A stretch of DNA of 64,000 nt. Source: Raja brachyura (lineage: Eukaryota). Position numbers and translations under genes: made by a program. The notes under the pieces were generated by a model. That model had not been told where the DNA came from and did no database searches. It saw only the letters and a program-made list of their open reading frames with translations. Where the stretch lies: NCBI GenBank assembly GCA_963514005.1, contig OY740787.1, forward strand, positions 71,176,001 through 71,240,000, given 5' to 3'. Shown here in pieces: positions 1 to 64,000 of the stretch. Numbering within the stretch: the first letter of the stretch is position 1; each line of letters begins with the position of its first letter.

Positions 1-342
1 TGGGATTAGTATACTCTTATCGATATTATCATTTGTAATAGTTTTATTAACAATACATACCGTTGTTTTTCATTATATATATATATTTTTTTTCACTTTT
101 TTGTTAACCTTTTTCTTTTCTCTTTTCTCTTTTCCTTCTTATATATAATCAAATTATTATTTAATCACACTCTTAATGATTTATAACTGCTCTATTCTTT
201 CTCTATCTTTATTTCTAAAAAAATAGAAGATAAGTATTATTAATGTTTTAGTTGTATAAAAATTGAATTAAGTTGATGTTTGTAAAGTGGTTTAAAACAT
301 TGTAATTGATTAACTTTAATAAAAAAATATTTAAAAAAAAAA
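1..342 (+). mobile_element. Probable 3' UTR and poly(A) tail of an L1/Tx1-like LINE
   Basis: T-rich tract, then AATAAA and an A-run at 333-342; same organisation as 12060-12490. Confidence 0.4.
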
Positions 343-983
343 AGAATTCTAGATTAATTCCTTGGTAGAATAGTTAACAATTTATACGCAGTTTATACAG
401 CGCTGCGTTCGCTTTTTTTAAAATCTCAAATGACCTTTGACAAATCCCATGATTCCTTCCGTTTGTCGAGATACCGAACTCGCTTATTGAATGCTGCCCG
501 GATCCACACATGGACAATCCCAGGTAGAAACAATGCATGAGGGATCTGCAACTAGTTTGAGATTCTATGAAGCCAATCATTCTGTAATTGATATTGTAGG
601 ATAAAATGCAATAAACAAAATAAAATGCATTTGTAAAGTAACAGGAACAATTGCAAGTGAGATATAAACCATCAAGCTATCAGTATCTGTTAGTTAAAAT
701 GACATCATCATCAAAATCATCCAAAATTATACACACAAAACTCTCCTAAGGCATCTACACCCAATTTCAAGACCCAGAAATGGCTCGGACTTGACCCGAA
801 TAATCAAATGTTACATCAGGATGCACTTTATCAGACAATTTCAGTTATTTTAAAGTTTAACAAAATAAAACGACTGAGATGATATAAAAGAGATACACAA
901 GTCTTATAGATAATTGCAACAGCAGTGACCAAATATATGTCAGGAAATATGTAGAATTCAAAGCAATTGTTTATTGTAGTATT

Positions 984-1224
984 GGCCCACTTGGTGACTT
1001 TTTCGGCGACTGCCGGCATCATTAACTGACGTATCAGGTCACCAGTAAATTTGCGGCGTGATGCAGCAGTGACGCGGCAGTGACGCGGCGTGATGACGTA
1101 TGACGCACGGTGTTTTTTCAAGTGTCGCTACATTTTTTTTGTCGCCGCTGGATTTAAATGTTCAAAATCTTTTGGCGACACTGATATGTTGCCAAAAAAA
1201 ATCGCCAAGTGGGACAGGCCCTTT
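984..1224. mobile_element. MITE with terminal inverted repeats, PIF/Harbinger-like
   Basis: Left cccacttggtgacttttt and right aaaaaatcgccaagtgggacaggccc are inverted; TAA flank; same terminus gggcctgtcccactt at ~62242. Confidence 0.6.
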
Positions 1225-1559
1225 AATAGTTATATGGAAATCTTATAATAACTCTCTGTTTCACAAAAAGTTTATTCATTTGGTTTTAGATATAGCAAGT
1301 ATGATAGAACAATTTGGAAAGGAGAATCAAATGCTAATTCTGATGCATTCCAGTGTATTGCATGCGTGATAAATGATGATTGGTTAATAAAACAAAGCCA
1401 TCATAGTCGTAAGAGGAGGAATACATTTCTGTCTGCAATGAACTTTAATAAAATTGACAATATAATAATCAAAATCTCACCAGAGAGGTGGTTTAAATTT
1501 AGATGATTAATTAGATCTCACAGGGTATTTCATAGATGCGACGATGCTAGTAATAATAC

Positions 1560-3400
1560 ACAACAGGAGGTAACATTAAGGTTTCTGGATGTCTTGGAGT
1601 GGCTGCAGGACATTCTCAAGGGGAACGGTGTGCAATCAGAAGTTGTGCACATTGGCACAAATCAAATGGGGAGGAATAGGATAAGTTCCTGCAGAGTGAA
1701 TATAGGAAGATAGGCAAAAGGTTAACAAGTAGGACCTCAAGGGTAGTACTGCCATGTGCGAGTGATGGCAGAAATAGGGGGATAGAACAGATCAATGCGT
1801 GGCTGAGTTGATGCTGAGAGCAGGGATTCAGATTTTTGGATACTGGGACACAGATGATCTGTGCAAGAGGGACAAGTTCCATCTGAACTGGTGGGGACCA
1901 ATTTTTTGGGGGGGAAGGTTTAAACGGAAGTGTAGAGGTGTGGGAACTAGAGTAGAAAGTAAGCAAATGAAAGGACTGGTGGGAAGGTAGAGGTTTGAGA
2001 AGTTAGACTTAAAGGAAGGACAGGCATCGAGAGGTTAAGGAATATGGTGAAACTGATGGACTGATGTGCTTATTTCAATGCAAGGAGTATTGTGAGTAAA
2101 GCAGATGAACTTAGACCTTAGATCAGTGTTTGGAACTATGATGTTTTGGCCTTTATGGAGACATGGTTGCAAGAGGGATAGGACAGGCAGCTCCACATTT
2201 CCAGATATCGATGTTCCAATGTGATAGGGACGTAAAAGAGGTGAAGGAGTTGCTCTGCTAATCAGGGAGAAGTCACGCTGGCACTTAGAGGGGACATGCT
2301 AGAGGCTTTGTCCACTAAGGCAATATGGGTAGAGTTCAAAAATAAGAAAGGTGAAGTCACTCTGTACTATAGTACTATAGACCTCCATATAGCCAACAGG
2401 AGTTTATAGATAGATTATAGAAAAATGCAAAAGCAACAGGATTGTCCCGGAGGGAAACTTTAACTTCTCCAATGTTAACTGGGTCTCACTTGATCAAAAG
2501 GCTTAGAAGTGGCAGAATATGTTAGGTGTATCCAAAATGGGTTCCTGAAACAGGACGTGGAAAGTCCAATTCAAGAAGAGACCCTACTGGACCTTGTACT
2601 GGGGAAAGACCCAGGTTAATGATATTTCTGTGGAGGAGTATTCTGGAAACGGAGATCATAACTCCATAAGTTTTAAGATAGTTATAAATAAAGATAAGTC
2701 TGAATCTTTTAGGAGGATACAAAATTAGGGAATTACAGATTACAGCATAATTAGGCAGGAGTTGGAGTAAATTGGGAGCAGTTGTTATTGGGCAATTCCA
2801 CTTCTGACATGTGGGAGCCGTTTAGAGGCCAACTGATCGGACTTCAGGATAGCATGATCGAGTAAGGAGGAAGGATAAGGAACAAGGATAAGATGCAATG
2901 TACGGGACCCTTGTATAACCAAACCAACCACATTTGATCAATTAGAAAAAGGAACATGTGTACGGTTTAGAAAGGTGAAATTAAACATGGCACTTGTTGA
3001 ATATAAAATAAGCAGGAAAGAATTTAAATGGGCAATTAGAAGAGCCAAAAATCCCAAGGTTTTTATATGTACATTAAAAACATGTGGGAAACCAGGAAGA
3101 AAATAGGACCACTCAAGGATAAAGGAATTTATGCTTGGTGTCAGAAGATCTAGGCAAGGTACTAAGTACTCTGCATCTGTATTCGCCCAGGCGAAGGACA
3201 TGGAGTTAATTGATATTAGTGTGAAGAGTACTAATATGCAAGAGAAGTTTGAGATCAAAAGTAGGTGCTACCGATGCTCTTGAAGAGCATTGAAGGGAGA
3301 GATATTATCATCGGCTGGCAGATGGGATTAGTTTATCTTGGCATCATGTTCAGCATAAACATTGTGAGCCTGCACCTGTACTGTGCTTTTCAATGTTCTA
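1560..3400 (+). mobile_element. Degenerate CR1-type LINE (ORF1 esterase remnant, endonuclease, 3' tail)
   Basis: VHIGTN near 1645, YFNARSI-like near 2070, YYRPP near 2375, DHNSI near 2654; many stops and frameshifts. Confidence 0.75.
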
Positions 3401-4419
3401 TGCTCCATATTGACACAAATCTGTAGATTAGATTTATTTCACTTGTCAGAGTCCAAATGACCCTTGTTTGCAATATGCAGCAATGATTATGAAACAACAA
3501 TGGAAAAAGTGACAACACCTAATGAAAAGATTCTTCTAGGCAAGATTGTGAGAAGATGGTTAGAAGTGGCTAATGCCATAAAAAGTCAAAACAACAGTTA
3601 CCTCGAGGTTGATTTCTTAGGCAGATGCCTTCAGTAAATAATGCATTAACTCCTAATGAACCAAACATTGACTAACAATTATATTCAAGGCAGATCTTAA
3701 AAAGAAAGCTGTATGCTAAGGTAACTAGCAGACGTCATTTTCAAGATCAACTTAAGGATACCATTAACATTATCCTCTTTTCTCTACAGAAACTCTACCG
3801 TCTGATCAAATGTGGAATTTCCATGGAGTAAAAAAGTAATTCTTGAAGTGCTGGTAAACTTAAAGTTATTTCACATCAAAGTAGCCTTGTTATTGAAATT
3901 AACAACACAGAACTAACACAATTAATTGGATTAAAATGCAAGGATATAAAGAATAGACTGGGCTTTGAAGGGACAGGCTTTTGTCAATAGTAGTCAGGGG
4001 CAAAATTATTTTGTCTTAGGGCTGGGAGATGGTTTGAGGCAAACTTGAATAAATTGAAAGGAGTCAAGAGTTAAATTTAAGAGTCATGTTCCTGTGTTAA
4101 ACTGAAGAATGGTCTCAACGCGAAACATCATCTATACCTTCTCTCCACAGATGCTGCCTGTCCTCCTGAGTTACTCCAGAATTTTGTGTCTATTTCCTGT
4201 GTTAGAGCATTAGCATAGAAATGCTGCAGCAATTAAAGTCATTTTATTACATTTATTAAAATCCAACGTCATTTATTTTTCCTTCTAATATCTTATCTTA
4301 TGCCTACTTAACAGTAACGTTACTTGGTTTCAATAAACTTTTGAAAAGAGTTTTCAGTTGCATTGCTTTGTGATACTTCGATAGGTTAAGGATTTAGGCT
4401 CCGTCTGAACTAGAGAAAA

Positions 4420-5868
4420 GACACAAAGTGCTGGAGTTAATCAGTGGGTCAGGCAGCACCTTTGGAGATGAACATAGATAGGTGTTGTTTCGGGTCGTGA
4501 GCCTTCTTCAGACTGAGATCAATGGTCTCCCAAGTGGGAATATGAGGGGCTCGTCTTCCAGTTTGCACGTAGGTAGTGGAAGAGGCCAAGGAAAGACAGG
4601 TCGATATGGGAATGAGAAGGAGAAAAATGGCTAACATCAAGGAAATCCAGCAGGCCCTCGTAGACAGAGCGCAAACATTTGGCAAAGCAGTCAACTAATT
4701 TACACTTAGTCTCACTGATGCTGAGGAAGTCACAATCGAGAGCAGCAAATGCAAAAATGAAGTCGGAGGAGGATGCACAGTCTCACCTGGAAGGTCTGTT
4801 GAAATCTCGGAATGGGAATTGAGGGAGGTGTAGGGACAGGTGCTGCACCACCTGCAGTTGCTGGGGTAAGTGCTAGGGGAGCAGGATGGGTGGGGGAAGG
4901 ATGACTGAGCAATAGAGTCATGAAGAAAGTGTTCTTTATGGAAAGCAGAAAGGGGTGTAAACAGGAAGATGTGACTGGTTATGGCATTCCGCTGAAACTG
5001 GCAGAATTGTCAGAGAATGCTGTATTGGATTCTGGTGGGGTTCAAAGTTAAAGGAACTCTATCTCTGTTCTGTCCAAGGAAGTGTTGCTAGAGCAGAACT
5101 GTGGAAAATGGAGGCGACATGGTAATGCTGCATTTACAACTACAGACTAAACCACGTTTTCATGAACACCAAATTCTCCAATTTTCTGTAACCTCTGCCC
5201 ATTCTCACTGACCCATTTTCTCTCCACCTCCACCCCCATTCAAACACCCCCCACCGCCCCTCTTTCGTCACCCAGTTCCTTTCTCCTCCATCATTTACTC
5301 ATCTACCATCCCTCTGTACACTGGGCCTCCCACATTTACTCCCAACTCCCATTCCCTTATACCTACTATCCTTTCCTCCATTTTACATAGCACGCCTCAT
5401 TTTCCTTTCTGTTCAGATTGCACAATTTGCACTCTTTCAGTTTGGTTACTCTACACTTTTTATCTCCACCTGATTCATCTGCCAATCAAACTCTTCTCAG
5501 TTAGATCAACCGATCACTTGTCGGCTCCGGCCCCACCCCTTCCCATCACCTCTTTCCACCAGCTATCTCCCATCAATTCCATCAGTCTGAAGAAGGGGCA
5601 TGACCCAAAATGTTGTCGATCCATTTCCCTTCACAGATACTGCTTGACCCACTGAGTTCCTTGATCAGTTTTTTTTTTGCTCAAGATTCCAGCATCTGTA
5701 ATCTCTTGGGACAAGTTGACCAGGGAGTTGCGGAGGGAATGGTCCCTTCAAAGCCCAGTCTATTCTATAATGGAAGAGGGAAACCCCCTTTTTCTAAAGA
5801 ATGAGGACATCGCTGATGATCTAGTATGGAAAACCTCATTCTGGGCACAGATGCAGTGTAGACAGTGA
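4420..5868. mobile_element. Old Penelope-like element fragments in inverted arrangement
   Basis: 4420-5160 resembles 42850-43920 (minus); ~5230-5700 resembles the + arm at 44700-45065; 5700-5868 is a further RT fragment. Confidence 0.65.
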
Positions 5869-7124
5869 AATAAGTGAGTTCGGTATTCGGACTGTGCATG
5901 CCCAGGTCATTGGTCACTCGCGATAAACATTCTCGGCAGCTGTACTGTTGCGTGTTTGCAGGCCTGCGTTTTGTCCGTGGTCGGGGTCGGGCCCGGGCCT
6001 CTGCCGCTGCGGGTGCTGTAGAGTTGCTGCTGCACCATCCTATCCCCACCCGGGTCTCCCGTCCCTGTCCAGGGGCAGCCGGAAGTGGCTGTGGGCTGGC
6101 AGGCTGCCGGCCCGGGGCGGCGGCGACCCCGGGCTTGCAGCCGGTGTGGGGGTGGGGGAGGGGAAGCGCTGGCTCCATCTCGGCTCTGCCTGTCCGGCCG
6201 GGTTAGCCGGCAGCCCTGGACTGGCTGGGCATCAGCCTGGAGCGCTGGCAGCTCTGGGCTTGCAGCCGGCGCGGAAGGAGACCATCGGCTGTTACTCTCG
6301 TATTGTCCAGTGGCTGTCGGTTGGCCCCCTCGGTGCCGGCGGGGAGTGAGTGCCGGTCATCAGCGGGGATGCACACGGGGTGCTGTGGTGGCTCGGCGGG
6401 TCAGGCAACATCTCTGGAGAAGGGTCTCGACCCGAAACGTCCTTTTGGCCGGGGATGCTGCCCGACCCGCTGAGTTGCTGCAGCGTATTGTGTGTGTCCC
6501 CGTTGATGGCTGGTGCTCGGCTTTCACCTGCTCCGGGGGGTTGGCCGTCGGCCGCTGGGTGGGGCGGGGGGTGTGGCTGGCGCCCCCTGGCCCATCGGGG
6601 AGCGTGTTCCTCGGGAGTTGGAACGGGGTTGGGCTGGAGTTGGCACTTCTTCTCTGCGCTGGCTGTGGGCCTGGGTCCACCGCTGCTCCGGGCCAGTGTC
6701 CCGTCGGTACGGGGCTGTCAGTTGGCCCGGCAGGGCAGGCGGAGTTGAGCTGGGGTCAGCGATTCTTCTCTGCGCTGGCTGTGAGCCTGGGGTCGCCGCT
6801 GCTCCGGGCCGGTGTCTCGTCGGTCCGGGGTCGCCCCGGACCACTCCCGTCCCGGGAATGGTCCAGTGGCGTTTCGCCAGCGCTTGCTGTGCCGGGTACC
6901 CGGGTTCGATCCTGGCTGCGGCTGAGGTGCGGGTCTGTGCGTGCAGCAGCACAGCTGCCGAGAATGTCTCTCCGGCGGTCCAGTCTCTCCCACTCGCATC
7001 TGCCCCCTCTCTCTCGCTCTCCCGTTATTTGGCACCCAAGGTCCTTAGATTAAATGCAGCCAGCGCTTTGACCTTTGACAAATCCCATGATTCCTAGCCT
7101 TTCAGAATACCAAACTCGCTCATT
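5869..7124. mobile_element. GC-rich non-autonomous element with ~20-bp terminal inverted repeats
   Basis: aataagtgagttcggtattc (5869) versus gaataccaaactcgctcatt (7105-7124), 17/20 complementary; second inner inverted pair near 5928 and 6945-6967; internal ~115-bp tandem duplication. Confidence 0.55.
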
Positions 7125-7469
7125 GAGAGTAGGGTATAGAGTCTTTGTAAAACTTGTAGAATAAAAGTACTGTTTGTTAGGAATTACCTGGCATTAATTG
7201 CAATGTAGTCATAAAATCAGTCATAAAGCACAGAAACCTCAGGCCAATCCGGCCATGCCTACCTAGTTTATGATCATTTTGGAGATTAATTTGTGGAGCT
7301 ACAATCATCTTCCAGTTTGAGAATGGGAAAAAAAAAAATCAGCATTTCAACTCTTAATTACTAACCTGTGACCTCTGTTGGTCTATGTCATTGCAGTTTA
7401 GTTTATTGCCACATGTACCGAGGTACAGTGAGTTTGTTGCTTACCTACCAATCAGCAGAAAGACTATAC

Positions 7470-7612
7470 CTTGTGGCTAAAGGGATCAGGGGATATGGAG
7501 AGAAGGCAGGTACAGGATACCGAGTTGAATGATCAGCCATGATCATATTGAATGGCAGTGCAGGCTCGAAGGGCCGAATGGCCTACTCCTGCACCTATTT
7601 TCTATGTTTCTA
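7470..7612 (+). mobile_element. CR1 LINE 3' end
   Basis: gatcagccatgatcatattgaatggc...gaagggccgaatggcctactcctgcacctat, shared with 37020-37095 and 58560-58635. Confidence 0.75.
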
Positions 7613-7999
7613 TACATGATTACAATTGAGCCGTCCACATTGTATAGATACATGTTAAAGGATTAGTGTAAGTGCAAGATAAAGTCCAGTAAAGTCTGAA
7701 TAAAGATAGCCCGAGGGTCTCCAATGAGGTAGAAAGTACTGAAGACCGCCCTCTAGTTGTTGATAGGATGGTTCAGTTGCCTGGTAACAGCTGGGAGGAA
7801 ACTGTCCCTGGATTTGTATAGATAATGTGTCAGCACAGGTGAAGCTCAGTTGTGTTAGCTAAAATGGTCTGGCACATACATATCAATTTAGGTTAAGTGT
7901 AAACATCCCTTTGGAAACCAATTTCAGCAAAAGTCACCACTTTGTGGTTAAGAAGGGAAAAACTAAGATGTAAAGCTGAAGTTTGTATTTCGAACTTAC

Positions 8000-8125
8000 C
8001 TGTTCCGGTAACACGGCACAGAAATTGAGCAGATTTTCCTTCAGTGGTAGTAGTGTTTTGAATTTGACTTATAATAGTAGGTGGATCAGCAGGTACCTCT
8101 GCCTCAGGTGAAACAACCTCTGGAA
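8000..8125 (-). CDS. ttn: ttn exon hEx43, last exon found in the window
   Basis: VPEVVSPEAEVPADPPTIISQIQNTTTTEGKSAQFLCRVTGT|gtaag; 126 nt. Confidence 0.92.
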
Positions 8126-8524
8126 CTGAAAATAATGAAATAAATTAATTGACTGCTTTTAAATATTATTCTGGTTATTCCTAAATGACATACGAGTGAA
8201 TGTAATCTAGGGCAATGTGGAAGACTTTCCAAAGAGCAGTGAAATTTATTGCGATGATAAAATCATGCAAAACATAAAGCTACTATTTGTAGAAAATAGG
8301 CAAGTTACATTTAGTTATCTGCAAAAATAGATAATGGCAGAAACCAAATAAATCAAAACTTTATGCAACCTATTTTCTCTTGTTTTTACTTGAAAGCATA
8401 CTGACAAGTTTACTATTCAACTGAATGCCAAAGACAAATTTCACCTCCTCGGGACAGGCAATTATAAGAAATTCCCACATATCATAGTACTAACGTGAAA
8501 ATACACCAATTATTTCAATTATAC

Positions 8525-8809
8525 CTTCAATATCAAGTGAAGCACCACTAACAGCGACCCCAGCTTCATTTTTTGCTTCACAAGTGTAGGTGCCAGCATC
8601 TTCAGGGAATGTTTCAATCAGTAGCAAAGTATACTGGTTCTCATCATGAAGAATCTTGCGTTTAAATCCAGAGGAAAGCTTTTGACCATCTTTGTACCAA
8701 GATACTTCTAATTTTGGTGTACCAACTATTACTCCACAAAATCGTGCCGGTTCTCCTGCTTTCACAGCAACAGGTTCCAGTTCCATATTGAAAGATGGTG
8801 GATCAGGAG
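8525..8809 (-). CDS. ttn: ttn exon hEx42, I-band Ig
   Basis: [24 protein letters not shown]...[14 protein letters not shown]; 285 nt. Confidence 0.95.
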
Positions 8810-10269
8810 CTACAAACAAGAAGGTTCAAGATTTCAGCATCTTATTTCCACAAATTGATAAAAGTTTGGTCTATCTTCACTTCCTGAAGTATTTGCCTGA
8901 ATTAATTGGAATATGTTAAAATCAGCAGAAATATATTAAAAATATCAATTTGCAGAACTAAATAATTGGGTATTTAATTGGGTATTTAAACAAAAACACA
9001 ATATGACGCCTTTATTTATGGAGAGTTAATACTCAATATTCAGCTTCAATTAACCACCTTCATTTTTGTTGCATTTCTTAAACAGTTATTCGAAACCAAT
9101 TGAGATTTACTTGAATAAAATTTTGTCTTGGTAGTAGTGGGCCAAAATTCAATTATGGCAGGTGCACAAAACAGGTTCAGCAAGGGACAGTTTAATATAC
9201 CATCCGCACTCTTTTCCATTTTATTGATGTCAATGGAAAGGACCATTAAGTAAATATTCATAGAATTTGTGGATTGCATTTCACCACCCCTCCCTCTGCT
9301 AAAGATGAATAATGGAAATGAAAATGTTTTAAACCCCTTCCTCAGCTTTTACAAACATATTAATAAGTCACCAAAGCCCCATGCTTTCCCTTCGTTGAGC
9401 ATCAATTCTGATTGTCCCACAGCAACATTCTTGGCATTTAGACCTAATCTCATGAACCTCTTTCCTGTCCCACACATCTCGTGACAATTGTCCATTGAGT
9501 CTGTCAGAAGATAACAATGAATGCCACTCTGTAAATGTTCCTCAAGATTAACAGCTCACTCAAAGCAAACTTGTTGTAACCAACTGAATAATTCATCATA
9601 TATCCTGCCTTCGACAAAGACTTCATGTAACAGCTAGCAACATCTTGCCTTTCACTTAAATCTGTTTGCATGACAGTAATTTTAACATCTTCATTTCACC
9701 ATTGTTGAGATGAAACTGTACACATATAACTATATTTTGGATTGATATATACACAAACACAACAGTTCCCATAATGCCTCTGAGCACACACTTTGTTGCA
9801 ATCTACTGTCCTCTCTTTAATACCAAAGCAAACTTCTGGTTTATTACCAAAATATCCTAGTTTGTTTCCATCCTTTATAACTACACTGACTGATTCCTCG
9901 CCCACTATCTACTTCAATTGAACCTCTTCTTTTTCCCTATATTCTACTTCTCTACTATCAACCTTTCCCTCCACATAAATTTACTAATCAATAGACAGTG
10001 CAATTTCCAAAACATATTATGGCTTCTACATCCATGTGTGCATCAACATCTCACAAACCCTATTCCTTTCCTTCTGACCCTGGTAAAAATAATATCAAGA
10101 TATAGTTGCAATTAAAGGCTTTAAAACATTTAGCCACTGTTCTTTATCTGTTGAGGTTTCTTCCATTTATAATTTTCTGTCGTTATTTTTTCTCTCATCC
10201 ATCATAATTATTTTCAAGTTTAGGATCCTATCTCATTATACACATATTATCTCCTTATTATGTACTCCG

Positions 10270-10362
10270 TCTGACAAAGGGTCTCGATCCCGAAACATCA
10301 CCCTTTCCTTCTCTCCAGAGATGTTGCCTGTCCCGCTGAGTTACTCCAGCATTTTGTGTCTG
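10270..10362 (+). mobile_element. Penelope-derived short repeat with hammerhead-like core (representative copy; others near 4100, 5583, 14830, 18354, 34458, 54600)
   Basis: gggtctcgatcccgaaac...ccttctctccagagatg...cccgctgagttactccagcattttgtgtct, homologous to the terminal repeat of the Penelope element at 42812-45065. Confidence 0.7.
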
Positions 10363-10846
10363 TCTCCTTATTATTACCAGCTTCAGCCTCTGTTCCTACA
10401 TCAGTCCATTTACTGCTGAAACCCTCTTCAAAATCTTCAAAATTTAACTATTCCGATGCACTCTTGTCTGCTTCCTATTTTCCGCTTTGTAAACTGTTAA
10501 ATTCTGATGAAACCCTGCTTATCTTTCTTCATAACTCCTGGACCGCACTACATTGATTGGCTCACTTATAAAGCCACAATTCAATATTCCCACTGTTTCA
10601 TTTATTTAATTCATAAAAATATCATAACCGCTTCCAATCTGTCCCATCAACCTCAAAACCACAGATATTCTTCAGCTTCGGTCTCCTGAACACCTTCCAC
10701 TCATAAAGTATATCGCCTAAAGTTCTACTATTTTCTTCCTGAAGTTCTAAGCATCTCCACTCTCTAGTGCTGCTTTTAGAGTCTCTTTATAAATTACTTG
10801 AATGAAAAAACATTTGTAGAGTTGAAAGGGTTATTCTTGTACATAC

Positions 10847-11078
10847 CATTAATATGAAGTGTTACAGTACTTCGATTCTTTCCTGCAACAAAGACGTATT
10901 CTCCAGAATCGGAAACTCTTGTTTCAGTAATAGTCATTCGATGCACACGTCTTTGAATTATATATCTGTATCGTTCTTCAACTTGGAAATTGATTTCAAT
11001 TCCATCTTTGAGCCATTGAGCCTCAACCTCATCTTCATTGACTTCAAATTCAATTACAGCTCGCTTTTTCTCAATTAT
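10847..11078 (-). CDS. ttn: ttn exon hEx41, I-band Ig
   Basis: IIEKKRAVIEFEVNEDEVEAQWLKDGIEINFQVEER...; 232 nt. Confidence 0.94.
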
Positions 11079-11230
11079 CTAAATATGAAGAATCATTTTG
11101 TTAAAATTCTGCATTAAAGTATCCAATAACTGCATGCCTATCACATATATTATCAGTTTTCTACTTCTTATAGTGTTTGATAACTGTAAAGGTTAGGGAT
11201 TCTAAGTAAAAATGAAGAAACACATTATAC

Positions 11231-11399
11231 CTGAATATCCGTGGAAATGGGTTTTGAAATCAAAATGTGTCGTGCTTCCATATACAAATTAGCAGTAGAA
11301 ATACTTCCACCTGCAACAGCTGTGTACTGGCCAGCATCAGACATTTTTGTAACAGGAATGGTGAGACGATGGACAAATTTTTCATTGTGAATCTTAATT
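11231..11399 (-). CDS. ttn: ttn exon hEx40
   Basis: IKIHNEKFVHRLTIPVTKMSDAGQYTAVAGG...STDIQ|gt. Confidence 0.92.
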
Positions 11400-12059
11400 C
11401 TGTAAAAAAATGCAATAAAAGTGAAATTGTAAGTTCAGCATTTTAAATTTAGCTTTAGACAAGGCCAAGATGACTAAAAGTATAGGAAATGGTGGTGAGG
11501 CCAATGAATGATGCAGAAGAAGCATGATTTACAGGAATACCTGAAGTTTTGGGGTGGTGCAGCAGGTTAAAGGAGATGAATTAAGCAAGAGTGGGAATTT
11601 AAGTACATTGTATATAAGTACATTGCAACAAAATATTGGAAGGCAGTAATGTACATCTGTTGCTTCAAGTAAATACAGGTGGTATGGACATTGAATTTAC
11701 AGAGCAGGAGTTCAGAGAAATAGATCTTTCCTGGAGGATTGTGGTAACTGATGATAATGAGCCTCTTCATGGTGCCATTGCCTAGGTAACCAATGCCTTA
11801 ACTGAACAAGGGATGCTTTAGCATAATATCGCCAAACCCTATGCAAAGGGTCGTTTATGCAATATGTAAAGGTTATGGTGTAGGGAAGGCAACATCAGAA
11901 GCAACGTTCCATGTGGCTTCTTGCTCTGGATTGCCTTAGACATAACCGTAATTTGGTGATGCTGAACTTTATTTCTAAATGTATATAAAAGTGCTAATTT
12001 ATATGTGGATTTCAACTACGTTTGAAACACTACATCTGGAAGATATGAGACTCCACCTG

Positions 12060-12490
12060 GCAGGAAAATCAGATTGTTTCTATAAGACGTGGTTTGCATT
12101 TATAGATCTACTACAAGGATAGGGTGCAAGAGTACCTCAAAAAGGTACCGGCGTCGGGTCTTGGTAAAAGGGGATGAAAAACTGTCGAGTTGGTAGATTC
12201 CTTTTGCGTGATGTTTATAATACAGTAACTGGCTTTTCCTTTTTTCTTCTCTCTCTTTTTTTTTTCTAGGGTCTATCTCTCCATCTCCTTTCTTTAACTC
12301 TACAACCAAGGGCTCTTTTTTCTTTTCCTTTGGCACGCTTTTTCACTTTCACAACTCTTTTTCACTTTCTCTACTTTCTCTGTTTCTATTCTTTTTCTCT
12401 AAAAGCCTTAAAAAATTAAGGGGTACAATGATTGTAATAATATATATGGGATGTACACTGATGTAACTCACTGTACCTCTAATAAATAAT
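12060..12490 (+). mobile_element. L1/Tx1-like LINE 3' end
   Basis: ORF-end-like FYKTWFAFIDLLQG*, pyrimidine-rich UTR and AATAAA at 12481. Confidence 0.45.
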
Positions 12491-12905
12491 TTTTTTTTTA
12501 ATTTTTTTTTTTTTAAATTGCTAAATTTTACACAATTGTCAAGAGAATGAGCAATCTGTTACCAGTAAGGTGAACAGGCCTCTCTCTTCCACCCTATTCG
12601 CCCAGTAGATGAAAGATCAATTGAATAAATAATTTTGTCTGAACACAGAATTAAGTTATGTCAATATTTCTCTTGCTCCACAACATTTACATTAGGGATG
12701 GGATGGGTGGGAGGAGTGAGTGGGGGTATTGCTGGTGGGCCAGTGTAGATTTGTATAGCAGTGATGTTTTGAGAGGATAAGCAGCATAGTTTTACCAAAG
12801 TTTTGATTTTAAAGTTTAAAGAAGGCATAAAGTGGGAAGTCAACAGGCAAGCATCGGAATAGTCACGTTGAGGATACGAGGTTAACTGATGCACAGATTA
12901 GATAC

Positions 12906-13047
12906 CTGTCAGAAGGCTGTATTTCTTCACCATTCTTCATCCATTGTAATGTAATGTTAGGTTCTGAAACTTCACACTCAAAGGTGGCTTTCTTCTTTTC
13001 AGTGATTTTGATGTCTTTGATATGTTTCCTAAATTCAATTTGCCGAG
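12906..13047 (-). CDS. ttn: ttn exon hEx39, I-band Ig N-half
   Basis: RQIEFRKHIKDIKITEKKKATFECEVSEP; absent from the ORF track. Confidence 0.93.
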
Positions 13048-13155
13048 CTACAAAATAAAAAAATGCTGATTAAATACAGTGAATAGTAGGTTAAACAATG
13101 TTAATGTGATGCATATTACCAAACCAAATCATAAATGAATAATACAAGTTATTAC

Positions 13156-13416
13156 CAGTCACATATAAAGTTGCTGCAGATGATGCTGATCCAGCAACAA
13201 AACTGTACTCAGCTGCATCACCAAAGTGAACATTCCGAATTGAAAGTGTGTGATTTGATTGCTTTGTCCTTAGTAGTGTCCTCTCAGTTGATTTAATCTC
13301 TTTACCATTCTTGAGCCACTTGTAAGTTATACCTTCAAAATTCACTGTTACTTCAAAGGTAATTGTATCTTTCTCTTGGGCATTCATGTCCTTTAACATA
13401 GATGTAATTAAAATGG
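13156..13416 (-). CDS. ttn: ttn exon hEx38, I-band Ig
   Basis: ILITSMLKDMNAQEKDTITFEVTVN...; 261 nt. Confidence 0.95.
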
Positions 13417-13570
13417 CTAAAAAAAAAAGAAAACCATGTATTAGCTACAATGTCACTTGACATACATCATTAATGACTTTGATAGAACAAACCCAAATGA
13501 TTACATCTGCAATAATGAAAAATGAAGTTTAAACATGGATACACAGTATATATCAATGAGAAAGTCTTAC

Positions 13571-13831
13571 GTTTTACTGTCAAAGTAGCAGATATTTTGT
13601 CATTTCCGCAGATAAAGGTATACTCTGCAGAGTCTTCATGGCTTGTGTTCATTATGGTCAGCTGATGGAGTTTGCCTTGCACAACTATTTTAAACTTGTC
13701 AGTCATTTCTATTTCCACACCATTTTTCAACCATGTGGCTGGGACATTGAAATGTGACACCTCACACTGAAAAGTTGCCGTTTTTGTCTCTGGAACTTCA
13801 ATGCTCTTCATTGTCTTGGTAATATGTACAG
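13571..13831 (-). CDS. ttn: ttn exon hEx37, I-band Ig
   Basis: VHITKTMKSIEVPETKTATFQCEVSHFNVP...; 261 nt. Confidence 0.95.
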
Positions 13832-13938
13832 CTTGAAATAAATTTAAATGAAAATTAGTGTACAAAAATCATGGATTTATTAATTAGTTTCTTTAAATTT
13901 ATCTTTTGTGAAGCAGAAAAATATAGTTTTACACTCAC

Positions 13939-14199
13939 ATTCCACATAAAGTTTGGCTTTACATTCCAGTTGCCCAATGATAGCTGAGTACTCGCCAATT
14001 TGGGCTGAGGTGATATTCTCCAATATTAGTTTGTGAACTTTCCTTTCTGAAATTACTTTACATTTGCTACTTGGCTTAAGTTCGACATTGTTGAACATCC
14101 ATTTTACTGGCACATTGTCATGTGACACACTCAATTCAAATGTAGCTGTGGAATTTTCCATGGCAGTAATATCCTTTGGTTTCTTAATAACCTTGATAA
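13939..14199 (-). CDS. ttn: ttn exon hEx36, I-band Ig
   Basis: IKVIKKPKDITAMENSTATFELSVSHD...; 261 nt. Confidence 0.95.
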
Positions 14200-14721
14200 C
14201 TATTAAGACAAAACCGTAGCATTATTCAATGTCTACTCATTTAGATAAATATTTCAGATGCGATTATAATGTTTGCATGAAGAAAAAATACATACTTTAG
14301 TAACTTCAAGAACACCATTTAGATAGAAATAATGGATAATTCATGAAATTCGAACAAAATAAATCATGCAATATTTTACTAATTATTTGTAATCCTATTA
14401 TTTTCAATTTTAATTAAATCTTCACTTTAGGGAGGCACTCTAGCACTGCAGGTGATGTGGCTGCCTCTTAGCTCCAACAAATTGTGTTTGAATCAGATCT
14501 CTGGGGGGAGGGGGGGGGGGGCTGTGTGTGTCCCAAAGACGTGATAGTTATTAAGATAGCTACTGTTAAATGGGTGGGTGATCGAGTAATCTGTGGGTTC
14601 TTAATGGATAAATGAGATAGAATAGGTCATAAGGAGATAATTGGAAGAATGGGATTGGTTTGAGAGCCACCATTAACTCCATGGCTCACGCCATATCATG
14701 GGTACATACATTAAAACCACT

Positions 14722-14963
14722 TCAGACAGCCCTTGCTTTCTGTCTCCATCCCCGCCCCTCCCCAGTTCTCCCACTAGTCTTACTGTCTCAGACTACATTC
14801 TATCTTTGTCCTGCCCCCTCCCCTGACATCAGTCTGAAGAAGGGCCTCGACCCAAAATGTCACCCATTCCTTCGCCTCAGGGATGCTGCCTGACCCGCTG
14901 AGTTACTCCAGCATTTTGAGTCTACCTTCGATTTAAACCAGCATCTGCAGTTCTTTCCTACAC
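14722..14963 (+). mobile_element. Penelope-derived short repeat with target-site duplication
   Basis: ctgaagaagggcctcgaccc... through ccagcatctgcagttctttcc; flanked by attaaaacca on both sides. Confidence 0.7.
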
Positions 14964-15144
14964 ATATTAAAACCATTGAGCCAATACCAACATTATACTA
15001 AGCAATATCAGTTGGTCACATTATGTACATTTTAAACAATGCAAGACTCCTAAAACATATTGAAAATGCATGAATCCATTAGTATTTTTCAACAACTTTT
15101 TAATATTTGTATTATTCAATATTTGCTTTACTAAATAAGTGGTG

Positions 15145-16565
15145 GAATATGGTTTTATACCAACCAGGACTGGTGCAGCGACATCACGGTACTGTCAAAT
15201 TTCTGCTCTCCCAACTTAGAATCCCTCTTTATAAACTGCAAACCATTCTACTCTCCATGGGAATTTAACTCCTTTATTCTCGCTGGAGTTTACATTCCCC
15301 CCCAAGCCTGCATACATGAGGCGCAAACACAACTCGCTGACCAGGTAATGAGGGTAGAGAGTGACTTCCCGGACTCCATGGTCATTGTTTTGGGGGACTT
15401 TAACAAAACTAACCTCAGTCGTGACCTTCCAAGATACAGACTACATGTTACCTGCCCCACCAGAGGGGAGAGAACACTCGATCACTGCTATACAGCAATC
15501 AAGTATGCATATCGCTCTGTTCCCCGGGCGGGTCTGGGTCTGGGTCTCTCTGATCATTGCATAGTTCCCGTTATTCCGACCTACAGGCAGAAACTAAAAG
15601 CTGCTAAGCCTGTGGTCAGAACAACGAAAAGGTGAACAAGCGAGGGCATTGCGAACTTACAATCCATGTGTTTGGACAATCGTCAGTTGACCAACGAACT
15701 GAATGAGTTTTACTGCAGGTTTGAAAATCAGAAACGTAACCCTGGTACCCCCCTCCCCCCCCTCCCCAACCAACACAGCCAGACCCCAGTCTACAAAGAA
15801 TGGACCCTGCACCCTCTCCGTCCCATTCACCACTTCATACCTACTTAAGAAAAAGACTCCAGTATGAAAAGACTGGACCATTTCCCACCCCAACCAACAC
15901 TCCACACCCACTCACAGCCTGACCTCAGTCTGCAAAGACTGGGCCTTTCTACACCCACCCCCCTCCAATCACCACTTCACACCCAATCCCTCTGTGCTAC
16001 ACAACATAACTTATTCAATATCAACAATAAAAATAGAGGAGGTGGAGAGGCTTTTCAGAGGACAAAAGAGCCGGAATTCTCCAGGACCTGACAATGTTTC
16101 CCCCTCTACTCTTAAGCTCTGTGCCAAACAGCTGGCACCAGTCTATACAGACAGTTTTAACCAGTCCCTGCAAACATGTAGTGTCCCTATCTGCTTCAAA
16201 GTCTACACTATTGTCCCTGTACCCAAAAAGGCAAGGACCCCTCTCACACTGGCCACAAACTATTTGAATCACTTCCCTCTGGAAGGCGACTCCGAATTGT
16301 CAAACCTGCCACAGCCAGACATAAAAACAGTTTTTATCCATGAGTAGTTGCTCTACTCAACAGCCAAAAATCTGCAGCCTCCCTTTGATCTGGAATTTTG
16401 TTGGTTCACATGCTTGATCAATCGTGTTTTATCATTAATTATTATTAATGTTTAGTGTTTTCCGAGTCATTCGTAACTGTCACTGTATGTCATGTTTTTA
16501 CTTGTGGGTGGAGCGCCAAGGCAAATTCCTTGTATGTGAATACTTGGCCAATAAACTTACTTACT
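15145..16565 (+). mobile_element. Internally deleted Rex1/Babar-type LINE
   Basis: Endonuclease motifs VLGDFN, TLDHCYT, SDH (15348-15635); SPGPDNV...IVPVPKK (16080-16230); aataaacttacttact tail. Confidence 0.8.
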
Positions 16566-16599
16566 TTAGGCATAAAAGAAAAAAAATGTAATTACTTAC

Positions 16600-16863
16600 C
16601 CTCTACGTGAAGTCTGGCATTTGCTGACACTCTGCCAAGTTTGAAGGTGTACACAGATTCATCTGGGACTACACACTTCTTAATTTTAAGTGTATGTACA
16701 ACCCCAACTACAGTAATCTCGAATTTGTCACTTGTTTTGATTTCTTCACCATTTTTAATCCATTGTGCTCCAGTAACATCAGCATGTGTAAGTTCCAACA
16801 TAAAGATTGCATCATTGGTTTCTGTGACGGTCTGATTTTTCAAGGTCTTCTTTATCTTGACAG
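16600..16863 (-). CDS. ttn: ttn exon hEx35, I-band Ig
   Basis: VKIKKTLKNQTVTETNDAIF...ARLHVE; 264 nt. Confidence 0.95.
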
Positions 16864-16999
16864 CTGTATAAACAGAATTTTGTAAATTTGTATTTGCAAT
16901 AAAATCTCAATTATCTTTAATTGATGACTAATTACGGTAAAGGAGGGGAGTGTTTATTCCTTCTCCGTGATAATGAATTATTTTGCAAGATAAATTGAC

Positions 17000-17450
17000 A
17001 CTTTTTAATTAAAACAAAATATGTTGAAAGCCTTCAGAGATCAACCAAATTTGTGTGAAGAGAAGAAATGTAGTTAACCTTTCTCCAACACCATTCCTCT
17101 ACCAGAAATATCTTCCTCTCTTCCATTTTGCAACTTCCTGTTTCGCTCTCCTGTTCCCACCAAGCACTTCCATACTTTCCCTTGTAACCATATTCATTCC
17201 AAGCAAAGCAGCAATTCACTTAAATTTATTCCAAACTAATGTATGCATTATGTATTCACAATGTGCTCTCCTCTATAGATGAAGAGCCAAATATAGATTG
17301 AATGGTTCATTGCAACGCCTTTGCATTCAGTCCACAGAAGCAACCTGGAGCTTCTCATTTCCTGCCACGTTAATTCTCCATCGCATTGCAAATTAGCTTT
17401 TCTGTCTGTGACTTCCTGTACTATTATAACAAGATCCTGTCATCACACAG
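17000..17450 (+). mobile_element. Highly degenerate Penelope GIY-YIG fragment
   Basis: Similar to the FTC.SSN..YCI.CS.C.L.YIGET region of the ORF at 43253-44419. Confidence 0.5.
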
Positions 17451-17555
17451 AGGTATATGGAATAAGCTGCCAAAGGAGGTAGTTGAACCAGGTGCTATAA
17501 GAACATTGAAAAGACATTTGGATAGGTACATGGATATGAAAGGTTTGGAGGGGTA

Positions 17556-18300
17556 CTAGATCAAGGGTGACCTGTTTGGTCCTGTCCCCTCAATGCGTGG
17601 TTGGGGGGGGACGGCAGAGAGAGAGAGAGAGAGAGAGGGAGAGGGCAGAGAGAGAGCGGATGACAGGCACTGCAAGTGGAAAAGAGATGTATTAAAGCTT
17701 AATGTGAATAACTTATAATACAACAATTTAAATATTAAATATTAAAGATGAAATGTATTCACTTCAGTTATTTCTTGTTGTGTCTCTTGAGAGGGAGGAA
17801 GGGAGGGGGGTGGAGGGGAGAGGGGGAGTGGGAGTTGCGGTGGAGGGGGGAGGGGGTTGGAGGGGGGTAGTGGGGATGAGGGGCAGAGGGGGGAGAGAGA
17901 GGAGGGGGAGAGAGGGGGTGTAGACGGGGGGGTAGAAGGGAGGGGAGGTAGTAGAGGGGGAGATAGGGGAGAAGAGGGGGAGAGAGGGGGAAGCGGAGGG
18001 GGAGATGGGGAACGAGGGGTGAGAGAGGGTAGAGAGGAGAGAGGAGGGGGGAGACAGGAGGCGGAGACAGGAGGGGGAGAGAGGGGGGAAAGGGAGGGGG
18101 GAAAGGGAGGGGGGAAAGGGAGGGGGGAAAGGGAGGGGGGAAAGGGAGGGGGGAAAGGGAGGGGGGAAAGGGAGGGGGGAAAGGGAGGGGGGTGTAGGGG
18201 AGAGGATGAGGGGGTGGAGATGGGGAGAGGGGGGAAGGGAGGGGGAGAGAGGATGGGGAGAGAGGGGGGGTAGAGGGGAGAGGGGGGGATGTGGATGTGG
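17556..18300 (-). mobile_element. Helitron-like non-autonomous element with long G/A low-complexity tract
   Basis: Reverse complement ends ...ttgaggggacaggaccaaacaggtcacccttgatCTAG|t, homologous to 19765-19817; purine-rich tract 17790-18290. Confidence 0.55.
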
Positions 18301-19149
18301 TTCTATCGCTCCATATTAACCCATTTGATCAGAGAACCACTATAACAACATAGGAAGAAGGGTCTCGACTAGAAACGTCACCCATTCCTTCTCTCCAGAG
18401 ATGCTGCCTGGCCCGCTGAGTTACTCCAGCATTTTGTGTCTATTTTCACTGTAACATAACCTTTGCCTCATTCTTGTCCTATGCATCCATTCCCCATCCT
18501 CTCTACAACTTAAATTTTATTTTCTTTGTTTCCCAGCTCTGACGATAGATCCACATTATACATTAACTTTAAACATTAACATGAAACATTAACTTTATTT
18601 CTACTTTCCCAAATGCTACCTGACCTGCAGACGTTTCTGTTTTTTTACTTCTAACATTTGCAGGTTTTACTTGATTTTCAGTCATTGTGTAATTGATTAC
18701 GTGCCTAATTTGACTGATTACTCCTTTAGCTCCTGACATACATTTTTATTTGGATGTTTAGTCACCGTCTGACCCAGCAAAATGAATTGTAAGCAATTCT
18801 CCCAAATGGAGGACTAACTTTCCTTACACAGCATGCAAGGAACCTTGGCCATAGTCACCTTGCCTGGGTGGGAGAGGGACAGAGATAGAGGGAATACAAG
18901 GGTTACTTGAAGTTAGAGAAATCAATATTCATACTGCTGGGTTGTAAGCTGCCCAAGTAAAATATGCAATTGATTTCTGCTGAAGCCTTGGCTATCATGT
19001 AGACTTTCAGTACCTACCACATAATTTCATATTAGGAAAGAGTGTGAGGATTTTAAAGACACTGGAAGGCAGCATACACAAAAGCCAAATTAATTACCGA
19101 CTAATCTAAAAGCGATCATTAACCATTTTAAGCATGAACGAATATACTA

Positions 19150-21044
19150 TCTATTACCAAATGCCCATTCAAATGTGCAGCATGGCATTAGCCACAGCAT
19201 TCAGATAGGGCAGAAAACACGGCAGACGAATGCCAAATATTACAATATGCCAATGAATATTACGAGTTCAATATTCACCGTTCTTCCTGTGAGCATAGTT
19301 TGTGCTAGCCCAACAATCTCATCAATGGTTGCAGGTTGTGTTCATGTGCTGCAAGTGACATCGCCCGCTCGCTTGCAGCCCACTCGCTTTTCGCAGCACC
19401 CTCGCCCGGCCCCCCTCTTCCTCTACCCTCCTCCTCCTCTACCCCCCTCCTCTCTCCTCTACTCTCTCTCCTCCCTCCACCCCTTCCTCCTCCCCTCCCA
19501 CCCCCTCCCTCCCTCCCACCCCCTCTCCCTCCTCCCCCCACCCCCTCTCTCCCCCTCCTCTCTCTCCCCCCTCTCTACTCCCCTCCTCTCTCCCCCTCCC
19601 CCCCTCCCCCATTTCTCCCCCTCCGCCCTCCAAACCCCTCCACCGCCCTCCCTCTCCCGTCCACCGCCCTCCCTCCCCCTCTCCACCGCCATCCCTCCCC
19701 TCCCCCTCCCAAGTGTGTGGGGGGTGGTTGGTGTGTGCATTATGCCGCAGGCCGCCCCCCCACCCCCCACAACTGCGTGTTGAGGGGACGGGACCCAACG
19801 GGTCCCACTAGGTCTAGTACTTATTAAAACTATGATCTTATACGTGTGTACATGTGTGTGTATATGTGTGTGTATATATATGGGGATGTCTTTACATCTT
19901 TGCAAAAACACTACACTGTAACGATAACATTTTTACATATTTTGATTGACATCGTTCCCCTCGAGGCCGGGACTACCTTATCTGAACATTTTATGCTTAT
20001 TTCTCGACTCATTACTGATTAAAAGTCTAAAAAAGTCAAAAGACTTTGAAATTAAAATGACCACCTTCAACTGATGACGTCACAAGGCTAGGCTAGCAGT
20101 GATCAGCCTCACTGAAGATTTCATCCTATATTTGACACGTTATTCGCGATTACAGTTTAAAATGCCAACTTTCACAAGACGTTTTAACTTTTTGATTTAC
20201 ATTTTTCCCCTCTAGGCAGAGAGCACCTTCACTGAACACTTTATGCTTTATTTCTCGACTTATTACTGATTAAAGTTTAAAAAAATACTTTGAATTTAAA
20301 ACGACCAACTTTAACTGATGATGTCACAATGGTTCGACAGGAACACTCTGAACTTTTCACCTCACAGGAGGGGGAGGGCGAATTGCTATTGCAACATGCA
20401 GGGCAAGTGCAATTGGGGGCTACGGGTAGGGAACGGGTGTGTTGTGGGAGCAGACCCAACGGGTCTGCACTTGGTCTAGTATATATTACTAAAACTCTCA
20501 CATTGTTTGTTTGCGAGTCTGCCTGTCTGTGATTCAGGGATGCCCTGAACTACGCCAGAATGGTACACGATAGCTCTACAATTTTTGCACCACCTTACTC
20601 ACAATTGTATTGTGGTGTATTTTTTTAATCAATTTTCGTTCAGATTGATGTTATATTTTTACAAGTTATTCACATTTTTAACTTTACAAAATCCCACTTT
20701 GAGAAATATTTATTCCATCTGCACTGGCAATTACAGCTATGATGTCACAATGGGATGTAGCAATCCCAGGATACAATGTTGCAATCCCAGGATACTGAGT
20801 CCTGCCAGCCCTAGCAAGTGCAATTGCATTTTTATTTAAGTTTAAAATGAGGGAGGGTGAAAAAGGGCAAATGAGCCGCCCCTGCACAGTTGTGGGTTAT
20901 GGGTGAGTGGTGGAATATTGCGTTGGGGGAACGGGTTGTGTTGGGGGAACGGGTGAGTGGTCGAATATTGCATTGGGGAACGGGTTGCATTGGGGGACAA
21001 GGCCTTCCGTGTGACTGGGACCCAACGGATCCCAATTGGTCTAG
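19150..21044 (+). mobile_element. Three head-to-tail Helitron-like non-autonomous elements (ends at 19817, 20479, 21044)
   Basis: Each ends in a hairpin (e.g. gggaccc-aac-gggtccc), a ~7-nt spacer and CTAG followed by T; the first starts a|TCTATT at ~19150. Confidence 0.65.
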
Positions 21045-21199
21045 TTATAACTATAATCCAGGGCTATTCTTTAATTAATAGGTCCTTCTGGTAAACATTT
21101 TTTCTATTAACAATTACATGATAGGCCAATTACATTAAACGTTTTATTTATACTCTCTAAATATAGAGAAGACATGAATAATTAGGATAATACACTGAC

Positions 21200-21460
21200 C
21201 TTCAACTTTAAGTTTTGCAGAAGTCTTAGAACTTGCGACTTTGTATGTGTATTCAGCTGTATCTTCTGATTTAGTTATCTCAAAAATGAGACGTCGAGTG
21301 ACTCCGTCCACTTCACTTCGGATAATGTCACTGTAACCCATTGGTTTGCCATCCTTTAACCATATGCCTTCAGAGGATGCATTAGCAACTGCACATTCAA
21401 AGATAGCTTGCTGTGATTCAGCTACAGTTTGATCCTTAAGTGGTCTGCTGATGGCACCCC
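21200..21460 (-). CDS. ttn: ttn exon hEx34, I-band Ig
   Basis: GAISRPLKDQTVAESQQAIFECAVAN...SKTSAKLKVE; 261 nt. Confidence 0.95.
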
Positions 21461-21739
21461 CTGTAGATGTTTAAAAATACAGGAATGAAACAAAACAAAG
21501 AAAACCAAGAACAATTCCTAAAACTTAACATACATACACATTTATACTTAGAGTTGCAGAAATTAACAAATGGCTTACTTGATACTGAAAAAACTCTGTT
21601 AGAAATAATGTCCATGGGAAATGACAATGGTACTTTTTCACTCCCTTTCTGTTTTTGATAACATTTTTTCTCAAATGCTGTTTGAACATAAACAAGACTA
21701 ATAGAAATGTCGTTGGTTAGTTCCATATCATCTAATGCA

Positions 21740-22400
21740 GTGGCTTCTCTATTCTCACAACAAAATGGGTCTGTGATCCAACATCTCTTCTTCTTTAACT
21801 GTAGGCTGCTTATCAAGAACATCAGTTTATCTCTACCTCCCCAATATTTCTCAATCTCTAGCTTGTTTATGTTGTGAGAGTGCTTACCTAATGTCAATGC
21901 TTGGATGAGCTACAACATTTTGCAACTTAATATTGGGAAAGCAAAGCTAGCTGCATAATTTTATTACTGATTTAAAACCGCTACCCAGATATTTCTAAAA
22001 TTGAAGCAGAATATTTGTCATCTTGATACTTTATTCAATAAGCTTTAATCCATCATCATATTCAAAAACAAGATCACGACTTCGGTCTCCACAAAAGTAT
22101 TTGCCTCTATCTAAATCTCAGGATTCGCACTGAAACCTGTGGCTTTACTACTTTTTAATGATTTTCTTCTGACTTTATCTTCTCATTTACTACCTTCCAG
22201 AGTCTTCAACTAATAAAATATTTTTTGTCCTTTCACATAATGAGTGCTCGGTTCCAAATCACTCACTAAATTGGCTTCAGTCGATATTTGCTTTAAAATC
22301 TCATCTTTGTCTATCCATCCTTGATGTGAATTTACCCTATTGCAAGATGAATATTCATGACAGTTCCACAATCATGAAAATGTATTTATGTGGACATTTT
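21740..22400 (+). mobile_element. Ancient L2-like LINE remnant
   Basis: WMSYNILQLNIGK at ~21903-21941 resembles the L2 RT C-terminal motif WM..NFLQLN..K. Confidence 0.4.
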
Positions 22401-24277
22401 CAGAAAAGCCATAAAATTAATAATTAGCAAACAGAAAATATTTCCCATTTCCCTTCCTTTATCTTTTATCTTGAATGTGATAACATGCTTGTCTCTGCCA
22501 ATACTAAAAATTCTACTCATTAGCAATAATACTGTTGGAATTATTTTTATCTTCAGAAATGGTCAGCTTGGGCAGTTGGGCCATCCATGCCATATGACCC
22601 TTTGACTTTAAATGTATTAAAGCAAGTAAATTTCCTTGAAAAAAAAAGTTTTACATTAAAATATGTGTTTATACTTTGCGTTAGTAAATAAATGGTTTTC
22701 CAGTAGTTTTGAGATTAATTTGAATTGTTTTCTTGGGTATGCGGGTGGTGGGTGGTGCACAGATTTTTTTTCATTGAATAAAAGTTTAAAATTAAATTGT
22801 TCAGAAGAGGGAGGAAGTGTAGAAAATCTAGGAATATGTATCAAAATGAAATTTAAAAAGTGACTTGTTATTTCTATTCCAAGAAACAACAAAAACAGAA
22901 AGATTTAGATAAATGTTTTTCCAAGTTTGAGGAAAGTTAATGGTAAAGGAATATGGGATGAAATGTATTTCGACGATTATATGAAGCCAGGAGGAAAGAA
23001 ACGGAGTGGCCCTGTAAAATCTATATACAAAATTCACAGATTAATCTTCCTTGCAGAAGCACGGGAGAGTTAGATTGAGGATTTTGTAAGCAGACCAATT
23101 AGCCTTTCAGATTCTTCAGTGTGAAAGTGATTTACTCAACCTCAGATGAAGAAGTAACATTAGACAATAGGAATATTGCAGTATGCCACCAGAGGGGTCA
23201 AAGTGCAGCAGTCCCTGGTTTATGCCAAGGTTCCTTTCCTGAGAACTGTCCATAAACTGATTTTTGCAGAGGTCAGAAATGAACTATTTAATGAGAGTCA
23301 ATTTAAATGAACATTTATTTATTGTCCACTCCTATGTTGTTACATCTGTACAGAATTAAAACATTCCACGTAAAATGATTAGATCGATGAGCATAATATA
23401 TCAATGTATGTTACGTTTTTTTATAAAATATTTTTCAAGTGTCAATAGAGGAGATTTGCCATGTCTGTTTCCAAAGCAAATCTCTTAGGCCTCCCACTGT
23501 GAGCAGCAACTGTGTTCTTAAAGTTCCTGATTACTACAAGCAAGTTACAAGTAAACAGATTTACTTTGAAGGCTGCTTATCTTTTGAATTAACTAATGGC
23601 TCCCCCTTTTACAAAACAAAGATGTTTGCATTTCTGTAACTAACTTTTCTGTCTTGAAATGCGTTGAAAATTTATGGGTAAATTTGCATAGCCAGATTAT
23701 ATATACACGTGTAGAAATATATACGTGCATAAATTTGAAAGCAAGATCAATTGAGATGATCACTGGTTGGAAGAAAATTATTTAATTATGCATAGAGATA
23801 GAAAGTTCATGCCTAGCTTTTAAGAGAACAGTCTTCTCAAGAGAACTGGGATGTCTAAACAGGTATTAATGAAGATATTAAAAAAACATTTAGTTATGTA
23901 CATTATATATTAGTATACATTCATGAAATACATTTTATATGTTAATAAAATAAAATTCTCAATATTTAATGCCAGATATCTTAATTTGATTATAAAACAT
24001 TTTTTTAACATTAGTAATTAGTTTATCATCTTGATTGTACTTGATGATGATTAAGCAAACTATTAGCGATGACACCATTTTTTATTTCAACTAATCAAAT
24101 TAGCAAATATCTTAAACAAATGTAAAATAATGTGCACTCTGACTATTTTCATTACATTGTTCCAACAACTATGAAATTTACAATATTTAGAATAAGCTTT
24201 CAATTTATCTCCATGAAGAGATGGCCATGATTTTTATCATTGTTAAATTAACATTATATCAAAGAATGGTTTTGTAC

Positions 24278-24538
24278 CTGAAACTGTAAGGTTTGCTTTT
24301 GATGTATTTTCACCAGCCATAAATGTGTATTCCCCTTCTTCATCTTTCATTACATTCAGTACAGTCAATTTGTAAAGTTTGCCTTTTGCTACCACCTTAT
24401 ATTTAGGGCCCGTTTTGAGCTCCTGTTTTCCAAATATCCAAGCTACATCAATCCCAGCATGAGACAACTCTGCTTCAAATGTAATATTCTGTGTCTCTGA
24501 GCATGTCATATTGTTAAGTCCTTTAATAATTTGAATTC
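24278..24538 (-). CDS. ttn: ttn exon hEx33, I-band Ig
   Basis: IQIIKGLNNMTCSETQNITFEAELSHAGID...; 261 nt. Confidence 0.95.
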
Positions 24539-24638
24539 CTATATAAAAAGATACAAAGATACAAAGTTTCAGAAAACAGTCTTTTCAACAAACAAAGGCG
24601 CAAATTCTTAAACAACTTCATAATAATTTGGCACATAC

Positions 24639-24902
24639 TTTCAATTGTTAGGTTGCAACTTGTTTCAGTTTTGCCAATGACAAGTTTGTAGCATCCTTCA
24701 TCTGAGGCAAATGATCTGCTGATCACCAAGCGCTGTTTAGCCCCTTTTGCAACAGTTTGTATCCGATCACCAAACTGAATTGGTTGATCATTAAAGTACC
24801 ATTTCACAGAAGTAATATGTGCAACTGAAACTTTGCACTCCAAAACTGCTTTTGTTCCCTCAAGAGATGTTTGATCTTTAAGAGGGATCACAATATCAAT
24901 AC
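24639..24902 (-). CDS. ttn: ttn exon hEx32, I-band Ig
   Basis: IPLKDQTSLEGTKAVLECKVSV...; 264 nt. Confidence 0.95.
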
Positions 24903-25016
24903 CTGGAAAATAAATAAAATATGCTTGTCATTTTTGTCCAGAAATCTCTTGATCACATGAATGCCCCTTGTTATTCCATGAAAAAAACTATAGATGCTAA
25001 AAATATGAATACTTAC

Positions 25017-25289
25017 ACTGTACAGTTAAATGTCCAGATGTTAAGAGGTCAAAATAAGTAGCAAGAAATGAATATTTTCCAGCATCTTCTTTAGTTGCAT
25101 CCTCAATCAGCAACATGTGTGATGTTTTATCTATAACAATGTGAATACGTTCATTAGCTTGGATTTCTTGGCCATCTTTCTGCCAAATACCTGCAACATT
25201 TTCTTGAGAGAATTTTACTTCAAGTTGAGCAATATCGCCTTCACAAACAGACTGATCTCCAAGCTCTTGAAGAATAGTCACGGCACGTG
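25017..25289 (-). CDS. ttn: ttn exon hEx31, I-band Ig
   Basis: ILQELGDQSVCEGDIAQLEVK...; 273 nt. Confidence 0.95.
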
Positions 25290-25428
25290 CTGCAAATAAC
25301 AAAGATGCCTTTGTCAATAAAATTTTGGCAATATTTTTTAATCCTGATAAATTTACCTCAAAACAAATATCAGTACATATCAGAAAATACAAAAGGGTGT
25401 ATATAATTTTTCATGCAAATTAACTTAC

Positions 25429-25695
25429 GTTTCATTTTCAGATTGCAACTTGTCTTTTTGTCATGTACTACAAAACTGTAGCGACCCTGGTCTTCCCTGG
25501 CAACATCCTTAACTGTCAGACTGTGCCGACCACGACGAGAAGAAATTGAGTACTTGCTGCTAGAACAGATCTCTTTATCTCCCTTATACCATTTTCCTTC
25601 TGCATCTTCAGATGAAACAGCACATTCCAGTTCACCAGAGAATGACTCTGGCACTTCTATATCTGCAAGCTCTTCAATTAATTCAATCACAGTTC
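25429..25695 (-). CDS. ttn: ttn exon hEx30, I-band Ig
   Basis: ELADIEVPESFSGELECAVS...; 267 nt, phase 1/1. Confidence 0.95.
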
Positions 25696-25986
25696 CTATG
25701 GCAGACAACAACATATAACTTTTAAGTAATTTCATCATTGCAGTTTTTAATATCTTGACTCACATAATGAAATTATATATTGCAGTTTGTAAATCTAGCA
25801 CTCTCAGTGGAAAGCTATGCTTCAATGTTATGGATCAAAGACATGGGACACATTACATTATAACTTCTCAACAGAGTATTCTTTTGAATATGAATTTGTG
25901 ATCCATAAAGGCATCGTATGTTGATAATATGGCAATATCTAGGGAAATAACATGTATTTATATAGCAGATGTGTAAGATATTCCAA

Positions 25987-26308
25987 GGCACTACGGCGCA
26001 GCAGTAGAGTGCGGCATTACAGCTAATGCAGCACAGGAGACATGGATTCGATCCCGACCACGGGTGCTGTCTGTAAGGAGTTTGTACGTTCTCCCTGTGA
26101 CCTGCAGGGGTTTTCTTCGATATCTTCGGTTTCCTCCCACACTCCAAAGCCGTACAGGTACGTAGGTAAATTGGCTTGGTATAAATGGAAAATTGTACCT
26201 AGTGTGTGTAGGATAATGTTAATAAGCGGGGATCGCTGGTAGGCGTGGACCCGGTGGGCCAAAGGGCCTGTTTCCGCACTGTATCTCTAATCTAAACTAA
26301 ACTAAACA
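25987..26308 (+). mobile_element. tRNA-derived SINE (V-SINE-like)
   Basis: A-box-like ggcgcagcagtagag, B-box-like gattcgatccc, core ggagtttgtacgttctccc...ggtttcctcccac, (ctaaa)n tail. Confidence 0.8.
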
Positions 26309-26559
26309 AGAGAGTTAGGGCAAAGTTAAATCCCTGGCTACATAAGGAGAAGCAAGGACACTGGACAAGTGACAACCCGTAACCTTACAAAAACTCAAAA
26401 TCTGGCTACTTGCATCCCAGTTAACTCATTAACAATCTGGACCCAAGAGCAGTAGAATCCCTTTTTTAAACTATTCTGTTGCCTGCTCCCGTTCCTCTGA
26501 TTCTGTTTTACTTTGAAAATGCAAAATAATATTGGTATGCAACTTAAGCTTTTTCTCAC

Positions 26560-26841
26560 CTTCCACAATAAGCTTAGCTGTTGATTTTATTGAAGAATCT
26601 TCAGCAAGGGCACACGTATATTCTGTAGCATCATTCATATTAATGGTCAATACAGACAATAAATGAATTTTCCGATCAGAATGCATTCGATATTTGTCAC
26701 CAGAAAAGATTTGCACATCGTTCTTAAACCACTGTACTTTAATAAATGGTTCCGATAATTCACATTCAAAGGTTGCCATGGTATCTTTCTCTTTTGCATT
26801 GACATCTTGAAGCTCCTCAGAAAATGTGATCACTTGTATGG
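26560..26841 (-). CDS. ttn: ttn exon hEx29, proximal I-band Ig
   Basis: ITFSEELQDVNAKEKDTMATFECE...KYRMHSDRK; 282 nt. Confidence 0.95.
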
Positions 26842-26923
26842 CTGTAGAGCAAAATTAAAATAAAGTAAATGCAAAGTGATTCCCAAAAACAAAATCAAGA
26901 GTTTAATCCACAAAGTTAAGTAC

Positions 26924-28617
26924 CTTGTACAAGCAGAAAAGCGTGGCTTGAGATTTCACCAACAACGTTGATTGCTTTTACCATTATACTGGCAGAATCT
27001 TCAGGTATGACATCTCTAATTACAAGTTCACAAACATTGTCTTCAGGCCAGTACCAATAGATTCGTTCAGTTTTTTCAATCCTCACACCATTTTTAAACC
27101 ATTGGCATTCAGGGTCTGGTTTGCCAACTACTCTGACACGGAAATGACCTTCATCTCCAATAGCTAGAGTCAGACTCTGAATGCGCTCTAAAATCTTGGG
27201 AGCCTCCATACTTGGCGATAATTGAAACTTATCAGGTTTAAAAGTTGGAATGGTGACTGTGCCTTCAGGAGGAGGTAATTTCTTCTCTTCCTCAGGTACC
27301 TGTTTTGTAAAATGGAGAAGTTCTTCCTTTCTTTTTCTCAGCATATCTTCATAAACTTCATCCCGTCTACGCGATTTGAGTTCAACAGCTGTAATAGCTT
27401 CATAATAACCTTCCTCCTTTCGACGTTTAAACTTGCTGCGCAATTCTTCCGTTTCCTCTGTTAATTTTTCATGAACAACTCTTTCAGTCTTTTTAAGCTT
27501 TACCAATTCTTTAGCTGCAGCATCTGTTGTTTTATCTACTTTTACAACCTCAAAGAATGGCTTGGCTGGTTCTGATATGCTGGTTTCAACTTTCTGTTCA
27601 GGAGCTCGCCGCAGGACCGATCTGAAATCTTCTCTTTCATTGATTTCTAGTTTCACTGTGTGTTCCACAACCCCCTCAGGATTTTCTGCTGTAACTTTGA
27701 CATTACCTGAATCATAGGATTTGCTATCAACAATTTCCATATAATAGATACCATCATACCGTAGTCTAAACCGTTTGCTTTTGCGGATAAGTTGTCCATT
27801 CAGATACCAATTGACCTTTGGTTGAGGATAGCCTATGACACGACAGCGGTAACGGGCTGTTTCTCCTTCCAGTACTCTTGCTGGTTCTGGAAACAAAACA
27901 ATTTCAGGCTTTGTTTTCTCTTTTATAAGCTCTTCTGAAACACCTGTAAGTGCTCCTTCATGGGCTTGCCTTTCAAGTTCTTCAATTCGCTGCATTCCCC
28001 TTCTGCCTTCAGGTAACTGTGATTCTTCAACTAGGCTCTTTTCATCTTTCACAATGAGAGTAGCTGATGTCTGATCAGTACCATACTTATTTGTGGCTCG
28101 ACAGGTGATAATACCACTATCTCGTGGATATGCTACCTCAAAGTCAAGACTACAATATCCAAATTCATTAATCATGCGAAGTCTGTTGGCTGCAGCAATA
28201 GGTTTACCATCATGCAACCACTCAACAATCATCGTTGGGTCACCAATTGGTGTTAGTCTGCATTCAAAATGTGCAAGCCCAAAACATTTAAGCCTCACAG
28301 AGTTAGTCTTCTTTTTGAAGTGAGGTTTCTGTTGCTTTTCCTTATCATACAGATCACCTTCCTCCCATTGTTCCTGACCATAACGCAGATGGAGGGGTTC
28401 CAGTTCAGGTGCTGATATCTCCTTCGCCTTATATGTTCCCTTTGGAATGATTAATCGTCTTTCTGGTTCAGGCTCAGCATATTCAAGTTCAACATTGACT
28501 TTGCATCTTGTTGTGTCACGACCTGCTTTGTTAATGGCAGTTGCAGTATACCACGCAGCATCATAACTAACTGCAGAATCAATTTTGAGTGTACCTTCTC
28601 CTTTAGTACCTTCAATC
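26924..28617 (-). CDS. ttn: ttn large exon hEx28 (1694 nt): Z7 end, Z8, Z9, Z/I junction, I1
   Basis: 570-aa ORF with several I-set Ig domains and titin-specific linkers. Confidence 0.97.
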
Positions 28618-28712
28618 CTAAAATACAAGCAAGCAAAAATTATAAGGGGATAAATGTGACAAATGTACTTATGAATATTAACATTTTACTATTAGAATTG
28701 GAATAAACTTAC

Positions 28713-28881
28713 TTGATGTGAGGATACTTATGCTGGGCAATGATATCACTGTTTTTCAGCCATACAATATCAGGGTTTGGATTTCCAACAGCTTTTACTC
28801 CCATTGCAATAGGGGCACCTTCTTTGACACTGACATTTTTCAACTTTTCCATAAACTGTGGTCTCAATAAATGTTCTTTAG
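28713..28881 (-). CDS. ttn: ttn exon hEx27, Z7 Ig start
   Basis: KEHLLRPQFMEKLKNVSVKEG...GNPNPDIVWLKNSDII. Confidence 0.94.
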
Positions 28882-29054
28882 CTATTAAAATAAGTTTTAA
28901 AATAAAGCAACTTAAAAACTTGAATCTGCAATGACACATGCACCGTTAAACTTACAATTTTCTTTTAGTAAAAGCAACAAACAAATATAATTTTTCACTT
29001 GTATTGTATTACAATATAAACGTGATAATGCAATTTAAATTCTATTTGTAATCT

Positions 29055-30845
29055 TTTGGAGGATCAAGAACCAAGAATTACTGGCATATTTTCCCGCTTT
29101 GAAACATCACAACAGCAGCACTCATCTGCTACAGCCCTGCTCCCACCCTTACCTGGCTCCTGCACTACTCCACTCACTGTAAGGGAGCACGATGTCAGAC
29201 GGGTCTCCTGGCAGTGAACCCTAAGAAGGCTGCCAGCCCAGATGGAGTACCTGGTAAAGTGCTCAAAGCGTGTGCCCACCAGCTCGCCTTCATCTTCACC
29301 AGAATCTTCAATCTCTTCCTGGACCAGGCAGTTATCCCGTCCTGCCTAAAATCAGCCACAATCGTCCCAGTGCCGAAGAAGTCCCCCATCACCAGCCTAA
29401 ACGATTACCGTCCCGTGGCCCTCACTCCGGTAATCACGAAGTGCTTCGAGAGATTGGTCCTCCAGCACATCAAGGACTATATCCCTCCAGACTTCGACCC
29501 CCACCAGTTCGCCTATCGCCCAAACAGGTCCACAGAAGACGCCATCACCATAGCTCTCCACTCTGTGCTGATCCACCTGGAGCAGGGGCAGAGCTACGTC
29601 CGGATGCTCTTTGTGGATTACAGCTCAGCTTTCAATACTATCATCCCGGACATTCTCATCGACAAACTGGTCACTCTCGGCCTCCCCACTCTCACATGTG
29701 CCTGGATAAAGGACTTCCTCACCAACCGGCCCCAGACTGTGAGACTCTGCCCCCACCTCTCCTCCACTCGCATGTTGAGTCCCGGCTCCCCACAGGGATG
29801 TGTGCTAAGCCCCCTCCTATACTGTCTCTACACCCACGACTGTAGTCCGGCCGACAACAACAACCGAATCGTCAAGTTTGCTGACGACACTACAGTAGTC
29901 GGACTCATCTCAAGGGGAGATGAGGCAGCCTATAGAGAGGAAGTCCTGAAGTTGACAGCCTGGTGCTCAGAAAACAACCTGGCTCTGAACACCAAGAAAA
30001 CCAAAGAGCTCATTGTCGACTTCAGGAGGCACAGCACCGACTTAGCCCCCTTATACATCAACGGCGAGTGTGTGGAGAGGGTCCACACCTTCCGGTTTCT
30101 CGGCGTCCTCATCTCCGCTGACATCTCCTGGACAGACAACATCACAGCGGTCATCAAGAAGGCTCAGCAGCGGCTGCACTTCCTGAGGGTCCTCAGGAAG
30201 CACAACCTGGATTCCAACCTGCTGCTGACCTTCTACCGCTCATCCATTGAGAGCCTGTTGACATACTGCATTACAGCATGGTACGACAACTGCACCATGA
30301 CAGATCGGGAGAGGCTTCAGAGGGTAGTTAGGGCAGTACAGAAGATCATCAGCTGCCCTCTCCCCTCTCTGATGGACATTTACACCTCCCGCTGCCTCAA
30401 CAGGGCGAAGAACATTATCAAGGACAGCTCCCATCCTGCATTTGGCCTGTTCAACCTGCTGCCCTCACGGAGGCGCTATAGGTGCATCAGCACAAGGACA
30501 AATAGACTCAAGAACAGTTTCTTTCCAAAATCTATTATCTCCCTGAACTCACACATGCACTGACTTCACAGCCTAACCACCGGACTTTCATCTATCCACC
30601 TACTGCAATTTGTACTGTAACTGTAATTTCCACTATGTGCAATAACCCATACTGGATATAGGAATCCTATTTATTCATTCCAATTATCCCTTGTCTTTTT
30701 ATAGATATGTATATAGCGGCGCAGAAACTGTGCGCCTTATCTCTCCCCCCCCCCCCCCCCCCTTTTGTTTTGCACTGAGTAGGAGCAGCTTTTAATCTCA
30801 TTGTACATGTGTATAGTGACAATAAAAGGCATTCTGATTCTGATA
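29055..30845 (+). mobile_element. 5'-truncated Rex1/Babar-type LINE with uninterrupted RT ORF (29214-30563, 449 aa)
   Basis: [41 protein letters not shown]; tail aataaaaggcattctgattctgat. Confidence 0.92.
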
Positions 30846-31616
30846 TGTTAATCTGAGATTTAACGTAGAGGTCCAAGACTTATTAAGCATTCTATCCATT
30901 TAGCCTTACTAATCGGAGATTTGTTACAAAGGTTGATACTTTGACTGACAGCAGCTACTATCTCATTTAATGGAAAAACTCAACCCGAGGAGTCAAATGG
31001 TCTATTTTTGACCTGTTTTTCCTTCAAGTATGGGGATTTACAATATGGAGCTTTTGGACAAAATTAATTAGGTTCAACCAGGCCATTAATTTGATTGAAA
31101 TTAAATCTGTTCACATTCTCCCATTACACCATCCTGTGCAGAGCTTAAGTCACTGTTTACATAGTATACTGTAATGAGAATTAGAGGACAAGGTCTGGAA
31201 AAATGTCAACTTTTTTTTACAACGAGGATATTTCTGTTTTTGTACCAGAAGAATCCACCATATATTCTGTTCATATTTGAACATAAAATATAACTTTCAA
31301 CCCGCCTTACGCTCCTCTAATGCTCACATACCAGCCTTTTTCTCTTGAATTGCACCAGAATCCTACTATCCCAATTCAATAGTTTCTCAGTGCCTTCTAA
31401 ATAATGCATAAGGAGGCAAATAATATTGTAATAAACTGGTCCCTCACTGTGCAGTAATCTCAGCTCATCTGCACAGGGAAAGGAACAAATATGTTGTTCA
31501 TTATAAATCTGCATCTGTCTGTTGGAATAAACAGTAAACATTTTTCGCACCAAAAGGTGGCCTAAAATCCATATGAGATTTATTTTCATTAAATAAGATA
31601 ATGAAGTTTTTGTTAC

Positions 31617-31781
31617 CTTCTACAGATAGTGTCATAGAGATAGAGGTTTTGCCAGCCCGGTTTTGTGCCACAACAGTCCATTCACCAGAATCAGCTGGCA
31701 GTGCAGGAACAATGATCAGTGACTGAATTCCATCTTCCTTCACCACAATCTTGTGAGTATAATCATTCACAATCTGGTGTC
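31617..31781 (-). CDS. ttn: ttn exon hEx26, Z6 Ig
   Basis: HQIVNDYTHKIVVKEDG...DSGEWTVVAQNRAGK. Confidence 0.94.
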
Positions 31782-31862
31782 CTGGATCAGAACATATCCC
31801 ATTAATCACTGAAATTCCCCATATTTCTTGCATATATCGATATGAGAACATACAATTCTTAC

Positions 31863-32059
31863 CATTGTGAAACCAGAACGTCTCAGGCATGGGTCTGCCA
31901 ACAACTTTTAGGTCAAATCTAGCAGTTTGCCCTTCAGAACATTTGAATGATGTAGGTTTTAGAACAAAAACGGGTTTATACAATCTCTCAAGTTGAGTTT
32001 CATCTGTATCTTCTAGCCGACGTGCTGGTGACCGACTTGGAGATCGTGGAGACACGGAT
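31863..32059 (-). CDS. ttn: ttn exon hEx25, short SP-rich linker and Z6 start
   Basis: SVSPRSPSRSPARRLEDTDETQLERLYKPVFVLKP...ETFWFHNG. Confidence 0.94.
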
Positions 32060-32201
32060 CTAGGGAAAGGGAATAAACAATTAATGTTAACATTTTTATT
32101 TTGAAATCACACACTGATTAACTTTGCAAATGTCCAATTGCAACAGAATATGAATCAATGCTTGCAATCTATACAAAGAGAGAATGTCTAATAAATAGTA
32201 C

Positions 32202-32446
32202 CGCATTCTTCTCATCATTTCTGTAGTTGATAAATAAGTTTGGGTTGCTGGAACACCAACAGGTTCTATGAACAGCTTTCCGGAGCAAATGGCATTTCCC
32301 TTAATGTTGCTGGCCAACACTGTGTAGATGCCCTCATCCTCTGGCAAAATTGTCGAAATTCGCAGACTTGCTTCGCCATTCTCAGAAGTTTCCATGATAT
32401 AGTGATCCCCATGTTTCAGGCGCCTGCCATCTTTGAACCAGACAAT
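32202..32446 (-). CDS. ttn: ttn exon hEx24, Z5 Ig
   Basis: IVWFKDGRRLKHGDHY...LPEDEGIYTVLASNIKGNAICSGKLFIEP. Confidence 0.94.
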
Positions 32447-32559
32447 CTAAAAAAAAACATAAATGTATGCTATCTGGATATAACTCATTAAAATTACATT
32501 ATGCAAAATATATTAAACATACATTTTATCCAAATAATATGATCTTGCATTGTAACATA

Positions 32560-33090
32560 TAGAACATGCAGCACAGGACACCCCTCAGCCCACAATGCCG
32601 AACCTGTTGCTAAATTAAATTAAATCCTTTTTGCTGAGCTCCATATCCCTGAAAATTCATGTGGCCATCTAAAAGCGTCTTAAATACTCTTCTCATATCT
32701 GCTTCCACCACCATGTCTGGCAGCACCTACAACTCCCCATGTAAAGAACTTGTCCCACACATCTCTTTTAAAATGTCTCCATCTTACTTTAAAGCTATGC
32801 CCTTTAGTATTTGACATTTCCACCCTGGGGTGAAGGTTCTCATTGTTGACCCTGTCGATGCCTCTCATAATATTCTAAATTTCTATTACATAATCCAAGT
32901 TTGTCGAACTGCTCCCTGTAGCTATTAGTCTCTCAGTAACTCTCAGGATACTGGCAACCTCTACTACACCTTCTCCAAAGCTTCCATATCCTTCCTGTAA
33001 TGAGGCATCTTGAACTGCTCACATTACTCCAAATGCAGTCCAAAGTCCTATAAAACTGCAACATGATGGCCTGCTTTTTAAACTCAATGC
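32560..33090 (-). mobile_element. CR1 LINE 3' fragment
   Basis: MRGIDRV...TKGHSFKVR...FFT, typical of the CR1 ORF2 C-terminus. Confidence 0.7.
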
Positions 33091-33123
33091 TCATATTTGG
33101 ATTCTAATGCAAATATTACTCAC

Positions 33124-33354
33124 CTTAGGCATTGGATGGCCAGATAATTTACAATGGAAGGTAACACCCATTCCATCAAGAATTCTGTAACTTTTCACTG
33201 TTGAAACAAATCCTGGTTCAATGGATTCTTCAGTAGAAATATCTAACATCATTTCTTCGCCATCTTCTTCAAGAAGTTCTTCTAAAGTTATTCTGATGAT
33301 TCGGAATTCAATTTCTTTAATAAGTCGTTCTTCAAATGAAGAAATCTGGTACTC
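33124..33354 (-). CDS. ttn: ttn exon hEx23, Z5 Ig start
   Basis: EYQISSFEERLIKEIEFRIIRITLEELLEEDGEE...GMGVTFHCKLSGHPMPK; absent from the ORF track. Confidence 0.95.
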
Positions 33355-34454
33355 CTGGAAAAGTGATTAGAATTAATTTCAACAGATGTTATGTCATATG
33401 GTGAAATATGACAAATAAGCAAAACATGAAATATAAATCATTTAACCAACACTTACTAAGGACATTAAAATGCATACAGAACATAATGAAACAAAGTTAA
33501 ACCATTTGAATATATTGATGTGATAAAAAGCAATGCATTTTCCAAACAGATTTTCAGGGGTGTTTTGATGCAGGCTTTACTAGAAATTAGTTGGAAAATC
33601 ACAGCATAAAAAATAGACAAAGAAAAAAAATTGCAGCATAAATTTAAAGCAAAGGACAAAGTTAGTTTAGCATAGTTTGGAATGAGGAGTTCAAAGTGGT
33701 GCTCCCAAATATGAGCACTGCATCCATTTTTACTCTCAATGTATACAATAAAATTCTGGTGATTCAGCATTCACGGGTCTTTGGTGGTTGTTGGAATGGT
33801 AGATTTTCTAGACTATTGAATATTACTCCCATTAATACCACTAACATACCTTTAATTTATATTCTTTATGTGTTATACAGATGTTAAATAAAAATGATGC
33901 AGTAGCATAAATAAAGTTTCCAGTGAACTCAGCGAGTTTACAGAGAAGCAGAAAACAATGCACTAGCGACCCTGTTGCTGAGCTACCAGATTCCCATATA
34001 ATTAAAAAGCAGATCAGTCAGGTGCATAATCATGGATGATTTTGAATTACCAACTGAATAAAAGTAGAGACCTTGACAAAAGGTGAAGAGGATTATAAGT
34101 GCAGGCACACAAGCAGAAAAGGCAAAATGTGGTAGCTATAAAAACAGAGATGCACAATAGACTGTAATGCATATAGGAAAAAATAGTGTATTTTAGCTGG
34201 AGAGACAAATTGCAAGTTCCATCAAAAAGGCCACAGTCGCCTATCCCAAAAAAGTAATAATGTGAAACTATTTGAATGGATTGTGATGTGATAAAAAGGA
34301 ATTCAATACCCAAACAGATTTTCAGAAGTATTTAAATGAAGGTTTTATAGAAAACTGGGAGAAAATAACAGCATTTTAAAAACATAGAAAATAGAAAACA
34401 AGGTTGCCATTCCAAAGTGACATCCTGATATAATTATATGACATCCTGATATAT

Positions 34455-34587
34455 CCTCAGTCTGAAGAAGGGTCTCGGCCCGAAACGTTGCCTATTTCCT
34501 TCACTCCATAGATGATGCCTCACCCGCTGAGTTTCTCCAGCATTTTTGTCTACCTTTGATTTTCCAGCATCTGCAGTTCATTCTTAC
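34455..34587 (+). mobile_element. Penelope-derived short repeat with target-site duplication
   Basis: cagtctgaagaagggtctcggcccgaaacgttgcc...; flanked by acatcctgatata at 34441 and 34588 (third copy at 34420). Confidence 0.75.
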
Positions 34588-35582
34588 ACATCCTGATATA
34601 ATTTGGCAAATTTAAAGTGAAACCACAGAACTCCTGGCCACTAGTAAAACCGTTCACAAGGAGGAATTGCAACAATGGAAGGAAGTATGCACTTGAGCCC
34701 ACCTACTCTTGCTGATCCAAAGAAATAGTTCAGTTATTATACTGGGGCTCCTTCAATGATAAAATTGGTTGGTTGTGTTCACTCTGTGTGCAGCAACAAG
34801 ATTTGTTCCCAAATAGCAAATGGAGGATCTATATATAGCCCAGGATCAGAATTTGAATGTTAAATAGGGTCAAATACCTGAAACCAGTGGATAGTTTGTC
34901 CACTCACAGGCCTTATTCTTATAATCCTCTTTACTTTTGAAAATATCTCAATTTTTGCATAGATGGTAATTATTTTTTGCAGCATCACAGGTAATACTGC
35001 ATAGATGCTATACATTATTACATAGTATCTGCATTACTATGCTGAGAGAATAACTGCCAACAAATATTCTAAATGAAGCAGAATAATTGAGTTTCTGATA
35101 AAAAGGTTATTGTTGTAACAAGCAAACATATTTTACTCTCCATTGATGCTACTAACTATTCACAGCATTTTAGATTTTTACTCCAACATGACTAGTCCTT
35201 GATTATTGATTACATTTATTGATTTGCTCAACCAATCATGCATCTGCACCTGGGATCTTGTCTCTTCTCAGTCATCTCCATTGCTAAGCTCCCGATTTTT
35301 ACTCAAGAAACCAAAAATAAAATAATACTCGCCCTATCACAGACATTCCCCGTGTTTTTTTCCCTTCCCTTCCCCTTACTCTCTTCACCTGTATCTATTC
35401 ATTTTCTTAGTTCTGGCGAAGAATCACTGAACCAAAATGCTGAGTTTCTTATTTGTACAGTGAACAAAAGGCTTTTCCTATCACCTGATTTAGCTCGATT
35501 TCATCAAGTTTCATCAGGTCTCATTCAATTATCTTTAACAGCCCACCTGACAGAATGATCTTATATCCTTGATACTCAGTTA

Positions 35583-37104
35583 CCAAGCATATTGGAGCCT
35601 ACCAGGGAGATGGCAATTCTGAATTTAGTGTTATGTAATGAGCCGGATTTGATAAAGGGCCTCGAGGTTAATGAGCCATTAGGGGGCAGTGACCATAACA
35701 TGGTCAGGTTTAAACTACAATTGGAGAGGGAGAAGAATAGATCGGAGGTGTCAGTGTTGCAGTTGAATTAAGGGGGCTATGGAGCCATGAGGGAGGAGCT
35801 GGCCAAAGTTGACTGGAAAGATACACTAGCAGTGATGACATTGGAACAAAAATGGCAGGTGTTTCTAGGAATAATACAGAAGGTGCAGGATCAGTTCATT
35901 CCTCGGAGGAAGAAAGATTTCAAGGGGAGAAAGGAACGACCATGGCTGACAAGGGGCGTCAGGGACAGTATAAAAATTAAAGCGAAGAAGTACAACGTAG
36001 CAAAGATTAGCGGGAAGCAAGAGGGTTGGGTAATGTTTAAAGAACAATAGAAGATAACCAAAAAGACAATAAGGGGAGAAAAGATGAGGTACGAAGGTAA
36101 GCTAGCCAAGAATATAAAGCAGGATAGTAAAGGCTTCTTTAGGTATGTGAAGAGGAAAAAAATTAGTTAAGACCAAATTTGGACCCTTGAAGACCAAAAA
36201 AGGTGAATTTATTATGGGGAACAAGGAAATGGAAGATGAGTTGAACAGGTACTTTGGAACTGTCTTCACTAAGGAGGACACAAACAATCTTCCTGATATA
36301 GTAGTGGCCAGAGGATCTGGGGTGACGGAGGAACTGAAGGAAATCCACATTAGGCAGAAAATGGTGTTGGGTAGACTGATGGGACTGAAGGCTGATAAAT
36401 CCCCAGGGCCTGATGGTCTGCATCCCAGGGTACTTAAGTAAGTGGCTCTAGAAATTGTGGATGCATTGGTGACAATTTTCCAATGTTCTATAGACTCAGG
36501 ATCAGTTCCTGTGGATTGGAGGGTAGCTAATGTTATCCCACTTTTTAAGAAAGGCAGAGAGAGAAAACGGGGCATTATAGACCAGTTAGCCTGACATCGG
36601 TGGTGGGGAAGATGCTGGAGTCAATTATAAAAGATGAGATAGCCGCACATTTGGATAGCAGTAACAGGTCCGAGTCAGCATGGATTTACGAAGGGGAAAC
36701 TCTGGAGTTTAGAAGGATGAGAGGGTATCTAATTTAAACATATAAGATCGTTAAGGGCTTGAACACACTAGAGGCAGGAAACATGTTCCCGATGTTGGGG
36801 GAGTCCAGAACCAGGGGCCACAGTTTAAGAATAAGGAGTAAGCCATTTAGAATGGAGGTGAGGAAACACTTTTTCTCATGAGTCTGTGGAATTCTCTGCC
36901 TCAGAGGGCGGTGGAGGCAGGTTCTCTGGATGCTTTCAAGAGAGAGCTAGATAGGGCTCTTAAAAATAGCGGAGTCAGGGGATATGGGGAGAATGCAGGA
37001 ACGGGGTACTGATTGGGGATGATCAGCCATGATCACATTGAATGGCGGTGCTGGCTCAAAGGGCCGAATGGCCTACTCCTGCACCTATTGTCTATTATCT
37101 CTAT
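35583..37104 (+). mobile_element. CR1 LINE, internally deleted
   Basis: GSDHNMV; KSPGPDGLHPRVLK; DWRVANVIPLFKKG; YRPVSLTS; SQHGF; conserved 3' tail. Confidence 0.9.
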
Positions 37105-38164
37105 GAACGCATCTTCCCGTACCCTCACCAACTACAAGCAAGCAGCCCCAAAACGTTGTCACCAAAAAGATTCACATAATTCAACTGTTTCTGGTTTCTT
37201 CATTCACTTGCTCATCCATATGAAAGCATCCACCTCGTAATGCTCCCTCTACTTTAATTCTGAACTGTTGTATTTATTTTCTCATTCCACTTTTCTCCAC
37301 TTCCTGTTCCTTTCTTCCTATTTCTGCCAAATTTTTAATTATTCAACTTCTCTTGATGCCCTTGATAGCTGACATTGTTGTTACCTCACCTCTATTTCAA
37401 AACTGAATGCTAAATTTTCAATCTGAAACTTGTATCCATCCAACCAACCCACTACTCATTTCCATGCATCTGTTTTCCTTTTCACTTTTTTGCTGCTAAA
37501 CTTTGATAAGAATAAAGTCATACATAAAAGGTTAATTAAAGAAAAGCAGCGTTACAGTTTCAAGTTAAAGATCCTTCATTAATTCTTAAACCACTGTTCT
37601 GATAGACCTTGGGGATGCTGAACAATCAAAGCAGAAGTTTCAGAAGTGATAAAGGGTCTACTACCTGAAACATTAATGCTATTTTACCATCTATGAATGC
37701 TTCATGACTTATTATTTCCTACTTTTTCTATTTTTATTTCATATATCCAGTATCTAAAGGTTTTTAATTTTACAAAAAATACAATGTATCTGTTTCACTT
37801 ATTATTCTCCCAACAACTGTCCCAGGTAAAGGAAAATATTCATAACCATATCATAACTCTGAATTATTCAAGCCCATGACTTCTTCAAAACCTACCACCA
37901 TAGTTTCTTCATCTCCATGCATAGCACATGGACCCATCTTTTTTAATGTATACTTATACACCTGTTCCTTTTTGCGCATTCCCAATGCTTTCACCATATT
38001 AATGATGACTGTGGCTTCAACTATTTGGATGACAAAGACTAAATGTTCACTTTGACTTTTAAGCCTCCACACCTACTTTAAGGCTCTTCTCAGAACAAAA
38101 CCCTCACCCTTTCAAATTGTTCCTTCAGCTCAGCAACGTTTTCCCCTAGTTTTGCTAACATTAT

Positions 38165-38358
38165 TCTACACTAGGGACAATTTACAACTTTACCAAATCA
38201 AATTAACCTACAAACCTTGGAGTATGGGAGGAAATCGGAGCACCCAAAGAAAACCCACACAGACCACGGGGAGAACGTACAAACTCCGATTGGACAGCAC
38301 CCATGCTCAGGATTGAACCCGGGTCTCTGGCGATGCAATGCAGCAACTCTACTGCCCC
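38165..38358 (-). mobile_element. tRNA-derived SINE, same family as 25987-26308
   Basis: ggggagaacgtacaaactcc...ggattgaacccggg is the reverse complement of the SINE core and B box. Confidence 0.75.
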
Positions 38359-39055
38359 AATATGGATTCTATTTTAATTGCCAGGTAAAGCCTGTAGGCA
38401 CAATTGGCCTTATATTGCTCTCATCATACAAAGTTAATAGCCACATTACTGGTGAATCCTGCATTATGACCATTTGGGATATGGAAATTTGCCGTTATCG
38501 AATTCATAGAACACGACCCCCAAAAATCCAAGATATAGAATAAAATGTGCTTTTATGGTTTAAACTAAACTCAAAATGCAAAAGAAAAGTAATTTGGTCC
38601 TGTTTATATTTTCAACTGTCATTTATTGATGCATTTGCCAATAATTTGGCAGATTTCTTTGGTTCATTTTGCAGACTTTCTTCTGTAATTGCTTAATTTT
38701 CAAATATGTGAATCAAGTTCTAAATAACTAATAGACTGTTAATCAATAAGCAATTCTCCATTAATAAAAATAATGTTATGCTAACCAGTATGTTCTTTCA
38801 GTTATGATTATCTCTGAATATTACGTTTCATAAACGGACTTTAACAAAGATTCATAAATCATTTTATGAATGTTGAAAATGGCTAGTAAAGTCATTTTAT
38901 CCAAAAGTCAACATTACGGATAAGAGTACTTTCAAAATCATAATTTAACTGCAATAATTAGATAATTGTTTTAATTGGCTATTAGCATTCAAAGTTTTAC
39001 CATGAGAAATTATCTGAGATATGTTCAGGCAAATAAATTAGAAACTAAATCTTGC

Positions 39056-39243
39056 CTGGTCAGTTATCATCATGGTTGCAGTTTTTCCCATCTTCTTCCT
39101 GATTAGTGCTTGTTCTTTGTCATATTCCGTCATTGAAATCACTGGTGCTACTTCTGCAACTTTCGGTTCTTGAACATACTGTGTTACTAATTCTGTCTGA
39201 TAAATAACTTCCTGGTGTTCAGTTAGGTAAAGCTCATAATCAG
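39056..39243 (-). CDS. ttn: ttn exon hEx22, with GC splice donor
   Basis: ADYELYLTEHQEVIYQTE...EYDKEQALIRKKMGK...ITDQ|gcaag. Confidence 0.85.
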
Positions 39244-39559
39244 CTAAAAAGACAGGGATACACAATAATTGTAAACTATGTATTAACTACTTAAAAGTTA
39301 ACCAAAGCTTGCTTGGTATCATCCCTTTAAATGTAGTTTCACTCCCTTCTATCGACAATTCACACTTTAGGCCCGCATATCTACTATATTCAGATATACA
39401 ATCCAAATTTCAGATCATAACAAATACCTCTACTGTGTCCTGATAACCTATTAACCATCAGATTACTAATTACATAATACTAAATTTATAACAGCCTATT
39501 CCCACGTTGTTCTTTTCAACATCCTAATATAGAAAACATCTATTTTTTACGCTCTATGG

Positions 39560-40410
39560 ATGAGACATTTAGTGGAATCAGAATTAATCAAAATCAATCT
39601 TAAACACAGACGATTTGGCTCACCACATTTGTGATTGCTCATTCAGAGTGCCACCAGTATAGAGTTCAGTATGAAAAGATTAATTGTGGGACATGGCAAA
39701 TAAATTTGCAACAAATAGTGAGATCATTCACGATATGCATGAAGAAAGGGACCTTGGAGTATACATTTACAATTTCTTAAAAAGGCAGCAGGACAAGTCA
39801 ATAAGGTGTTTCAAATAACACACTGAATGGTTTATTTTGTTAGCAAAGGCACAGAATATAAAAATTGAGAGGTTATGGCCCAATAGTGTACAATACTAAC
39901 TGTGTAAAGTTCTGGTGAGACATAATTGGGAAAATGCCTTTGCACTGATAATGGTGGAGAAGAAACCTGCAACGATATTGCGTGGACTGGAAAATTGCTG
40001 CCATGAGGAAACATTAGATAAGCTAGGGTTTCTTTCTTTGGAATGAAGCCAGAATGTACAACATTCCGAGGGTCTAGTTGGTGAAAATCAGAACAACCAA
40101 TTTCCCTTAGTGAAGAAGTGAAAACTAAGGGAGAAAGAATTAAAGCAATTGTTAGATGTATTAGAAGGGATCTGAAAAAAGGCTTTCACCAATTCATGGG
40201 AATCTGGAATGTATTGTTTGAAAGCTTCCTTTTAATTGCTATAATCAACCCACATCACATTTGAAATGTATAGAGATGCTCATTTAAAAGCTTAGATATC
40301 CAGTGCCAGGGTCGTCATGTAAAATGATGCTTTTCGACTGGGTGCTGGATGATCCTTTTCAACCATCTCAGTTATGATGGATCAAATGGCTTTTTTTTTA
40401 ATGTGGTGTT
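39560..40410 (+). mobile_element. Degenerate CR1 3' fragment
   Basis: gaaagggaccttggagt (ERDLGV) and related CR1 ORF2 C-terminal remnants. Confidence 0.5.
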
Positions 40411-40761
40411 ACCAATGATTCCTATGATCTACAACTGTGCGACCAGAAATCGCTACTCAAAAAAATATGGTTATAAAAAGAGAAAATGAATAACTATCCA
40501 CTTAGTGAAATAATTAGATATCAACAGTTAATAAATTAAGTTTATTATTTTAGAGATGTTTTAACCTTATTTCATAAATGGAACATAATTTTAACCAAGT
40601 AGTAAAAATACAGAACTTTTAAGTTAATTTAATTAAACCAAATAAATTAGTCATTAACTAAATAATCTCAAAAAAATCTTAATTAACTACCAGCCTAAAT
40701 AAGCAGATTTTTCTTTTGTACAAAACATTTTAAAACATCAGCTGCTTTAATGAATACAAAC

Positions 40762-40904
40762 CTTCCTCCAGCAGTTGAACTGATTCCGAAATTTCTCCAT
40801 GTTTATTACGAACTACAACAGAATATTCACCAGCGTCATCTGCAAAGGTCATGGAAATCTCTAGTTTGCATTCTCCTGTTTCCTTCTTGTAGATTACTTT
40901 GTAC
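40762..40904 (-). CDS. ttn: ttn exon hEx21, Z4 Ig C-half
   Basis: YKVIYKKETGECKLEISMTFADDAGEYSVVVRNKHGE; absent from the ORF track. Confidence 0.94.
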
Positions 40905-41348
40905 CTAGGGAAAAATACATTGTTTTATACAACATATCAAACAAGAAAAATAAGCTCACAGTATCTAACCCCAATACTTCTGCCACAATAATTCAACTAT
41001 GCCTCACCAATGACCGCCAAGGTTGAAATAACTTCTATGTTTTTTAAGTTTATCTGAGCCCACATTTATCTTTACCACGACTGGTCAAATTATTCAACAG
41101 TTATTTATTAAGATCAAAAGAACATATACTGAACTAGTGAAACATTAAATATGGCTGACATTAATGTAATCCCAATTTCAACTTCCTCCAAATAATATTT
41201 AATGTGCATTAGTCTTTTTTTATATGACAATGTAATAATTAATTCTGTTTAGATGGCCATGTTCCAAAGACAATTAATACTCCAATTTAATACAATGAAA
41301 AGTGACAAAATTAAAAATGGCTCAAAATTGATTAACAGAATCTTGTAC

Positions 41349-41561
41349 CTGTATCCAGTTGTTAACGGAATTCCAGCTTTTCTCCAGTAAATGTGGGGTT
41401 TAGGGGTACCTCCAACCTGACAATCAAATATCACACATCCACCTTCAATTAATTTCTGTGGTATTGGTTTCCGGATGAAAAATGGGGCAACTCCTGCAGC
41501 ACCTTCCACTGATTCAGCTGTAGCACTGGTTGTCATCACAGTTTCGATGCTCATTTCAACT
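41349..41561 (-). CDS. ttn: ttn exon hEx20, Z4 Ig N-half
   Basis: [35 protein letters not shown]...LTTGYR. Confidence 0.94.
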
Positions 41562-41749
41562 CTGGAAATTAAATGTGAGATCAATTTTGATATGGTGGAT
41601 TACTATCAATGGATTATATTATTTATGTTACTGCATATTTAATATGCAGATCTAAGAATGAAACAATGAAAGGAATATGTCAAAAATGAAAGTACAATAC
41701 ATTTGTTTAAAATCGTTAAGAAAGTGAAACACTTCTGCAGTATACATAC

Positions 41750-41819
41750 CGTTTCTTTTCCGAGACAATTTGCTCAGTTGCTGCCAAAGCTTCTTCTCTG
41801 CTCTCAATCTCTTCTGACA
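41750..41819 (-). CDS. ttn: ttn exon hEx19, linker
   Basis: VSEEIESREEALAATEQIVSEKKR; phases 1/2 fit the neighbours. Confidence 0.85.
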
Positions 41820-41903
41820 CTGTAGAAATAAAAATAAACTATTTTACATCTGTTTTTGACAGAAAAATATTTATCAGTTTTAACATTATTATAAAATACA
41901 AAC

Positions 41904-42162
41904 CTTGAACAAGAAGGTAACATGAACTGCTTGCAGAACCAGCATCATTGGTAGCTGTACAAGTAAAGTGACCGCTGTCTTCTGCGAAGGCTTCCCTGAT
42001 TGTTATACGAGCAATGCCATTTTCAAAGGTTATTTGAAAATCAATGGTACTTTCAATGTGATAGTCTTCTCTAAACCACATTATTGTTGGGGAAGGATGC
42101 CCTGTGATTTCACATTCTAAAGTCACAGATTCACCTTCTATTACAGTCATATTTTTCAAACC
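41904..42162 (-). CDS. ttn: ttn exon hEx18, Z3 Ig
   Basis: GLKNMTVIEGESVTLECEITGHPSP...EAFAEDSGHFTC. Confidence 0.95.
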
Positions 42163-42189
42163 CTGAAAAAGATATGGTACCATTAATTA

Positions 42190-42560
42190 TAGAGTCATAG
42201 ATTCAAAGCGTTATGCAAAACAGAATCAGGACCTATGGCCCATTTGTTCAAGTTACCTAACCAAGCTAGTTCTACCTAGCTACGTCTGACCCATATCACT
42301 CCAAATCTTTCCTATCCATGTACCAGTTTGTGTCTTTTAAATGTCGTAATTGTACCCACATTTACCAGTTCCTCTGGTAGCTTGTTCCAAATATACACCA
42401 ACCACTGTGTGAAAATATTGTCACTCTGGTTCCTTTTAAATCTTTCCTCTCACACTTTAAACCTATACACGCTAGTTTTAGACTCCCCTGCCCTAGGGAA
42501 AAGACCGTGGCTCTTCACCTTATTTATGCTTTTCATTATTTTATTTACCTCTATAAAGGT
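42190..42560 (-). mobile_element. CR1 3' fragment
   Basis: Reverse complement of the CR1 tail, as at 32560 and 58950. Confidence 0.6.
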
Positions 42561-42619
42561 CAAGTTAATGCAAAACACACAAGACCCAAAATGTTACTTT
42601 ATATGAATTAATTGCTTAC

Positions 42620-42685
42620 AGAAACAAAACTGGGTGGGGTAAGTGGAATCACCACTGGAACTGCAGCAACAACAGTTTCTGTGAT
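42620..42685 (-). CDS. ttn: ttn exon hEx17 (66 nt)
   Basis: ITETVVAAVPVVIPLTPPSFVS; ag/gtaagc ends. Confidence 0.88.
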
Positions 42686-42811
42686 CTAAAAGAAAACAGA
42701 AAGTAAAGTTATGAATAAGAAATAAAAATCTACTTTTCAACTTGTCGAATAGTTTTAGAATAATGTGTTATATTATATTGAAAATTGGAAAAGAGATTCC
42801 AGCAAAAGGTT

Positions 42812-45065
42812 AAAGAAGGAACTGCAGATGCTGGAGAATCGAGGGTTACACAAAAAGCTGGAGAAACTCAGCGGGTGCAGCAGCATCTAAGGAGTGAAGG
42901 AGATAGGCGGCGTTTCGGGTCGAGACCCTTCTTCAGACTGGTCAGGGATCAGGGAAACGAGAGATATAAACAGTGATATGGAGAGATAAAGCAAGAACAA
43001 TGAGTGAAAGATATGCAAAAAAGTATTGGTGATAAGGAAAGCAGGCCATTGTAAGCTGTTTCTGGTGTGAAAATGAGAAGCTAGTGCGACTTGGGGGGGG
43101 GGGGGGGGGGAGATGGAGAAGGAATGTCAGGGCCCGAGGGCTGAGGGAGAGGTGGGGGGGTGGGGGGAAAAGAGCAGTCTGGGTTAACAGAATTGAGAAA
43201 ATTCAATGTTTAAGCCCAGAGGATGCAGACTCCCCAAGCGGAATATGAGATGTTATTCCTCAAACTTGCGGTGTTGTTCACTCTGGCCATGGAGGAGGCC
43301 CAGGACCGAGAGGTCGGATACGGAGTGGGAGGGGGAGTTGAAGTGCTGAGCCACCGGGAGGTCGGGTTGGTTATTGCGGACCGAGCGGAGGTGTTCGGCG
43401 AAACGATCGCCTAGCCTCCGCTTGGTCTCACCGATGTAGATTAGCTGGCATCTGGAGCAACGGATGCAGTAGACGAGGTTGGAGGAGATGCAGGTGAACC
43501 TCTGTCGGACTTGGAATGACTGCTTGGGTCCCTGAAAGGAGTGGATGGGGGAGGTGAAGGAACAAGTGTAGCATCTCTTGCGGTTGCAAGGGAAAGTGCC
43601 CGGGGAAGGAGTGGAGCAGGAGGGAAGGGAAGAATTGACGAGGGAGTTGCGGAGGGAGCGGTCTTTGCGGAAGGCAGATAGGGGGGGAGATGGGAAGATG
43701 TGGCGAGTGGAGGGGTCACGTTGGAGGTGGCGAAACTGGCGGAGGACTATCTGTTGTATGCGCTGGCTGGTGGGGTGAAAGGTGAGGACCAGGGGGACTC
43801 GGCCCTTGTTGTGAGTGGGGGAATGGGGAGAGAGGGCAGTGTTGCGGGGTATGGAGGAGACCCTGGTGCGAGCCTCATCGATAGTGGGGGAGGGGAAACC
43901 CCGTCCTCTGAAGAACGAGGACATTTGCGATGACCTGGTGTGGAACACGTCATCCTGGGAGCAGATGCGGCGTAGTCGGAGGAATTGGGAATAGGGGATG
44001 GAGTCCTTACAGGAAGCAGGGTGGGAGGAAGAGTAGTCCAGGTAGCTGTGGGAGTCAGTTGGTTTGTAGTGGATGTCAGTCAGGAGTGTGTCACCTGCAA
44101 TAGAGATGGTGAGGTCAAGGAATGGTAGGGAAATGTCGGAAATGGTCCAAGTATATTTGAGTGCCGGATGGAAGTTGGTGGTGAAATGGATAAAGTCAGT
44201 CAGTTCTGCGTGGGTGCAGGAGGTGACACCAAAGCAGTCGTCAATGTAACGGAGGTAAAGGTCGGGGGTGGGGCCCTGGTACGTCGAGAACAAAGATTGT
44301 TCGACGTACCCGACAAAGAGGCAGGCGTAGCTAGGGCCCATGCGTGTGCCCATAGCTACGCCTTGTGTTTGGAGGAAATGGGAGGAGTCAAAAGAGAAGT
44401 TGTTTAGGGTAAGGACCAACTCCGCTAGGCGGAGGAGGGTGTCAGTGGATGGGTATGGGTTGCTCCTCTGGTTGAGGAAGTACCAGCCCTCCGGTTCGTT
44501 TCGCCGAACACCTCCGCTCGGTCCGCAATAACCAACCCGACCTCCCGGTGGCTCAGCACTTCAACTCCCCCTCCCACTCCGTATCCGACCTCTCGGTCCT
44601 GGGCCTCCTCCATGGCCAGAGTGAACAACACCGCAAGTTTGAGGAACAACATCTCATATTCCGCTTGGGGAGTCTGCATCCTCTGGGCTTAAACATTGAA
44701 TTTTCTCAATTCTGTTAACCCAGACTGCTCTTTTCCCCCCACCCCCCCCCACCTCTCCCTCAGCCCTCGGGCCCTGACGTTCCTTCTCCACCCCCCCCCC
44801 CCCCCCCCCCCCCAAGTCGCACTAGCTTCTCATTTTCACACCAGAAACAGCTTACAATGGCCTGCTTTCCTTATCACCAATACTTTTTTGCATATCTTTC
44901 ACTCATTGTTCTTGCTTTATCTCTCCATATCACTGTTTATATCTCTCGTTTCCCTGATCCCTGACCAGTCTGAAGAAGGGTCTCGACCCGAAACGTCGCC
45001 TATCTCCTTCACTCCTTAGATGCTGCTGCACCCGCTGAGTTTCTCCAGCTTTTTGTGTAACCCTC
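42812..45065 (-). mobile_element. Penelope-like retroelement (RT plus GIY-YIG endonuclease), 5'-truncated, with ~570-bp inverted terminal arms and a 12-14 bp TSD
   Basis: ORF 43253-44419: QTQGVAMGTRMGPSYA, RYIDD, LPFLD, NLVYCIRC...YIGETKRRLGDRFAEH; arms 42841-43406 and 44496-45065; (tc)cagcaaaaggtt on both flanks. Confidence 0.93.
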
Positions 45066-45305
45066 CAGCAAAAGGTTTCTGTTTCCAGGCGAATCACACC
45101 ACACAGTCTTATCAATTCCATTAATTAAATAACTAATACAATTTTAGAAAGTGGTAAGGGTTCCAGAGAAGAGAGGGATAGATGAAAATGATGTTAGCTT
45201 TGTCCTTGATCAGGAGTGAAAAATGTTGCATGATTTTTATTGTTAATGTGTTGGGAACACACAAAGCTATTACATTTTTTGAGCACATCCAGATAATTAA
45301 CAAAC

Positions 45306-45584
45306 CTGCTCTTGTGTTTCATATTGATCTTCATGTTCAACATCAAATTCAGCTTCAAGTGAACCTGAAAAACTTAAACCTAGATGTCTGTGCATCTCAG
45401 TATCAAACCGTGTTTCATACATGTCTGTTTTTTCTCTAAAGCGAGGCTTGGGACAGACTGTCTCCTGTGTCACAGTTTTGGCCTCTTTTAATACAGGGGG
45501 TTTCACTGGCTTGGTGACCTTCACAGCAGAGGACGCAGATAACTCTTTCTCCAGAGTAACAATAGCCGTTCCTGCTATAGAAAC
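45306..45584 (-). CDS. ttn: ttn exon hEx16
   Basis: VSIAGTAIVTLEKELSASSAVKVTKPVKPP...; 279 nt. Confidence 0.88.
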
Positions 45585-47267
45585 CTAACCAAGCCAAGAA
45601 GAATAAAGTTACATTATTTACAATTTATCTTAAGGTTTTAAATTATGGTCAAAATGAAGAGATGGGTAGGATTATTAAGTTAGGTAGATTAGATGGGTTT
45701 TTTTTTAAACTGTTGCATGAGCATTAAAACAAAGTTTTCAATAGGAAAATGTAATCTGGAATAGGAAACATTGAAGTAGTTTGAATGTTATGTCCGACCA
45801 GCGTCCTTCAAACATAAATTTGTGAGAGTCTAAACACTTGTAGAGTTAATGATCTACAACTGTTAACACTAAACTATTAGTACAAATGATGTTAAAAATG
45901 TACTTGTGAAAATGAAAATGAATAATGATAGCAAAAAAAACTCAACATGGCCCAGAATTTGTTGTGCATGGCTCATTGAGGCTCATTTTCAGCTTAAAAA
46001 TTATTTGTCCTACAAATAACTGAAAATGTAGCTTGATACCAGTTTGATAACTAGGATCTCTGTGAATGATGAAATAAGTATTCCACCTCTTCAATCAATG
46101 ACTCTTACAGATAAAAAAAAAGGTTGCTACTGAAATGGAGATCGATCAAATCTGAGCCAAATGTGTCACAAATTAAAACAAGGGGAAATTATGAAATGAA
46201 AATAATGAAAAGGAACATTTTATAATTAAAAACTTGCAGAGATAATATCCATAATTTCAATTCAAATTGTGGCTCGTTAATCAAATTTAAATGGCTTTGT
46301 AGGAAGTTAAATCTTAGCAAGAAACTGATCCTCAGATTATTAAGTACCAGCCACAACTTTCTTAAAGTTTGATTCAAAGAAAGCAATTATTTTTAACTCC
46401 TGAAGGAGCTGATGGCAAGATCCAATTATCTTAGGACCAATCGCTAAGGAATGCATAAATCTGCAATAATTTGTGGTGAGTTCCCCATCACAATTGGTAT
46501 CGTTTTTAATCTGTTTTTAAGAATGACTTCATTACAATTGCCATTAATTTCCTTGCAAATTCTGGGCCAATACATTTAAGGAACTTTTTTTATCAAGATA
46601 TAAAAATTAAAAATATACTGTCTGGCAGGGAAATAGCAGCTTCTAATCTAAGATGTTTAATGCCTGTGAAAAATAGTTTGGCATAGTTTATCTCAATAAA
46701 ATTAGATTCTTTGAATCCATTGGAAAAATTGTGCAAGTGACTGGACTGTCAAAACCTTTTCCCAATATTCAACAATGTCACAGTCATATCCATTATTAAA
46801 GTTAATTGTATGGTTTACCATGATATAAACTAATCAATTAAATGCGACAAAGAAGTAGCTGTTAAATGCGAAAAGAAGTAGCTGTTGTCTCTCCTGTGTC
46901 TATATTGTGTGCAAAATGGCACAATACGAGTTTATTTCAAGGACAAAAAGCATGTTTGAATGTCATCACAACACAATTTTGGACTATGTATTTGTGGCTG
47001 CCGAAAAAATATATTATGCTCCTTTATATACAAATATAGAGCATGATATCTGATTTAGGCCCCCTTTGGGGAAACTACATAGTGATTTATACAGTAGGAA
47101 TTGAGTCAAGAATATTTTCCATCAAATTGACAAGACTCTTGTTAACTGGACTATACAGAGTTTCCATTCCTGATTTTTCAGATTTCCGATGGTCAATTTA
47201 AATCTTGTTTATTTAATATTCTAATATTTTTATTTATTTGCCTGCCATCCAGAAAATTTACCCTTAC

Positions 47268-47378
47268 CTCTTGGGCTGGTTCAGGTTTGGCTACAGTTAT
47301 TTTTGAAACAGTGAAGTGAGGAATTGCACTGGAAAGTTTGTGGTCCAAATGTACTGTAGATTCTGATGCTCTTTCAAT
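47268..47378 (-). CDS. ttn: ttn exon hEx15
   Basis: IERASESTVHLDHKLSSAIPHFTVSKITVAKPEPAQE; conserved PHFTVSKI; absent from the ORF track. Confidence 0.88.
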
Positions 47379-47534
47379 CTATAGCAACCAACAAAACCTT
47401 TATTATGTTTAATCCACCGTGAACTAATAAAATTGAAAATAAAAGTTCTCTCAAGATGATTTTCACAGTTAACATAGATAAAATCATTTTTGTCAACATT
47501 AACTCAGTGTTTTATGAGTTAAACGAAGTCTAAC

Positions 47535-47825
47535 CTGTGAAATGTGTTTTTCAGCTTGTTCGCCATAGGAAATTTGTGTTTCAGTTGGCACAATAACTGT
47601 CTCTTTTCTGACAGTTGTGGTGACAACTTGTTGTTCAGCAGGGGGTGCTCGTTTCTCAGCAGAAAACTCAGTGGCACTTTGACATAGACCACGCTGTGCA
47701 TATTCATACTCCATACGTGTCTCTTCTGAACGCGCTCCTTCAGCATACACCGGATGTCTAGTACGTGCTTGATCCACAGCAGCCAACACCTTAGCCACAG
47801 CTTCAGCCTTTTTGCCAACCTCAAT
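47535..47825 (-). CDS. ttn: ttn exon hEx14, last Z-repeat (Zr7-like) plus following unique sequence
   Basis: IEVGKKAEAVAKVLAAVDQARTRHP, matching the recalled Zr7 GKKAEAVATVVAAVDQARVREP; 291 nt. Confidence 0.9.
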
Positions 47826-48460
47826 CTGCAGACAACAAGGGCTAAGTCTGCAAAAGCACTCATAGTCTAATCTTAAATATCACAAGATTAACTATGAACT
47901 TCAAAACCAATACCATGTTGAACTTTGATCTGTCACATTAAGGTCAATGCCTTATTGACAAATTACTCGTTTGTTTTAAATAAATTGTTACTTTCAGAAG
48001 CAGATTAATTTTCTTATTCAAAATAAATTAAAATGGGAAGTAATTGATCCCTTAAAGTGTAAATATTTGCGTTGCAAATTGGTATTGTTTTTCACAGCAA
48101 AACGCACACTACACATTTACACCCAGTACAGATTTTAAGCATACCATCTAAAAGTACATGATCATTACGTGCATGGTGGTTCACGCTTTATTCGGGAAGT
48201 GACAATTAAACTCAGAGATACAAGAGTAAGAACGTGAGAGTGTGAAATTAAAGGATAGTGAAGTAGCAAATCGGAAGGGCACAAATGCAGTGGAGTACCA
48301 TTGAAAATTAACTATACAACTACAAGGGAAAAGTGGCAAAACTAAGTGTTACATTTAAAAAACCTTTCATGAGAACGTTGTAGTGATAGTTGTGAGGCTA
48401 AAGTCTATAGATGGAGACAAATAAGTAAAGTTGAAGTTATTCTTTTGTGATTCAAACTAC

Positions 48461-48616
48461 CTGATCCTCAACTGGTTGTGGTTGATCTATGGACACACAC
48501 TCAGAAGTGGTTCTTTCTGTGGCATTGGTTACAGAAACTGGTTCACGTACTCTGGCTTGGTCAATAGCGGCTACCACAGTAGCTACTGCTGTCGTTTTCT
48601 CAATGCCTTGTTCTAA
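48461..48616 (-). CDS. ttn: ttn exon hEx8, first Z-repeat
   Basis: EKTTAVATVVAAIDQARVREP motif; 156 nt, phase 0/0. Confidence 0.9.
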
Positions 48617-48947
48617 CTGAATTCCATGCAGCAAAAAATACATTTTATTATAGGTCATGCAACTAAATAACTGAAAGATAATTTACAAAATAAATCTGCA
48701 ATTGGGCAATATATAAAATGCAATTGCATACAGATATATTTGAAGCGTAAATATGAAAATAAAATGTCTTTACAGTTATAATGATTTCTTACACATTCAA
48801 GCAAGAAATTGGTTAATTTTCCACAGATCTATCTCAAAGTTATCAAACTCAATATTTCTAATATTGAGATCAGACCACTGTTCCTAATTATTAACAGTTT
48901 TAATTTTGCAGTATGTGACATGCTTGATAAAAATGTATTATGCTTAC

Positions 48948-49866
48948 CTGCTGCCCTGCACCTGAAACACCAACAGCAACACCAGTCATTCCAACAGCTG
49001 TGGCAATTCCTTCATCAATGGAGACTTTAACAACAGCAGGAGCTCCTTCAACAACTCTTGTTGATCGTTCAACTGTGGTAATTCTTGGAGCAGCAACGGA
49101 TCGTTCAACTGTGGTAATTCTTGGAGCAGCAACAGATCGTTCAACTGTGGTTATTCTCATGGCACCAGCAGCACCAAGGCCTCCTTCGATTGTGGTCACT
49201 CTGGAAGCTCCTGACATACTAGCACTTTGTTCAATTGTAGTAACTTTAGCAGCATATACTGCACCAGAGGCACCTGCTGCACCAGCAGCTCTTGCTGCAC
49301 CAGCGGCACCTGCTGCACCAGCAGCTCTTGCTGCACCAGCGGCACCTGCTGCACCTGCGGTATATGCTGCATCAGAAGCACCTGCGGCATATGCTGCACC
49401 AGCAGCACCTGCGGAACCAGCGGCATATGCTGCACCAGCGGCACCTGATGCACCAGCGGCACCTGCTGCACCAGCTGCATATGCTGCACCAGAGCCACCT
49501 GTGGCATATGTTGCACCAGCGGCACCCGATGCACCAGCGGCACCAGCTGCACCAGCGGCATATGCTGCACCAGAGGCGCCTGCTGCACCAGCTGCATATA
49601 CTGCACCAGCAGCTCCAGTGATCATCATTTGACTATGGACTCCATATCTCCCTTCCCATTTTTCTTCTCTGTGAATCTGTGTAGTACTTGTAGTAGATCT
49701 GCTTTCTCTTATTTTTGTTTCAGTTGACGCAACATAACCTTCCTGCTTCCAAGGCGGTACAGCTTCTGAAGTGACAACTGTAGTTGCCTGAGATTTACGA
49801 GTGAGAAGTGGCGATTTCACTGATCGGATCGGTGATGTTGAGAGTCTTCCAGCTGGAGATACAGAT
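48948..49866 (-). CDS. ttn: ttn exon hEx7, expanded (919 nt) by Ala/Gly/Tyr-rich and 12-aa tandem repeats
   Basis: [19 protein letters not shown]...VPPWKQEGY...[10 protein letters not shown]; open frame through the repeats to CAG|gtaagc. Confidence 0.88.
49063..49157 (-). repeat. 36-bp coding tandem repeat, about 2.6 copies ([12 protein letters not shown])
   Basis: gatcgttcaactgtgg starts at 49063, 49099 and 49135. Confidence 0.9.
49250..49618 (-). repeat. Coding low-complexity tandem repeat (GAAGAA/YAA units; 9-bp GGTGCAGCA-like DNA core)
   Basis: Recurrent tgctgcaccagc on the + strand; protein [21 protein letters not shown]. Confidence 0.9.
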
Positions 49867-50240
49867 CTGTAAAATAAATATTAGCCACATTTATATTTAA
49901 TATCATAGGCAAAGGGTCAGATGCATTTGTGATTCAGTGGTATATTTCTCAATTTCCAAATGGTAAATGTGCTTTTGATTTAAAAAAAAGACTACTCAGA
50001 TTATTCAATCAACATAGATTGTATAGACCTATATTAATGAAAAAGGAAATAAATGACTTCATTTTATTATTCTTACTGTTACTTTTCATTTCACAGATTG
50101 CTTTCACAAAAAATAAGATGAAATTTCAGTGTAACATCCTGCATAATGAACTGCATAACAACTGCACATTTATTAAACATGATTTTCCCAGTGATTTATG
50201 GAAGATATTTAACTGTTCAATTTTTTTTTTTAATTCTTAC

Positions 50241-50449
50241 CGTACAGGTGAAGGTGCTGGAGCTCTCACATGACGAACAGGCGATGGGGATTGTTGGCGA
50301 GTGATTTTGCCAACAAAAGCTGTTGGGGTTGGAGATCTAGATGTTGGTTTCGGTGGGATGCGTGGAGGAGTCTTATGATGTAGATCTGCTCTTCCATCTG
50401 CAACCATTTCAATTGTTGAAGATCTCCCTTCAAATTGAGTTTCCATTTT
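50241..50449 (-). CDS. ttn: ttn exon hEx6, Ser/Pro-rich Z-disc insertion
   Basis: KMETQFEGRS...HKTPPRIPPKPTSRSPTP...QQSPSPVRHVRAPAPSPVR. Confidence 0.93.
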
Positions 50450-50531
50450 CTAAAACATAAAAACACTGTAGTGGCTTATATGCAATTGGAACAAATTTTA
50501 AATGTGAAAATGTAATTAAATGTTGAGATAC

Positions 50532-50620
50532 CTTTTCAATGTGGGTTTGCCTTGCTTGTGAAATTTCAGTGGAAGTAATAATTGTCTTTGTCTTTTTAGC
50601 AGGCACAACTTCTTCATCGG
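50532..50620 (-). CDS. ttn: ttn exon hEx5, Z-disc unique sequence
   Basis: DEEVVPAKKTKTIITSTEISQARQTHIEK; ag/gt ends. Confidence 0.92.
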
Positions 50621-50703
50621 CTGTTAAAAAATTAAAATGTTTCAATTAATGTAGAAACTAGCACAATATTGTTTCGATATGCAAAAAAACAAACAACAAA
50701 TAC

Positions 50704-50991
50704 CTTGTGTGTGGAGCTCGGCTGTGGAGGTGGCACGTCCAACACTGTTTGTGGCAGTTACTGAGAAGGTTCCAGAATCCTCCATGAAAACTTCGGCAAT
50801 AATTAAACTGTACAAGTCACCATCTTGTACAATCTGGAAGTCAGGAGAACTCTGGATTTCTGCTCCTTCCCTGTAGAACTTCACCACAGGTGTAGGGATT
50901 CCAGTCACACGAACATCCAGTCTAACTTTGGATCCTTGTCTTGCAGACATACTTTGTAATCTCTGTATAAAGTTGGGAGGTGCTGTTTCGG
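50704..50991 (-). CDS. ttn: ttn exon hEx4, Z2 Ig
   Basis: AETAPPNFIQRLQSMSARQGSKVRLDVRVTGIPTP...; 288 nt. Confidence 0.95.
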
Positions 50992-52159
50992 CTGTAGAAT
51001 GTAGAGGAAAATTGCCAAGTTTAAATGCATACTTACTTTAAGTATAGTGCACCAATCATTTGTTTGAAAAGTTTTGCAATACAATGCATAACACACTTTA
51101 AATGTGTTATTAACTCAAAAGGTTTTTGTTTAGCCTATGTTTTTAATTCAGCATTTATTATTAATTCTATAACCAGTATTTTCCCTTCTGTGCATCTTGG
51201 ATCTATACATGTCAAAATACCAGAGATGATATTATGGGTACATAGTCACCTTTAGCAAAAAAAAAAGATATTGCCCATCCTCTATCTGTTATGGTAGCTG
51301 TCTGATTAGGAGGTTAGGCCAACTTATTATTGGCAGGTAGTTTCTGCTGCCAGTTTGCCATTCAAGGAATGTATGCACTGTTCCTTAGATTCATCTCCAA
51401 TTTATGAACTCCATCACATAATCAATTTGATTTTTGAATTTTATTGGAATTTAAAATTCAAATTTAAGAGGGTTTATCTACACATCACATTGTTTTCATC
51501 AAAGTGTAGCACCATTATTGAGGTTTAAAGAACCATTTCTGAGAATTTGTTTAGGAAGGAACTGCAGATGCTGGAAAATCAAAGGTAGACAAAAATCTGA
51601 GAATTTCAGAAAATGTAATCATATTCCATCTTAAATATTTATCTTGTATTGGAAAACCTAGCAGGAAGAACAAGTTTATGGTGTATCCTTTTCTTGAAAA
51701 TACTTTACATATATAAAGGTAAGTGGGGGTGGAAACATTTTATATCCTACAGTTCACTAATTGATTAATTTGCATATTATACTCTGGCTTATTATATCCA
51801 AAAGCTTTACACTAATCATGGATTTTAGCCTGGCTCTTAGATCTTACCTCATGTCCCTACTTAATTTCCTATTGTTATGCTTAACGTAGCAATTGCTGAA
51901 GTGTGTCACATACATGCTAACAAAATCATTTTACAACAAATTTGTTTTATACAAATTGTGAATATTTCTTTTTCTTAAACTTAGTAGCTAGTAACGTGTG
52001 ATGATGTGTTTTTCATCAATTAAATTAAATTTGTGAATATAACATTTAGACAGGCGTAAGGTATGGATGGTAACACTATGGAATCTAACCTATTTTTTTC
52101 ACAACATTTAATAATTCCTTTCCTTATCATTGTTAAGGTAGCTAGGTACTTGATGGCTA

Positions 52160-52645
52160 CTAAGGCCATTAAGCTGGAAAGAGTGTAGAGAGGATGTACG
52201 AGGATGTTGCCAGGAATTGGGCACCTGAGCTAGAGGGTGAGGTTGGGCACGTTAGGACATTTTCTTTGAAGCGCAGGAGGCTGAGGGGCGATTTTATTGA
52301 GTTGTATAAAATCATGAGAGAAATAGATAGTGTGAATGCCTTTTACCCAAGGTAGGAGAATCATGAACTCGGGAATATAGGTTTAACATGAGAGGGGAAA
52401 GATGTGGTCAGAACCTGAGGGGCAACCTTTACACACAGAGGGTCATGGGTGTATAGAATGAGCTTCCAGATTAAGTTGTTGAGGTGGGTACAATAACATT
52501 TAAAAGATATTTGGGTTTGTTGATAGGAAAAGTTTAGAAGCATATGGGACAAATATGGGCAAATGATTCTAGCTTAAATGAGGCATCTGTACCTGCATGG
52601 ACAAGGTGAGCCTTAGGGCCCAGTTTCTGTGCTGTATGACTATGA
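52160..52645 (+). mobile_element. CR1 3' fragment
   Basis: LERV.R..TRMLPG and RRRLRGD..E.YKIM motifs. Confidence 0.75.
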
Positions 52646-54036
52646 TATTATGGGCTACAGTGCCTGTGTGACTTATTATCTAAAGAAATCTGTAACAGTG
52701 CAGCACTCCCTTCAAAGTGCATTGAAGTGTCAATGGTTATGTACATTTCACATTAGGTAGTCCCATCTATTCTAATTAACAATCAATTACTTGCCTATTT
52801 TGCAATAGATTGGTAAATGACAACAATAGTACTAAGTTAGTAAGTATCTAACGCTGATGAAATCGATTACTACATTCTGTACTAAATATTGACAAAGGTT
52901 TTGAAAAAGGCATTTTGAGGAACATAAAATTTAAGAAGACATCGTTCACTGATTTGGAGGTGAAAATTCATGAGGCAACTTGTTCAAAAAAAGGGATCTT
53001 TGACATGAATTAGTATAATTACACGATATCACAGGAACATTTAAGTTTGGACAAGATAGAACCTGAGATGATGCTCCCCCTTGTGATGTATCCAGAACCA
53101 TTTAAATTGTAGATGTTAAAGAATTTCCGAGGGTCATAAATATTTGGAATTTTATACCTCATTATTGTATAGACTGAATCTTTGAATATAGTCAAAGATG
53201 AGGTAAATTTTATGGGCATTGATCGTTAAAGGGATAAGCAGGAGAGCGTAGAAGAGGCCATAATCAGAGCAAGTTTGATTTTATTAAATGCGGAACAGGC
53301 TCTTTGGGTTGAATTGTTCACTCTTGTTAAATCATTACATACCATGACATAAAGAGTCAATTAGCAAGTCACCAATGTATGTGAAGTTGGCTTCATGCAG
53401 CACTGATGGATCTATTGAGTGTCCAGGTTTTAAATTGCAAGACATATGTGAATTTTCAGACCGCTTGTGTGAATGGCAACCTAACTATGCAAAGTTATGT
53501 GTGCATACATGTTTGACAAACAACTTGAACAGCAACTGGGAGGGCAACGCCACACTTTTAACTGTTGGAATGATTCAATTTCTCCATTTCCTCGCCATAA
53601 TTTTGTTTTGATTGCAGAATCACAACAGCAACTTGAAACGTACAAGGCGACAACTTGCTTCACAAAACGTGAAACTGTGTGAAACTGACCGTGTTTGCAA
53701 AGGTACGCGAGGGTGCTCGGTGGTTATCATGGGCATGGCGGGCCGAAAGCTCGCTTGTGTGCCTCCAAGATGATTCCAAGTTGTTTGGCCGTGTGGTAAA
53801 GTATATAGGGGAATGTGTACTTTTTTTTTTATTAAACAGTGGTATTTCCGACTTTCCAGTGAAGCTTTAAACAACCCACCACGCCGAGGGTGGGACAAGG
53901 GTTGGGCGTCAACATGGCGTCGCCTGCACGCGGGCCAGGGCCGTTACTCCTCCTCCCTCCCCTCGATTCAAATAGGGAACGTTCCAGGGGCGTTGCTGAA
54001 GCGGAGGCTGCAGCCACCGCCCACCCACCTACCTAC

Positions 54037-54240
54037 CTGTAACCAGCAGCTCGGCGGTACTAGTCGCTTGTCCTGATCCATTGGTGGCTCGAATAGAGAA
54101 CCTGCCGCCGTGTGCGGGAGTCACTCGGGAGATCGTCAGCTTCGCGCGGCCATCGCTGAAGGAGATCTCCGCGCCCGGCAGGGCGGCGGCGGAAAGGACC
54201 TGGCCATCTCTGAACCAGCTCACTTCGGGAAGTGGCAAAC
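54037..54240 (-). CDS. ttn: ttn exon hEx3, Z1 Ig
   Basis: GLPLPEVSWFRDGQVLS...GQATSTAELLVT; 204 nt; ag/gt ends. Confidence 0.95.
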
Positions 54241-54837
54241 CTGCCAACACACAAGGCAACAGCGTCTGCAAACCACTGCATGCTGACAGGTGCACACAAC
54301 ATTTTAACAGGCCTTCATAATTCACAAAATCAAATAGTATAAAAATAAAACAACGTTTGTATGGAGACGCTTTTGCTGAGCAAAATATCTTGAAATAATT
54401 GCATATTTTTATAATTTTATTATGGTAACATTTATTTATCTGAAGCGTAATTTAACGTAATAATTATAAAGGAGAGTGTACACTTTATAAAGTACACTTT
54501 ACAGTAAAGAGTAAAGTGCACACTCTCCTTTATAATGTGTCTTAAACTTTATAAAGTGTACACAACGTTTTAAGTATAAAGGTTCATAAATCTTGACTAA
54601 AACAAAATGCTGGAGCAACTCAGCGAGTCAGGCAGCATCTGCGGAGCGAGTGGACAGGCGATTTTACGAATCAGGACTTTTCTTTGTGTTTTGCGATCAT
54701 ATATCAAGTATTTAAAAAAAACAATGATCTGCATTATTAACGTACTCAAATCGTGTGAACGCCGATTTTAATTTCCTGCGTTACGTTACTTTAATGTTAA
54801 ATCTACTGGAGTTGACGAACAAACGACATTCACTTAC

Positions 54838-54928
54838 CACCAATATGCGCTTCAAAGGTTGCGGCACTACCCTCTAGTGCCACAACACTTTGAAGCGGAT
54901 GTAAAAATGTCGGAGCTTGTGTTGTCAT
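54838..54928 (-). CDS. ttn: ttn first coding exon (hEx2; exon starts at 54940), Z1 Ig start
   Basis: ag|GTGCCAATAAAG ATG ACA ACA CAA GCT CCG; 91 coding nt; G|gtaagt donor. Confidence 0.95.
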
Positions 54929-55784
54929 CTTTATTGGCACCTTTAGAATATAGAAAAAACGAATTTGTTAATAGCTAAATTTCTTAAATATTTTAAATTA
55001 ATTACATTAAAAATATTTCATAAGTTCAGAGCTTGTGCCCACGTTTTGTATCTGGTTGTCAAACGTTGCATTCCATTTGTTTTAGGCAAGTTCAAAGAAA
55101 ATAACCCAAAGTTTTAACAATATTCGTTTCAGCATGAACGAAAGCATTTTTGGAGTTTTATTTTTGTTTTAGCTTGCAATTTGCTCTCGAACTGATGGCA
55201 AACGTTGTAAAGTATATTCAGATCACCCTTAGAAATGTTAGCATCTTTTTTTAACTGGGTGACCACAGCAATGTCCTCTTTAAATACATTTGGAAGGCGA
55301 GTCATCGTGGTTCAAATAAACGCGACTGACACGCAATGAAGAAAAACAGACTTGGCCGTCAATTATATTTTTATGTGTAAAACAAGTTATATCGAAGACT
55401 ACAATTATGGAACACTTCGAAGTAGACTTAAGTGTTTTGAGCAATATCTCGGACAACCATGTCGTGGTAAAATTAATTCCGATTGTGCTGTTAATTGGTC
55501 GATTCAATATTACCAGAATGGAAATTAATAATGCACCCAAATATAGAAAATGTATATTTGTTCCACTATCCTCGACATTTCGTGCAATACGAGTAACATT
55601 TGTTTCGTTGAGACCAAAAAAGTTTAAGACATTTAACAAACGCCATTACACTTTAAATAGTTGCTGAATTTAAACTCTAAGTCAAGACGATATTCATTGT
55701 CAGTTGGGGAGATTTATTTAAAAACTTTATATTCGGATTTTTTTTGAGCAAGTTAAATATATTTGGAACATAAAAATCGAAACT

Positions 55785-55895
55785 TTAGATAAGTAAGGAT
55801 ATCCTAGCTTGTGACTGAATAGCCATGTTCTAAAATTAGCTGGGTCAGTTTGATTGACACCGCCAAGTGTAACATAGTGGGATGCCTATCAGCTC
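55785..55895. promoter_or_regulatory. Candidate intron-1 muscle enhancer (MEF2, NKX2-5-like and GATA motifs)
   Basis: CTAAAATTAG at 55830-55839 fits MEF2 CTA(A/T)4TAG; CAAGTG at 55864-55869; AGATAA near 55787 and CTATCA near 55886. Confidence 0.5.
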
Positions 55896-56257
55896 CCAGC
55901 CGATTCCCTTAAAAAGACATCACCCTCGGCTACCAGATTCATACGATCAGTGCTATTCTTAGCAATTCTTAAATTATCTGTCAATAGCATAACCTTGAAT
56001 ACTTTTAACTACAGATGAAGCTTCTCAAATCAAACAAACGTTAACCACAGTATACAAATTATCTTAATTCAATTAAACTTTCTTACATATGTTATTATCT
56101 AAAGTTCAAAATTATTAATGTGCTATAGATAAATACATTATGTTTAAAACTTTTTGGGGAAAGCAAATATTTTTTATGGATTACCATGCAAAATAGCATA
56201 TAACTGTCAGATCTTGGAAATAAAAAGTTCAATTGGAAGTAATACATATGTACTAAC

Positions 56258-56465
56258 CTGAAGTGCCAAGAGATATGGGGCAAAGCCCAAAGCTTTGGGA
56301 ACTCCCTTCTTGTTCAGAATTTTTCCAACAATCCAATGAGAGAATGGGACATCCTCATACTAGAAGGAAACAAAGCTACACGGAGGTTGTGGACGGTTTA
56401 GTTGTAGCTAAGTTTTCCAAGCAATCCCTACACCCGAGGCAAGGCTGGGAATGCCTGGACTGCTC
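56258..56465 (-). other. ttn: ttn exon 1, non-coding 5' UTR
   Basis: Minus strand reads GAGCAGTCCAGGCATTCCCAGCCTTGCCTCGGGTGTAGGGATTGC, nearly the same as the recalled 5' end of human TTN mRNA; ends CACTTCAG|gttagt; TATA box upstream. Confidence 0.8.
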
Positions 56466-56491
56466 AGAAGTGTTAACATGGTGGTTTTACC

Positions 56492-56542
56492 TTATATACT
56501 TCAGAAATTATGCAGCGTATTTCCTTGGACACTTCTGATTGG
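56492..56542 (-). promoter_or_regulatory. ttn: ttn core promoter: TATA box (TATATAA, 56498-56492) and CCAAT box (56542-56538)
   Basis: TATATAA lies about 27-33 nt upstream of the GAGCAG start of the exon-1-like sequence; CAGCCAATCAG lies about 75 nt upstream. Confidence 0.75.
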
Positions 56543-57679
56543 CTGCTACACCATGGAATCATGGGATAACCGAACCAATTTAGGCAACCCAACAGCACCA
56601 GTCACTTCAGTTTTCAATAGACAGTGCTAATGCTTGCATAATCTGTGTTCTGAGTATCACAAGCAATTGAACCACAAAGATCAGATTCAATTCAGGCTGT
56701 GGATATTTGTTGTTGTTCTTTTTCTTGCTTTTTACTTTTATCCATTCCAGCTATCACTAAACTTAAAAACCTTAATGACAGTGATGCCTAGAAACAGAAG
56801 TCCTGTTACCATCAATCACTAATGACATGCTGATACCAACAAATGCATTTGTCAATCACCAAGTCAAAGTAGCAAACATGTTATTTTAAAGCAGCTGGTC
56901 AAGAGGGTTATTATAATTAATTATTTACTTTGATACAATCCCAAAACAGAATTTCACATTTATGTTGCTATTTCTTTCTGCAGAAATTAAAATAGAAGCT
57001 ACTGACCATATGTTGCAAGTCATTCTGAGTTAAATAAAATTTCAGAGGATGTGAAATTCAATCTTTCTAAAAAGGAATGACTCTAATTTATGTTATCAGC
57101 TGGAAAGAACTTTAATCCAAAGTTTAATAATGACAATTTCAGCCCCATTGCAATTAGGCAAGCCTCTTCATTTATAATACCACAATTGAACAAATAAATA
57201 AATCACACCTAGTAGAAAAACAAATGTTTCATCTTGGCTTCATGTAAAAAGAAAAGTACCATGGTATAATACCGTGGTGAGTGCTCTTTTGAGATAACGT
57301 GCTCTTTTGAGAGAGCTTGTTTTTGCATCCGATGTTAAAATGAGCCCCCACCTCATTTCCAAAGTGATGTAAAAGGGTGCATTACATCATTTTGAAGAAG
57401 TGCATGGAAATTATTCACAAATATTTTATTTAGCTCAATCTTGATATTTTAAACATTATCATATTCCTTTTTGTGAAAGTATACTTTGTTGTCTGCTGTG
57501 TTTCTCACACTAAGACACTGTACTTCATAAGTATGCCAATGTCTGCCAAGTGCTTTGGGACATCCTGAGGTCATGGAGGAGTATACATTTTCTAAATTTT
57601 GTAATGGTATAAATACCCACAAAGACAGGAATTTATACTCTTTATAGACATTATCTTAAAAGTGACATAACAAGAAAGA

Positions 57680-57950
57680 TGGGGTAGCTTGTCAGAATAT
57701 TTTTCTCGGGGTGGGAATGACAAATACTAGAGTGCCTAGGTTTGTGAGCAGGAGATGTAAAGGAGATGTGCAGGACAAGTTTATTTTACACAGAGAGTGG
57801 TAGATTCTTGGAACATGTTGCAAAGAGAGGTAATAGCAGATACAATAGCAACATTTAAGAACCAGCTAGAGATACACATGGGCAGACAGGAAATACAGAG
57901 ACATGGATCATATTCAGGTAAGTTAGATTGGCACCATGGTCTGATTGCCC
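57680..57950 (+). mobile_element. CR1 3' fragment
   Basis: FTQRVVDSWNML...TIATFKNQL. Confidence 0.6.
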
Positions 57951-58949
57951 AAATGACCTCATGGTGTGAAGAAACCTTTCAGTAATTTTGTAATATGTAC
58001 AATAGAGAGCTAAGGATGTGAACACATTGCTTGATGAAATATGCTCACTTCTATCGAAGTTATGTATTTTTCATTTGTGAATTCCTGATTTAAATAACCT
58101 AATTTCTCACAATTTCTCATACTTCCCAAAGGAAAGTTCCAAAGAATTTCCTCCAGTTCATAAAAACGCAAGGGAAATTGATAATTCCAGTATTGCAAGC
58201 TGGTAATCTGATTCCAATCATTTCAAAAATATGGAGGTTCCAAAGAATATTTAACTCTCTATATTTCGTCCTGTAATGTTCAAAACAAAAATTACTTTTG
58301 ATATAACTTCTAGCCTTGGCATTTGGTCTTTATATTAATTGTTTGGGAGAAACCAGTCTCAGTTGAGCACTTCAGCCTGAGATACTCAAAATACATTTTG
58401 GCTACCACATGATGCATCTGACAGTCAAGGCAATTTCTAGTTAATTTTTATTTTCACTAGTTAACAGATGCTACATCTGTGAATTATCTTGTAATGTTTC
58501 AGGAAAGGAGGTGAAGAAACACATCTTATTTACACATCTGAACGCGGTACTGATTGGGGATGATCAGCCATGATAACATTGAATGGCGGTGCTGGCTCGA
58601 AGGGCTGAATGGCCTACTCCTGCACCTATTGTCTATTACACTGAAACTGCAAATGTACAATATATCCTGCAGGGGTCTCAAATAAACATCTGATTTTGAC
58701 AAAAATGATTAAGTCAAATGTGAGAACACAGATGGATGGAGGAGGGAAGGGTGGCTAGATGCGGATACTTTTTAACTTCATTCATTAAAGTAACGGAAGG
58801 CCCATTGCCTTCACAAATGGAAGATGGAGATATAAGGCAATGAACGTATTGGTGAAAATAAGCTATATGGAACTGCAACACTGGAAATTGTTAAAATGGT
58901 GCAGGCATTAAGGAAGTAAGAAACTGGAAGGATGATCTGCCAAGGAAAT

Positions 58950-61870
58950 GAACATAGAACAGTACTGCACAGGAAAGGCCCTTTGGTCCACAATGTCTGT
59001 GCTGGACAAAATGCAAAGACCAAATCCTATCTGCCTACATAATCCATATCCCTCCAATCCCTACATATCTACATGTTTATCCAAAAGTCTCTTAAATGCC
59101 ACTATTGTATCTGCCTCAACCATCTCCCCTGGCAGTGTGTTCAAGGTACTCTCCACTCTTGCCCTGCACATCTCCTTTCAACTTTTCCGCTCTCACTTTA
59201 AGACTATACCTTAGAGTATTTTATTTTCCAAGGCTGGAAAAAAGGTTCTGACCATCTACCATATCTATGCCTCAGTTTTATATACTTCTATTAGGTCTCC
59301 TGCAACTTGCGACATTCCAAGTTGTCCAAGCTCTCCCTGCAGCTAATATCCCCTAATTCAGGCACCATTCTCATAAACCACCTCTGTACACTTTCCAAAG
59401 TCTACACATCCTTCCTGTAATGGCACAGCGTCAGAATAAAAGGACATACCTTTAGAATGGAGATGCCGGGGACTTTATTTAGCCAAAGGGTGGTGAACCT
59501 GTGAAATTCATTGACACAGACAGCTGTGGAGGCAAGTCTTGGGGTATCTTTAAAGCAGATATTGTTAGGTTCTTGATTACCAAGGGTGTCTAAGGTTACG
59601 GGTAGAAGGCAGTAAGATGGGGTTGAGATGGATAAATAGGTCAGCCATGACTGAATGGCAGTGCAACTGAATGGGGCAAATTGCCTTATTCTGCTCCTAT
59701 GTCTTATGCACTAATGAATAGGACGATCAGAACCATACACAATCCTCTAAATGTAGCCTCACCAAAGTTCTTTAGAGCTGCATCATGACTTCCTTACTCT
59801 TACCATATGCCTTTTTACTACTCTATTTACTCGTGTGGCTACTTTCAGGGAGTTATGGACTTGGACCCCAAGATCATTCTGTGCATCAATATTGTTAAGG
59901 ATCGAAAGTAAGGATCATTGTATACTTTCCCCATACATTAAGCTTCCCAAAATGCAGCACCTCATACGTGCTCGGATTAAACCCCATCTGCTATCTCTCC
60001 GTCCTTTTCTGTAGCTGATCTATATCCCGCTGTGTACTTTGACAGACAATATTAACTTCCAAGTCATTCATATGTATCACAAACAGAAGAGGTCCTAATA
60101 CAGAAAGCGGAATTCCATTGGTCACAAACCTACAGTCCTTCCACCATAACCCTCTGTCTTCTATCAGTAAGACAGTTCCAAATCCATACAACCAAGTAAT
60201 TTTAATCCCAAGCATTTTAATCTTCTGGATTAATCTCACATAGGGAACTTTATTAAATGCCTTGCCAAAATCCAATTAGATGACATCCCCCGCCCTACCT
60301 CATTGATCAATGAATTTTCCAGTTTTAGGTAACTAACCGACCCCCAAACCCTTTCTTCACCTCAAACTCAATCAAGCTAGTAAGGCACGATCTTCCATGA
60401 ACAAATTCATGCTGACTTTTCCTAATTAACCTATTCTCTTCCAAATGGGAGTAAATCCTATCCCAAAGAATCCTCTCCAAAAGCTTCCCTATACTGATGT
60501 GATGCTCACCAGTCTATAATTCCATGGATTCTCTCCACTTCCCTTAAACAAAGGAACAATATTAGCTACTCTCCAGTCCTCTGGAACCTCACCAGTGGCT
60601 TGAGAAGACACAGAGATCTTTGTCAAAGCTCCTGCAATTCCATCTCTTTGCTCTCTCAATAATCCGGGTTAGATCCGGTTAGGTGCCCCAACACCTCCTC
60701 CTTCTTAATCTCACACTGCCCTTGCACATTAGTATTCTCAACACTGATCTCACTGTCCTCCATGTGCTTCTCCTCGGTGAAAACAGATGAAAATACTAAT
60801 TTAGTACCTTGCCTACATCACCTGACTCCAAGCCAAAGTAAACTCCTTTATCATTGAGTGGTGCTGCCTTACCCGTGGTTACCCTCTTGATTTTACTATG
60901 TATAAAAAGCTTTGGGATTTTCTTTAATCCGACTCACCAAAGCCATTTCATGGCCCCTTTCGAATCACCTGCTGAGTTTTTTCCTTCTTTTTTATATTCT
61001 TCAAAGGCTCTGTCTGATTCTCTCCTCTTAAACCGTGCATGTACTTCCATTTTTCTTTTTGACCAAATTTACAACTTCTTTGGTCATCCAAAGTATTATT
61101 ACTTTGCCATCCTTATTCCTCCTCCCTATTGGAACATGTCAGTCCTGACACAAACAGCTGGAATAATTCTGTCCTGAACTTCGACCAACTGGCTGTTAAA
61201 TGACTCCCACATGTCATATGTGAAATTATCCAATAACAATTACTCCCAGTGTATCATCCTGAGGTCCTGCCTAATAACATTGTATTACTCCAATGTAGTA
61301 CCTTCCCACAAGGTCCCGCCTTCTCTCTAATCAAAACAATGTGAAATCTATGGAGTTATGATTACTATCCCTGAAATGCTCTTCCACTGCTACACCAGTC
61401 ACCTGGCCAGGCTCATTTCCCAGCACCAGGTCCAGTATATTCCCCATTCGGGTTGGACAATTCGCATATTGTTTCAAGAAACCTTCTTAGTTACACCATA
61501 CAAATGCTGCCCTGTCAAAGACTTTGACACTGAGCAAGCCAGTCAGTATTGGGGAAGTTAAATTCACCCACTAAGACAACCCTGTTGCTCAGGCATCTTT
61601 CTGTAATCTGACCACATATCTGTTGCGCTATCTCCTGCTTGCTATTCGTGGCCTATGGTACAATCCCATAAGAATCCTTGCACCTTTTTTATTTTTAAGG
61701 TCCGCCCATATTGCCCCAGTGGACGGACTCTCCTGTATGTCCTCTCTGAGTGCTGCTGGCACAGTTTCCCTGATTAGCAGCACATCTCTTTACCCTCCCT
61801 CTCCATCACTCCTCCAAATTTCAGACCTACTTCTCTGGTTCCCACTTCCCTCGTTCTTCTAGTTTAAACT
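58950..61870 (-). mobile_element. Degenerate CR1 LINE with a nested + strand CR1 3' piece (~59425-59710)
   Basis: DFGKAFNKVP...SVLGPLLFVI.MNDL (59991-60275); endonuclease remnants at 61350-61780. Confidence 0.8.
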
Positions 61871-62285
61871 AGAGCAAATTACAGTTTGAGAAATGACAGC
61901 TTAGCATTTAGTACAGGGTCGTGGTCCAGGAAATAAAAGGAAAGTAGGCATTCAACCTCCACAAGGTAGAAGTTGATCCACTATTTGCCACCTCAGTCAG
62001 TAGATGGATTGGTTAAATCAGTTGGATCTTTGCTAATTAACTGCTACAAATTAAGATTTGCCAGCCATACCAGCCATTTCTCATAGAAAGATCTTTAGTT
62101 AATGTTATCACCAGGTATCATTCGCCAAGTCTTATAACTTCCTTTTTGAACGACAAGAAAGATCTGTTTTGGGTACTGACATTGCTGATGAATCAGAGTA
62201 TGAAAGTAGACTCTTCACTGATAGGTCAGGAGGTGTCTTATGGGCCTGTCCCACTTAGGCAACTCTTTAGGCGACTGCCAGAGAG

Positions 62286-64000
62286 TAATTTTACTTAGGA
62301 GTCATGTGAGTGATTCCGTGAAGAACCCCGCCAGTCGGCATGTGTGTCATTACGTCTGACGCATGACGCAGCGACCGGCTGGGAGGAGCAGTGCTTCTCC
62401 AGCAGTAAGTTTAAAAAGACTCAGGTAAGTGTTTAACTTCTCCGAGGTCTCTGCGTTTGGTAATTCTTGTTGCAGGAGGACAAGTGCAAACATGAAAAAA
62501 TCTGGAACAGCGAGGCGAGCCGTGCCGCCAATATCTCAACCCCACGGGAGTGCGGGTAGCGGGCGGCCGTCTAGTTCATCAACGGAGTAGCTGGTTGTTA
62601 AACCAACGACCACAGACTTGGTGTCGGAGAACACTGTGCTCGAGGGGTGTAAGGCTACCCAAAAGTCTGTCCGGCCGATAGACTCAGACGAGTCGGGCCG
62701 CGAGGGTTCGACCCTAGAAATGGATACCGCGGAACGGGTATCCAGGATGGAGCTCCTGTTGGCGAGGATACTCCATCCAGAGCGCCGGCCTCTCCAAGAG
62801 CCCGCGCCAGCAGCACCTGCCGGGCTGCCAAGTATCTTCCTCCAGGATGAGGAAAGTATACCGGGTCAGATTGAATCTGACGCTGATTCACAGGGTTCAG
62901 CAATAGAGGCTGCCACACGGGACGAGCTGCAAGCGCCAGAGGTCCCATTCCTGGCGGCCAGGTTTGCCGTCCCTACAGACTCTGGCGAGCCGCTTGGAGA
63001 GGAGCTGGCTGCCAGCATAAACTACCTGGCCTCCCACCAGTTCCAGGAGCTGGCTAAGGACACTAATGCCAAAAAGTATGAAACCCCCGAGAACTGTATC
63101 CTGCTGAAGGTGCTGATAGTCAATCATGCCATTTGGGGCCATATGGGGGCAAGCATCCGAGCGCAGGAGATTAAACTACAGCGGGTGCTCAAGCTCTTGG
63201 CGTCTGGAATAACGGCTTTTGGTAGGTCGGTGGACGGTTGGCTCCTGACTGGAGTTCAGCAGGATGACCTGGCTCTTATGTGCATTGTGCACTTTGAGAT
63301 TAATTGTCTCAGAAAGAGCGCCATCCGCCCCACCATTAATCCCAGGTTTGCTGCCTTATGCAAGCCTGGCACCGTCCAGCCTCCAAATCTATTATTTGGA
63401 GAAGACCTGGCCAAAGGGTAAAGGAGCTGGACGACGAAGCCAAGACAATCGGGCTTACCAAGGCACCAGTAACCAACAGAACTCTGCGACGGCAATACCC
63501 CTATAAGCGGTTTGCGGAAACCAGGGCTGGGCAAGGATCCAGCCGACCATTTAATGTCCGCAACTGGCGCTCCCCAGCAGGAGCAAAGGAAAATATACCT
63601 TTACAACCCAGGACCAGGCAAAGACCACTGGTAACCATGGAGGTAGGTGGGTCTGGCTCCTGTCAAAATATATTGCGAGAGAATTGCCTACCAGTTGGAG
63701 GGAGGTTACACATGTTTTGGTAGAATGGTTTAAAATAACGTCGAATGTGTTTATACTGCAGCGTATTCAAGGGTTTAAAATTGAATTTATTCCCAACCTG
63801 TGTCCACCCACCCAGCATAAACCGAAACGGCACTCATCTTCTCACAAAAAGAGAATTTGATGATCCAAGCTGAAATAGCAAAACTATGCCTCAAGGGAGT
63901 AATTGAGAAAACAGTCTATCAGACCCATCAATTCGTGTCTAATGTGTTCCCTCGACCAAAGAAGGATGATATTGGATTTAACAGGACTTAATCTGTTTGT
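62286..64000 (+). mobile_element. DIRS-type (tyrosine recombinase) retrotransposon, 5' part: gag-like ORF 62618-63421 and disrupted RT start; truncated by the window edge
   Basis: Gag-like ORF ending LLFGEDL; then PVGGRL..FW, IQGFKIEF, EIAKL.LKGVIE and FVSNVFPRPKKD, the typical DIRS RT N-terminus, with stop and frameshift. Confidence 0.75.

Follow-up and report, generated by a model that had tools for sequence, protein, structure and literature searches.

Titin carries, between the Ig domain Z2 and the Z-repeats, a Ser/Pro-rich insertion that is called Zis-1 in the available parts of two papers (PMC13638043, PMC3114084). Whether the number of Z-repeats sets the width of the Z-disc, and where Z1Z2 is located in the disc, are debated in the accessible sections of PMC13638043 and PMC2132961. 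According to the available part of PMC12241362, titin of the elephant shark (Callorhinchus milii) possesses only Zr1 and Zr7; its cDNA was PCR-amplified across Z2-Z3, and exons four and five after Z2 encode the two Z-repeats, as in the stretch of 64,000 nucleotides from Raja brachyura that was analysed here (the window). Neither "glycine" nor "alanine" appears in the available main text of that paper (0 occurrences), and its supplement text says nothing of a repeat. A literature search by titles and abstract openings, outside the subscription journals, found no paper describing such an expansion, which is apparently undescribed.

The window contains the 5' end of titin on its minus strand, where the Callorhinchus titin model is colinear exon by exon from 54928 to 41339 (tblastn). 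The start codon lies at 54928, and the Ig domains Z1 and Z2, Zis-1, the Z-repeats and Z3 (an I-set domain) follow in this order on one strand, as expected of the vertebrate titin Z-disc region. A profile search placed Titin_Z (PF09042) above cut-off in two exons directly downstream of the focal exon and 0 times within it, giving the window two Z-repeats, one Zr1-like and one Zr7-like. The colinear exons and the two PF09042 exons support the placement, proposed earlier from the sequence alone, between Z1Z2 and the Z-repeats. The features are as follows:

50241..50449 (-): preceding proline-rich Zis-1 exon, 209 nt, donor GTAAGA, phase in agreement with the focal exon
48948..49866 (-): focal titin exon, 919 nt, third between Z2 and Z3, phase 2 to 0, terminating the Zis-1 linker; donor used in spliced contigs of sequencing runs X1, X4 and X12
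49617..49865 (-): conserved Zis-1 part, aa 1-83 of the focal exon, with SP motifs, PPWK and WEGRY
49248..49616 (-): triplet repeat, 41 nine-nucleotide units, 123 aa, [G/Y/R/D]-A-[A/S] triplets
48948..49247 (-): Val/Ala/Thr/Gly tail, 100 aa, homologous to the Callorhinchus tail
48461..48616 (-): first Z-repeat exon (Zr1-like), 156 nt, in-frame cassette, PF09042 E 3e-12; absent from the spliced contigs seen
47535..47825 (-): second Z-repeat exon (Zr7-like), 291 nt, PF09042 E 1.5e-20; spliced on both sides

The focal exon reads openly through 306 codons (49866-48948) from the acceptor TTTTACAG|A to the donor CAG|GTAAGC, with the conserved part at aa 1-83, the repeat at aa 84-206 and the tail at aa 207-306. 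The sequence-only reading had already given the 919 nt in frame to this donor, a repeat of about 125 residues of GAAGAA/YAA type and a human equivalent of about 330 nt, and all three hold, the human exon having 110 aa (330 nt, P0092); the excess over it, repeat and tail together, is 196 aa. The first 86 aa, covering the conserved part, share 72% identity with Callorhinchus milii titin, the best protein match, and 59-72% with amniote titins. Within the own genome, the conserved part matches at one place, and so does the Zr7 exon. The focal exon resembles Zis-1 as presented in the available parts of PMC13638043 and PMC3114084 in being the same exon with the same SP motifs, PPWK...WEGRY core and neighbours, whereas its 196 extra residues, the triplet repeat and tail, are missing from the sampled bony vertebrates.

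The repeat consists of 56% Ala, 25% Gly, 6.5% Tyr and 6% Ser, with 0% Pro. The first position of the 41 triplets is occupied by Gly in 30, Tyr in eight, Arg in two and Asp in one, while the second is Ala in 38 of 41 and the third Ala or Ser in 37 of 41. This three-residue register places 30 of 31 Gly in a single phase, a phasing reached by 0 of 100000 shuffles, and Gly gaps are 3, 6 or 9 in 28 of 30 cases. Tyr or Arg recur at spacings of 9, 12 or 18 residues, with Tyr always on the Gly position. At the DNA level, unit lengths are all multiples of 9 nt, and 17 of the 41 units are one of two 9-mers. The computed contour length of the repeat is about 47 nm. Matches in the ESM Atlas all stood at 0.80 or lower. 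An AlphaFold model of the block, which as a single-sequence prediction is weak evidence, gave a mean pLDDT of 46 with 0 residues at or above 70, and drew the repeat as helices at pLDDT 50-60. As for other DNA matches to the repeat in the own genome, the two arrays examined (4 of 8 loci, on contigs C22 and C16) are unrelated minisatellites. These arrays (loci L002 and L003) are of GCT/GGT type, about 0.9-1.4 kb long and open in most frames, and are probably non-coding; the one on C22 sits within retroelement-like sequence.

The repeat had been called fibroin- or elastin-like, a description that its sequence does not support. Silk is characterized by a (GA)n register such as GAGAGS/GAGAGY, or by poly-Ala blocks. 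The repeat shares the Ala/Gly/Tyr/Ser composition of silk fibroin and spidroins, yet it has 0 GAGA motifs and a longest Ala run of 2, its Gly register is of three rather than two residues, and it is one short, intracellular block within titin, with no poly-Ala block. A collagen triple helix requires unbroken, Pro-rich Gly-X-Y, while only 30 of the 41 triplets here begin with Gly, and Pro is absent; the collagen profile PF01391 scored 25 bits, under its cut-off of 27.2. Collagen-type sequence matches in the PDB were set aside, as they reflect the register only. Elastomeric proteins are described as high in both Pro and Gly in the available part of PMC5424786, where a numeric threshold was not seen, and the repeat, with Pro 0% and Gly 25%, does not fit this description. 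In the accessible text of PMC10235112, collembolan polyproline-II (PPII) helical bundles consist of G-X1-X2 repeats in which X1 is often Gly. Like these bundles and collagen, the repeat has Gly at each third position, but 11 of its 41 Gly positions are Tyr, Arg or Asp, Pro is lacking, and X1 is Gly in just 1 of 41 triplets (definition taken from the same part of PMC10235112).

The tail contains a 36-nt unit repeated 2.6 times (49063-49157), and a Pfam profile search matched no family in it. Its alignment score with the Callorhinchus tail was reached by 4 of 3000 shuffles. For the repeat, in contrast, no homology with the Callorhinchus repeat was found, the score being reached by 2963 of 3000 shuffles. 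A GAAGAAA stretch in human titin had been proposed as the seed of the expansion; its likeness to the repeat is compositional only (score reached by 879 of 3000 shuffles).

To place the exon among vertebrates, 156 related proteins were gathered by homolog and representative searches, the homolog searches covering titins of up to 9746 aa; no shark, ray, coelacanth, lungfish, gar or bichir titin was among these 156. In 118 of them (the other 38 missing an anchor), PPWK and the first Z-repeat motif lie a median of 76 and a minimum of 49 aa apart; mammals range over 65-85 aa, a spread of about 20 aa. This distance is 278 aa in the window and exceeds 127 aa, among the 118, only in Callorhinchus (311) and hagfish (168). 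The highest Ala+Gly+Ser count per 60 residues was 54 in the window, 46 in Callorhinchus and at most 35 in all others (152 PPWK proteins). The linker is short in Xenopus, in amniotes and in every named teleost protein (11 proteins from 10 species). As well, PPWK and the Zr7 motif (101 proteins) lie mostly about 300-360 aa apart in mammals, 311 in Callorhinchus, 49-114 in teleosts and 110-115 in most bird models; in the window this spacing is 278 aa without Zr1 and 330 aa with the 52-aa Zr1 exon.

The equivalent exon in Callorhinchus milii (XP_042192253.1, P0002; an automatic gene model) encodes 340 aa and possesses a Gly/Ser/Ala/Ile 9-mer repeat with 14 matches over 183 aa. Both titins thus have a proline-free low-complexity expansion at the same position, a homologous tail and two Z-repeats, whereas the Callorhinchus 9-mer is unrelated in sequence to the G/Y-A-A triplets. 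A titin fragment of the hagfish Eptatretus burgeri (UniRef100_A0A8C4N5Y2, P0049) also carries a low-complexity expansion in the Zis-1 linker, at about residues 335-450. This 113-aa Ala/Glu/Arg-rich block differs in being charged and in beginning directly after PPWKQED, and is probably of independent origin; it looks helix-prone and represents a third kind of expansion in Zis-1. On the sequences compared, which for chondrichthyans are two species and related runs, the expansion is shared in position with the elephant shark and so is not unique to the species. The earlier claim of lineage specificity drew the lineage too narrowly: the sampled bony vertebrates lack the block, while elephant shark and hagfish have other low-complexity blocks in the same linker.

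Fifteen sequencing runs contain part of the exon, 0 of them annotated as RNA, and the contigs of four (X1, X4, X10 and X12) were compared with 47150-50660. X1, X4 and X12 share two GT-AG joints, one linking the 48948 donor with 47825 and the other 47535 with 47378; RNA status was inferred for the three runs from these joints. X1, which comes from a related organism, was treated as RNA despite a "probably DNA" mark, because its splicing is precise. X10 has no splice joints, and its introns are covered. An 8470-nt contig of X1 joins two exons lying downstream to an unbroken 48948-49298, which places the tail and the final 51 nt of the repeat in a spliced molecule. Contigs of X12 also extend to 49298, at a depth of about 500 against 5-10 in introns, while coverage in X4 stops within the tail. 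Relative to the focal exon, X1 has 14 codon differences, eight non-synonymous and six synonymous, which are small numbers. Each of the three spliced runs omits the Zr1 exon (48948 to 47825) and so has Zr7 alone; the available part of PMC12241362 reports an elephant shark splice variant without both Z-repeats, not a Zr7-alone form. In one X12 contig (depth 65.7), the 48948 donor and 47378 are separated by 291 letters of other sequence; this insert equals the Zr7 exon in length but did not align to it at 85% likeness. It could be a divergent allele, a transcript of another species or a display quirk. X12 also has 23 extra bases at 48831, in the intron 3' of the focal exon.

Upstream, coverage falls to 0 from 49545 to 50660 and is little in mid-repeat in all four runs, including the unspliced X10, and no contig spans the whole repeat, which could be read as an assembly artefact or as the repeat being spliced out of mRNA. 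We consider this highly improbable. The contig breaks coincide with repeated 31-mers (49269-49325), up to which the spliced contigs run from the donor, and another X1 contig, at a depth of just 4.7 and perhaps erroneous, spans 49434-49544 with exactly 9 nt deleted within the repeat. Six runs of organisms D and E (two studies; D may be the source of the assembly) contain 0.81-0.94 of 92 sampled words of the exon, and since 38% of the exon 31-mers fall entirely inside the repeat, at least about half of the repeat words would be present in them if sampling was even. No competing in-frame donor was found upstream of or inside the repeat, as the best of 26 in-frame GT sites has 4 of 9 consensus matches by a crude score, compared with 8 of 9 at 48948. 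We infer inclusion of the full repeat, whose middle and upstream side are thinly covered, from the use of the donor, which had been proposed from the letters and is borne out by X1, X4 and X12, and from spliced X1 and X12 contigs that reach into the repeat from its 3' side. The exon is real and in frame, and very likely expressed.

Among the three roles suggested for the segment beforehand (spacer, elastic element, self-associating segment), a spacer fits best, and the other two found no support here. We somewhat favor the view that the repeat and tail at the end of Zis-1 form a spacer, flexible and largely without structure, that separates telethonin-bound Z1Z2 from the alpha-actinin-binding Z-repeats. 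Position and rough length are kept (306 aa here, 340 aa in Callorhinchus) and the repeat sequence is not, and spacer-like behavior is suggested because length and small-residue make-up persist while sequence turns over. The long exon would predate the split of holocephalans and the skate lineage, the repeat having been replaced afterwards, and selection would act on length and small-residue composition rather than on sequence. The repeat may have grown in steps of 9 nt through slippage or unequal crossing-over, in line with the 9-nt unit structure and the 9-nt deletion in X1 (depth 4.7); alternatively, structural selection could account for the strict register, in which Tyr always takes the Gly position. 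The PPWK-Zr7 distances suggest that the block is about as long as the missing Z-repeats 2-6; in a titin with just two Z-repeats, it might extend the reach of the N-terminus to roughly that in mammals, though the match with mammals may be coincidental. The hagfish linker, which tolerates an unrelated 113-aa Ala/Glu block, also counts for a spacer, as does, weakly, the lack of a confident predicted fold (mean pLDDT 46). Against it, the AlphaFold model places helices in the repeat (pLDDT 50-60, single sequence), and the distances of 49-114 aa in teleosts and 110-115 aa in most bird models indicate that a long spacer is not required in vertebrates.

Absence of the block in teleosts could also point to a tolerated coding minisatellite without function, at a site that accepts insertions and whose length is unselected. 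The three unrelated low-complexity blocks in three lineages, the mammalian variation of about 20 aa and the similar GCT/GGT minisatellites elsewhere in the own genome, apparently outside genes, agree with this reading, but it is unlikely given that both chondrichthyans are similar in exon length with a homologous tail despite repeat turnover, and that both their repeats retain small, uncharged, proline-free residues. A load-bearing element in the Z-disc, either an elastin- or PEVK-like spring or an Ala-rich helical rod, would suit the contour length of about 47 nm and the low-confidence helices of the AlphaFold model. Gly at every third position disfavors a helix, however, and works against such a rod here, and the absence of Pro is unlike elastomeric proteins. 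Since the block also precedes the alpha-actinin and actin anchors in the chain, and stress at the Z1Z2 end is doubted in the available part of a review (PMC3114084), this role seems very unlikely. The strict G-X-X register and regularly spaced Tyr speak for a self-associating segment, in which beta-sheet or polyproline-II packing with Tyr as sticker would cross-link titin N-termini in the Z-disc. The Callorhinchus period of 9 is also divisible by three, and zero Pro with moderate Gly falls on the aggregation-prone side of the Pro/Gly plot in the accessible part of PMC5424786, numeric threshold not seen. Self-association is nevertheless quite unlikely, as the GAGA motif and poly-Ala block are absent, the X1 Gly often present in PPII bundles is almost missing, and the Callorhinchus repeat is unrelated in sequence. 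A bolder proposal, decidedly improbable, joins both ideas: cartilaginous fishes would set titin Z-disc reach by a fast-turnover, proline-free Gly/Ala block replacing Z-repeats 2-6, whose Tyr-punctuated triplets self-associate as an intracellular silk-like cross-link between N-termini.

Cartilaginous fishes offer a natural test for the debate on Z-disc width, because they combine two Z-repeats, as in teleosts, with a linker of mammal-like length built from low-complexity sequence that is non-binding. If Z-disc width and the position of Z1Z2 were compared across shark or ray, teleost and mammal muscle, the effect of length could be told apart from that of the number of alpha-actinin sites. Moreover, the end of Zis-1 is marked as a site tolerating large insertions.

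Finally, two other elements were observed in the window. The intron before Z3 contains a 435-aa open frame (43256-44560, minus strand) with reverse-transcriptase-like motifs by eye and a GIY-YIG match below the cut-off (E 5e-4), which is probably a Penelope-like retroelement. At 17790-18290 and 19410-19710, about 1.1 kb apart, are long purine/pyrimidine tracts, G-rich and C-rich, oriented in opposite directions.
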